Of a DNA stretch of 64,000 nucleotides, positions 1-64,000 are shown piece after piece. A program made the translations under genes and the position numbers. Under the pieces are notes generated by a model. That model was not told where the DNA came from and did no database searches. It saw only the letters and a program-made list of their open reading frames with translations. How positions within the stretch are numbered: the stretch's first letter is position 1; each line of letters starts with the position of its first letter. The stretch spans positions 930,001-994,000 of the forward strand of contig OY253678.1 of NCBI GenBank assembly GCA_958009085.1. Direction: 5' to 3'. Source of the DNA: Protoeuglena noctilucae (Eukaryota).

Positions 1-119
1 TGCCACGCGCCTCTCTGCCCACACCCGGGCGATTGCGACCCTTGCCCCCGCCAACCCCGCTCCCCACTCCCGCCCACCCACACCCACCCACAAGGCTACC
101 CACTCCCCGCCACCCGCAG

Positions 120-2816
120 ACTTTCCGGTGCACGGGCGCCCGCTGGTGCATGGCCTACACAGTGGTGAGCGTCATGTACTATGAACCTCATGCAATGCAT
201 GCAACCGTAAGCTAGCGTCGATCGTTGCTCCGTCGGTCCCAGTCATTGCCACCCCTCTCTCTTCCCACCCCCATTGCCACCCACTCTTCTCTCTTCCCAC
301 CCACCTGCCCCTCTCCGCGGCTCCTCCCCACCAACAACCCCTCCCTCACCCACCTATCACCCACACCCACACTGCTACCCACACCCACACCCACACCCAC
401 CCCCCCACTCTCAGTACCTCCCCACCGCCGGTCTCCTCGTCACACGCTGGCTGCTCACCTTCCTGCGCGGCAAGAGCGGCGCCTCCCGCGGCCGCCAGTC
501 GCCCTACGGCCGCCTTTTCTGGGACTGCCAAATGTCCACGGTGGTCACTAGAGCGGAGCCGCACAACCTGCAGCTGCTGCACCCCACGCAAAACCGAGTG
601 CTCACGGTGCGGGAGATGGCGCGACTCCAGGGATTCCCGGACTATTTCGTCCTGCTGTGGGGCTCGGTGGAGTATGGGCCGTCGCTGGTGCGGTCGGCGG
701 TGGTGCAGGACAGGTGAGGGGTGGGTGGGTGGGTAGATTGGTGGTTAGTGGTGGGGGTAGTGGTAAGGGTTGTAAGGGTGCTGGGGTGCAGGACAGGTGA
801 GGGGTGGTGGGTGATGGCGAGGGTGGGGGCTGTGGTGGGTGGTGGGGGTAGCATTGGCGAGCTTTTTAGTAGCAGTGGTGAGGGTGGTGGTGGGACTAGC
901 GGTGGGGCGAGGGCCGCCGTTCCCGACTCATTCCACACAATTAGTGTAATTTCCTCTCACACACCACTTCCCCTCTCTCTCCCAGGTACAACCAGATCGG
1001 CAACGCCGTGAGCCCCCCCGTGGCCACTGCGCTGGGCATCTGCATGCGGGCGGCGGCAGTGGGGGTGGCGCCGCACGGGGCGGGGGCGTCACCCTGGATG
1101 AGGGCGGTGGACCCGGAGAGGTGGGTGGGGGGATTGATTGGTGACTGGATGGATGAATGTATGAGAGAATGGTTGTTGTTGAGTATTGCATGGGATGGGG
1201 TGAAATGGGGGTGGGGTGTGTAGCCTGCCCCTCCGCCCTCTCTCCCACCACGCAGTGCGTGCGATGCGCCCCTCAACAACCCCACTCCCACACCCCACTC
1301 CCACCCCCACTCCCACTCCCACACCCACACCAACTCCCACCCCACACCCACACCCCACACCCACCCCCACTCCCACTCCCACACCCACACCCACTCCCAC
1401 CCCACACCCCACCCCGCCCGCTTCCCCAGGGTGCGATATGAGAACGACCGCGCCACTAAGAGCTTCTTCAGAACTCACATTCTGGAGAAAGGGGTCACGT
1501 ACATGGACCCATGGAGCAAGGCCACGGTCATGGCCAGGCTGGGGGACGACTACGTGCCGTGAGTGGTTGGATGATAGTTTACGTGTAATATAATTCATAT
1601 ATTAGATTTACTTTATGCTATAGTATACTAGCACTAAGCGCCAGTGTACGGATGTGATGGCGAGGCTGCCCACCGCCCACCCCCCACCCCCCTCGCAGTC
1701 ACATCAAAATCCGCGACTTTGCGCGGCTGTGGGCGGGGGTGTACCGGGCGCGGGGCGACGAAGGGCGTGCGCGCGATATGGAGAGACTGCTGGGGGTGTT
1801 TAGGGGTGCCGAGAAGCAGGTTGTGGTCAAGAAGGACCTCGAAGCACTGTGGGCGGATAAAGAGAGGTGAGGGGCGGGTGTGGGTGGGTGGTTGAGGGGT
1901 GAGGGGTGGGTGAGAGGTAGGTATGGGTTGTGGGGCGATGGGTGGGGTTGGTGTGGGTGCAACCCCCACTGCCACCCCTACTACCACCCCCACTACCACC
2001 CTCACTGCCACCCCCACTGCCACCCCCACTGCCCGCAGCTGGCAAAACAAGCCCCACCTTCGCCAGGCCGTGGAGTTGCTGTGGGCTAAGAGCATTGTGG
2101 GAGCCAAGCAAACACAGAAGGGCAAGGGTGCGGCTGTGGCGGTGGTGGATGGCGATGGGGGTGTGGTGGAGGTGGGGGTTGAGGTGGAGGGAGAGGGTGA
2201 GGGAGAGAAGGAGAGGGAGAGGGAGGGGGAGAGGGATGAGGAAAGTTGGAGTGGAGTCTCTTTGGAGGATGATAGTGATAGTGGGAATGAGGTGGAGGGA
2301 GAGGGTGAGGGAGAGGGTGAGGGAGAAGAGGAGAGGGAGGGGGAGAGGGAGGGGGATGAGGAAAGTTGGAGTGGAGTCTCTTTGGAGGATGATTGTGGTA
2401 GTGGGACTGAGGTGGAGGGGGAAAGGGAGCAGGAGAGTGAGAGTGAGAGTGAGAATGGTAGCGACAGTGACAGTGACGTCGATGTGTGGAATATGGAGGC
2501 CAGCGACATGCCAACCGTGTCGGGTGTCTCGGGCCTTGCCACACCGACCACGGATGACGTGGACAGCAACGAGCGTCGCAGTGGGGGTGGCGGGGCGAGG
2601 GCTGGGGTTGGCGGGGTGCGGGGGCGGGGGGTGAAGCGGCAGAGGGGTGAGGTGGGGGCAGAGAGGGATGTGAAGGGTGTGAAGAGGCAGGGGAGTGGGG
2701 TGGTTGCGATGAGGGGTGTGGTGATGGGGACGCGTCCGATTGAGGTTCTTGATAGTGATGAGGAGGAGGGGGTGGGGATGAGTGCGATTGAGGTTCCTGA
2801 TAGTGATGAGGAGTAG
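120..2816 (+). CDS. CMT: Chromomethylase-like cytosine-5 DNA methyltransferase, 3' part (begins before the window), with long acidic C-terminal extension
   Basis: Exons 120-164, 415-713, 986-1120, 1430-1558, 1699-1866, 2039-2816 splice in frame (GT-AG). [58 protein letters not shown] and [17 protein letters not shown] match C5-MTase motifs IX/X with the CMT-type [10 protein letters not shown] segment. Confidence 0.88.
2181..2425 (+). repeat. Coding tandem duplication in the CMT acidic tail
   Basis: GATGAGGAAAGTTGGAGTGGAGTCTCTTTGGAGGATGAT occurs twice ([13 protein letters not shown] x2) within GAGGGA-type repeats. Confidence 0.85.
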
Positions 2817-3470
2817 GGGGTGGGTGGGAAGGGACGGGGAAGGGGGAGTGGAGTGGAAGGGTGATGGAGAGAGGTGGCAGAGAGTTGGGTGATGGTGGGT
2901 GGGGTGATGGGGGATGGGGTGTAGAATGGTGACGGTTGGCGTGTGGGGTTGGGGGCGAGAGGCGTGGTTTGCTGGGCTGTGGATGTAGGGGAGGGTGATA
3001 AGAGGCGCCCGACGGGGGGCTACGGACATTACGGACATTATCTTAGACACGATCGAAACAGATCACGATTGAACAGCGCAGAACTGCTCTACAAACGCTG
3101 GGGCGCCATCGCATGAAGCCATCGCACCAAGTCAGCATACGGCAAAGCGGTGTCGCATGCGTTGTCGCGTGGCTGCAAGGCTGCGCTGAGGGTCACGCGA
3201 TGCGTGTGGAAAAGGAGACATCGACATCGGCACTCGATGCTGGACAATACATTGATGGACACCTACGGTACCTCCCTGTGCAGCGTGGAGGGACCCGTTG
3301 AGAGTGCTTGCGCCGCCGTGACACAGGCACATACGCGTCCCTCCGCCACTTATCACGCTCTGCCCTGTGCCTGTCCTATCCACCCCATCACTCTGTTGTC
3401 CTGCACACACCATCCCTCCCTGCCGTCCTCACACCATCACTGCCTGCCCTGTGCCTATCCATTCCATCCC

Positions 3471-4989
3471 TCACTCCCTGTCCTGTGCCCCCTGCAGCAC
3501 CTCCCACGCCGTGGTCAGCCCAGGCAGCAGCGATTCAAGGCCTGAGGATCCCTTCTGAGATAAGGGGGCGCTGGGGGGGAGGGAGAAGAGGACGGGGGGT
3601 GGGGATGGTGGTAGAAGTGAGGGTGGGGTGAGTAATGGTGGGTGGGTGGGTGGGTGAGGGTTGGGTGGGCGTGGGGTGGCGAAGGGGTGGGTGATGGTGG
3701 GCGTGTGCATGGCCCTTTCGCATGCAGCGCACTATTAACCTGGCGACGCTAGTAACAAACACACAAACCCCTTGTACAATCAAGCATATTACCCTGCAAT
3801 AACATCGCAAGCGTCTCACCTTGCAACGTTGATGACCATACAAGGCCCTTATACAACCATACATAAGCACGACTGATTGCAATTCGCACATCACACACCT
3901 TGCGACGTTGACGACCTTCATGCCCGGCCCGATGTGGGAGAAGACGTCCCGCACCGTCTCCAAGTACATGACGCCCTTGTTGGTCTCGTTCATCGATTGC
4001 TGGGCGGAGATCTGAGAGGGGGCAAGGCAGAGATGAGGCAGTGAGAGGGAGGGTTGGTGGCGCTGAGAGAGGCACTAAGGAGAGGAGGATAAAATTTATG
4101 TATTATACTTTTTTATATCTACCCCAGATATACCCCACACTCGCCTTAACCTTGAGCATCTCCGCCTCCACCTGGGCCTCCCGGGCCCTACGCAGCAGGG
4201 CGCTCTCCAGCGCTTGACTCTCCATCTCGTCACTGCGACATGACACGAGAGCACGTTCATATTCATATTGATGGACATCTTCTAATATCATGTGTGATGT
4301 ACATCATCCACATCTCCGCCATCGCGACCCTCACCAGAACCGCCTCTCCGCCTTCTACACACACACATGGATCTCCACATATATAATCTAACATATATAT
4401 TCATCACCCATATCCCCTCGATCCCTCACCGGAACTGCCTCTCCGCCTTCTGCGCATGTGCATACATATCCACAAATAGTTCATAGTACATATAGCAATC
4501 GCCCACCATATTTCCACTCAAACTCACCGGAACTGCCTCTCTGCTTTCTGCGCCTCCCTGGCCGCCCTGGCCCTCGCTTCCTCCACCTCGGCCTCCACCC
4601 TCACTGCGCCCAGCCTAGTTTCCATGTCGATGCGCTGGCGCACTTTGTCCATCTCAGCCGCTGCCTCCAACTCCATGCGCTCCAATCTGGGGGTGGGGGT
4701 GGGGGTGGCAGTGGGGGTGGCAGTGGGGTTGTGGGTGTGGGTGTGAGGGAGTGAGTGGGGCGCTCACACCTCGCTCCATGTGCTCATGTCCCACTCTCCA
4801 CCCCCCACTCACTTCCTCCTCTCCTCCGCCGTCTCCTGCCGGTGCCTGGCCATGGCCATCTCCGCGTCCTGCCGCGCACGCTCCCTCTCCGCCCGCGCCT
4901 CGCTCTCGGTCTTGTCCAGATGAGTCTCGGTAGAAATGCGGCCCTCCTCCGCCTCCAGGCGGGTGCGCTCGCGGAACTTGGCCTGGTGG

Positions 4990-5024
<35 letters not shown>

Positions 5025-6563
5025 AGTGAGGTGCGGGACAGGGGTGGTGGGGGCGTTTAAAGAATGCCATCGTGTCAGGGTGAGGGTGAGGGTGTAAGGG
5101 AGCGTCTGGTTTGGGTCACATGCACGCGTCTCGCCCCACACCCCACGCCCCACGCCCCATGCCAAGTAAATCCTCGCCTGGAGGTTCTCGAACAGCGACG
5201 CGGATAGAACCTTGACCTCGTAGACCTCCACCGTCTCCAGCCACACTCCCCATCCCTGCACCACCTCGCCCATCGCCTTGCGGCAGGCGTCGCGGATGAC
5301 GTGCCGGTTGCGCACCACCTCCTCGATCGTCATGTTGGCCACCTGAGGTGGAAGGGGTGTGGGGGGGGAGTGGGTGGTGGTGGGTGAGAGTGGTGGGTAA
5401 GAGTGGGTGGGTGAGAACGGTGGGCTGTGCGCATTCGCACCATCGTCCTGGCAGGATGGCATATCACCACGCTGCCACACTGTACAACACTACCATACTG
5501 CCATATTACGATACACCCATACACCCATACACCACACCATCACATCTCCCACCTGCGTGCGCACGATGCTCTCTGCCATGTCCTTGATGTTTCCATTGGC
5601 CTTCTCCAGGCCCTCCTTGGTCAAGCCATCCTGAGAGACACAGAAACGGTGAGGGAGTGTGAGTGAGATGAGTCAAGCCATCCTGAGAGACAGACACGGT
5701 AAGAAGGGGGTTGATGCATGTGGATACCGATAGATACATGACCATGCGTTGCCAGTGGGCCACTGCACATCGTTGTGAGTCGCTCACTCACCAGGTACCG
5801 GTATGCCTTGACGGGCGGTGTGACTCAACGACTCACTCATTCTCTCACTCACTCACCAGGTACCGGTATGCCTTGACGGGTCCCTCCCCATCTCGGTAGA
5901 TGGTCCAGATGACCACGCCCTCCACGCGCAGGCCCTGCATCTCACTCGTGACCTGTGAAAGGGGACAGGTAGCGATATGGTGTGAGCCATGGATGAGCGA
6001 TGGGTGTAGCAGACACAGGCGAAGAGAGCCGGGCCCGCCTGGACAGCACCCTTGAGGGCCACAGAACACACAGTAACGCTACCGGCGTTACCTGCTCTGC
6101 CCTGCATGGCCACCACAGCACATACAGCAACATACACATCACAAACATCACATGCATCACCTGCTCCGCCCGGAACGCGACCTTGTTCATGGTGGCCGGG
6201 ATGCTGACGGTGCTGTCGTTCCACCACCGGAAGTGGCGGAGGCCGATGCCGGACTTGATGAGGCGACCGTCGCGGAAGACGAGGAGGTAGCTGCGGGGAG
6301 CGGGGGGGGGGACGATACTCGCCTGTTACTGTCTGTAATGGGCAAGCGAGGGCGGGGTTTGCGTACAAGCTACCAGTTCATGCTCCCCAACACGTCACCC
6401 GCTCACCAGTTCGGCTTGGCGGTGACGGTGTTGATGGCGGCGATTAGCGCCCCGAGGACGGCGAGGGAGACGGCGAGGCTGAGGGTGCCGAAGACATCGC
6501 CCTCGAGCACCACCCACAGCAGCGACAGGAACGACGCGAGCGTCGCGTGGATGGCGCACACGA
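3471..6563 (-). CDS. SPFH/Band-7 (flotillin-like) membrane protein; first exon not resolved
   Basis: Spliced exons give N-terminal hydrophobic segments, then TAKPNCYLLVFRDGRLIKSGIG..KVAFRAEQ/VTSEMQGLRVEGVVIWTI../VANMTIEEVVRNR..VQGWGVWLETVEVYEVKV, followed by an E/A/R-rich coiled coil; stop at 3471. Confidence 0.8.
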
Positions 6564-7430
6564 CCTGCGCGTCGGAACGAATCGTCGTAGAATATGCAGA
6601 AAGTGGAGATGCAAGGGCGGTTCTGTGCGCGCACGCGCGCGCGACGCCCCGGTCATGTGGCCCGGCATCCCGGGGAGTTTTGGGGGTCGAGAAACAAGGG
6701 ACGGATGAGTTGCGCGAAGGCGCAGCAAGTTATAAACATATTCTACCAGTTTATGGTCACCGATGTTTCGAAAACCTCACCAAGAACATGTTCTCGCTTG
6801 GTGCGTGGCGGTTACAACGACAGCCGCTTGTTTAGGAGCGCAGGCACGCAGTCTCGCCGAGGAGCCTCCACCGACGGCACGATCGAATGGCAATCTGCGT
6901 GTTTTCGTTCTCGAACTTAACGAACAGTGCTCCGTCGCGCGGGACGGGGAGCGCCCTCGTCTGTCAGAGCTGGCGGCGTGTCCGCGACACCATGGCCCGG
7001 CTTGTGACCAGCAGCTGGCCGTGGCGGGGCGCCATATTGCGGGTACGCGTACCACGCGGAGAGCGCTGCGCATCTGTACGTGCTGGCGCGCGAGCGCGGT
7101 GAGCGTCGCCGCTATGCGCAACTTGTGGCCTCATTCACGCTCGCGCAATCCGATGCGGAATGCAGATCTCACGCATCAACTGCTGGTGTCTCGCGGGCGG
7201 CGGGAAGCGCGGCCGCGGTAGCGCAGGGGCTGTTTCTGCGGGCCGCCGCTCCCCATAAACGGCAGCCGTCTGTAGACGCGCCGGCTGTCCCCGAGATGTT
7301 TGTCAGCATTTTCTTTCAGCCTGTCATGTCTCCTAGATCTCGAGATCGCTGCGAGAGAGCTGCGGGCCCACAAGAGGCGGACGTCGCTCGCAGGGAGCGC
7401 CACGCGCGACGGCGGAGGCGCAGGCCGTGG

Positions 7431-7944
7431 ATGTCAGGCACCGTGGAGAAGCTTGTGGTCACGCTGACGCGGTGAGTCATGTCATCGATGCCGGCGGCCG
7501 CAGCCGACGCGGGGAGTCCAGGGCTGGGAGTGGATCGACGCTCCGCGCGCCGCGCGCCCCTCCCGCAGCGGCCTGGCTGGAAAGCGCAAGTATCACAAGG
7601 ACGTCCTCAAAGCTCTGGGGCTGTCTCGGAGGCTGGACGTGACCGTGCTCCCCAACGAGAGCTCCTTCCGCGGCGCCCTCTACAAGGTCCGCCACCTCGT
7701 CCGCGGTGAGGCCGATGGCGCGTTTCGCATCGCCGTTTTCTGCAGTCGTATGTTTATGAACAATGTCAGTGGATTTGGTCGCGCCGGCCGCGCGGGGCGC
7801 TCCGCATCGCTGCATCAATGGGTCCGGATGGCGCTTCCCGCCCTCCACTGCCCCGCAGTGGAGACGGACGCGGACTTCGCGGCGCGGCAGAAGGAGTTTT
7901 GCGAGAGCCGGGCCCTGAGGGACCCCGTGAGCCTCAAGCACTGA
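7431..7944 (+). CDS. Ribosomal protein uL30, probably mitochondrial
   Basis: Exons 7431-7471, 7569-7705, 7859-7944: MSGTVEKLVVTLTRGLAGKRKYHKDVLKALGLSRRLDVTVLPNESSFRGALYKVRHLVRVET.. has the bacterial-type L30 signature. Confidence 0.85.
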
Positions 7945-7954
7945 GCGGGGCGCG

Positions 7955-8865
7955 ATGCCGTCCAAGCTGCCGCGGCGGGCCAGGTGCATACCAGGCTCTG
8001 CCTGTGCTTTGATGCGGCACATGAGAGGCTGAGAATGAACCCAGTGGGTTCTTGCGCAGATTCGGGGTACCCTGCCACCATACCCAGCGCTGCACCATTC
8101 TCCCCTCATCGTGCCTGCAGCGCGCGGCGCCGTGGCGCCCTGGGCAAGGTCTTTGCCTTGAAGAGCGAGGGGGACTGGGAGCGCGCGACCAGGCGCGCGA
8201 ACGGCCGCTGCGTCGTGGTGCTCTTCATGGCCCCCGCGCTCGCCAGCTGCGCCAAGGCGCGGCAGGTGTTCCTGCAGTATGCCGGGCTGACTCAGTTCCG
8301 CAACCTGGTCTTCGCCGAAGTGGACCTCGAGGCGAGCAGCTGCGGGATAGTATTCGCAAGTGCAAAGCGCTGCCGCAGCGAGCGCGCGAGATTCGATCTG
8401 CTGCGCTTTGGCTTGCAGGTGTGGGACGCACCCTACCGCAAGCTGGGCGCGGCGACGGTGCCGACGTTCGCGGCGTACATCGACGCGGAGCTGCAGGAGC
8501 ACTTTTCCGGGGGCACGGCGGAGTCGCTGCTGGAGATGCTGCGCAAATACGCGCACGTGCAGGGGCGCGGAGGGGGCGCGGGCGGGCTGCTGCAGCTGGC
8601 CGCGGTGGGGCTGGTGGGCGCGGCGCTGGTGGGCGCGGCCGTGTTCGGGGTGCGCGCGCTGGGGAAAATGGACCGCGACGCAGCGCAGGCGTGGCGGGCG
8701 TCGCTGCCGCGGCGTGCGATCGAGACGGGGGGCGGCCTGCGCGTGGGCATCCGCGGCGTCGAGGCCTCCGGGGCTTCCTCGGACGAAGAAGAGACGGAGC
8801 TCGTCGGCGGATGGGACAACGAGGAGGAGGAGGAGGAGGCGGGAGCGGAAGAGGACGAAGACTAG
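7955..8865 (+). CDS. Atypical thioredoxin-fold protein (no CxxC) with C-terminal TM helix and acidic tail
   Basis: Exons 7955-7983, 8121-8331, 8419-8865; VVVLFMAPALASCAKARQVF..LVFAEVDLE..VPTFAAY follows the thioredoxin pattern; LAAVGLVGAALVGAAVFGV is hydrophobic. Confidence 0.7.
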
Positions 8866-9555
8866 CGCTTGCGTGCGCTGGCACGCCCGCGCACTGGCGC
8901 CGCGGGCCGCCGCAAGCCTACGTGTTCACCTCCTTCTCGGCCATAGTATCTTAGCGGCGGCGCACTCAGATTGCGCTGATAGGACGTGGAGGCTTCAAGA
9001 CTCCGCTCTCTGGCGCGCGGCGGCAGCGGTTGGGAGATTCCCACAGCTGGGGCTCCCTGAAGTCGATCGATTGGAAAGCAATAAGGGCGCTGCTGCTGGA
9101 CGGGCCTGGCGTGCCGCGGATCGGGCTGCACAGCGGATATTTGGCCGTCGAGTGCAGCCATGAGGGTCACGAGCCCAGATTCCCTCCCTCGTGTCAGGCA
9201 TCTGGTGTCGGCTGCGGCGGCCCGCCCCCTGCGGATGCCGCGGATGCGCGGCGTGTGCGGGTGAGACGTCCGCACGTCCTCGGGGCCTGTCGCCCCATCC
9301 TGCCCCCCGCGGGGCGCTCGCGAGATGGATTGCCGACGTTCCTGGCGCTGGAATTCCGCGGACGATTGCCTCTCGTTCCCACGGCCAGCCGCCGTGGCTT
9401 GCAGAGTCCGCTCCTCGCTCGCAGCCCCCGTGATCGTCCAACCCTCAAATGCCGTCGCGCACTACGCTCGCCGTTCATTCCGGGGCTTAGCATTCCGCGC
9501 GTCTGCATTCACGCAGGAGGGGGCCGCCGGATGGCCCGCGCTCGGCCTGCGATGC

Positions 9556-11484
9556 ATGCAGCAACGGATGCCCCTGCCATCGCGCGGGATGGGCGGCAGC
9601 CTCTCGGGCCGCGCATGCGGGGCGTCGATGCGTCCGCGCGCGTGCGGAGGACGGCGCCGGGGCCAACGGCGAGGCGGGCGCGCCGGTGTCGCGGGACGGC
9701 AGCGCGTCCGCCAGCGTGGCTGAGCTGGACGTGGACAGCTCTGCTTTGCCGGACAACTTCTGCCTTCTGGAGACGCGCGAGAGCGTCAAGGACTTCGCGG
9801 ACATGCAGCTGCAGGAGATAGAGACCAACATCCAGGTGACGAGCGCGATGGTCGTGACTGCTTGTCAGGTCGTGACTGCTTCCCCTGTGATCCAATCCTT
9901 GCTCCCGACCAACCAGCCCTCGCTCATGATGCTGTTGCCATCGATGCTGCCACCCTCACCCGTGCCGCCACCCTCGCCCGTGCCACCACCCTTACTGTCC
10001 CTCCCATCCCGCCACCCCGTTACCCTCCCCCGCCCCTCGCGCCCTGTCCCCGCAGTCCCGCAAGAGCAAGATTTACTTGCTGTTGGAGGAGTGCCGCCGC
10101 TTGCGCATCCAGCAGAAAGTCAAGGGGGGGCAGCGCAAGACGACCGAGGAGGTGAAGAAGGAGCTGTTCAGCTCAGGTGAGACCCACAAAGATAAGCAGT
10201 GCATGTGTCGTAAGCTCTCGCTCGTCACACACTGTGCTCATCATTCCCTAATCACGCGCCCTCTCCCCACCCGTCAGCCCCTCTCTGCTCTCACTCCGCC
10301 ACCCATCAGCCCTCACCACCCTAACCCCCTCCCTCTCCCCTCCCCCCAGCCCTCCCCTTCTTCCCCGAAATCTCAAAAGACACTCATTCGGTATTATTAC
10401 CTCTATTACCTCATCTACCCTCTCCCCTCCCCCCAGCTCTCCCCTTCTTCCCCGAGATCTCCGAGGAGATGCTCGACAGGTATTACCTCATCTACGCGGC
10501 CTTCTGCGTGGCGCTGCTCGGGTTCGGGGGACTAGTGGCGCCCATCCTGGAGGTCAAGCTGGGGCTGGGGGGGCAGAGGTGAGGTGTTGAGAATGGTGCA
10601 AGGTATGTGGTGTTTGCAAGGTGCATGCGGGGGTGGAGAGAGGGGCGGTGGGTGGGGGAGGAGGTGGGGGAGGTGCATGCGTGGTGTGGAGAGGGGCAGA
10701 GGGTGAGTCGCACATTGCATGGGTATCATGCAAGCGCCACTCCGGCCCTTCACAGCTGCCATGTCTTCACACCCACACCCACCCATGCACTGACTGCCTT
10801 TCGCCCCCCCTTTCGCAGCTCCCGTGACTTCATCACATCACACCCACCCCATTCATTCACTCCACCCTCGCCCCCCCTTCGCAGCTACCATGAGTTCATC
10901 ACAGCCACCCCCACCCGTGCAACACCCTCTCCCGTCGTACCCCCTTCGCAGTTACCGTGAGTTCATCACAGCCATCCACCTCCCCGCCCAGCTGGCAGAG
11001 GTGGACCCCGTAGTGGCGTCCTTCTGCGGTGGGGCCATCGGCGTCATCACCACGCTGCTCATCGTGGAGACCAACAACGTGAAGCTCAGGTGAGGGTGAT
11101 GCGGGTAATGAGTGGTGGCTGCTCATGGAAAAGGCTAACAACCTCAAGATCAGGTGAGGGCGGTGAGGCATCTGAGGGCGCGGGTGGCTGCAGGCGATAG
11201 GGCTAGGTGGCTGGAGTGGCGGCGCTGTGTTGGGCAGGCCCCGTCGTCACGCCATGCCCCGCCCATGTCCCGCCCTGCGCCCACGCAGGGCCAAGGAGCG
11301 GTGCTCCTATTGCCGAGGGACGGGATACTTGGCCTGTGGTCTCTGCGGAGGGTCCGGGCGCACTCCGGAGGGCGGGGCGTGCTCGGGTTGCACGTCCGTC
11401 GGGCGGGTCATGTGCACCAACTGCTTCGCGACCGGGAAGAAAATGACCACCGAGCACGATATCCGCCTCGATCCCTGGTCGTAG
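9556..11484 (+). CDS. OR: ORANGE protein (DnaJ-like zinc finger, plastid-targeted)
   Basis: LPDNFCLLETRESVKDFADMQLQEIETNI, LLLEECRRLRIQQ, GGLVAPILEVKLGLGG, HLPAQLAEVDPVVASFCGGAIGVI, CxxCxGxG repeats and TEHDIRLDPW end. Start inferred via a 9642-9702 intron. Confidence 0.93.
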
Positions 11485-11745
11485 GAGCCACCTACTCGGC
11501 CGCAATCAGGGACAGCGGTGCACGGAGCTCCGTCCAGTGGGTCTCGCAAAGTTCTGACGCGGAAATGTGCTTCACAGGTCAGCGTTGTGCGCACGTGTTG
11601 AATCAGACTCAGCGTTGCGACCCGCTTACGTTAGTTGCGCTTTCGTCTGCTGCCGCGGTGTGCCTGCAAAGCCCACGTGTCGTGTCTGCCGCGCCTGCGG
11701 TGCCCACGCGGCCCCGGGGCTTGCAACCCGTCCAGGGGGGCTCTC

Positions 11746-13199
11746 ATGGATAGGGCAGTGACGGGGATGAGCGTCATCGACCTGACGGTGCGTAGGCGCG
11801 CTTCGCAGCGCTTTCCCTCCAAAAACGCCCCACGCCCTTGCCCGCCACGCCGCCTACGGACCGTTCGCCGCGCTTCCGCGTGTCGCAGGGGGATAATGAC
11901 ATCGACATTGAGGTCGATCTGCCCGCAAGGGGCGGCGAGGACGCTTGCCCGTCCTCCTCGCTCCCCCGTGCCCTGTTGAGGCCCCGCCGCGCGACAGTCG
12001 CTGCCGCGGGCGTCCAGAACCGCGGAGCATCTGCACAAAGCAAAGGAAACGGTCGCGGCAGGCCCAAGCGCGGCGGCCGGGGCCCGCAGACGCGCAAGAA
12101 GGGCGCCGGGCGTCAGGTGCATCCCAAGTCCCGCCGCGATGCCCCGGCCCTGGATTGGCGTTGCGAGATCGCCGCCGGCGAGATGCGTCGAGCGATCGAA
12201 GCGACGCTCGCGTCGTGGCGGGGCGACGGGCACTTGGTGCGGCTCACGCGGCCGGACGCGTCGACGGTGGACGGGCCTGACGGAGCCGCGATGGCGGGGT
12301 GCTTTGTCACGGAGTACGTCCCGCGCGGCGCCATAGTGGGAATATACCCAGGCGTGGAGGTGAGATGGGCATTTGCACTAGATTGTCACATGCTCGGTGC
12401 GGTGCGGTGCGGTGGGGCGGTCGGCGAGCCGAGGGATGTGGCTCTGTGCTGTGCTCTGCTGTGATGCACGCACTGTGTGCTCTGTGACTGTGCTGTAACT
12501 GTGCTGAGACACTGTGACTCTCGTGACCCTTCTCAGATCCCCTGCGTGGACGGTGGCCGCATGACGGGGGACGCCTACCTCCTCTACTTGCAGGCGGCCG
12601 ACACGCACATATCGCCGGTGAGTGGCAGCTGTTGTGCAGCTGTTGTGTGTTCCTGCCCTTACAGTCAGCCAACGCCCATCGCCACACCCACACCGCTCTC
12701 CCCACCCATCATTACACACACGCCGCGCTCCCCTCATCTCATTGCCACACGCATGCTAAGTCTACCAAACAACGACCCCACACGCACACCGCATCCTTGT
12801 CCTCTCTCCCCACCACCGCAGTTCGACCTCACGACCGGCGAGCCCCAGCCCCGCCTCCGGGGCCGCGCCCCGCACCATTCCCTCGCCCTCGTCAACGAGC
12901 CACCCCCCGGCATGACTTACAACTGCGTGTTTGCGGAGACGACTGACGGGCGTGTGGCGGGGGTGGCGACGCGCGACATACGCGCGGGCGAGGAATTATT
13001 CACGTATTATGGCGCGGAGGAGCGGGAATATTCCGTGGCGGAGCTGGACGATTATACGGCGGCGGCTATGGACTTGCGCAGCGAGTGGCTGTTGGATTTT
13101 GAGGGGCGGCGGTTGGTGCCGATTGCGGGGTGCAGGGGGAGGGTTGGGGAGGGGGAGGGGGTAGGGGAGGGGGAGAGTGAGACGGGGAGCGGGGTGTGA
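11746..13199 (+). CDS. SET-domain protein (putative lysine methyltransferase)
   Basis: Exons ~11746-11787, 11889-12359, 12537-12617, 12822-13199; GCFVTEYVPRGAIVGIYPG and LVNEPPPGMTYNCVF..VATRDIRAGEELFTYYG are SET motifs. Confidence 0.78.
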
Positions 13200-13618
13200 G
13201 TGGTGGGTGTGATGGGGGTGCAGGGGAGGGGATGGGGGGAGAGGGGGAGCGGGGTGGTGTGGTGTGAGTGTGTGTTTGTAATCGAGACCGTCAGCATGAC
13301 TGTGTCTGTGACTGTGGCAGTGACTGCAGTGGTGGCAGTGATGCCGCAGCAAGCGAAGTGTTGAAAAGAGAAAGCGACTTTGCACTTACTTGTTGCTCTG
13401 GCCATTCAACTGCGCGACGCCCGCCGTTGACAACTCCCCATCGCCGCCCCATGCAAAGCAAAGCCGCCTCAGATACACTTATCCATACGCAAACCCATAC
13501 TTATGCCCACACCCATACTCGTATCTCCACATACCCAGCTTAAAGGCACCACCTCAGTACCCCCACCCCCACCCACCCCCACACCGCACCCCCACCCACA
13601 CCCCCACATCTCATCCAA

Positions 13619-16600
13619 TCATCTCAATCCCCCGACCATGCTCCCCTTTGTCCTCTGCGTCGGTCCCTGAGTGAACCCCGGCGGCAGTTTCCGCTTCCCC
13701 CCCGTTTTGCTCCCCGCAGCTGATGGGGTGGGCGTGGGGCGGAGAGAGGGGGTGGGGCCGAGGCTGTCGTCGTCACTGGGAGGGTGGGAGGGAGAGGAAT
13801 GGTGATAGGTGTATGTGGGTGAGTGAGTGAATGAGTGAGGGAGAGGGTGAGTGGGTGAGTGAGATGGATGTTGATATGGGAGATATGTGAAAGAAAACTG
13901 AAGGGGTGAGAAGGGATGCGGATGCTGCAATATCAGCTGAACCCTCAGACCCACCACCCCCACACCCCACCCCACACCCCACCCGCCCCTCACCTATCGA
14001 CCACAATGCTCTCCTTCCTCATCCCCCCCCTCGCCCCCCCGTTCGCCCCACCCTTCCCCACCCCCTTCCCCACCCCCCTCCCCCTCCCCTCGCTCTCACT
14101 GTCCACTTCAATCAAATCCTCATCTCCACTCGACACCTCCTCCACCTCCCCCCCTTTCCCCCACCCGTCAGAATCGTCCGTGTCAGTGCGGTCGTTTGCC
14201 CTACCCCCCGTGGCCTCGTCGGCTGCCGTCTCACGAATGCGGCGCTGGGCGGCGGTGGCCGTGGCTGCGGGGAAAGGGAAAAGGGATCGAATCAGAGGAA
14301 AGGGGCCTTGGATCAGAGCGCAAGCAACAACACTGGGGGCTGATGGCATGTGGTGGTGAATGCACAACAGGTGTATGGCATGCGGGTCGTTAAACCTACC
14401 CACACAGTAAACAGTGACAATTTAGTCACCACCACAACAATCCGAACTCCACCAGCCCCTCACCTCGCTTCGCCCGCCCCCCACCCCCCGCCGCCGCCCC
14501 TGCCCCCTTGCCCCCCTTTGCCGCCCCCCCCGCCCCTTTCCCCTTCGCTGCCCCTGCCCCCGTTTCCTTTTTTCCCTTAGTGCCTTTACTCGCAGCTGCC
14601 TGCGATGCCTGGGTGGATTTGGCACGGCCGCCCTTGGTGCCACCCTTGGCCGTGAATGGGCCGCCTGCAATTGGGGGGTAATAGAGATAGGGTAACTGAC
14701 CAGTAATGCAAATAGTGTTTCATCAACAATATCACGACCATGACAGGCTTGGCAGTGAATGGGCCGCCTGCGATAAGGGGGGGTGGGGTGATGGTAGATA
14801 GACTCATCCATGAGATCATAAAATATCAACTAAACCAACTAATAAACCAACTAATATACAGAGCCAGCCTGTCATGCGCACAATCTGATGAACACCCCAA
14901 GCACCAGCCGCCTCCATCAGATCATCGCTAACGATCATCGCTACCATGACTCACTCCCAACAATCAATCATTCGCTCACTCGCTCCCACCCACTCCCATT
15001 CATCCATTCCCTCACCCGCTGCTTCCATCAAATCGTCGCTCCCCTCATCGTCAAAATCCCCACCACCCCCCACCCCACGCCCCGCCGCCCGCCCCCACCC
15101 ATCCCCATCCCCATCCATATCCACATCCATATGTGAAATAACCGCGTTTGTCGTTGCCTTTGTTTTTCGCGATGTGTGGGTGCGGGCGGGTGCAGAGGGG
15201 GTGGCAGCGGGGGCGGGGGCGGGGGCAATGGATGGGGCGGCGGTGGGGGCGTGGCGACCGCTGACAGCCAGGTTGGCGGCGCGGAGCTGTGGGAAAAAGG
15301 GGCGAGGTGGGAGTCATAACATCGACACATGCAATGCTCGTCATATCCTGCCTGCCATGCACACCTCCCCACATCTCATCTCACCTGCACTGCTGACACT
15401 CTTTCTATCTCCACTATCACTCTCTGTCCCCATCTCATCTATATCCACATCCACATCTCACCTGCACTGCTGCCGTCACCACCTCCCCCACATCCCCCAC
15501 ATCCTGCGCCGCCACTTTGCGAGCTGCCTCCCTCGTCTCCTGCAAACAATGACACAAACATAGCATTATCAGCATTTGTCACTAAAAATGATGTATAGTA
15601 AGTGAATAGCATTACTATCAGTGGGTGGTCAGTTATGTAGACATGAACAGCAGTGGCAGCAACCCACACCCCCACTGCCACCCCCACTGCCACCCCCACT
15701 GCCACCCCCACTGCCACCCCCACTGCCACCCCCACCCAACCCCACGCCCTCTCACCAGCAGCACCCTATCCACGCACACCCAACCCATTCCATACCACCC
15801 ACACACCCATACGCTACCCCCCCTCTCTCACCAGCAGTGCCCTATCCACGCATTCCTGCAGCGCCCCCTTCTCGTCCTTATCCACGAACTCGTGCAACGC
15901 CTGACCCAGGTCCGATTCTGGCAGAATCTCGAGCTTCTTTTGGAGATGCTGGGGGGGGGGGGGGGGGGGACAGGGGGGTTGGCAGGGGTGGTGTTTGGTA
16001 TAATACGAGATGCCACAGTAGACCACAGTGAGTTGAGCTGTGGCAGTGGCACGCACGTGGCTGATGTAATAGTTACCGCGAGACTGCACACAGCCACACC
16101 TGTCCCATCCACAACTGCCATATCATCAACTAATACCAATATCCACTATCCACACCCTCACCTCGGATATCAGCCCTCGATGGTGGCCTGGTTGCAACCC
16201 CATGCTTATAAAATGATAACACCATTATCAACAAACACCCACACACCCCCACCTCGGATATGAGTCTCTCGATGGTGGCCTGGTCCAGTGCCTCGGGCCT
16301 GAGGTTTTCTGGCACCAGCAAATCGCCAGAAGCGCCCTGGGGGGAGCGGGGGTGCGGTCAGCGGGAATCGAAACGGCACACGGATTGTGGTAACAGCACG
16401 GCTCTCGTGAACGCGGCTGCATGCACGTTAGCAGCCGTCTAAGCGATGCAACTATGTGGGTTCTTGGTTATCCCTCACCTGCACCTGCTTCGCCTCCTCT
16501 CTCCCCTATCCACACCAACCCCTATCCACCACCCCAATCCCCCCACCTCTCACCTGCGCCTGTTTCGCCTGTTCTTTCCCCTTCTGCGCTCTTGTCCTCT

Positions 16601-19600
16601 TCTTTGTCCACAGCAGCACATCATGCGGGTTGGCCACTCGATCCACGTAACGCTGGCCGAAGCGCTGGGAGTTGATGGTGGAGAAGCCGGTGTAGTCGAC
16701 GCGCAGGCGGACCAGGGGCTGGGGGTGAGAGGGGTGGGGGGGTGTAAGTTGATGATTGATAGTGGATAGTTGACAGTTGATAGCTGGGAGTTGATGGTGG
16801 AGAAGCCGGTGTAATCCACACGAAGGTGCACGAGGGACTGAGGGTGAGGGATGAGAGGGGCTGGAGTTGATGGTTGATAGTTGATTCTTAATAGTTATAG
16901 TCATACATGTCGATGGTGGAGAAGCAGGTGTAGTCGACGCAAAGACGAACCAGGGGCTGTGACTTATAAGGGGGATTGAGAGGGGGTGAGGGGGTGAGAG
17001 GGGTGGGTGGAGTGAGGGGATGTGAGGGGTGTAGGGGTGAGAGTGAGGGTGGTGGGGGTGGTGAGGGGTGTGGGGGGCGAGGGACAAGGGGTGGAGCGGT
17101 GGGTGAGCGACAGCCCTCACCCTCACTCATCTCTGCTCTCAGATCTCTCACCAGCATGGGCTTCCCGTCCTCCCCCTCCCTCTCCCTCGCCAGTGCCTCC
17201 CCTTTAAGCACCAGGTCGTTTACCCTCCCCGCCAGAAACGCCTCCAGGGACGCGGGGTCGTCGGGGTCGATCTCAATCGCGTCCGCCAGAGTCACCGTGT
17301 CGTAGACGAAGGGCCTGGGTTGGGAAGGGAGGGGGTGGGGGGGAATGATGGTGATGGTACGGTCTCGGAAGGGCGGCAATGTATTGGAGAGTAAGTGATG
17401 CGCCGTGACGATGCAACGCGCTCTGCACGACTGCTTTGTCCAACTGCGCATTTGCAGCGATACCTGTACACCAATCAGTGCCAGTGCCACTCACCTGCAC
17501 GTCTTGAGCTGTATCTTGGTGGCCCGGTAGGCGTCCCCCCCCACCTCCAGCAGCATGCAGTGCTTGGGCTTGGACTCCCCCTCCTGCAAGGCGGTGACCA
17601 CCGTCGACCCCAGCTGGCACACGCGCGTCTCACGGCCCTCGTTGAGCAACTCCAACTCTGGGGATACGGGAATAGAGAGAAGAGGTGACGATCGTGTGTT
17701 ATCAGTGACTCTGACTCTGTGGGTATGGAATAGGAGAGAGTGACGAGAGTGACTGTGACCCCAGCTGGCACACGCGCTTCTCACACCCACCATGACCATT
17801 TCCACCCCACCATGCGTGCTCATTTAACCACCACCCCGTACCCCACTCATTCACCACATCCACACCCCACCCCTTCCCCCCCCCCCCCCCCCCACATTTC
17901 ACCCGGCAGCGACTCGTGCTCGTGCCCCCACAGCACGATATCCAGGAACCCCGGCAGGTACTTCTCCGGCACGAAATTCTTGGCCCCGTACTTCTCCCGA
18001 TTCTGGTGGACCACGAATATCGAGAAGAAATCGTCGGGACCGTACCCGGGCCCCGCGTCGCACCGCTGCCAGAACACGGTGTCAGGCGCCTGAAACGCCC
18101 GGCAAAGGCGCTCGTCGCGCATGTAGCCCAGACCGTAGAGGGCGAGGCGGGTGATGCCCTTTTCGATGAGCACGGGGGTGATGTCGATGCGGCCCTGGCC
18201 GGTGCCCTGGTGAGACGTCTGGGGGGGGGGGGGGGGGTGGAGGGTGGGGGTTAGAGGTGGGGTGTGCATAAGCGATGAAGGGAGTGGCAGTGGCTGGGGT
18301 TGCTACGGTAGCTGTGGCGACTGCGCTGTGACATGGCATGACTGCTGCATAAGCTTCACTAGCAGTGCATGGTCATAATTAGGCACGGGAACAAAGCAAC
18401 CGTGGGTATAATCTGTCCCCATCGTGTCCTCTCGCCTTCCCGAAGTAGTTGACGAGGTTGCACGCGGCGAGGATGTCGATGGCGGAGAGGTTCTCCTCGC
18501 CTGTGGAACGATGAGAGAGCCGGGGTGCGATTGCGATTGGGGTGGCACGCACGACCGATGCACGCTCATTCAGCCACGGCGCATGTGATTGCATGTAACG
18601 CTGAGCTGCGCATCAGACACAAACCCAACCCAATCAGCCAATGGCACATGTCACCAAATCACACACATGGCCCAACAGCCAGTACTGGCAAGCAAGCATG
18701 TTCTGTCAACACACCGGATGGGTCATCGTGGTTTCCGTGAACGGTGAAGACGGGGAGGCCCACGTTGACGCAGGGATCGGTGAGGTTGACCGCGCCGTCA
18801 GCCGTCTGCGGGGGAAGCCAACGCCGGGCGCATGTCTCAGCGTCAGCAGTTGGTCAAAACACTCGCAACCCAAGCGCGCGTCCCCTGGCCCGTGCCGCTG
18901 GCGCCGCGGTCTGCGTTTACCGTCCGCTGGCGCATTCCTCATACACATAACGTCTCATTCACAATAAATCTCTCGCCTGGAAGGGCCGGGCCGCGTTGTT
19001 GAGGACGCGGAAGGACACGGGCCGGTCCCCGAGGGTGTACTTGCGGAGGATCTGGATGGCCTTGACCATCGTGTCCCGCGACGGCTTGTTCTCGTGGAAT
19101 ATATCACCACCTGCGAGCCGGAAAGGCGCAGACGCCAGTCGCCGCGGCACGGGAAGCTGCGTGCTCTGGGTGCGCCCGCCCGCGCACGCGGATCGACCAC
19201 TTGCAGGGCGGTTATCATGCACGACGCTACGCTTTACATCATACTTAGCGTGAATCTGTCCGAACCCCGCCGTTGGCCTCACCGAGGAGCACGAGGTCGA
19301 CCTCCTTCTCCTGGGCCAGCTTAAACACCTCCTCGAAGGTCCGGAACGAGTCGTTCTTGCGAATCGGACATTTCTCCCAAACTCCCTGCGAGCTCGCGCG
19401 AAGGACGCGCCTCGGGCGAGGCGCGCGGCGGCCCGGTGGCCCGGCAACGCTGTGCGCAGCGCGGTGGCGATGGGATCGCGGCGCGGATGTGGTGCGGACT
19501 GCCAGCGATTCCTCATAACTGACACACGTCTCAAGTGACAGCGGAGCGCGTGGCACGGCCCCCAAGTGCGCCTTTCCGTTACAAAAGGGTCGCCAAGCTC

Positions 19601-19703
19601 ACCAGGTGGTTGTCGGTGGCGAGGAGGATCTTCAGGACGTTGTCGGGCCTGCGGAGGGGCAGATATAGATGAACGTGAGACGCTCACAAAGCAACACGGC
19701 CAT
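13619..19703 (-). CDS. MRE11: Double-strand break repair nuclease MRE11 (multi-exon; start approximate)
   Basis: KILLATDNHLG, DLVLLGGDIFHENKPSR, PVFTVHGNHDDPSG, LALYGLGYMRDERL, VHQNR, WGHEHE, QLGSTVVTALQEGESKPKH, PLVRLRVDYTGF..NSQRFGQRYVDRVAN. Confidence 0.96.
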
Positions 19704-20138
19704 TTGCGCACTCTAGCGTCACCGCGCGAGCTCACTCGGGCGTCCCCCGCATTGCGCCCCCGCTTGCTGCCACGGGCGACCTTGAGGGGTGTCAGTCAAT
19801 CGCCGCGCGTGCTGTTTCAATCGAAGCACAGCGTTTTGGCTCCCGGGGGTCGAAGGCGTCGCTATACGACGAGCGACACAGCCAGTGCCCTGCGCCGGAC
19901 GTCAGACTGTCGCCTTCCGCCTTCCCGCGACGGGGCGCGCTGCAAAGCTGCGTCTGGAGAACCTCTGAATGCTATCTCTGTGTTTGTCGGCCTCTCTACC
20001 GATCCCAGCACCCTTTTCTCCCCACGCATCTCCCCTTCTCGCGCTGCGCGGGATCACTGGGCACGCACAGTGGCTGCCGTCGCGCGGTACGTCCATACCT
20101 AGGGTCGCGGGCCGGGAGACGAGGGAATACTTCCGAGG

Positions 20139-21507
20139 ATGGCCATCGACGAGGACCATGAGCTCGAGCACGGCATCTTTGACGCCATCGTGGAGGGGTT
20201 CGACACGCGAGTGCTTTGCTCCGCGTATTATGTCCAGAAGCAAACCATTGCTTGCGCTGCATCGGCATGGGATGTTCGCGTGATCCCGGGACGGCCCGCA
20301 CATGTGCCCGCGCTGCGCGTCGCCGGGCGTCGCCGACCGCGCGCGCCCCCTCCCGCCGCGCAGATATGAGGACTATTTGGACAGTCAGATTACCAAGATC
20401 GACTTGTTCTACCTCGAAGACATCGAGCTCGCGCGGCAGCTGGTCGAGCTCGGGTATAGGTGCGTGGGCGCCGCGTTGGGCGCGCTTGGGGACGACGCGG
20501 CCTTGTCATCGCACAGATATGCGCATATACATCCTCTGAGATCCCACCACAAGCCTGCAAACGGCTGGAGCGAGGCGTTGACAGCTTGCGCACTGGTCGT
20601 CCACTCCGCAGGGGGAGCGGGGAGATCCTGAAGCGCGAGGAGTTCGAGCAGCGGAAGCAGATGGCAGAGTTGGCCAAGCGGGAGCGGTACAGCCGGCGCC
20701 CGCGCGTCCTGGTGTCGCAGGGGAAGAGCGTCGACCACAGCCCTTTCCTGAAGGCGCTGGCGATGAGGTGCATGGCCGACGAAGCTCCCATGGAATGCTT
20801 TGCGATGCCCTTTGGTACTGTCCAAGCGCGGGGGTGCATGCGATGTGACGCGGAGACTGCTGGATGATGTTCTGAGCAGCAAAGACCGCCTTTGCCCCCC
20901 ACACACTGCGCAGGGAAGAGGCGGTGATGAACGGGAAGCTCACGACGATCATCTTCATTCGCGACCGCAACAGCCGCGGGATGGAGATCTCCGGCTACAT
21001 CGACTTCGGCCACCGCTTGCGCACCGAGAACCTGGCGCCCGTTTTCGACGGGAAGAAGCGATTGATGCCCAAGCCGAGCGACCTCAGTTACTATAACTGG
21101 GAGACGAAGGTGAGGAGGGGGGAGCTGCGGCGCAGGGTGGCCGGGCTGGGCCGCGCTGCATAAAACTTCGCGCACCCATCGCCTACTCGCAGCTCAGCTC
21201 CTTCAACCACACGCCCAACTTCCAAGTGGTCGCGGACCCGGAGCAGGGCTTGCTTTTCAAGAACAAGCGCGACCGCAAGATCATCAACGTCGACCCCAAC
21301 TCTCCCCCGGGCGACAACAGCAAGCGCATCACCATCGACACCACCGAGTACCTCCAGGCGAGCGGTTTGATAGTAAGCTGTTATGTGCGACAATGAATAA
21401 TTGTGTGTTGTTCTTAGTAGAACTGAAAATATACTCCAAATTCGTGCTTTCCCTTCGCTCTGTCGCAGGTGGTCTTGTACGACCACGTCACGCGGCGCCG
21501 GGGATGA
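20139..21507 (+). CDS. CFAP299: Cilia- and flagella-associated protein 299 homolog
   Basis: Six exons: [103 protein letters not shown]. Confidence 0.9.
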
Positions 21508-22121
21508 AGGGCCGTGGTGTTTTGGGTGCTGGTGCTCCCTGCGGTTGCTGCGGTTATCGATCTCTGGGCTCTCTGGGCTGCCTCTGTGCAATTGGCGCTG
21601 CGGAGTTGCGTGTCTATCTGAAGGGGGCGTGTTCTCGCGAGATGCTGGTGCTGTCGTGAAGCCCGCTGGTTGATCTCCACATCCCGTCCATCGCACGACT
21701 TCAAACGCTATTCGCTAGTGCACGGCCCGCGCCGACTTTCTTGCGCACACCAGCACGCTCAGATGCACGACGCGGCACCGTGTTTGCAGCATTGCCGGGT
21801 CAGTCATGGCCTTTGCAGCAGCAGCATTGCTCATGAGGCATCGCCTTTGCAGCATCGCCGGGTCAGGTTTGGCGTCCCCCTACTTTCCCAGCACACAGCA
21901 GGGAGCGAAACGACGGGGTAACGCGGGGATCAGAGCACGGGTAAAGCGATGAGGGGGTCGCAACAACAATCGAACCACCACCACCACCAACCATCACATC
22001 CTCGCACATCGTCCCTTCCCACCACCATCACCCCTCACCACCACTACTACCACCACCACCACCCACCCCTCCCCACCACCACCCCCTCACCACCACCATC
22101 ACCACCCCTCCCCACCACCCC

Positions 22122-27558
<5,437 letters not shown>

Positions 27559-28146
27559 AACGGCGTGCGCAGCGCGACCCGCCCGCCGCGGCGGGGGACG
27601 GTCAAGTTCCCGCCCTTCGCAGGACCCCACCGCTCCGTGAGGCCGCTACGGGGCTCGACGAGCGCGTCGATGACTCTGAAAGCCTCACAGGTGTTGCAAG
27701 GATTACAGGTATAAGCAAATGAGACGCTCGCTGGAGGCGCTGACCTGGGCGGAGAGTGCGCACAGCGGACATTGGCGGCACCGGCACTCTGCCTTCCTCT
27801 CGGCTCCGCAAGCGTGACCGTCGGTGCAAGTTGTCGCCCTCTCCTGCGCCGAAGCCTGCATGGGTCGGCACCGGCCGAAAGAGTGGCTCCAGATCTTTTG
27901 GGAGGCGCAGGGCGACTCGTGGGGTCCTGGGCACCGATGAGCAACTCTGCGGCGCGAATGATGGACGCGACAACGGATTCGCTGGACTATATGCACCGGG
28001 CTGTCCTCGGGCAACTGGCTACGCGAGCGCCAGTCTGGCCGAAGCAAAGAACTTTGCGGATGGCTGCGCGCCTCCGCTGCATGTAGTCAGAGCCAAACCC
28101 TTTGCGAAAGAGGTGGTCATCGCTTGCCGGCGGAGTGGGCGGAGTC

Positions 28147-29008
28147 ATGGCGCTGCACAACGCAGCTGCGCGGGAGCTGTGCTCCCCCAGCAGCCCGTCA
28201 TCGGCGACGCCTCTGTCGTCCACTCGCCGTCTTTGGTCTCAGGGGGCACTCGTCCGACCCGCGCCGAGGAGATCCAGGGGTGAGATGCCACGGATGCAAC
28301 GGATGATGACATCCATCCTCCCGAGCCCAGCCTCTGAGGCTCCACCGCGCCGTTAGCAGGAAGCTTTGAGAGCGAACTATCCATCGGTGACAAAGCGGAC
28401 GGCCATCGCTTCCCCTCGTCCCCGCCGCAGTGTCCGTGGCCGCGCTGGGGGATGCCGCCGTGCTTGCCGCCACGCAACAAGGCGTGGCGTTCATCCTGTG
28501 GACTGCCGCCGAGACCGCGGTAGCGTTATCTGGTGAATGCGCTGCCCGCGCCGACTCGTTGCGCAACAACATGGGCGCTGATGCATCGTCTCATCGTGCA
28601 CTTCGTGCCAACCCGCAGACAGCACTGTCACGTCTAAGGAGGGCCGTCCCGAGGTGGTCAAGCAGGCAGTGGGTGCCGGCGCAGTGGGCCTCGCCACGGT
28701 GAGTCCTGAGATTTTGATGTGCCGTGCCTCGCTGCCGCGTGAGCGGCGTCGGCCGACCCATCTGAGCGTTCCGTGCCCTTCCCTCGCCGCAGGCTTTCCT
28801 GCAATTCGCGCCCCTCCAGCTCCCCGGTTGCATCCTGGGGATCCTCAGCTCCGGCGTCCTCATGTCGGATGCGGTGCAGCGGGTGCAGAAAGTGGGCGGG
28901 GACGCGAGGGAGTTCCCCGGTCCCAAGGCGTGGCCGGCGGGCAGCGCGCTGATCGATTTCTTCATGCTCAACGTCTTCTTCCAGGCCGCTAGGGAGCTGC
29001 TCGCATGA
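28147..29008 (+). CDS. Small multi-pass membrane protein with transit-peptide-like N-terminus, function unknown
   Basis: Four exons splice in frame: S/R-rich leader, AVLAATQQGVAFILWTAAE, QAVGAGAVGLATAFLQF..GCILGILSSGVL, FPGPKAWPAGSALIDFFMLNVFF. Confidence 0.65.
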
Positions 29009-29065
29009 GGCACAGCTCACGCCGCTGGGGAGTTGCCGCCGTGGGGGTGCTGCTGCTTAGACAGG

Positions 29066-30032
29066 TCATGCCCGCCGGGACTTCTTGGGCGGCTTGATGA
29101 CGAGGCGATAGACGAGGAAGGACACGATCAGGAGGGCGGCTGCGGCGGGCGGACAGGGAGGGACGGGTCGGGTCACATGCGTGAGCACTGGGCGGGGCCT
29201 GCGTCGTCCCCCCGGGGTCCAGCGGGCCTTTCCGCCGCGTGGGATAGCACAGCGATGAAGCGAAAAACGCAAGCGCCGGGTTTGATCCAAAACCCTCAGG
29301 CACTGCCGCAGCTCCGCGGCGGAATCTGCCGGTCGAGATCTCACCGGCGCTGGGAGGTGCCAGCAGCATCCCCGCGCTCTGGGGGTCCTCCATGACGGCG
29401 TAGTAGCCCTTGACGCCGGAGTAGATGAGGACGCCGGTAAACAGGGCCATCTTGCGCGCACGAACGAGGGGCTTTGGCATGCAACATGGATCCAGGGCCA
29501 GGCAGCCGAGGACGCGACCCGACCGGACAGGCCCCATCTAGATGGCAAATGCATCATTCCGCAGACCTTCCAGCCGCTCCGCGCGGGCTGAGGTGCGGTC
29601 CTCGCGGCCAGGGATGCCGCGCATCACACGTAGCAACTGCTTTCCTCTCCTCTCGCACAATCACGCAGGCGCCACTCACGATCCCATAGCTACCGAGAAC
29701 GGTTGAGAGCGTCAGACCCTCCGGCTCTGTCCCTCCGTTGAACATCTCGGCCATTCGCTCAGCTCTGTTGTCCCGCGCTGCACCCTTGGCGTCATCGGCA
29801 GCACGGGGCACCCCTGCGGGTGGCGAGGGAGGCAGCAGGAAGACCATGGCGAATAGAAGACATCGCTGCAAGCGTCTCGCAGCGCGCAATCGCGGCCCTC
29901 ACCAAGTCGCCCTCGGCTCGAGAACCGGGGAACGAGTCCCGCGACCGATGCCCTGCTGCCGGCGATGTACGTCACGCGCACGGCGGAGCGGGGGGCCACG
30001 GAAGCGCACCCCGCGCACCGGCTCGCTGCCAT
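29066..30032 (-). CDS. Small two-TM protein with transit-peptide-like N-terminus, function unknown
   Basis: MAASRCAG..RGRL/GVPRAADD..STVLGSYGI/MALFTGVLIYSGVKGYY..LLAPPSA/ALLIVSFLVYRLVIKPPKK; intron phases compatible. Confidence 0.6.
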
Positions 30033-30501
30033 TTCTTCTTCCCCCGTATCTGGTCTCGTAGCACCGCGCAGCGGACCCCCTGCAGGTCCCACGGCCTATC
30101 TGCGATCGGATTTGACGGTCGACGATGCTCCGGGGGCCTTTCAAAGAGCTGCTGGCGTTGCCAGACACGGGGCGCTTTGACCTGATCAGAGACGCTATAA
30201 AGCCTCCTGACGCACCCACAGCGACTGGAGATGTCGACGATTGGCGCTTGGACCTGATCACGAGCGACCCCGTCAGCCTGAGCCGCTGTTTCGGCCCGCA
30301 CCTTCCGACCACTCTCATCAGAGTGTTGTCGCCCCAGCCTCGGGCCCTCCGTCCTCGCGTGCCCGGGACGGAAGAGACATACTTTGTCCCGCTTGCAAGC
30401 GGATAGAAGCGGGCCTAGTTAGTCACTGGTGCGCGCCATCCAGAGTCCGGAAGCGTCACGTGCAACGTCTCCGATTATACTAGTCGCCGAGGGCATTGAC
30501 G

Positions 30502-31613
30502 ATGAATGGGCACACGCGACGCTTCGAGAACAAGGTCGCCGTCGTCACGGCGTCAACCGCTGGCATCGGCCTGTCCATCGCCGAGCGGCTCGGCCTCGAG
30601 GGCGCGGAGGTCGTCGTGTGCTCGCGACGGCAAGCGAATGTCGAGGCCGCGGGTGAGACACCGTTTTAGAAGACTCCACGAGCGCTACGACAACGGCGAT
30701 GTCCTGCGCCCCCGGAGCCCGCAAGCGACGCATACGCCCTTAACCCTTAAACACCGTACATATTCTCGCGTTTATATACATATATACTCGCGTACATATA
30801 CACCGTCTCGCGTATATATACCGTCCAACTCGCAGTCAAGGCGCTCCAGGCCAAGGGAATCAAGTGCGGGGGCATGGCGTGCCACGTCGGCAAGGCGTCG
30901 GACGTGGCGGCGCTGCTCAAGCACGTCATGGAGGCGCACGGCCGGGTGGACGTGCTCGTGTCCAACGCCGCTGCCAACCCCGAAGCCGAGCCGGTGCTGT
31001 CCATATCCGACAGGGCCATTGGTGAGCCTACACACCATGCCGACGCGTCATGCGTCATTACCCAGACTACTGCGATGCCAACCACGACGTGCCCCCTACA
31101 TCTTGGCAGGGTAGCGGCGCCCGGGGTAGAAGAGGACGACTTCTTTTGCCCCCATTCAAATTTTTTTGCCCCCTCGTGCCTCCAGACAAGCTACTCGAGG
31201 TCAACGTCAAGGCAGCCGTATCGCTGGTGCAAGCCTTCGCGCCCCTGATCCCCTCCGGCGGCAGCGTGCTGCTGGTATCGTCCGTGACGGCCTTCGCCCC
31301 CGCAGCCCCGGTGGCGATGTATGCAGTGTCAAAGACGGCACTGCTGGGCCTCACTAAGGCGCTCGCCGCGGAGCTCGGGTCCCGCTCGGTGCGCGTCAAC
31401 TGCCTGTGCCCGGGCATCGTGCCCACGAAGCTCAGCGAGGCCCTCATCGCGGACGCGGGGGACCGGGCACGCCTCGAGCAAAGCACGTGCCTCGGCCGGC
31501 TGGGGAGGCCCGAGGAGGTCGCCGCGTGCGCCGCCTTCCTCTGCAGCGACGACGCCAGCTACGTGACGGGGGAGAACCTCGTGGTGTCGGGGGGCATGCA
31601 GAGCCGGTTGTGA
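30502..31613 (+). CDS. Peroxisomal short-chain dehydrogenase/reductase (DHRS4/SDRa-like)
   Basis: [20 protein letters not shown], catalytic [22 protein letters not shown]-terminal SRL (PTS1); three exons. Confidence 0.93.
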
Positions 31614-31685
31614 CCGCAGCGGTTGAAGGGAAGCTGCTCGACCATTCAAGGGCTGGCCGCGGGCGCGCCGGCTGCTCGCACGGTT

Positions 31686-32435
31686 CTACTGCACACGGGC
31701 CACCACCTCGACGACGGGGCTGGGAAGGATGGGCTCCCCGCGCAGCAGGGTGGGGCCGGGCAGAGGCTGGAATACATACGAGGCCAGCTGCAGCTGGCCG
31801 CTCGCCCCGCCCTCGCACGACAGCGTCGCCGCGAACTGGAGCTTCACGTTCATCCCGGCGACGACTTGCTGGCAGGCGGAGGTGACGCGGTCGACCGTCG
31901 CTGAGGACACAGAGCCCGGGCAAAGGTCGGGCACGCTGCGCTCGACGCCCGAAAGCCACGTGTCAAGCGCGGCGTTCGCGTAGCGCACGTAGGTCTCCTT
32001 GTCGCTCTGCAGCTGCTCCTCGCTGCGGGCGCGGCGCGGCGCGGCAGGCTCCCTCTCGCCCCGCGTGGCAACCTTGCATCCGGCCACGGGGCCGCGTTCA
32101 CACCTGACCGGCCGGAACCCACCCACGAACCCATGTGGCTGGGACGTCGGACACGGGGTTGCGAGCGCGTTGAGCAGCTGAGATTGCTGCTGCGACTGCA
32201 TGCCCTCGGGAGCTTGACCGAACACTGCAGGCACGGACGCAGACCATTGACCGCGCGCCCGGACCCGCAGTCAGCAAACGTGCATGATAACCAGGCGATA
32301 GAAAACGGCACGAAGCTTTCCGAGGCCCCTCTGCGCCGTGGAGCGCGGACCTGGCTGCACGAGGGTCCCAGCGGCGCTTGCGGGCGACGGCGTCAGCGTC
32401 ATGGCTGCCAGCGCGACTAGAAGCAGCCTTAGCAT
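31686..32435 (-). CDS. Secreted cystatin-like protein
   Basis: Signal-peptide-like MLRLLLVALAAMTL, GFVGG, QQVVAG (QxVxG) and VFQPLP second loop. Confidence 0.65.
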
Positions 32436-32983
32436 TCTCCGGGGAAGGCTGGGCCTCAGAACTCGCCCTATGGAGCTATATGGGTTTGCACAAATCAGTA
32501 TGGCACAATAACACTGGGTTCGACGTAGAGTACGTGCAATGCTGAGTTCCAATGAATGTTTCTCTAAGCAGGCAGCCAGGAGGAGGCGAGAAGAGGGGGC
32601 CACGCCTCTGGCACGGTTCAAGCCCCGACAGTGTCGCTGCCACTTAGAGCTCCAGCCCATAGCACAGGCATCAGATGCCAAATTTGGACCCCATACACTC
32701 CCCATCCCCCCAGCAGCCCAGCCACGGCATGTCAGTCGGGCCTGTAACGAGCACGACCACGCACAACGCTGCGCGCCGCGTCACACCGACATGCACGCTA
32801 GTCGGCACTCTCCATGCCCCATCCCTGCCCCCTCAGCATCCATGGCGCTGCGGGACGGACGCGGGGACACCTCGGGGCACGAGCCTGCGCTCCTGCCCGC
32901 CCTGCCCGCGACAGCGCAGGCGAGGATGGTGTGACGCAAACCGTCGCATCTCGGGCTCACCTCGAGGCGCCAAGGGTCCCCGC

Positions 32984-34255
32984 TCAGCAACGGAAAGCAG
33001 ACCCCTTCTCGCAACGCGATACATCGCATTCGCTGTGCGTGAGGGTGCTGTTGCCGTAGCGGCAAAGGCCGTACTGCTTGCAGTCGGTGATCTCCACACC
33101 CAGCACCTCCCCATGCCCGCCCTCTCGGCAGCACACTCCATGAAAGCTTTTGGATCCCGTAATGCGGCCCCCATGCACCACCACCCTGCTACCCTCGCCA
33201 TCGCAAAGTACGCCATTCCCCTTGCAGCTGGCAATTTCCGCGCCCACCAAGTCTGCATGACCGCCCTGTTGACAGCACACCCCGTGAAAGTCCTTGCACC
33301 CCGTGATGCAACCCCCCTGCACTATTACCCTGCTCCCCTCGCTATGGATCCAAACCCCATGCATTTTGCAGTCAGTGATCTCCACGTCCCGCAACTCTGC
33401 CTGTGCGCCCTTTGAGCAGCAAACCCCGTACTCCTGGGCCCCCCTAATGCACCCTCCCTGCACCACCACAAGGCTACCCACACCATTGCAAGACACTGCG
33501 CAGTCAGCCATCTCCACGTTCCACACCTCCGCCTTCCCACCCTCTATGCATTGCACACCGTCATATTGCCCGAACACCGTGATGCGACCCCTTAGCATAT
33601 CCACCTTGCTCCCGCGACCAACACAGCACACCCCCACAAAAGATGCATCCATCACGTCTGTGTCCACCAGCGTCACTCGCCCACCCCCCTCGCACTGCAC
33701 CCCCGTCCCCACCACCCACACCCCTTCCAGCCGCAGCTCCCCGCCCTCAGCGACCCTCAACGTGTACCCATTACCCAGCTTGGCATCCCGCACCCGCAGC
33801 GTCCCGTTGCGGATCGTCACCGCCACCCCAGCCCCCGCCACCACCACCTCGCATTCCAGCTCCACCTCCCTCCCCCCCAGGTCCACCACCCCGCCCCTCC
33901 TCGCCACCTCTGCCACCTCCTCCCCCGTCGTCGCAACCACCACCTCTGCCGCCGCCGCATCTGCCCCGCTCCCCGCCGTCCCGCCCTGCCCCCGCCCCGC
34001 TGCGCCCGCCTCCGCCTCCACATCCGCCCACGCCAGCCCTGCCCCCCGCATCTCTGGCAACCCCACCACCGCCTCCCACGCCGCCCGCCTCCGCACCTCG
34101 CTCGGCTGCCCCAGCACGTACAGCAGCGCGACCCACTCCTCGTCCGTCCGCTCCGCACCCCCACCCGCCGCCTCCGCCCCGCCCTCGCCCGCCCCCGCCT
34201 GCTGCGGCCCAGCCCCGCCTTTCGCCGCGTCTGCTGTCCTGCGTCGCCGCCCCAT
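32984..34255 (-). CDS. Intronless right-handed parallel beta-helix repeat protein
   Basis: Single ORF with ~23/46-aa repeats GVCCxxGGxAxLxxVEITDCK..GVxCxGEGSRVVVxGGRITG. Confidence 0.8.
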   Translation of the reverse strand: MGRRRRTADAAKGGAGPQQAGAGEGGAEAAGGGAERTDEEWVALLYVLGQPSEVRRRAAWEAVVGLPEMRGAGLAWADVEAEAGAAGRGQGGTAGSGADAAAAEVVVATTGEEVAEVARRGGVVDLGGREVELECEVVVAGAGVAVTIRNGTLRVRDAKLGNGYTLRVAEGGELRLEGVWVVGTGVQCEGGGRVTLVDTDVMDASFVGVCCVGRGSKVDMLRGRITVFGQYDGVQCIEGGKAEVWNVEMADCAVSCNGVGSLVVVQGGCIRGAQEYGVCCSKGAQAELRDVEITDCKMHGVWIHSEGSRVIVQGGCITGCKDFHGVCCQQGGHADLVGAEIASCKGNGVLCDGEGSRVVVHGGRITGSKSFHGVCCREGGHGEVLGVEITDCKQYGLCRYGNSTLTHSECDVSRCEKGSAFRC

Positions 34256-35432
34256 CCTCTTTACGCTCCACCCCTGCACACAGCCACGCCACCAAAGCAC
34301 ATCATCAGCACCGGATCGCCCGCCCTGTCAATGCCTGCGACACGCACAGCTGCATGTGGACAGCCCACCCCCACCACCCGCATCCCTGCGCATCCGCCAC
34401 CCCTCGCCTGCTCTCCGTTATGACGTCTGGACGTCTGCGTATCCTCCGCCGACCTCGCACGCCGCGATCCGCTGCGGGGGCCCCGAAAGCACAGCCGGTC
34501 ATTGCAGCGCCGCCCGCACTCGCATGCGCTCGCCGGGGCATGCGTCTCGCTGCCGCACGCATCGCTCAGACGACCACCGACGTCGCTGCCAGTCCCGGCG
34601 CGACGATGCGAGGCCTCCGGGGTCCCCACAGACCCCACTGCGCCCGCTGAAGTTGCTGCGAAAACGGAGGCCGCGTGGCGGCGCGCCGTCCTGCCGCGCG
34701 CTGCAGCCTCATCACTCACCACACTCCCCAGCGCGAATTCTCCGGCCCGCGACCCCGTTCTGGCTCAATCGGACCAGCTAGAACAAGAGCTCACCGGGAA
34801 GCCGTCGAAGCTTGAAGGCTTTCCTGAAACTAAAAGTCTGGCGCCAGAAGTGACCGCACCTCCCCGTCTTCGCCGTCCCCGAGTCCTGAAGGCGGCCAAA
34901 GAGATAACGGCTGGTGGAGTTCCTGCCTTGGTGCCTCCGTGGTCGCCTCGCACGTTCCGTGTCGGGCTCGACGCGCTCCGGTCGCGACACGTAGCAGCGA
35001 GGCCGGGAAGGTGCTCATTGGGCTGCTGAGCGCGGGGCGCGGGAGGGAGGCTGGGCGAAGGTGAGCGACGCAGGATTTCTCGGCACGTGCGTGTCGATCG
35101 CGCCACACACCTCGTGGCGGTGTGGCGCCTCGGGACTTTTCAACTGTTCACATTTTCGTGACGGAGGCGGTGGGTTTCGTCGTTGGAAAGTCGGAGGGTT
35201 GCCGGAGGGTTGCGGCCCGGAGGCGGACTTGTGGCCCCCGGGGCCCCGTGAACTTGTTGAGGGGCATGTCGTCGAACTGTGGGCGGGAGGCCGGCCTTTT
35301 GGGATGGTCGGGGGCGAAGCCGCTGCGTCGTGCGCGCTTGCGGCTTCTTCGTCGCCTCCTGCCGCCCCTCGGCATCCGGCCCGGCCCACCCTGCCCTCAT
35401 CCGCTTCTCGTCCTTTGCTCCTCGCCCAGAGC

Positions 35433-36752
35433 ATGCTGTCCAGGGGAATGCAGCAGCTGGACGGGCGCCGGGCCCGGGACCTGCCTGCGGACGAGGAGCT
35501 TCAGGAGGAGGAACTATGGGACCACGCGCCCGTCGAGGACGACGCCAAGGGTGAACAGGAAGACGAGGATCGCACGACGCGGGAGGCGGACAACGACGCG
35601 GAGGACGGCTCGGACATTGATGGTACCCTGGGGGAGCTGGAGGCGGATTTCAAGCTGTCGAAGAGCGAGCAAGACAGCCGGTGAGTGGCAACATGAACCG
35701 ATAAAGTACCGAGCTTGGATCCGCCCGGCGGGGACCCGCGGGGTCGGCCGACGGCGGCTGTGGCGGGCAGCCGCAGCCCGTGCCCGGGCTTGGCTCCCGC
35801 GACCCCGCGCCCCCGCGCGCCCGCAGCAGACGCCGCGAGGACGTCGCGGCGCAAACGTCTGGAGTGGGCGAAACCGGGCAAGGTCCCACCCTTCCGGGCC
35901 AGCGGGGCATGGCGATGCCGTCGCGCGCGGTCGGCCCCGTTGCAGGGCCCTCGGGCGTCCACGTCCTGGGCCAAATCGACGAGAACCTGCAAATGGAGAA
36001 CATAGGCGAGCGCGCGCGCTGGGCTCCGCGACCGGCCGGGGTCGGGCAGGCTCAGGGCGAGCCGCGAGCCGCGTGCGCGTGTGCGAGGGCGGTGCTGTGA
36101 CTGCACCCCCGGCCTTCGCTCCTCGCAGCGATGGGCACGTCAATGCCTATCAACATTCCGTTCATGGCGATGCGCCGCGGACAGAGCATGGCGGTGGGCG
36201 CGGGGGATGCGGAAGAGGACGAGGAGGATGGCCTCCCCCGGGGCGCGGCGCGCATGGCGATGACCTTCGTCCCTCCGCACATGATGACGCGGCAGCGGGA
36301 CACGTACTCGATGGTCTCAGTCGAGGGGACGAGCCCAGGCGCGCACGCCAAGAGGGACCAACTACGCAGGCGGACGGCCATTATGGTGCGCAACCCGCAA
36401 CCTGCTCGCAGCTCTAACCCTACCCCTCTGACTGCTCGCGGCGCTTGCGCAGAGAACGCGCCGCTTCTCGCTGTCTGCCCCAAAGCACCCGTAGCTCATC
36501 CGTAGCACCCCTGCCGCACCCGGCGGCTCTCACGTCATTCGGCGTGTACCCCAACCAACCAACCACCCTGTGCGACTCACCCCGCGTCCCTCAGCTGGGT
36601 GCCCGCAGCGTGCCACGGGCTTCATCGAGCGCGCCGACTCCCTCTCCGGGTCTATGGCGGGCACCCCGAGGTCTTTCGGCGTCGGCTCTCTCGCCGAGAT
36701 GGGACGCGGCGGCCTCTCTAAGGCCCTCGGCAGCACATCGGGGTCCCCGTGA
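35433..36752 (+). CDS. Senescence regulator S40-like protein
   Basis: SMPINIP, FVPPHM, SVEGT..KRDQLRRRTAIM/RATGFIE match the S40 (DUF584) C-terminal pattern; acidic N-terminal exon. Confidence 0.7.
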
Positions 36753-37303
36753 CGCCGCTGGACGACGAACGACGCACGCACGGCGTTTCACATCGCCCTC
36801 GCCGCGAGACACGTCCCGGGGTGCCAGTCACCCCCGGACACACCGCGTTTCCCACCCCGCACCCCCCGTCCTCCCCGGCTGCTTAGGACGGGCCCCACGC
36901 GCCGTCCGCTCTGCCGCAGGCCAGGTTTCTAAGCGGGCATCGCGCCGCCTCCGCTCAAAGAGTCGGGACGGCCCCCCGCACTAAGTATCGCTGGCGTCGC
37001 TTATGGGCGAGGCCCCGCGTCCCCTTCCCATCGCAACCCTACCCTTGTTTGCCCGCATATGTGTCCGAACCCTCTTTACGCGGCGCCTAGCACGCACCGG
37101 GTGCACGGTGCACCCCGGCCCGGCTCTCTAGTTGCACTAGAGTTGCATCGAGGGCACGACAGCAGCGCTTCATTGAGCTGCACCCGCCGCCGCATGTCCC
37201 TCCCTCACGGCGATCCACCGTTGAATCACGTGGCTGGCAAAATGCACTGGCGCGAATCCATAGTGAAACAGGTGGCTATCAATGCAAGGGAACCCATAGT
37301 TAA

Positions 37304-38573
37304 TCACATGGCTAGCGTCTCACGGGGCACGAACCCATAGTGTGCAGCGAACACGAGGGGATGGGCCGCGCGGCGGTAGCAGAAGCGCACTTCGTCCCCC
37401 GATCGCAGCCCCTCGTTTCCAGCTACCAACTCCAGCACCGCCCCACCTGAGGGGTCCTGACGCAACAGCGTGTGCGCCCCGTCGCACACCTCGTCCACCG
37501 CTTGCACGCCCTGACAAGAGTCCGCGCCGTGCCGCACCCGGACCTCGGCGTTGACCTCTGTGAATATAGGACATGGATATGGATGAGGGTGGGCATGCAT
37601 CGACACGACATGACACGACTGGAAGGGGTGACGGACGCCCGCCGTCCGTCAGCCCTACATCAAGCACCCTACATGAGGCACCAAAGTATGGTGGAGGACA
37701 CCTAGCGGGTTGTTAGTACATGCCGCGCCTCGCCTGCCCAGGGCGCGTGGTTGGCCATGTCAATGCCAGGTGCCACGATATGGGAGCCAAGACCATCGCC
37801 GTCGGCAGGCGCGTGGTAGAAGCTCCGGCTCAGTGCGAGCGACACGGCCCACGCGATCCACCCCGCGGGCCCCGGTGCGTCTCCCGCGCTTGACTTTAGG
37901 CGGGCATTCCAGTCATGTGCGCGTTCCCTTGCACTTGGGTCCGCCACCCATGCTGCCATGGCCTGTTGGAGCGCGGCGTGCTCCTGCCGCAGATCCACAG
38001 CGACGGAGCACGTTACAAGGTCATAAGCGGCGACGCCGGGGACGCGCGAGAGCGCAGCGTCGAGGTCGGGGGTCGCGAGGGGCACGCGAAACGTGAGGGG
38101 CGGCAGCGCCGGCATCCACGTGCGCCGGAGGGACGCGTCATCGGCCAGTGCGCGCAGGATGGCATTTCCCACGCGTACGGCGTAATGAGCGCGGCTCAAC
38201 GCCGGTTCCGGCACCACAACGGCCTCGGCGAGCGGTAGGGACTGCGTGTGCGCCCGGGAGTGCGCGGACGGTCGCGACGGGGATGCAATCAGTAATGTAA
38301 CGAGCTTATCAATACTGTAACTCTTACCAGGAGGAGTTCGCCGGGCTCTATGTCCTGCACATCGGCAACGAAAAGCCCGTTGCCCGCATCATCCGTTTGT
38401 TCGACCCGCACAGGCAGCGGACGGGGACCCAGCAAGCGCTCCGCGGACAGGAATTCCAGGAGGTCGTTGAAGATCGCCCCGGCACTCGCGTGGTGACTCC
38501 TTGGCGCTGCGGCCGTCCTCGCATGCCGTGACGCGAACAAACGTGCTGGGCGGGGTGACAGCGGCACCGACAT
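37304..38573 (-). CDS. SET-domain protein, Rubisco LSMT/SETD3-like
   Basis: GNGLFV..DIEPGELLLSLP, WAVSLALSRSF, VAPGIDMANH, GDEVRFCY..HYGFV; three exons. Confidence 0.82.
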
Positions 38574-39346
38574 GAAGCACGGCAAGCGGGAGATGCAGGC
38601 CCGGAGTGATGCAGAGGGGCTCTTGGGCGGAAGCCATCTCAGGCTCGCCGGTTTCGGGCTTCTTTTGTTGCCAGACTGACGTGCCGCGGCAACGTCAGCG
38701 GGTTGGCGAAGGACATGCGGCATGGCAATAACAGAGATGAGATTTGTCGAAACGCTGTAGTTTAGCTCACTCCCTCGCTGCACCCGCGGCTTGACTTGCT
38801 TGACGTGCGCTTCGGCCCGCGAGAAAAGGCTTGCGGCGCTGGCGGGCAACGGGTGAGGTCTGAGGATGGCGCCGCAGATAGGCGGGGCTGGGGGGGGCCT
38901 CCAGGGCCTCTGCCCTCAGGGGTCGCATCGTGCGCATCTGGACGTCGCTCTGGGCGTTCAGCAGAGAGCACTTTGCCCTGCTTGTGCCCCCGCTACCGTC
39001 ATATCGGTCAGTCATCTCTCGCGCGGTGCATCCTTCGGCGAAGGGAACTGCCCGCGCGTCCCCTGAATCGTTGCAATGTGGCGCGCCCCTGCGCGTCGCT
39101 CGGGCTCACGCAACGAAGGCCCTCCGGCATCCCTTGATCTAAGGTAAAACGCTGCACCGTTTGCGAATTCCGCAGGTCCTGACAACGCCCCGCGTCCCGC
39201 TCTGCCCAGGTCACGAGCCCTTGCGGAGGCCCCGCGCGCCCTCTCCCGTCCGGGGCGGTCCCTCTCCCCTCCGGTAGCGGTAGAGAATGCCGGCGCGTAA
39301 TGGGAGCGCCTGGGAGGACCCCCCGGAGGAGCGGTCGGCGGCGACC

Positions 39347-42300
39347 ATGCCCAAGATGACGCGGCAGCCCTCGCAGCGCAGGTGTGACTTGCTATTCCCT
39401 GGCGGTGCCTGCCTGCGCCCGCTGACTCCCTGTCATTGCAACTGGTCACATTCCACATCCATCGTCACCGAAGCTCTTTACAAAGCTCCTTACAAACACA
39501 CGTTCCACCGTTGACGTCGTCATTCACGGTCATCATAATTACAACCATTATACCATTCCCGCCCCTCTCCCCAGGGTCAAGCCCGAGGACACGGACGTGG
39601 AGGACGGTCGCATTGCGATTGGCGAGGAGAAGATTACAGTTCAATTGGATAAGTTCGAGGAACCAGACCACGACATCGCCGACCAGACCTACAGCTACCG
39701 GTGGGTGGGATTGATTGGGGGGTGCCTGGATAGCTCATAACCCCGTCCAGCGCCTAACCGTCTGCCATCTATATCACATCACTCCCTCACTCCCCCCCAG
39801 CCACCCAGTGCACTAATTGCAGATTGGTCCCAACCCCGCGTTACCATTGCCCCATCCCACCCCCCGTCTCCCCTCCCCTGCAGCCACCCGATGTACCGCG
39901 GCCCCAACGGCGAGTTCGCGTACTTGAAACTCAACCTGGCCCCCGCGAGCCTCATGCGTCGGTTCGGCTCCGGGATATTCCTCTACTTCCGCATCGTGCG
40001 CATGCTCATGTTCCTACTACTATCCATGACCATCATGGCCATACCCTGGGTGGTCGTGATGAACCTGGGGGAGTACGAGGATGCTCAGGGCAACGCGGTG
40101 CACTTCTCGCGTCCCAAGGGGGCGCTGGGGTATGACAAAGTGTTGATTCGCACGACGTTCGGGTGGCTGGGGCAGGACTGGACGAGGACGCCGAGGGAGA
40201 ACTGGGAGGGGCTCAAGGTGAGGGAGGGGGGAGTGGGGTGCGGGGTGTGAGTGGGGGGTGCGTGGGTGTGGTTTGGGGTGGGGTGTGGGGTGGGGTGCGG
40301 GGCGTGGGTACAGCTGCTAATGCGGCTATTTGACTGTCGCAAGCAAACACGCGCGCATCCGCTGCGTCCCTCTCAGGTCGTCATCCCCCTGACAGGCCAC
40401 CGCATGGACTGTGCTTACGCAACATCAATCACAATCACAGTCACTTATCATCTGCATCTCCCTTCGTATCTCTCAGGTCGTCATCCCCCTGACGGGCCAC
40501 CGCATGGACCGCGGCGTGCTTCAGTACGTGATCGCTGGTCTAGACATGCTGGGCCTGCTGTGCTTGATGATCGCGGTGCACCAGCTGTACAAGTGGGCCA
40601 GCGAGAAGGCCGAGGAGGTGGAGGACGAGATGACGGTCACCATCAACGACTACGCCGTCATGGTCACGGGTGAGGCGCGGATGTGTGGGAATGGGTGGCG
40701 GTGAAGGCGACAAAGGACGCAGTGCGGCAACAACTATAGCCAAGCCACATCGGCAACTGCTAACAGCTAGCATGTTGCCATCCCACCCTCACCCACCCGC
40801 CCGGCTCCACATTACCACCCCACCCGCGCACCCTCAGCCCCACCCACGTACCCTCCCACCCTCACCCCACCACCTCACCTCCGCACCCTCTCACCATGAC
40901 TCCATCCCTCCCCCTCCCCCCCCAGGCCTCCCCCGCGACGCCAAGGTGGCGGACGTGCACGCGTACTTCTCGCAATATGGGGAAGTGGCCGAGGTGCAGC
41001 TGATGGCCGACGACACGCGCATCATCACATACTACAAGAAGTTCACCAAGGTGGGGGGTGATGGTGGGAATGGATGCCGGGGCATGGGTGCTGATGATGA
41101 GATGTGATGTGTTCGGTAGATAAGGAGTTCGCCAAGGTGGGGGTGGTGGTGGGAGTGGATGAAATGTTTGATGGTGCCATGGCATGGGTACCGTGGTGGT
41201 AGATGGGGAACTGGTCTCACAGGGCGGCCAACACCACATTTGTCACTCACACTCACTCACTCACACACTCACCCTCTCTCTCATCCCTCCCAGCTAGTCC
41301 TGCAGCTGGGCGTGGCCATCGCCGACCACATCTGCCACCCTTACACACACATTCACACACTCCCCCTCTCTCCCATCCCTCCCAGCTAGTCTTACAACTC
41401 GGCGTGGCCATCGCCGACCACATCTGGCGCCGCGACCGCTCCGCCCGCGTGGACAAGATCGCCAAGCGCGCGGATGCCGTTTCCAAGAAGATCGCAAACA
41501 TGCGGCAGAGGCAGGACTGGAAGGTCATTTGCGCGTTCGTCACCTTCCTCGACGTGAGGGGCGGGGTAGGGTGAAGTGTGTTTGTTTGGATGTGTAAGGT
41601 TGTGCTGCGTGTGTGGGGAGATGCGGGGGGGTGGGCGGCGGCAACGGCAGAGTGTATCGCACGGTGGGGCCCAATGTTTTGCCTGCCTCATTGCTCCCAA
41701 GCACCTCACCATCTCCCCACCCCTCGCATTGCTACTCCCCACCCACCCCCCACGACCCACCTCCCCACCTTATCACCCACCCCTCCCCTCATCACCCCAG
41801 GCTCAATCGAAGGAGGCCTGCATGGAAGATTTGAAATGGCAGGGCCTGTGGGGGTGGGTGGCGCACTACTGCTGCATGGACGAGGAGAAGAAGTTTCTGA
41901 ACAAGCACGTGCTGGCGGTCACCTCCCCCGTGTCGCCCGCCGACCTCATCTTCGAGAACCTCAGGTGAGGGGGAGTGTACATGTACAGATCACTTGTGGC
42001 CCTCGCTACGTCTTGCACACCACAAACATTCCCCTTTCTTGCCGCACACCCTCCCACCCTTCCCCCATTCTCCTTACCCCTCTCACCCCCCTCCCCACCC
42101 TCTCCCAGGTTCCACTGGGTCGAGCTAACACACATCACTTCTCACACCTCTCACCCCTCTCACCCCCCCCTCCCTCACTCCCAGGTTCCACTGGATCGAG
42201 CTCGCCCTGCGACGCACCCTCGCGACGACCATCGTGGTCATCCTGCTGCTGGGCAACGTCGTCCTCGTGTCGTATCTGAGGAGCCTATCTACTAGACTCG

Positions 42301-45300
42301 CATCGCAGCTGGGCACCAGCAGCCAGGTGAGAGGGGGACATAGTTACTGTGCACTCACATGTATATGCGATGCATCCCAACCCGTACCCTCACTGCCACT
42401 TCCATCCCCACCCCCACCCTCACTGCCACCCCCACTGCCACCCCCACTTCCACCCTCACCCTCACCCACACCCCCCCAGGCCATGTACAGCCAGATTGGC
42501 ACCCTCACCCTCACCCCCACCCCCACTGCCACCCCCACTTCCACCCACCACCCCCACCCCCCCAGGCCATGTACAGTCAGATCGGCGTGGACCCCGCGGG
42601 CCTGTCCAAATCCCAGAAGGCAGCAGTCGTTGCCCAGGCGTGCCAGAACGACCTCGACGTGTGCGCGTCGGGCATATCGTCGTCGCTAGCCATCAGCTAC
42701 GGCCAGTTCGTCAGCGACGGGGACGCCCCGGGGTGGAGCGCCGACCAGATCGTCGCGTCGCTCAAGTCGTGGTGAGGGGGGTTGGCTGCGGTGGGGCAGT
42801 GATGACTGGCGTGATCGAGTCGTGATGCGCAGTGATCCTGCACGTTGCCAATCATGCGATGGTCACTTCCTCTACCCCACCAACCACCCACGTATCCGCC
42901 CCTCCCCCCCAGTTACGACAACTCTTCCTGCACGTCCACCCAGCGCTCGTGCTACCCCTGTTACTGCGAGGGGTTACTGACGACCCTCACCAAGAGCATC
43001 AGCCTCCACGACCTAGTGCTCATGAAGAGCCAGTGCTCGCCATACTTACAGGACCTCACGCTGCAAGTCGCGGTGCAGGCGAGAAGAGGGAGGGGGGGGC
43101 GAGGAGGGTAGCGGGGAAAGGGTAGCGCGCGATGAGCGAGAGCGAAACGCGGGGCTGAGGAGCTGTGCAGCAGCAATGTGTCTCAGCGACGCGACAGTAC
43201 ACACACCTGATTCGCGCCGCAGCTGCCCTAAGATGTCGGCGCCTCAGTAACTTTACCACAGCCCCACAGCCCCACCCCTCTCGCACACATGACTCGACAC
43301 CCACCGCCACTCATGGCGTGTGTCCCTACAACACCCACCGCCACTCATCGCATGTCCCTTTCAACGCCCGCAGGTTCTCCTGACGGCGTTCGTGGTTTTG
43401 ATGAACATCGTGCTGAACATCGTAATCACCTTCCTCGTCAGCTTCGAAAAGTACAAGAGCATCAGCGCCCACGAGGCAGCGGTTTGCATCAAGGCAAGCC
43501 AGTCATGAACTGGTCCAATGCGTTTGCTGTCTCTGTGCCTGTGTTTGAGCCTGTTTGCTGTGCCTGTTTGCCTGTGTCTGTGTCTGTGGCCATTACCACC
43601 GCCTTCACATCGCCTTCACCTAGCTGCTTTCTTATACTCCCCCCACAGGTCGCGTTGGTCCAGTTCATCAACATCGCCTTCACCGAGTTGCTGTCGTCCG
43701 GCCGCGTCGACGCCGTGGTCAAGGTCTTGAAGGGGACGCCCTTCGAGGGACTCTTTTTAAGTGGGACCTTCACGGATCTGGGCAGGGACTGGTACGCCGA
43801 GGTCGGCATAGCCATGCACCTCACGCTGCTGCTGTGTGTGGTCAAGTCACTGGTGAGGGGCGGTGATGGTCAATAGTGGGGCACACCAGGCACGTAGTAG
43901 CGCGCCCGTCACAGGTGCCTACCCCAGGGCATCTAACGCGATCCACCCATCTCTGCTTGTGCGATTCAAATGTTGCAGAACCTTCCCAACTTCGCTCGTG
44001 CCCCCCAGGTATTCAAGACGCTCCCCTTCATGCTCCGCCGCCTCAAGATCTGGTGGTACTCGACTCATGCCGTGACCCAGCAGCAGCTAAACGACGCCTA
44101 CACGGGCCCGGAATTCAAATTATCCGGTAACATCGCCGACGTGCTGGTGCTGGTCATGGTGGCGGTCGTGTATGGGTCGTCCATGCCGGTGTTATACTTC
44201 ATCGCCACCTTCGGCTGCTGGGTGTGCCTGAAACTCGACCGGAGGCTGCTGTTAAGGCAAGGGGAGAGGGGAGATGCTTCACTCTGCATATCTATCTATC
44301 GTTAATTGGGGTACTGTACCCTCTCTTCATGCCCAGTCCCACCGCGCTCACCCCAGCGAATGGACCCACCCGACCCCACCCCTCACCCACCCCACCCCTC
44401 ACCCCACCCTCGCAGGATCTGCCAGACCCCCACCCGCTTCGGCCCTCACCTGGCCAAGGTGATGCTGCGGCTGGTGCTGCTGGCTGCCGTCATTCACATG
44501 GCCGTGGCGGCGTGGATGCACTCGCACTTCTACGGCATCCCCATCTATGGGGCCAAGAGCTCCCAGCAAGTCATCAAACAGTCGCACTTCGTCATTGACG
44601 AGAACAAGGTGTACACAGGTGAGAGACATCGCGTTGTCGTATCTAATGGTATATGTATATGTGATGAGACCCGCATGATCCCATCTATGGATGCGACTTG
44701 CGACCGGCCCGGCCCCATCTCTTTCATCACTCTCAGCTCCCACACGAGTGCCACCCTCTCATCCACCCCATCACCGCCCCATCCCACCCTCTCATCCACC
44801 CCATCACCTCCCCATCCCACCCTCTCATCCACCCCATCACCTCCCCAACCCACCCTCTCATCCACCCCATCACCTCCCCCGCCCTGACCCCCAGAGTCCG
44901 CGTGGAGCAGGGAGTGGCCCCGCCTCATCCAGGCACAGGCGTTCCCATTCGTGGCGCTCTTCGCCGTCATCGTCGCCGTCACGCTCGCCATCAGACCGGG
45001 TGAGAGCGCAGAGCCACACGCTCTCACTTGTAACATCCACCCGCGCACCCGCAGGTTCATCATCTGTACCCTTGACCCCACTGGTGTGGACATCACCATA
45101 TAACAACTCGCCCATTCCCTTCCCCTCCCCACCCGCAGCGCTGAGCGTGGTGCTGGGTCTCCTAGACGGCGTGGTGGGTGAATTGCTCGGCGTCAAGCGA
45201 TGCCTGAGCTTCTGCTGCGGCTGCCGGCGGTCCCGCCGCGTGGCCCCTGCGCCTGACATCAACATCATCGATGCGATCCGGAGGCAGGTGCTGCAGGGGC

Positions 45301-45821
45301 CCACGTCGTATGCCATCACCGAACAGTCGCGGTACGGAGAGGCGTTCCGGCTCGCGGGGAAGGCCGCGGCGCGCGTGGGGCTGGGGCACATGACGGCCGC
45401 CCAGGAGTTCCGGGGGCTGTCGGTCATGAGTCAGGCCATGGTCGGCAAGACCTTCTACGAAATCCAGACCAAGGACTCGCTGCGGCACAAGAGCTTTAAA
45501 AAGGCGAGCGCCGGGGCGCGGACGCGTGCGCAGGGCCGCTTGGCAGCGTGGTGAGGGAGGCGAAGGGATGCTAACAACAAACGCGTGGCCCCATCCCCGC
45601 AGCGGAGCGGTGGCGGGTCCGTGGTGTCGACGACGGGGCTGCAGCCTAAGAGCCGGAAGGAATCGCACAAGCTGCAGTCGCGCTTCAGCACGCCCATCCA
45701 GCCCCTTGGTGGCCAGGGCAGCGGGACCGTGCTGGCACCGCACCAGCAGCACGTGGAGGGGGCAAAGTCGCGCTTCGTTAGCGCGAAGGAGGAGGGGAGG
45801 AGGGCCAGCGGGGCGCCATAG
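39347..45821 (+). CDS. OSCA/TMEM63-TMC superfamily ion-channel-like membrane protein (~16 exons)
   Basis: FGSGIFLYF, TINDYAVMVTGLP, CAFVTF, SPADLIFENL, FEKYKS, DLGRDWYAEVG, TQQQLNDAYTGPEF, YGSSMPVLY, LDRRLLLR; many TM segments. Confidence 0.8.
44751..44880. repeat. 33-bp minisatellite, about 4 copies, intronic
   Basis: CCACCCTCTCATCCACCCCATCACCTCCCCATC repeated just before a 3' splice site. Confidence 0.9.
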
Positions 45822-46089
45822 ACCGTGTATAGGCCGATAGGTCGAGTAGACTGGCAGCGACACACCCGACGTGATTTTGGAGCGGGCGATGCGCTAGAGC
45901 GCCGCCGCTCGCAGCGCGATGCGTGATCGTGATGAGTTGGAGCTACTGTGATGGACGTGCGGATGTCAGGTGCAGATTAGCTGGTAATAACTCGTAGCTT
46001 GTTCAAGCCAGGCCTGCAGCGCGAGCTCGACAACACAGGCGTGGAAACCGGGCGCGGTAGCTGGTCCAAGCGAAACACTCGATCGCCAG

Positions 46090-46569
46090 ATGCTGTCCGC
46101 GGCTAGGCGGGCGGGCCGCGCGCTGCAACGGGCGTGGCTGACCGTGAAGGCCGGTGAGCGCCGCAAGGAACTGTTCAGCGCCCGAGGACGATGCGGCCTA
46201 AACGTAGAGCATCGAATGTGCGCTTGAGTGAGCAGAGACGGACGCGGAGAAGCGCATCGCGGCCAAAATCGAGGGGACCGTGGCAGGCTGCGAGCTTATC
46301 GCGGTTAAGGACACTTCGGGAGGGTGCGGGACGATGTACGAGATACGGGTTCTTTCTGACGCTTTCAGGTGACGTTGCCGTGTGCCTTGAGGGCGACTGC
46401 CGGCGACTGCAGCGCGGTTCAGGCATGGAGACCCATCGCTGCGGCCCTTCCGGTGTGCAGGGGCAAGAGCAAGGTGCAGCAGCAGATGCTAGTGATGCGG
46501 GGGCTGCAGGAGGAGGTCTCGCAGTGGCACGGCTTCACGATGATGACCGAGGTGCCGGACAAGCCGTAA
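46090..46569 (+). CDS. BolA-family protein (BOLA3-like, probably mitochondrial)
   Basis: VKDTSGGCGTMYEIRVLSDAFR/GKSKVQQQMLVMRGLQEEVSQWHG; three exons. Confidence 0.85.
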
Positions 46570-46728
46570 GTGCGGTCCTACAGCTGCGCCCGACGCCCCA
46601 ACACTACTCCCCGGTTGTTATGGGTTAACGTGCTTATGTGTTCATGCTCCCTCCTTCAATCAACGACGCTTCGACTTATTAGATAACACCAACTCCAGGT
46701 TCAAAAGTTTATCGTGCTTTCAATTTCT

Positions 46729-48830
46729 TCAGCTGAGTCGATTGAGCAGGTACTGCACCTGCACCTCCTTGGTGAGTGGCATGACCCAGTCGCGGTAAAG
46801 CTCCGCCACCTTCTCCGGACGCACCTTGTAATGCGCGTGGCTGCGGGCGTGACATGGGACGGCGACTGATTGCGGCACCGCCCTTACAAAAGCAGCCATT
46901 GCCGCAACACTCGTAAGTGCCGCCAGCCTACTCAGGTCATACAGGGGATCGCAGATTAGAAACCACAGTCCATGACACCACGCACCTCTTGGAGTCTGCG
47001 CCGAGGGAGATCTCGTCCTGCCCGTACACGGCCGCCTTGGCCCGCACGCGCTCCACCACCTGATCCTCGACCTACGCATGGGGTATGGACCAATCTTGAC
47101 AGGCACTCCATCCCCGTCAACAGTGGCCCCCTCACAGTCTCCATCCCCATTAACCCCACCATGTCCCTTCCACCATCCGTGCCCCTCTCACCCATACCGT
47201 GCGTCCCCCAGCCCTACCCACTCCCTTCCCACCCACCTTGATGTCCGTGAGTGCCTCCATGATGCCCGCCGCGTCTTTCGTTGTGATCAGGTCCGAGTAC
47301 CTCGCGGTATCCGCACGAAATTTGGCATCCGCCACGAACTTGCCGTAGTGGATGCGCTTGGAGAGGGCCTGGGGGAGAGGTGGGGTGGGGAGGTGTCTTG
47401 AAAGGTTGTGAAGGGACGTGCGCGTGTGCTTGCAAGGCGGCGGGAAGGTGGTGTGAGGTGATGGGACGTGCGTGTGTGCGTGTGCGTGTGCGTGTGAGGC
47501 GAAGAGGTGTCTCAGAGACAAGGGGACACGCCCACACGTGCACGTAAGCGTAGGCAACACAGCGTGCCCCGTGCCACCCCTCGCCTGCAGCAGCAGGACG
47601 TCGTGCATGGCCGCGCTGCCGTAGTTGGCGTCATCGCCCTCCGCCGCGATCCCGGGGAGCAGCTCCTCCAGATACTCTGCCAGGATGCGACGGTTGATGT
47701 TCACGCCCTTCCCCGCCTGCGCAAGCGAGACACGGCCCCAATCGTTGTCACCAGGCACGCCCACATTCAGCGCTACTCACACATCATGTAGCACCCCACG
47801 ACTTCTGTGCTTGCGACTTCTGTATTGCCGCTTGGCCCGCGCATCTGCTGCCCTAGGCCCTACCCTCCAAACACAGTCTGCCTGCATTTTCTCTCAATAT
47901 CACGCTCAATATCACGACTCGCCTGGTGGATCTCCTGTGGGTAGTTGATGGGGGGCAGCACCAGGGGCGGCTGGTACTCTGGGAAATACGGGTGCTCATC
48001 CGGAGACGTGTAGCGGCGGATCTTGCCGTGGACCTGCTCCGTCTCTGCAGAGGGGCGGAATGGGGCGGGAGTCATGTAGGCCTACGCATTGGTCGCACTG
48101 TGGCTGCAGCCACTGTCACGTTGCTGAGGAGTCATGGGAGTGCGCCTTGCACCCTTGCGGGCATGCGTCCTGTGCCGGCAGCTGCACATACGCAGCGGCC
48201 GCTACACTCACCAAGCAGCAGCCACTCCATGAAAGACAGCTGCCGGCCGTCTTGCGCGTAGGCGGGGACCGGGATCGCGCCCGGCTGGTATATCACGCTG
48301 TTGCGCTTGAACTGCGCGCGCTCTATGATGTTGAAGATAATCGTCTCCTCCTGGCGGATCTGCGGTGGCAGGGGAAGAGGGCCATGCGTCAAAACAGGCC
48401 GTGCTTTGTTGGCCAACCTCGAGATGTGGCGTCATCTGCCCAAGGCGCGAGCGTCGCGCCGAATCCAAGCGCACCAGGGACTGGCGGATGTTGCTCAGCG
48501 TCAATTGGTTGCTCGTGTCAATTGATGCGGCCACCGACGTCCCCAGGCTGTCCGAGCGAGAGAGCGACCGCCGCGCCACGTCCTGCATCTGCGCCGCGTC
48601 GCGAGAATCCACCGCGGAACCCTGCGCGGCGGAAGCAATATTCCCGTTTCCACCGTCTCGTCCCGGAGCCGGGCGACGGATGCCCGCGGACGCGCGCGGG
48701 GCGGATGTCGACGGCCCACCTGGCTGCATCCCGCGGTCATGGTCGACGGGCTGCTGGCCGCAAGCCGGCCCCAGCACCGATGCGATGGCAGTCGTGCTGC
48801 GGAGGGCAGCGCTGCGACTGCCAGGGCCAT
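46729..48830 (-). CDS. CM: Chorismate mutase, eukaryotic type; start approximate
   Basis: LTLSNIRQSL/IRQEETIIFNIIERAQF, RRYTSPDEHPYFP, DDANYGSAA..LQ/ALSKRIHYGKFVADAKF, WVMPLTKEVQVQYLLNRL. Confidence 0.95.
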
Positions 48831-49332
48831 AACCCGCTCAGAAGCTCACGGGCTCGTGCGCACCCCCGGGGGTGCTCGGCCTCGCGTCGATGGGGCCCTT
48901 CTCGGACGGCAACGCGGACTCGCGGGCACCAGGAAGACGAACGCTATAGCTTTTGTCGCACCCAAGGCCGAGGCCCCTCCCAGCTGGCAGATCACGGAGG
49001 GCACGACTGTCCACGATTTCTTGAGCGCGGAAGGCGCTGACAGAGCCAACGAGGGTTCCAGAGGTGCGCAAGGACGACAATCTTGCCGTCGTTCAAGCAA
49101 TGGCAGTCTGATGCGCCGGAACCGGCGAGCTGCCAGAGGCTTGCACCGCCAGTTGAGCTGACCGGCTTGATGAATGAGCTGAAGAAGCGGCGGTGCGGCA
49201 GAAGACGCCGTCGTGGGTGCGATGAGCGAGCCCGACCACCTTACTGTATGTGACCTGCAAACAGGAACGCATCCTTGACTGCGGAGACCTTGTGCCGCCC
49301 CTGCTGTCGCCGATACTTGCTTGTCCGCCGCG

Positions 49333-50407
49333 ATGGCGTCTGCTCGCTCGATAAGCGGTAGCAGTCTTTGTGGTGAGCCCCCCATCGCGGCCTATCGGGC
49401 CCTCGGTGAAGCGCGCGGGCAGAGTTTACTCAAGACTTCAGCCACGGCGCCCTGGCTCCCTCCCCGCCCGCAGGTCGACGGGTGCAGGCTCGCGTATCGA
49501 GAAACGCGGTGTCATCTCGCGGGCGGCTCGTCGTGCGCAATCTCTTCACGGGCATCGTGCAGGGGACCGCGGTGGTGCGGGCGGTGCAGGACCGGCACGA
49601 CAAGCTCTCTTGGGCGGGAGATCAAGCGGTGTCGTTCCGGACGATCCAAGTGGAGGTGTGCGAATAGCGCACTGCTCCCGGGCGCCCCGTTTATGGCCTG
49701 GCAGGGTCGGGATGCCCACCTATGCACTCGCCGCCGTCGCAGTTGCCAGCGGAGCGCAGCCAGGGGGTGCAGATCGGTGCGTCCGTCGCCATCAACGGGA
49801 CCTGTTTGACGGTCAACCGCGCGGACGGCAACGTGCTGACTTTCGACGTGATAGAGGAGACGCTGCGGCGGACGAACCTCGGGTCCCTTCAGCCGGGGTC
49901 CTCTTGCAACTTCGAGCGCAGCGTGCGATACGGCGAAGAGGTCGGGGGCCACACCGTCAGCGGGCACGTGCAGACGTGCGCCACGGTGGCGGGGATCGCC
50001 AGGACGGAGTCCAATCAGCGATGGCAGCTGCAGCTGCGTGACGCCAAGCTGATCAAGTATGTGCTGCCCAAGGGGTTCGTGGGGGTCAACGGCTGCTCGC
50101 TCACCGTCGGGGAGGTCGGCCCGGACTGGTTCAGCGTCTACCTCATCCCAGAGACGCTGCGAGCCACGACGTTTGGGCGAGGGTTGCAGCGGCGCTGCTG
50201 TTCGGGCTCAGCGGGGTGACACCGGGGAGTCAAGACACCTCAAGTTACTTGCTCATTGCTCCTCGCAGGGTGATGGCAGAGGGGGACGTGGTGAATATTG
50301 AGGTGGACGCGCAGACGGTGGCCATTGTCGACACGGTGGAGCGTGTCGTGCGGGACTACTTGCCCAAAGCGGCAGGGGCTGGGTCCACGAACGGTGCGCA
50401 ATCATGA
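49333..50407 (+). CDS. Riboflavin synthase (alpha chain), plastid-targeted
   Basis: LFTGIVQG, GASVAINGTCLTV, NFERS..GGHTVSGHV, KGFVGVNGCSLTV, YLIPETL, VNIEVD. Confidence 0.94.
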
Positions 50408-50548
50408 GACGGACCTTGCGGGCGAGGTGGAAGAGCTGTTGAGGGGAGGCGGGCATCGAGAGTGGTGGGTGCGGGGTACGGGGACAGGCTGGCGCGCCGT
50501 GTGCTGGATCGGTCGTTGGCAGCTGTGGCGGCATTGCTGTCGCATTAG

Positions 50549-53958
<3,410 letters not shown>

Positions 53959-54081
53959 GGCCACAACGGAAGGAGACTAGCAGCCTCCCTCACTCGGCCT
54001 TCCTCGCCCTCCTGGCCTTGGCCTTCGGCGCGCCCTCCTGCGACGCAGATGGCGCGTCCGCGCCCGAGTCGCTCGGCGCGC

Positions 54082-54397
54082 TCAAGGCCTCCCTGCGGAG
54101 CCACGGGAGCGCGAACTGTGACAGCGTCAGCCGGGGCGCAAGAGGAGACCAGGGAGGCGCAAGTGCAAAGCCGCACCCGAGCCTCTGCCACGTCAGGATG
54201 GCAAAAATCGAGACTCCGACCACGATCGTGACGATGAGCTGCTGCCGCTCGACCGGGAGGGTCCGCGAGAGGCCCAAGGCGATCAGGGTGGCCTGGGTCA
54301 GCGAGATGGCCCCGAAGACCGCCAGGAATAGCACGACGATGGGGCGCAGGGGGCCCGTGACCAACGCCCAGAGGTCGTTCAAGAAGTCAAGCGCCAT
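54082..54397 (-). CDS. Small two-TM protein (~84 aa), function unknown
   Basis: Exons 54397-54177, 54115-54082; MALDFLNDLWALVTGPLRPIVVLFLAVFGAISL..QQLIVTIVVGVSIFAILTW, GC3-rich codons. Confidence 0.65.
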
Positions 54398-54754
54398 GGG
54401 CTCCTGTTCCACCGCCCAATGGGGAGCGGCCGACGGCGTCCCTCAGCTGCGAGAGGTGGCGCTTGAGCTGCAGGGCCTGGATGTCGGCGCGGTTCAGGGC
54501 GCTCGTGACCTGATGCCGCGCGAGGAGTATCTGGGTGATGACCGCCTCGTTCCTACTGCATGGCAGAGCGGTTGGACGGCGGGCCGTCACAGAAAAGACC
54601 GACGACCGCCGCGCTCTATGCCCCGCGCATTACCAGTGCAGCCACGATCCCGGCGCACAAACCGGGGGGACAAACAGGGCACTCCTTGCCTGATGGCCTT
54701 GTCAAGTCCTTCCAAGAGCGCCGGGTGCCTCGCTGTGGTCTCCTCACGTGCCAT
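54387..54754 (-). CDS. Small coiled-coil protein (~77 aa), function unknown
   Basis: Exons 54754-54690, 54555-54387 (GC-AG intron, phase matches): ..LLEGLDKAIS/RNEAVITQILLARHQVTSALNRADIQALQLKRHLSQLRDAV. Confidence 0.55.
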
Positions 54755-55179
54755 CAAGGGACCACTCGCGGCCGGGTGGGACGCAGGCGAGCAATGTGTC
54801 GTTCACAGATAAGATTGGCGAAGAGCGATTGGCGGAAGGTAAACGGGGGCCGCGCACAGGCCACTGGCAAGTGCGACCCGACTCAGCGACCCGGCACTGC
54901 GGCCCCTTTGAGCACCGCTAGGTCCGATGAGCATGGCCAGACTATCGCGAACGCGCTCTCCGCGTCCCGACGTGTTGGAAGACCTTTCGTCGACCTCGAC
55001 GCGCTTCCCGGGGCTCTAGCGAGTATAATTGAGCTCGCTGCGCACCCTGACTTGTTCCTCGAGGGTGTCGAGCACGCGAGGAGCTCCGGGACCTCATCCG
55101 CGGGCCAAGGCGGGGCTCCGCTGCCCTAACGGTACCTTCGTGGCCGGGAGTCAGCGCCAGCGAGGGTGGTTTGGCCCCG

Positions 55180-56488
55180 ATGGCGCTAGCAACATGTGGC
55201 TCTTGGAGCCCTGCGCTGCTCGGGTCGCCCGCGCCCCCGGGAAGGAGGGTCGTGGTGGAGGGACACCGCGGCAAGAGGCGACCGTTTGACAGGCTCACTT
55301 TCCGCGAGCGACACGGCCTCAAGTGAGCGCGCGGAGCTCCCATGCGACGTCGATATTGACAAGGTCGCGTTGCGTGCCCGCGAGATCGCGCAGGCGACCG
55401 CAGGCGCGCCACGACGCCCTGCCTGCCAGCAAATACCGCGGCACGCTGACCCCGACTCCCCCGGCTTCCAGCGGCCGCAGGGGCCAGGCCAACCTGCCGA
55501 CACCCATCGACCAGCCGTTCAACAAGCTCCCTCCAGAAGGGTCCTTGCTCAGGCGCGCAGCTGGCGCGGGGGCCATGCGCTGCGCGAGCTGCGCCCTAAC
55601 TCGCACCGTGCGCGAACATCCGCACGCCTCCGCGACCCCCGCAGCCCCGACCAAGAGTTTTGCGATCCGTATCACCACAACTGCCAGGAACTCATGTACG
55701 TTTGGGAGGCCAAGTGCTCCCACTGCAGCGGGACAGGCCAGGCCGTGTCCAGTGAGCAAATGACCGCCGCGACCGCCGCTGCGCGTCTTGTCCTCGCTTT
55801 GTCGCACGCGCGACATCCTGTGACCCGCCGGCGCCGTCCCTCGCAGGCTACGGCAGCCGCTCGCGGGCGATGTTCACGTGCCTGGTCTGCCACGGCCTGG
55901 GCTACGTGCGCAAGACCAGCGCCCGAGAGCCCGAGCACGTCCAGGCGAGTCGCGCAGTGCATCGCCGACACGACGCTGGGCTCCTCTCGCCGTCGCTTGA
56001 GTGTTCCCGATCCTTGTGGACCTTTCGTAAGACCCCTCCGTGTACGTACTTTGCAGGAGGCCTTAGGCCGGACCATCAGCCGCCCGGTGCCGACGATCGA
56101 CGGGAACAGGGCGGCGCAGCTGCGGGAGCAGGCCGAGCGCGGGCGGAGGCTGGTCAGGACCCTGGAGGAGCGGGCAGAGCAGCAGGCGCGCATTGCGGCC
56201 GAGGCCAAGCGGGCTGGGGCGCGGGGGGATGGGGGTGCGGCGGAGGCGCCGCGTGGCGGCGGCGACGGTCCCGGCGACGGGGCCCAGTCTGCGGGGCCGA
56301 GCGGTGGCGGTGGCTCCTACGGGGCGAACGGGGCGAGGCGTGCGGGTGGGGCCGACACGACCGTAAAGGGTGGGACCACGACACACCCTGGCGGGGCCGC
56401 GGGCACCCAGCGCCCGAGCGCACCTCGCGGCGGAGGGCGCATGCGAGACGGCCTGCCCGACATGCAGCCCGCGGCGCCCAGCACGTGA
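55180..56488 (+). CDS. SCO2/CYO1-like plastid DnaJ-type zinc-finger protein
   Basis: EFCDPY..ELMYVWEAKCSHCSGTG..TCLVCHGLGYVRKTSAR; five exons in frame; low-complexity C-terminus. Confidence 0.7.
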
Positions 56489-56875
56489 CAGCATGTGACG
56501 GGCAATGGCAACGGGCGGCCGGAGCCACGTGTACCTTTGTACGTTTCAGCAGCACGGAGAGGCCCTTGTCAGCCTCGTGTCTGCCGCCTCCGGCCGCCTT
56601 GATCGCTTTTTGTGGAATCCTAACCCCTTTCCCAGCTATGCGCACGGACTGCCGTCGCATGCGCATGCGACGCCCCCCTTGGCGCCGGTCCCAGCACCGG
56701 CCTCCCCTGTTGGCCCTTTGCACGCAACACATTCAAACGGTAACCGGACAAGCTGTTCTGATGGTGGGTGGGTGGACCTATGCAAAGGGACCTACGTGAC
56801 AGTGAGGGGCAGCTAGTGCGGCTCGCGAGCGCCGCCCTACCCTCTCAGCACGTCCCTGCCTGGACCTAGCTCCGG

Positions 56876-56995
56876 CCCCATGCCAAAGGCATGCGACTGT
56901 CTGACGTGTCACCCTTTCCTCCCCGGGCCCATGCCAAAAGCATGCGACTAACACGTCACTCGTGACGCCACGCCCCATACCCAAGGCATGCGACT
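56876..56995. repeat. Three ~50-bp tandem units with hairpin core between convergent genes
   Basis: CCCATGCCAAAGGCATGCGACT (with variants) at 56876, 56928, 56973. Confidence 0.85.
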
Positions 56996-57015
56996 ATATA
57001 CAACGCATCAACGCA

Positions 57016-60000
57016 TCACACGTTGCGGCCCGGCCCCATTCCGAACTCAAAGGAGTTCCGGGTCTCCACGCTCTTTCCAGACAGCATCGAATCGCTCAGT
57101 GCCGACCCCCGCCACACCTCCCCGTCCCCCTCGCGCCTCCCGCCCCCGTCCTCCGTATGCACGCGCCCCAGCCCCGCCCCCACACCGCCCTGGCTGTGGC
57201 TGTGGCTGTGGCTGTGGCCCCCGCTCCCGTGCAGCCCCTGTGACTCCGCGTCGCTGTTGCTCGCCGCGCCGCGCCCCAGCAGCCGCCTACCGCTGAGCGA
57301 ATGGAGCATGATGGACCCGAACGCGCTCGCACCCTCAGGGACCGACACTGCCGCCTGGCCACGGGGCCGCGAGGGCCGCCGGCCACGGCTCGCGCCCGTC
57401 GACCCGGTCATCGTCTCGCTCCCGCTCGCGCTCCCACTCCCGCTCCCGCTCCCCGCCACCCCCTTGCCGCCCGCACCGCCCGCCGCACCCTCCGCCTCCT
57501 CCCTTGGCCCCACCCCCTCTTCTCCCTGGCTATGCGCGCTGCCCCTCTCCCGCGCCGCACCACCCACCCCCTCCTCGCGCCCCTCAGGAACTGGCGCCAT
57601 AAATGACCCTCGCCCCACCCCCACGCCCACCCCCACGCCCATACCCCCACCCGCCCCGTGAGCTCCTGCATAGTCCTCCTCGCCCTCAGCACCCCCCGCC
57701 AGTGCAGTAGGCGCCGTGGACGCGTCGTCGTCCATGCCATCGCCGGGGAGTGACGGGGGGGTGTTAGTAGGGAAGGGCGGGATGGGGTGAGCCTCAGATT
57801 GGCCGCGGGGGGTGTCGGTGCTACTGTGGGGGGAGGACAGCATGTCACCCTGCGGGAAGGGGAGAGGGTAGCAGAGGTGGGTGATAGATGGGTGGGGTGG
57901 TGCTGGTGAGGGACTCGGTGGCATGCGAGAGTTGGTAAGTAAGCTACGATTGCACATGCTCATATCAAATTCATGCTTAGATTCATCAACCCCACGCAGT
58001 CACACATCCCCATGTTCATACCAACCCCCTGCTATGCTCATATCAACACCCACACCACAGCCCACCCCACACCGCCCATGCATGCACCCATCTTCATGCA
58101 TGCACCCGTCCCCATACTCCTACTCCTCACCTCGCGCGAGGCCTTGCGGCTGACTTGCTGCGACCCAGACCGAGACGCAGCGGGCGCGCTGTCCTGCCTC
58201 TCAAACACCCCCTTGCCGCTGTTGGCGCGCTCCCGTCCCGCGGGCGACAGCGACGGCGCGCTCTCCTGCTTCATGGGGAGCACGCGCTTGCCGAACGCCG
58301 CGGAAGCTCCGGACGTCGACGTCGTGCCCGAGGTGTCGATCCGGGGCCCGCCGTCGCGGAAGTTGAAACTGGGGTCCTGGCGGTACAGAGCGTAGGGACC
58401 GCCGGGGGAGGTGGCCGCCAGCCCCACGCGGGGGGGTGCTGGGTTGAAGGGCCCCGCGATGCCAGCCTCAGACGCACGCGCTGAGTGCATCTGGGGCCGC
58501 AGCTCGTGGCTGGAGGGCTCGACGGACAGCGGGGCGTAGCGCGGTCGGCGCAAGGTGTTGAGGGTGCGGTAGCTGCGTGAGGATCGATTCCAGTAGCGCT
58601 CGTCTCCCGATGTGACGGATGCCCGGGACTCGTAGCGGGATACCATGTTGCTGGGGGGCTGGGAGGCGCCGTACTCGGTGCCTGGGGGGGGGTGGGTGGG
58701 GGGCTTGAGGGTGAGGTGAGGGTGAGGGGGAGGGGGAGGGTGGGGTGAGTGTGAAGGTGAGGGTGCGGGTGGGGGTGAGTGAATGGTCGGGAGTGCTGGG
58801 GACGAGTCGACATCTGAGCCATGCGTCAACTAGTACTAATAAGAGCCATCGAGGTACTGTACTGTACCATCAAACCATGTTGCGTCCCCCAACCCCCACT
58901 CCCGCACCTGACAGCCCCGGTGGCACAAACGATGCCTGCCCCTGGAACCCCCGGTGCCCATCGGACGCGTCGTGCCACTTCTGAACACTCTGGAAGGAGT
59001 TGAAGCGACTGACCATGTCTCTCGCCACGATCATGTGGGTGCCGGGGCCGCGGTCGGGCGCGGGGGGGCCGGGGGGCATTTGGCGGAAAGAGCGGGGGTC
59101 TAGTGAGCGCTGGCCTGCGGGGGAGGGGCGCGGGAGGGGATGACACGCACGCGTCTGCGCACGTGTGGGCCATTGCAGCAGTCCCTTTTGATGCTGAAGA
59201 AGGTTGAAAGTCTCCTCGCCACCCCGCCCCACCCTCGCCTGCACCGCCCACCACCTACCACCCCACCTACCACCCCACCCAACCCACTCGCCTGCCCCCG
59301 GCGCGTCCGCATCCGACGCCGTATCGTAGATCCCCTTTCCCCCCGAGTCGGTTTTCGTCAACGCACGGTGCTGCGGCGGAGACCCAGGCACCCCACCCCC
59401 ACCGGGCGGACTCATCCCCATCCCCTGCATCCCAGGCACCCCAGGTAACCCCTGCATACCGGGCATGCCCGGCATCATCCCCCAGGGCCCCCACGGCGGC
59501 ATCATGCTCCAGGGCATGCCCGGGAAGGGCATACCTCCCGGGAAGGGCATACCCACCCCCCCCGGGAAGCCCGGCATGCCCATGCCGGCCATCGGGGGCG
59601 CCCCGAACGCCCCCTCGCTGCCCCCGGGCATCTGCGAGAGGCGCTGCGAGGGCCGACGCGATGCGGTGCTGCTCGCCATCGTGTTCGATGCAGACGGTAT
59701 CGTGGGCAGCACCGGCGTGCGGGTGCCCTCCAATCCCGACTCGGCCTGTCGAGGCGTGCTCACGCCGCTGCCGCCCATCCCCGGCGCCCCCGTGAAGCCC
59801 ATTAGTGCCGCTTGCACCGCCATCGCCTGCTGCATCATCAGGCTCATCGCGTGGGGGGTGCCAGCGCCTGGCGGGCCGTAACCCCCCGGCCCCGTCGGCG
59901 GCGGCGGCGACCCCGCTCCGTTGCCGTAGATGCCAGCGTGGGAGTCCTGGGATGCGGCGATCGACGGCGCCGCGGGGCGCGACGTCGCACGACGCATGCT

Positions 60001-62143
60001 CTCTGCCGCCGCACCCAGCGCACGACCCCGCATGCCCATCGAGCTGTCCCCTTCTGTATCCTCCCTCCCAACCTCCACATCCTCCACAGCCACCTCCACC
60101 ATCCCATCCCCACCCTGCACGTTGCCACGGCCGCTCCCGCCGTCGTCGCCCCGGCTACCCCTCCCCCGCTCCCGCTCCCGCTCCCTCGCCCGCCCGCGCT
60201 CCCTCGCACGCCCCCGCTCCCGCCGCCGCTGCTGCGCCTTCTCCCTGCTGCTCTTGTCGTCGTCCTCTCCCAACGACCGCTGTCGCGACTGCTCCGATCC
60301 ACGGGACGAGTTGTTCTCTTTCACTAGGTACTTGTCGCGGGGGAGGGCGTCGCGGCGGCGGGTGTGGCCGTTGGCGGGGGTGGCGGGTGATGCGGCGCCG
60401 CCGTTGGATGCTTGGCTGCGGGAGGGCGCCTGGTGGGGGGGGTCGGACCTGTGGGGGGTGAGGGGTGGTGATGGTGAGGGCTGGTGGGGGATGGCGCAGG
60501 TAAGTGTGTGCGTGTTGGTATGCACCTGAGCTGCAGAGCCCTTTACCTGAATGGCTTGGGGAGTAGCCTCATGGGCGATGCTCCCTGGCAGTGCATAGCT
60601 ATACACGATAGGCACATACGTGTTGACATCTATCTCACCTGAATGGCTTGGGAAGTAGCCTCGTGGGCGACGCTCCCTGGCAGTCAGCGCGTAGGAGTGC
60701 GGTGAGCCACGGTCGGTGGGTGGCAGAGAGGAAGGCGTGGGCGGAGAGGAGAGAGCACCCTAAGAGGGCGAAGATGCCGAGGAGAGCGGGGGCCGCAGGG
60801 TCCCAGGGGCTGCCCACCTGGGGAGGGAAGGGAGGGAGGGGTGGTGAGACGTGAGGGTGCGAGGTGAGAGGTGACAGGTGAGGGTAGGGTGGGAGGAGGT
60901 GGTGGGTGTGAGGGGTGCAGGGATGGTGAGGAGTGAGCGGGTGGGGTGAGGAGTGCAGGGCGAGGTGAGAGAGCAAGAGAGATGGGGCACGGGCCAGTGC
61001 GGGTGCGAGACTGCCCGTAGGGGTGGGACCGCATCGGCAGCCACGTGATATGATGAATCGTCACTGCGCTGCCCTCGCCGCGCCTGAGATCGGCCCCGCG
61101 GCGCTCACCAGGTCAGAGTGGTCGAGGTGACAGGCGGCGTGGGCGTGGAGAGACGAGGCAGAGGCTGCGAGGAGGGCCAGGCAGATGGCCCAGGCGGGTA
61201 GACCGATACATAGACATGCGGCAGATGACATGGCGCGGCGAGAGTACGATGCTTGGAGCCACGTCGCGCCATCGAAAGATCCAGGTGCGGTCACGAGGGC
61301 CAGCACGACGGCCGAGACGCCGAAGAGCGCCGCGGCCGCTCCCTCGAGCGCCGATGCAGATCTCCCGCGGAGTAGTCGCGAGGCACTGCCCTGCGGGGGG
61401 TCAGGCGAGCGGCGGGGCTGCAGCAGCCGACCGATGGGGACGGTTAGGTCGCGCGGCGGGCGGTTTGGCGCGGAAGGGGGGCGCGGCGTTTACGGCTGCA
61501 CAACAGCTGTATAAGCTGCATATTGGACGGCTCTGCGACCCACCGAAGAGGAGGCGCATAGGGAAACGAGCATACCCCCCGTGCTCCTGTCCACCAGCCC
61601 TGCCGCCGCGCATGCGAGGACGAACGCCACCCATGCGATCGCGTTGGAGAACAGCAGAAGGATCTTGTGCAGCTGCGAGGGTGCAGATTCGCGAATGGGC
61701 CACGGCGCGCGCGCCCCGTCCAGCCTAGATGCGAGGGCATCCGAGGCGCTCGCGCCACGCGCACCAAACGACACGCGAGGCGTTTGAGCGTGAATGTGAC
61801 ATGTATGTATCCGGCAGACAAGCCACTGCGCGCCGGGAGGATGCCGGCGCAGGACACAAGGCTGCTGCTCCGGAGATATGCTGGGCTCACCAGCGGCAGG
61901 CCGTGGAAGAGCGCGAGTTCCGTCGGCACCGTCTCGCCTGGAAACCCCGCAAGCTCCGTCGCGTTGTCCTGGACCCAGATGATTAGGCGCAGCGGCATCT
62001 GGTGGGCGCGCAGGAGGACATGGCCGTCCCTGACGATCTGCGGGAGCACAACGCGAGTAGGGGTCCACCGTGACCAACACGTTTCGCCACAAAGGCATCA
62101 TCGCGGGCGGCGGCCAGGGCCTAAACTGCGGAAGGCGGTTCAT
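57016..62143 (-). CDS. Large unknown protein: N-terminal multi-pass membrane region, long disordered C-terminus; 5' end uncertain
   Basis: Hydrophobic exons (KILLLFSNAIAWVAFVLACAAAG, ALFGVSAVVLALV, AWAICLALLAA, ALLGIFALLGCSLL) then long S/R/G/P/M-rich exons (~59292-60430, 58131-58681, 57016-57741) bounded by splice sites. Confidence 0.6.
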
Positions 62144-62878
62144 CGTCCCGCACCTCGCCGCCACTCCCGGCTGACAGTCGCCTTGGCCCCGCAAAGGCCC
62201 GGATAGTTTGACATCTCAGGCAGAGCCCATCGTGCGCCTGGTCTCCGGGTGGTAGGCGGCTCCGTCGGGCTTCGTAAAGCGCACCAACGCCGCGTCTGGC
62301 GCCGGAATGCCAGCAGCTTCCCTGCGCCCTTAACCGCGCCTCCCCAGCATCTCCTCCTCTCTCCGCTCCGTCGGCTCAGCAAACCGACCAGAGACACGCC
62401 GAACTTCGGAGCTTCACTGGCCCTTCTCCCCTCGCGTGCCTCGCATGGACCGCGCATGGGGGTGATGGCTGCCGATTATTCACCGCGGTGATCCAAGGTG
62501 GATCGTCGGCTGGGCCGCCCGCCGTTTGAGGCCAGCGGACCCGCCTGAGGGCAGCGGGGAGGAGCGCCGAAGCGTCTTAGCTCGCAGCCGTTGAGGAAGT
62601 CGTGGGAGGAGATCGCATCCCATAAGGCGAGTCTTTACAGCTTTGGCATCCCTCCCATCCCTCGAAGTCGCCCTGGGAGGATTGGGGAGGATGGAGGGGG
62701 GAGAGGGGGGGTGGTTGCTGCCGGAAAGCGTCATCTGAGACCAGCATTGGATTCTGTGAATACATCCGCGCATGGGGCGATCTCGAGTCCGCTTACGTCG
62801 TCTCCGCAGGGCCATCTCGTGCGCCAGTCCCTCGCCGAGACTGCCCCTCGCCGTTCCGCGCGATTGCAAAGCGGCGCC

Positions 62879-64000
62879 ATGTCAGATACGAGCCAGCCGC
62901 CTGCCGGCGCGTCTGTCCTCGGCGAGGCGCTGTCCCGGCTGGCGCGGGCGCGGGGCGCGGAGGTCGAGCCCGCTGTCAAGGTGTGCAAAGCGCCTCCCGT
63001 CGACGCGCGCGGGCCTAATTTCGCCATCCTTCTGTTTTAAACACGGATCTGGCTCGACGCCGCTACTCGCATCCCGTGCGCAGGGCCTGATGGACGCGCT
63101 GCAGGCGGCCCCCTCCTCGCAAGCACTGGCAGACTCGTCCGCGGCGACGGAGGCGCTCCTGGCGGCCGCGCAGGACCGCGGGCACCTCGGGGCGCAAGCG
63201 TCGCGCTGTCTGCTGGCGCTCGCGGACGCGGAGGCGCGCGCGATGGCCGCGGGGGCGGGGACGGGCGGTGCAGGGGGCGACCCCTCGGCCCCTCCCGCCC
63301 TGCCACCCGCGCTGGCGTGGTGCGTCGAGGAGGCCGGCGCGCCCAGGCACGATCGCCGCGGCCGCAACCTCCACGCCCCCGCGCTGGCGGCGCTCGCGTC
63401 AGCTGCGGACCTGCAGGGCCCAGGCGCCCCCCACCTCCGCTGCGCCGCCCTTCGCGCGGTGGAGCGGGCGGGGCAGGCCCCGGCGCCGCTCCCGGCCGAA
63501 GGTCTCGTCGCCGCCGCACAGCTGCTCGGCCGGCTGCTCTCGCGGGCACCCACGGGCGTTGCTGAAATGGCGATGCGAGAGACGGCCACTGCGGCAATCG
63601 TGCTGCGGTGCGCCGCCCACGCCGCAGCTGGGCTGGGGCCGTCGCCCGGCGCCCTGGCCGCCGCCGTTCCCGCGTCCGCCCACGCGCGCCCGGCATTGCG
63701 CGCCGCGGTGTCTGCCGCTCTGGTCGCCTCCCGCGCCCTCGCCACGGCCCTCGATGATGGTCCCCCCGACACCGGGTGAGCAGCCGAGCTGGCTTGTAAA
63801 AGGTATAATGCCAACATGCGTGATGCTCTCTTACTCACGTGCGGGCCTGGTGCTAGGATGCCAACATGCGAACATGTGTGACGCTCTCTCATGACACGCG
63901 CTCATCTCCCTCACGCCCCTGACCCTGCCCCACCCCGCAGGTCTGCCCGCCTGCCCCCCGCCCTCGCCGCCGCTCGCCAGGGTGGCTCCGCGGCCCGCGG
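62879..64000 (+). CDS. Ala/Leu-rich helical-repeat-like protein, 5' part (runs off the window)
   Basis: MSDTSQPP..EPAVK/GLMDALQAAP..; exons ~62879-62980, 63084-63775, 63941-end with GT-AG boundaries. Confidence 0.5.

Follow-up and report, generated by a model that had tools for sequence, protein, structure and literature searches.

Introns of a GC-rich green alga run from G-rich starts to C-rich ends: probably two splice-site-linked signals rather than a pairing bridge

The window analysed here, a 64-kb stretch of DNA from the marine green alga Protoeuglena noctilucae, opens inside a gene that its sequence identifies as chromomethylase-like (CMT), with the catalytic domain of a C5 DNA methyltransferase. 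Exon 415-713 (+) matches the Pfam profile DNA_methylase (PF00145, E 6.8e-07), its best matches carry the CMT name or PF00145, and chlorophyte CMT-like proteins align to it by tblastn at 54-58% identity. A metagenome search with this exon returned just four distant relatives (42-57% identity). The CMT transcript extends upstream of the window, as an RNA loose end is found at 119. Chromomethylases have a chromodomain and a BAH domain within or ahead of the methylase domain, and the window does not reach the 5' part of this gene. The preliminary description of this DNA had placed introns at 714-985, 1121-1429 and 1867-2038, and these coordinates are exact. All three are GT..AG intervals by direct reading of the sequence, and splicing them out together with a fourth intron at 1559-1698 gives a single open frame. 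The joint 713|986 is spanned by alignments of chlorophyte chromomethylase-like proteins. The fourth intron is absent from the earlier list. The features of the gene are as follows:

415..713, plus strand: exon of the CMT-like C5 DNA methyltransferase, motif IX region (Pfam, tblastn, RNA contig piece over 416-652)
714..985, plus strand: CMT intron, about 200 nt G/T-rich, then a short C-rich tail (GT..AG, frame, homologue alignment across the joint)
1121..1429, plus strand: CMT intron with G/T-rich start (1115-1223) and a C/A-rich tandem array at the 3' end (GT..AG, frame)
1279..1415, plus strand: tandem array (CCCACT)n in the 3' part of intron 1121-1429 (Tandem Repeats Finder)
1559..1698, plus strand: fourth CMT intron, weakly polarised, C-rich tract at 1666-1698 (needed for the reading frame)
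1867..2038, plus strand: CMT intron, G/T-rich half 1867-1957, C/A-rich half 1958-2033 (GT..AG, frame, repeat finding)

The three introns were said to open with G/T-rich and to close with C/A-rich tracts. GGGTG-type openings are present in all of them, and tandem arrays of CCCAC type close two of the three, while intron 714-985 ends in a short C-rich tail only. Its GC skew is +0.88 in the 5' half and +0.04 in the 3' half (10 nt trimmed from each end, also for the next two), so it is G/T-rich for about three quarters of its length and the C-rich tail is short. A 23-nt echo at 785-807 within it copies the exon end and the 5' splice site. The corresponding values are +0.27/-0.98 for intron 1121-1429 and +0.96/-0.69 for intron 1867-2038; the weakly polarised fourth intron has +0.29/-0.20. 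Tandem Repeats Finder reports the array at 1279-1415 with a period of 6 (21.5 copies) and a period of 60 (2.3 copies, 94% matches); (CCCACT)n shows higher-order periods of 12 and 60. The C/A-rich half of intron 1867-2038 is an array of TGCCACCCCCAC, repeated 6.3 times at 1958-2033.

Further introns of the window were inspected one by one:

3571..3898, minus strand: polarised intron of a band-7/flotillin-like gene (RNA joint in four runs of one study)
4233..4527, minus strand: intron G-rich in both halves, without a C tract (RNA joint)
4687..4812, minus strand: polarised intron (unambiguous RNA joint in four runs of one study)
10177..10436, plus strand: intron C-rich throughout, without a G tract (RNA loose ends at 10176 and 10434 agree with the ends of the exons on either side)
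17658..17902, minus strand: intron with G-rich 5' half and moderately C/T/A-rich 3' half (defined by RNA)
24081..24297, minus strand: polarised intron of a copper amine oxidase gene (Pfam profile positions continuous over the flanking exons; gene finder)
40218..40476, plus strand: polarised intron of a membrane-protein gene (homologue P0121 aligned across the joint)
41554..41800, plus strand: polarised intron of the same membrane-protein gene (ab initio gene model alone)

Intron 3571-3898 has skews of +0.35/-0.72 by halves, with one GGG and seven CCC. Several of the other introns had been listed before with slightly or substantially different bounds. The interval 4688-4811 is indeed a polarised intron, its skew running from +0.80 in the first quarter to -0.84 in the last, and the RNA joint sets its true bounds at 4687-4812. 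The G-rich interval 17780-17900 is just the 5' half of the intron at 17658-17902, which contains a run of 19 G. This intron is defined by an RNA exon piece starting at 17903, whose loose end maps to 17643-17657, and the RNA also corrects the interval 17658-17854 proposed by our gene finder. The polarised intron given as 24083-24295 is bounded by 24081-24297 or 24081-24273; both are possible because there are two in-frame donors, the alternative one, which ends the exon at 24274, lying 24 nt further along the transcript. The intron call at 40218-40476 holds, as the homologue aligns across the joint. Its first 95 nt are strongly G-rich (halves +0.67/-0.38), and it contains an echo of the 3' splice site and exon start. 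The interval 41554-41800 is clearly polarised (+0.60/-0.81), its status as an intron coming from our own gene finder. The interval 60430-60960, on the other hand, is not a single intron; it has a C-rich start and internal junction-like sites of the form ..CAG|GT... Two introns which the RNA supports as spliced carry one type of tract only: 4233-4527 is G-rich throughout (+0.56/+0.42, no CCC in the last 60 nt) and 10177-10436 is rich in C over its whole length (-0.48/-0.82).

For the window as a whole a set of 86 introns was assembled, 56 of which come from our gene finder alone. The best-supported set contains 30 introns and was built up from the 18 supported by RNA, through 22 with the CMT introns, to 30 with those supported by Pfam continuity. 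The introns have a median length of 197 nt and a GC content of 0.605, and most likely they are ordinary spliceosomal introns of a GC-rich green alga, GT-AG with some GC-AG. The polarity of these introns, as asserted in the preliminary description, is confirmed and lies far beyond chance. Of the two halves, the 5' one has the higher GC skew in 16 of the 18 introns supported by RNA, in 20 of 22 when the CMT introns are included, and in 27 of the best-supported 30. Over the full set the count is 78 of 86 (binomial p 1.5e-15), a figure that includes an imperfect ab initio part: the self-trained gene finder recovers 13 of 20 known introns exactly, and its acceptor matrix spans the final 6 bases of the intron and may thus prefer sites that follow C tracts. 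Random intervals of matched lengths give a fraction above zero of 0.486. The skew of the 3' half is negative in 71 of 86 introns. The reversed layout is nearly missing, with at least three CCC in the first 40 nt of one intron and at least three GGG in the last 40 nt of none. That the polarity follows the transcribed strand, an argument made earlier, is true by necessity and has no evidential value, since a G-rich-then-C-rich unit reads alike on both strands.

The skew is tied to the splice sites and changes sharply at both. Over the 56 introns of at least 160 nt, it is +0.10 in the last 10 exon nucleotides, +0.71, +0.46 and +0.43 over intron nucleotides 1-30, and falls back to +0.13 to +0.20 by nucleotides 40-70. 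On the 3' side it is -0.30 at -80, reaches -0.66 and -0.64 at -30 to -11, and returns to -0.05 in the exon. A decay with distance from the splice sites is also observed in introns without arrays. G triplets are enriched downstream of the 5' splice site (G 0.38-0.41, C 0.15 at nucleotides 11-30); in the last exon bases before it G is 0.36 and C is 0.29. Before the 3' splice site, C reaches 0.51-0.56 and T 0.20-0.22 at -30 to -11. The frequency of A is 0.22-0.24 at -60 to -31 and 0.10 at -20 to -11, where C and T together make up 0.78. An A-containing zone followed by an A-poor, C+T-rich zone indicates a branch-site and pyrimidine-tract layout at the 3' end. What had been described as a contrast of G/T with C/A is mainly one of G with C: the frequency of T falls slightly, from 0.24-0.27 at the 5' end to 0.19-0.22 at the 3' end, and that of A is much the same at either end.

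The G tracts and C tracts behave independently of each other. At least three GGG in the first 40 nt are found in 21 of 86 introns and at least three CCC in the last 40 nt in 44. Both occur together in 11 introns with 10.7 expected (Fisher p 1.0); the odds ratio of 1.22 has, in this small sample, a 95% interval of 0.40-3.8. Among the 30 best-supported introns both tracts are present in 6 against 4.2 expected (p 0.24), and the skews of the two halves correlate at r +0.16 (p 0.15, 86 introns). The density of K/M tracts is 2.9 per kb in introns, 1.05 in exons and 0.57 in intergenic DNA, and they are bound to position, with 17 of the G type in 5' halves and 1 in 3' halves, and 31 of the C type in 3' halves and 4 in 5' halves. 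The tracts are tandem arrays. The top hexamers of the 5' end (GGGGTG, GGGTGG, GTGGGG, GGTGGG) are the reverse complements of those of the 3' end (CACCCC, CCACCC, CCCCAC, CCCACC). GGTGG is found in 24 of 86 introns and GGAGG in 5; CCACC is found in 40 and CCTCC in 21. Arrays at opposite ends of one intron can have non-complementary units, as with GGGTGGTTGAGGGGTGAG and TGCCACCCCCAC.

In our preferred explanation, to which we give a probability of roughly 0.55, the introns carry two independent compositional signals linked to the splice sites, both swollen by slippage, and their end-to-end fold is a by-product. The G-rich, C-poor zone of about 40 nt directly after the 5' splice site would be a zone of G-run intronic enhancers, whose reader could be an hnRNP F/H-type protein or U1. 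The C-rich, G-poor zone of at least 80 nt before the 3' splice site would represent the algal branch-site region and polypyrimidine tract. Both low-complexity zones would have grown by replication slippage into micro- and minisatellites such as (CCCACT)n and (TGCCACCCCCAC)n. For introns with both zones an end-to-end fold is predicted because G complements C, and this fold would follow from composition rather than from selection for a bridge. We infer that the tracts act as splicing signals read by particular factors. Some observations run against this explanation. The motifs of the two ends mirror each other, and a plain pyrimidine tract predicts T, not A, between the C runs. A slight advantage of native pairs over 68 introns, a slight excess of stability and the hairpin of intron 1867-2038 (all given below) also count against it.

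Each of the two elements has been described before: human GC-rich introns have both, and Chlamydomonas has the C-rich 3' end. In the sections cited here, G-rich and C-rich motifs serve as intronic enhancers in human GC-rich introns (Murray et al. 2008, PMC2481429), and in short GC-rich human introns G triplets closely follow the 5' splice site and C triplets closely precede the 3' splice site (Lin et al. 2016, PMC4691745; PMC2481429). Proteins of the hnRNP F/H type and poly-C-binding proteins bind such motifs in introns of this kind. These introns are short and GC-rich like those of the alga, and in both the excess of stability over shuffles is small (human -113.85 vs -111.47, alga -63.5 vs -60.3 kcal/mol; cited part of PMC4691745). 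The alga differs in that its tracts are often long tandem arrays, and the enhancer role is putative there. Chlamydomonas reinhardtii, another GC-rich green alga with introns of about 200 nt, is described as having C-enriched intron 3' ends instead of a U-rich polypyrimidine tract (Labadorf et al. 2010, in the part cited, PMC2830987). The same part of that account contains no G-rich 5' zone, tandem arrays or end-to-end complementarity. Our literature coverage of Chlamydomonas and other green algae, with subscription journals outside it, likewise returned the C-rich 3' end only (PMC2830987, cited part) and no description of a G-rich 5' zone.

We consider it rather unlikely that the tracts are a functionless, neutral by-product. 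Here a slippage-prone GGGTG/CACCC motif would expand anywhere in introns, and purifying selection would clear only the harmful orientations, namely G runs close to the 3' splice site and C runs close to the 5' one. The high copy identity of the tandem arrays points to recent expansion, as this explanation would have it, and a single duplex motif is found in both orientations. Tract load and G-run count are uncorrelated with donor strength (rho 0.04), so weak donors are not compensated, and CCC content rises weakly with intron length (rho 0.21, p 0.047). However, the sharp change of skew at both splice sites and its decay with distance even without arrays argue against neutrality. C enrichment is moreover a property of most introns, as seen in the negative 3'-half skews, and C-rich 3' ends are general in Chlamydomonas introns (PMC2830987, in the part cited).

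The preliminary description had proposed that the two halves pair and bring the splice sites together. Such an intron-bridging helix would, in two-tract introns, pair the G/U-rich start with the C/A-rich end and hold the 5' splice site near the branch site and 3' splice site; by analogy with the (AC)m-(GT)n introns of zebrafish it may substitute for the recognition of the 3' end by proteins. We regard it as unlikely, and folding predictions support the pairing interpretation in part. In silico the halves can pair. The duplex potential of the 60-nt ends of polarised introns is large (about -41 kcal/mol for 60 x 60 nt), and 30.9 pairs are predicted to join their first third to their last, compared with 10.9 when whole introns are dinucleotide-shuffled. 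Intron 1867-2038 is predicted to form a single long hairpin (MFE -101.8 vs -90.0 kcal/mol, z -2.18, 3 of 200 shuffles as good), and the reverse-complementary top motifs also favour a helix. Introns are also slightly more stable than their shuffles, with -63.5 vs -60.3 kcal/mol and a mean z of -0.86 for 83 introns, and -79.8 vs -73.9 kcal/mol and a mean z of -1.46 for 16 polarised ones. Over all 68 introns of at least 132 nt the native ends pair slightly better than crossed ends (-32.5 vs -29.9 kcal/mol; additive-model residual -2.6, p 0.0055; row percentile 0.415, p 0.028).

Pairing beyond composition, however, failed or was weak in each test. Shuffles that preserve the composition of each half give 33.1 long-range pairs, as many as the native 30.9, and against these shuffles the stability of polarised introns is z -0.95 (p 0.04) and that of intron 1867-2038 just z -0.64. 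Comparison of native with swapped halves had been suggested as the check on pairing, native halves that pair no better than those of different introns being the first part of the outcome held to speak against it. The 21 polarised introns show no intron-specific complementarity: their own halves pair no better than those of other polarised introns (-41.4 vs -42.8 kcal/mol, mean row percentile 0.53, p 0.85). The predicted distance between splice sites is not reduced (20.5 steps against 12.5 and 13.1 in shuffles). Intron 714-985 folds worse than 197 of 200 of its own shuffles (MFE -88.3 vs -96.8 kcal/mol, z +1.99), and for intron 1121-1429 the folding z is -0.91, with 17 of 100 shuffles folding equally well or better. 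C tracts stand without a G-tract partner in 33 of 44 introns, RNA-verified single-tract introns occur, and pairing would bury a C tract that most introns present unpaired.

In human structured introns at least three GGG in the first 40 nt and at least three CCC in the last 40 nt co-occur four times above chance (PMC4691745, cited part), which favours a helix, whereas no such co-enrichment is detected in the 86 introns of the alga. In human LCAT intron 4, an equivalent stem is dispensable, and splicing stays at the wild-type level after exchange of the C-rich motifs for G-rich ones (PMC2481429, in the part cited). The zebrafish introns share with the alga complementary simple repeats at opposite ends, a predicted intron-spanning hairpin, and repeats that overlie the branch-point and pyrimidine-tract region; complementary tracts at opposite ends of the same intron, a mark of the zebrafish type, are found in 11 of our 86 introns. 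Zebrafish introns of this type need the repeats for correct pairing of their splice sites and are spliced independently of U2AF2. The analogy to teleost (GU)n/(AC)n introns drawn in the preliminary description does not fit in layout, since the fish order is the opposite, with AC in the 5' part of the intron and GT in the 3' part. In addition, the zebrafish repeats co-occur above independence, unlike the tracts of the alga, and the zebrafish introns exceed dinucleotide shuffles in stability by about one third (-88 vs -66), compared with a gain of 5-8% in the alga (all zebrafish statements from the cited part of PMC4691745). It is still more doubtful that in the two-tract introns, about one in eight, the duplex is a working bridge of independent algal origin that replaces protein recognition of the 3' end. 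In that case the mirror motifs, GGTGG at the start and CCACC at the end, would be the footprint of the bridge.

A G-quadruplex (G4) or R-loop element acting on transcription or co-transcriptional splicing is very improbable as the explanation. It would involve the non-template DNA and the RNA downstream of the 5' splice site, both G-rich, and a template strand rich in G ahead of the 3' splice site. On the sense strand, 9 of 86 introns indeed have canonical G4 motifs in the 5' half and none has one in the 3' half; antisense motifs lie in the 3' half of 27. When G4 energies are allowed, RNA G4s are predicted in introns 714-985 (-155.0 vs -88.3 kcal/mol) and 40218-40476 (-140.4 vs -114.3 kcal/mol). 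G4s are enriched at human splice junctions, according to the part cited of Georgakopoulos-Soares et al. 2022 (PMC9065059), where the enrichment at the 3' splice site concerns both strands, unlike in the alga, whose 86 introns have no sense-strand G4 motif in the 3' half. Against this element, a full G4 motif is present in a minority of introns, and 33 sense motifs lie in exons too.

The G/T tracts were also considered as arrays of decoy 5' splice sites, and this was rejected as the main explanation. At least one pseudo-donor is found in the 5' part of 19 of 86 introns and at least three in one; pseudo-donors occur at 3-3.9 per kb, and the antisense strand has a similar density (3.3 per kb). 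An origin of the introns from transposons (introners, or MITEs with inverted ends) is rejected as almost certainly wrong, for although the G-rich-then-C-rich layout resembles an inverted repeat, the 86 introns share no complex repeat sequence in all-against-all blastn, which gave one non-self match (55 nt, 78% identity) with the low-complexity filter on and 224 matches without it, every one in simple tracts.

If the bridge reading were true, the alga would provide a second, independent system for asking whether RNA structure can take over splice-site pairing, and this in introns that are short and easily placed in minigenes. If the introns carry slippage-swollen signals only, they are a clear but ordinary case of how GC-rich genomes recode intron signals, with C taking the place of U ahead of the 3' splice site and G runs downstream of the 5' splice site. 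In that case they would also be a practical caution to anyone applying gene finders or repeat maskers to GC-rich algae.

The GC content of the window varies from 0.59 to 0.71, and short GT–AG intervals are numerous. Exon 415–713 encodes part of a C5 DNA methyltransferase, namely its motif IX region (Pfam PF00145, E 6.8e-07). The closest database proteins to its product are chromomethylase-like (CMT) proteins of chlorophytes and plants with 54–59% identity; the window's own protein is not among them. The first 20 kb are matched by contigs from four marine metatranscriptome runs, all from a single study with at most three samples. Among 75 records, 63 match the window at 99% or more and the remaining 12 at 95–99%. 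In this region the contigs skip at least 15 intervals with GT/GC..AG ends, and contig pieces and loose ends define three further introns, 9261–9516 (+), 17658–17902 (−) and 10177–10436 (+). The window thus comes from the nuclear genome of a marine green alga rich in introns. The RNA-defined intron 17658–17902 has a 19-G run at its start (17870–17895, −). Two divergent histone-fold genes, 51053–51361 (−) and 51617–52024 (+), are intron-less; one encodes a core histone (PF00125, E 2.8e-48), the other a shorter histone-fold protein.

The CMT introns 714–985, 1121–1429 and 1867–2038 start with GT and end with AG exactly where the preliminary description placed them. Once they and a fourth intron, 1559–1698, are removed, the frame is open to 2816, and the 713/986 joint is spanned by the alignment of chlorophyte homologues. 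The reported GGGGTG/GGTGG openings are found in all three, while the C/A-rich array endings are present in two.

Tandem arrays at the 3′ ends of CMT introns (tandem-repeat analysis)
1121–1429 (+), 3′ end: (CCCACT) × 21.5, plus a 60-nt higher-order period
1867–2038 (+), 3′ end: (TGCCACCCCCAC) × 6.3

Intron 714–985 instead is G/T-rich over about 200 nt with only a short C-rich tail, and its two halves have GC skews of +0.88 (5′) and +0.04 (3′). To be noted, positions 785–807, 83 nt into this intron, are a 23-nt exact copy of 702–724 (exon end GGTGCAGGACAG and 5′ splice site GTGAGGGGTGG). Judged by its sequence, this copy is a putative 'echo' donor, whose use would shift the reading frame. Within the last CMT exon, 2.1 copies of a unit of 120 nt, 90% identical, encode a Glu/Gly-rich acidic stretch (2169–2419, +).

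In total 86 introns were analyzed: 18 are RNA-supported, four are from the CMT gene and 64 come from a gene finder self-trained on the window. This last tier is noisy, since 13 of 20 known introns were recovered exactly; for eight of its members, which belong to the copper amine oxidase, DUF4464, short-chain dehydrogenase and band-7 genes, Pfam profile positions continue across the predicted joints. In the first of these genes (copper amine oxidase, −), two candidate GTGAGAG donors lie in frame 24 nt apart, 24273/24274 and 24297/24298, and the preliminary description took one and the gene finder the other. As the acceptor matrix of the gene finder sees the last six intron bases, 10 nt were cut from each intron end before skew was counted. 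The 5′ half has the larger GC skew of the two in 16/18 RNA-supported introns, 20/22 with the CMT introns, 27/30 with the Pfam-backed ones and 78/86 overall, compared with 48.6% of length-matched random intervals. The polarity proposed earlier is thus borne out and statistically strong, although several of the examples listed beyond the exact CMT coordinates are off or wrong. Mean skew drops steadily from +0.41 to −0.61 across intron deciles. The 3′ half is negative in 71/86 introns and the 5′ half positive in 55/86; C-richness at the 3′ end is the more general component. T and A contents are almost equal at both intron ends, so the polarity is on average one of G versus C, not of G/T versus C/A. 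GC–AG introns, which usually make up roughly 1% in eukaryotes, are frequent in the window and far above this level (2/18 RNA-supported, and 13/86 overall: 4012–4144 (−), 8332–8418 (+) and 11 predicted ones).

Agreement of the polarity with the transcribed strand, which the preliminary description noted in minus-strand genes, is true but automatic and carries no evidential weight, because a G-rich-then-C-rich unit keeps the same composition profile on the opposite strand. The informative point is the near-absence of the reversed order inside introns: at least three CCC at the start occur in 1/86 and at least three GGG at the end in 0/86. Tract density per kb is 2.9 in introns, 1.05 in exons and 0.57 in intergenic DNA; exonic G/T-rich tracts are in sense orientation 21 times and antisense twice. 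At the 5′ splice site, skew jumps: the final exon bases have +0.10, intron nt 1–30 have +0.71, +0.46 and +0.43, and the exon level is regained by nt 40–70. On the 3′ side, skew stands at −0.30 at −80, then at −0.66 and −0.64 between −30 and −11, before coming back to −0.05 in the exon. A content is 0.22–0.24 from −60 to −31 and 0.10 from −20 to −11; in the latter stretch C and T together reach 0.78. This arrangement is that of a branch-site region with a pyrimidine tract downstream of it in which C replaces U.

The best explanation, to which we assign a probability of roughly 0.55, is that two independent composition zones, each linked to one splice site, would have been swollen by slippage. 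That the pattern is purely a neutral by-product is unlikely. Slightly less probable still is a functional bridge in introns carrying both tracts, as suggested by the preliminary description. Such a bridge would account for the commonest end hexamers being exact reverse complements (GGGTGG/CCACCC, GGGGTG/CACCCC, GTGGGG/CCCCAC, GGTGGG/CCCACC), and for the interrupting base being T within G runs and A within C runs (GGTGG in 24/86 introns versus GGAGG in 5/86; CCACC in 40/86 versus CCTCC in 21/86). These mirrored motifs could also derive from a single duplex motif that is prone to slippage and occurs in both orientations, or from a strand-symmetric G-to-T change in G runs, which is C-to-A on the other strand.

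The intron ends are able to pair because G complements C. Duplexes between intron nt 7–66 and the last 66–7 nt were computed for 68 introns of at least 132 nt. Native pairs reach −32.5 versus −29.9 kcal/mol for cross pairs; this advantage is slight yet significant (additive-model residual −2.6, p 0.0055) and leaves some room for a bridge. It is absent among the 21 introns in which both ends are polarised (−41.4 versus −42.8 kcal/mol; mean row percentile of the native pair 0.53, p 0.85), and the expectation that native halves outperform those of other introns fails there. Modest excess stability is likewise compatible with a bridge: whole-intron MFE in 83 introns is −63.5, versus −60.3 in dinucleotide shuffles (z −0.86) and −60.7 in shuffles keeping the composition of each half (z −0.73). 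The values for 16 polarised introns are −79.8 versus −73.9 (z −1.46) and −75.9 (z −0.95), and the other 67 have a z of −0.72. First-third/last-third pairs in polarised introns number 30.9 versus 10.9 in whole-intron shuffles (p 1.5e-4), so the halves can pair; half-preserving shuffles give 33.1 (not significant), which argues against halves shaped to pair. Nor does the predicted path between the splice sites shorten (20.5 versus 12.5 and 13.1 in shuffles), contrary to the idea that pairing draws them together. Among the CMT introns, 714–985 folds with z +1.99 (197/200 shuffles at least as stable), 1121–1429 with z −0.91 (17/100) and 1867–2038 with z −2.18 (3/200), the last as one predicted long hairpin spanning nt 8–170. 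With G4 energies allowed, RNA quadruplexes are predicted in 714–985 and 40218–40476, and these would compete with any duplex. Sense-strand quadruplex motifs occur in the 5′ half of 9/86 introns and the 3′ half of 0/86, antisense ones in the 3′ half of 27/86.

Co-occurrence also speaks against a bridge. A G tract (at least three GGG in the first 40 nt) is found in 21 introns, a C tract (at least three CCC in the last 40) in 44 and both in 11, with 10.7 expected. No co-enrichment is detected (odds ratio 1.22, 95% interval 0.40–3.8, 86 introns in one window), and in so small a window up to about four-fold may be compatible with the data. The half skews correlate with r +0.16. Furthermore, single-tract introns are spliced in the RNA data, including 4233–4527 (G-rich throughout) and 10177–10436 (C-rich throughout); the RNA-spliced 3571–3898 has one GGG and seven CCC. 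Across duplex, folding, co-occurrence and single-tract tests, no evidence of ends shaped for pairing is found. Inside the RNA-verified 4233–4527 (−), a stretch of about 100 nt is duplicated in tandem, and both copies end in GGTGAGGG. Within 10177–10436, the segment 10342–10375 is a near-copy of 10431–10460 (3′ splice site and first ~25–30 exon bases) and lies some 90–100 nt upstream of it, and 40218–40476 likewise has an upstream near-copy of its 3′ splice site and exon start; by their sequence, both look like local tandem duplications including the acceptor. Enrichment of decoy 5′ splice sites is insufficient as an explanation, and a transposon origin is excluded, with no more than a single non-self blastn match among 86 introns when the low-complexity filter is on.

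In the sections of Lin et al. 2016 (PMC4691745) used here, zebrafish structured introns have AC repeats downstream of the 5′ splice site and GT repeats upstream of the 3′ one, co-occurring beyond independence; they are about one third more stable than dinucleotide shuffles, and their splicing is experimentally repeat-dependent, without U2AF2. As far as these sections go, the teleost analogy holds for the general idea, while the algal layout is opposite to the AC/GT order in fish, and neither the co-occurrence (11 versus 10.7) nor the one-third stability gain (−63.5 versus −60.3) is shared. The algal gain is close to that of the human highly structured introns in the same sections (−113.85 versus −111.47), 16% of which combine at least three GGG within the first 40 nt with at least three CCC within the last 40. 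Corresponding excerpts show intronic enhancer activity of G-rich and C-rich motifs in human introns of high GC content, with a C-rich to G-rich swap in LCAT intron 4 abolishing a possible stem while splicing stays wild-type (Murray et al. 2008, PMC2481429), G-quadruplex motif enrichment at splice junctions (Georgakopoulos-Soares et al. 2022, PMC9065059), and C-enriched intron 3′ ends replacing the polypyrimidine tract in Chlamydomonas (Labadorf et al. 2010, PMC2830987). In our literature search, neither the G-rich 5′ zone nor the end-to-end layout turned up in any paper on a green alga. The introns of this alga belong to an already known kind of intron architecture.

Follow-up and report, generated by a model that had tools for sequence, protein, structure and literature searches.

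Tandemly duplicated, mutually exclusive exons show coding-like divergence between neighboring copies, with U2AF1 as an example. Among smaller duplications, Pace et al. 2009 (PMC2671141) described short and closely linked duplicates ('doublets') and ascribed them to synthesis-dependent break repair; they give 4 of 824 donors as partial exon/intron and, for two duplicated whole exons, Ka/Ks values not different from 1. In potato RdRp, one tandem duplication across an intron-exon boundary made a new intron, as described in a paper that in turn cites Gao and Lynch 2009 (PMC4974935). Rogers-type intron gain proceeds by duplication of an exonic AG|GT segment (PMC2891723), and the paper on F7 intron 7 (PMC1557585) presents a minisatellite with a boundary-spanning repeat and silent 5' pseudo-sites. 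A search of the literature, covering few subscription papers and no supplements, did not turn up intronic copies of exon edges, diverged in the manner of alleles, as a class extending over a whole genome. Such copies, termed echoes here, are described below for an MRE11 intron and for a larger sample of the same genome.

The window, i.e. the whole stretch of 64,000 nt that was analyzed (G000:C11:930001-994000), belongs to a genome of 26.3 Mb in 27 contigs with 64% GC, and positions without further label refer to it. Its minus strand carries the only MRE11 copy of the genome, the gene being identified by the match of exon 17904-18218 to MRE11 in the PDB (E 2e-25); exon 16554-16718 gives another such match (E 8e-9). 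Based on PDB matches, tblastn, a gene model and an RNA contig, the gene spans approximately 13773-19648 (-), with its 3' part being ab initio only. The self-trained gene model recovers the MRE11 exons, among them 17903-18218, and one RNA contig piece corresponds exactly to this exon. The nearest named homologue is that of Pedinophyceae sp. YPF-701 (61% identical), which points to a green alga. About 400-500 nt from the MRE11 start, a head-to-head neighbor is located at 19970-21507 (+), which is presumably CFAP299. GC donors (AG|GCGAG) appear common in the genome, as seen at window 21357, L049:1833, L049:3315 and L083:8249, and a perfect (TAA)43 microsatellite occupies 23378-23506.

Upstream of the intron of interest lies an exon at 17152-17314 (-), supported by tblastn with P0001 and by the self-trained gene model, which ends with ...GKPML in phase 0. 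It is followed by a GT-AG intron of 433 nt (16719-17151, -; donor GTGAGA at 17151) predicted by the gene model, across which the homologue reads as ...RLPLVRL. After the CAG at 16721-16719, the real exon (PLVRLRVDYTGFSTINSQRFGQ...; 16554-16718, -) begins at 16718. Two copies of this exon start, each with a CAG, had been reported in the intron by the earlier note, and both were found. The proximal copy, echo B (16784-16840, -), consists of CAG (16840-16838) and 54 nt of the exon start (16837-16784) and reads SLVHLRVDYTGFSTINSQ, with 8 of the 54 nt changed (6 silent, 2 missense). The distal copy, echo A (16909-16959, -), consists of CAG (16959-16957) and 48 nt of the exon start (16956-16909) and reads PLVRLCVDYTCFSTID, with 6 of the 48 nt changed (3 silent, 3 missense). 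Both end after 48-54 nt of the 165-nt exon, so no whole exon was copied. Echo B is a mosaic, as all eight changes fall within its first 24 nt while the last 30 nt are identical to the exon (post hoc p 7e-4). When the 54-mer of the exon start was compared with both strands of the 864 kb sampled (see below), it matched the copies at 46/54 and 43/54 positions and the next best site at 34/54.

The copies lie 119 nt (B) and 238 nt (A) upstream of the exon, a spacing of 119 + 119. The spacer between A and B (16838-16908, -) has AT-rich heptamer repeats as well as a C-rich tract, includes echo B's CAG and contains a weak donor GTATGA at 16906 (score 0.6). Between B and the exon (16719-16783, -), heptamer repeats (period 7, 7 copies) resembling the echo end are followed by a C-rich tract and the real CAG. 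Alignment of one spacer to the other scores 22.5, whereas neither can be aligned to the intron sequence lying upstream of A (2.0 and -7.5). The 119-nt unit was thus duplicated again after a first event, and the serial origin proposed previously is thereby supported. Contig pieces from run X3 span 16784-17892 and those from the wild metagenome X5 span 16784-17868, both with 0 differences from the genome among the matches listed, so that either copy is found unchanged in contigs running into the upstream exon. As X3 may represent the source strain, independent read support rests on X5. The segment 16694-16783 is outside the contig pieces among the matches listed; the contigs break at 16693/16784, which fits a 31-nt exact repeat within reads.

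The acceptors of the decoys look intact, as stated before, with scores of 9.4 for the real site, 8.2 for B and 4.2 for A. The copies had also been called frame-preserving, which is correct insofar as they contain no indels; splicing to acceptor B would, however, add 119 nt and splicing to acceptor A 238 nt, both being frameshifts. Use of A is predicted to lead to a premature stop after 22 codons, and use of B to a +119 frameshift with the first stop three predicted exons further on, so that either decoy would create a premature stop, as coupling to NMD would demand. Only the third, exon-adjacent copy runs on into the conserved RFGQRYVDRVANP, and thus this copy should be the used one. We infer from homology that the mRNA uses the last acceptor, the sole in-frame one, and skips the decoys; any decoy use would be frameshifted and its product probably degraded. 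Exon definition and NMD are candidates for why the spliceosome passes over upstream acceptors. For run X9, the depth of 2.02 in bin 16740-17396 equals the value resulting from ~103 exon bases of one listed contig, so that none is left over for the echoes; missing coverage being no proof, this was not counted as evidence. The gene model can also read 50 nt of A and 16 nt of B as micro-exons forming an in-frame insert of 66 nt. This reading was ruled out by the scores of the two donors required (0.6 and 1.2, compared to 7-8 for real donors).

Five more echoes were counted within MRE11, three of them on the donor side with GT retained. The echo of the exon end at 16554 (16473-16502, -; offset 75 nt) kept its GT with a score of 8.7 versus 8.5 for the real donor. 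Further donor-side echoes belong to the exon ends at 16253 (16152-16190, -; offset 91 nt) and 15832 (15746-15777, -; offset 76 nt) and to the predicted exon end at 15462 (15377-15395, -; offset 77 nt). On the acceptor side, an echo at 14746-14781 (-; offset 103 nt) corresponds to the predicted exon start 14664, this exon being ab initio only. Sequence of exon 17495-17657 has an echo in the upstream intron (17757-17784, -; offset 151 nt), with a decayed junction part.

To describe echoes beyond this gene, 864 kb were sampled: the window, a set of 400 kb taken from ten contigs at fixed positions, and a targeted set, likewise of 400 kb, surrounding or adjoining low-complexity intron matches. Exons were taken from the self-trained gene model, which is without GC donors, and outside MRE11 both exons and frames are ab initio. 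At distances of 25-600 nt, the window contained 38 local direct repeats, the fixed-position set 43 (a single coding repeat accounting for 19 of them) and the targeted set 177, while at the control distance of 3025-3600 nt one pair turned up in 464 kb and none in 400 kb. Among 344 repeat pairs, 206 were exon-to-intron; 36 of these, being coding repeats (C1, L069, C6), were kept out of the pool, which leaves 170 echoes. A predicted junction is crossed by 128 of these 170, with donor-side echoes (76) outnumbering acceptor-side echoes (52). They are short and close to their source, with a median exon part of 25 nt and a median distance of 99 nt (n = 170). A junction-anchored scan of the fixed-position set found echoes at 29/1512 edges, where ~10 are expected by chance, and at 28/200 edges in the window and 162/1346 in the targeted set. 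Beside introns of 200-500 nt, 16-21% of the exon edges carry an echo, and introns with echoes are ~100 nt longer. Splice-junction duplication leaves the exon and its adjoining splice site intact and places an extra exon edge inside a lengthened intron. With ~150 exon edges bearing echoes in the sample, the earlier idea of a feature special to an essential repair gene finds no support; the MRE11 intron is an ordinary member of the class.

Several observations accompany this survey. Over the whole sample, echoes concentrate in regions of lower GC and lower CpG with longer, low-complexity introns, and echo-adjacent spacers are AT-richer (GC 0.48-0.53 vs 0.60). In a gene on the plus strand that looks ORANGE-like, the segments 10340-10460, 10801-10974 and 11054-11168 show acceptor echoes, three of which form a set with period 67, and also a donor echo whose changes read as conservative replacements (LLIVETNNVKL vs LLMEKANNLKI). 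Recent, near-perfect intronic tandem duplications occur at 25812-26217 (224 nt, 95-97%), where an existing echo is re-duplicated, and at 2169-2419 (120 nt, 90%). A degenerate, apparently coding repeat family of 144 nt (48 codons) is present in at least three places, window 33077-33429, G000 C1:216545-217800 and L069:4100-5700; it was left out of the echo counts wherever it entered them.

An excess of silent differences in the pooled echoes had been set beforehand as a test, and its outcome was strong. In the 170 pooled echoes, four-fold sites differ at 150/714 and zero-fold sites at 153/2556 positions, a ratio of 3.5 (bootstrap 2.9-4.3). The pooled counts are 61/630 vs 18/1274 for C<->G differences and 77/490 vs 91/2117 at non-CpG sites, and missense differences tend to be conservative when compared with random ones (p = 0.007). 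When detection was based on exon offsets 12-27 and measurement on offsets 0-12, 77 matches were obtained (0.5 false expected) with 34/134 vs 30/520 differences, corresponding to a ratio of 4.4; lenient scoring lowers the four-fold/zero-fold ratio to 1.65. The 146 matches with AG, GT or GC kept have ratios of 2.5-3.7. Echoes without AG/GT (73 matches) give 1.2-1.5 and look like plain decay; many of them are low-complexity or mis-anchored. If a copy decays freely and the exon changes at silent sites only, the ratio should not exceed ~2. Simulated same-chromatid duplication followed by decay reached 1.3-1.7, or 2.4 with 10x CpG mutation in exons only, and simulated pre-diverged alleles reached 2.3-3.1 and reproduced a C<->G value of 0.076. 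The excess at silent sites is genuine, and its size goes beyond what decay would produce. Across echoes, silent and zero-fold divergence are uncorrelated (rho 0.08), and bimodality of silent divergence is weak (log-likelihood gain 3.2; overdispersion p 0.12). A pooled test for clustering of differences was left out, being biased by alignment ends.

The second characteristic is where the likeness between echo and parent ends. Into the exon it reaches a median of 24-26 nt, but into the intron a median of 6-7 nt, compared to 3-5 nt for unrelated sites. Duplication of a whole period, intron part included, is seen in the second MRE11 event with its alignable spacers; class-wide, a spacer near-identical to its counterpart was found for only 1/120 echoes and for 0/23 of those without exon mismatch. 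Weak spacer similarity occurs in 53/120, part of which could come from shared composition within an intron. Likeness is thus confined to constrained sequence and combined with an orthologue-like silent excess, as expected for diverged alleles. From this excess and the abrupt end of likeness, the simplest account is that echo and exon come from different working alleles. We therefore favor, with a probability of roughly 0.55, that echoes are inert, junction-straddling duplicates descended from diverged working alleles and left by imperfect recombination or repair. Such alleles would already have been ~0.15-0.2 apart at silent sites, with introns barely alignable. A break near an exon edge could invade the homologue via exon homology and copy ~100 nt across the junction, whereupon the invading strand would fail to re-anneal and be closed by end-joining. 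One-sided invasion of a homologue closed by end-joining is known from the repair literature. Alternatively, unequal crossover between echo and exon might add copies, or later recombination might place the exon of another allele beside an existing echo. HAP2/GCS1, two SPO11-type domains, Ku and MutS are present in the genome; their respective roles are in the fusion of gametes, the making of meiotic breaks, end-joining and the repair of mismatches.

Ordinary tandem or repair duplications on the same chromatid, followed by decay, would give such a picture if exon silent sites turned over several times faster than intronic DNA, be it by exon-specific mutation, methylation or shifting codon preference. 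Short repair-mediated duplications are already known (PMC2671141). Equal spacing in many clusters (119/119, 83/83, 67/66, 98/95), the ratio of 1.2-1.5 for matches without AG/GT and the near-monomorphic wild samples agree with this explanation. Seventeen clusters with two echoes allowed changes to be assigned: exon-private changes show a silent excess (11/119 vs 0/219), as do distal-private ones (13/119 vs 9/219, p 0.02), while it is not significant in proximal-private ones (8/119 vs 9/219, p 0.22), a pattern that also fits snapshots of a fast-changing exon. Exon silent sites would, however, have to change 2.5-3.5x faster than the echo, with non-CpG sites and C<->G changes included, and the simulations of this process peak at 2.4. 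It also leaves unexplained why likeness ends at the splice consensus, and in the MRE11 intron it is the proximal copy B, not the distal copy A, that departs from the exon at more silent positions. We regard this explanation as unlikely, yet worth serious attention. The allele simulation itself reaches only 3.1, below the observed 3.5-4.4, which speaks against an allelic origin.

Selection might instead keep the echoes as regulated decoy splice sites coupled to NMD or as occasionally translated micro-exons. The intact appearance of the decoys, which are barely weaker than the real sites, would suit this: in 19/51 acceptors and 38/76 donors (57/127 together) the echo equals or exceeds the score of its real counterpart, AG is retained in 47/51 acceptor-side echoes, and branch-like motifs occur in 36 vs 34 of 47 acceptors. 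Neither these motifs nor upstream AGs, which were both compared, separate real from decoy acceptors. The 66-nt insert would suit it likewise, but a good opposite splice site (score > 3) was found at the far end of only 1/125 echoes, the MRE11 insert would depend on its two weak donors, and homologues have no insert at this position. Echo distances are flat modulo 3 (51/66/53), and with this, frame preservation is also unsupported as a feature of the class; the codon-position pattern is not expected from decoy function either, and we consider selection for decoys improbable. Even less credible is a conversion load, in which echo and exon would exchange sequence so often, by conversion or pop-out, that missense changes in the echo become costly and are purged by selection. 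The mosaic of echo B with its 30 identical nucleotides and the low zero-fold divergence would fit, but by reasoning, an exchange rate high enough to be selectable would erase a silent divergence of 0.2-0.25 unless diversity exceeded ~0.25. As for an assembly or haplotype-collapse artefact, the copies are allele-like and the spacer at 16694-16783 is absent from the contig pieces among the matches listed. Against this, X3 and, independently, wild X5 each have the two echoes together with their acceptors on single contigs that reach the upstream exon and show 0 differences, and contigs of other organisms show the same pattern; an artefact is very improbable.

Coming back to diverged alleles as the preferred origin, the present-day samples were examined for them. 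No diverged allele was found over 19.7 kb in the wild DNA run, which had one substitution outside repeats, and the RNA runs showed no substitution outside repeats over the same 19.7 kb. Likewise, neither an echo-free allele nor a close relative was found among wild runs, protein matches and metagenome loci. The changes are unpolarised, as the best protein matches (61% and 67% identical) and the metagenome loci (43-82%) are too distant for silent sites. Over 3600-23300, the contigs of the wild metagenome and metatranscriptome hardly differ from the genome. Eight other runs under the same species label, from other studies, lacked all sampled words, which hints at cryptic lineages under one name.

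Related MRE11 loci of other organisms were also considered (38 found, 23 inspected). Most of the 23 are without an intron at this position; L096, L106 and L110, which are rich in introns, have their own echoes. Seven such echoes have silent/amino-acid changes of 5/0, 4/7, 5/0, 2/3, 4/1, 1/4 and 0/4, with the two 5/0 cases in L096 and L110; these two speak for an allelic origin, the counts of 0/4, 1/4, 2/3 and 4/7 against it. Comparison of strain pairs among these loci (98-100% identical) revealed no hypervariable introns. L096 contains 23 local repeat pairs in 3.7 kb, with exon-edge echoes on both sides (L096:101-1566), and telomere-like CCCTAA runs in its spacers, possibly a mark of break repair. 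L106 and L119, two samples of one organism, differ at L106:217-235 by a GC vs GT donor and small indels, and the intron with this variable donor also carries an acceptor echo whose AG is changed to AT. As a tentative generalization, which we would rather doubt than affirm, intron-rich algal genes in several lineages might gather exon-edge fragments of other alleles, with recombination between diverged homologues starting in exons and aborting at unalignable introns.

Interest attaches to the echo class and not to the MRE11 intron itself. If the copies are old alleles, echoes would be fossil alleles, and past diversity and hybridisation would be readable from a single haploid genome, here for a now almost uniform species whose ancestral silent diversity, or hybridisation, would have been near 0.15-0.2. 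This would bear on why abundant plankton show little diversity, and introns would owe much of their growth, and many intact decoy splice sites, to the process. Whatever their origin, echoes are natural near-twin pairs of splice sites and thereby a direct test set for site choice by the spliceosome.

Compared with known systems, echoes differ from mutually exclusive exons, which are whole, keep the frame and have both splice sites, in covering a median of 25 nt of one edge. Like the potato RdRp case, the MRE11 unit combines an intron end with an exon start, but there a cryptic donor makes a new exon and intron (PMC4974935), whereas echoes stay intronic and, with an opposite site at 1/125, do not turn the duplicate into a new intron or exon. 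Rogers-type gain similarly leaves a local duplicate of coding sequence ending inside an intron (PMC2891723), but the echo unit lies across a junction that already existed, and in MRE11 the duplicate is not removed by an AG|GT proto-splice site. The F7 repeat of an exon-intron boundary also leaves splice sites intact and unused; it is one human locus on the donor side with near-identical repeats (PMC1557585), and its first-site scanning would explain donor-side echoes but not the skipping of upstream acceptors. Closest are the repair-mediated duplicates, which can copy splice sites and exon parts and are likewise short and close to the donor, although junction-straddling copies, rare there (PMC2671141), are the rule here (128/170), differing mostly at silent sites. 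Echoes work like repair-mediated or tandem duplication but fail its neutral-decay feature, by which copies start out identical and then decay neutrally (ratio 3.5-4.4 vs 1.3-1.7 simulated). Short junction duplications were known already as single cases; here they form a class.
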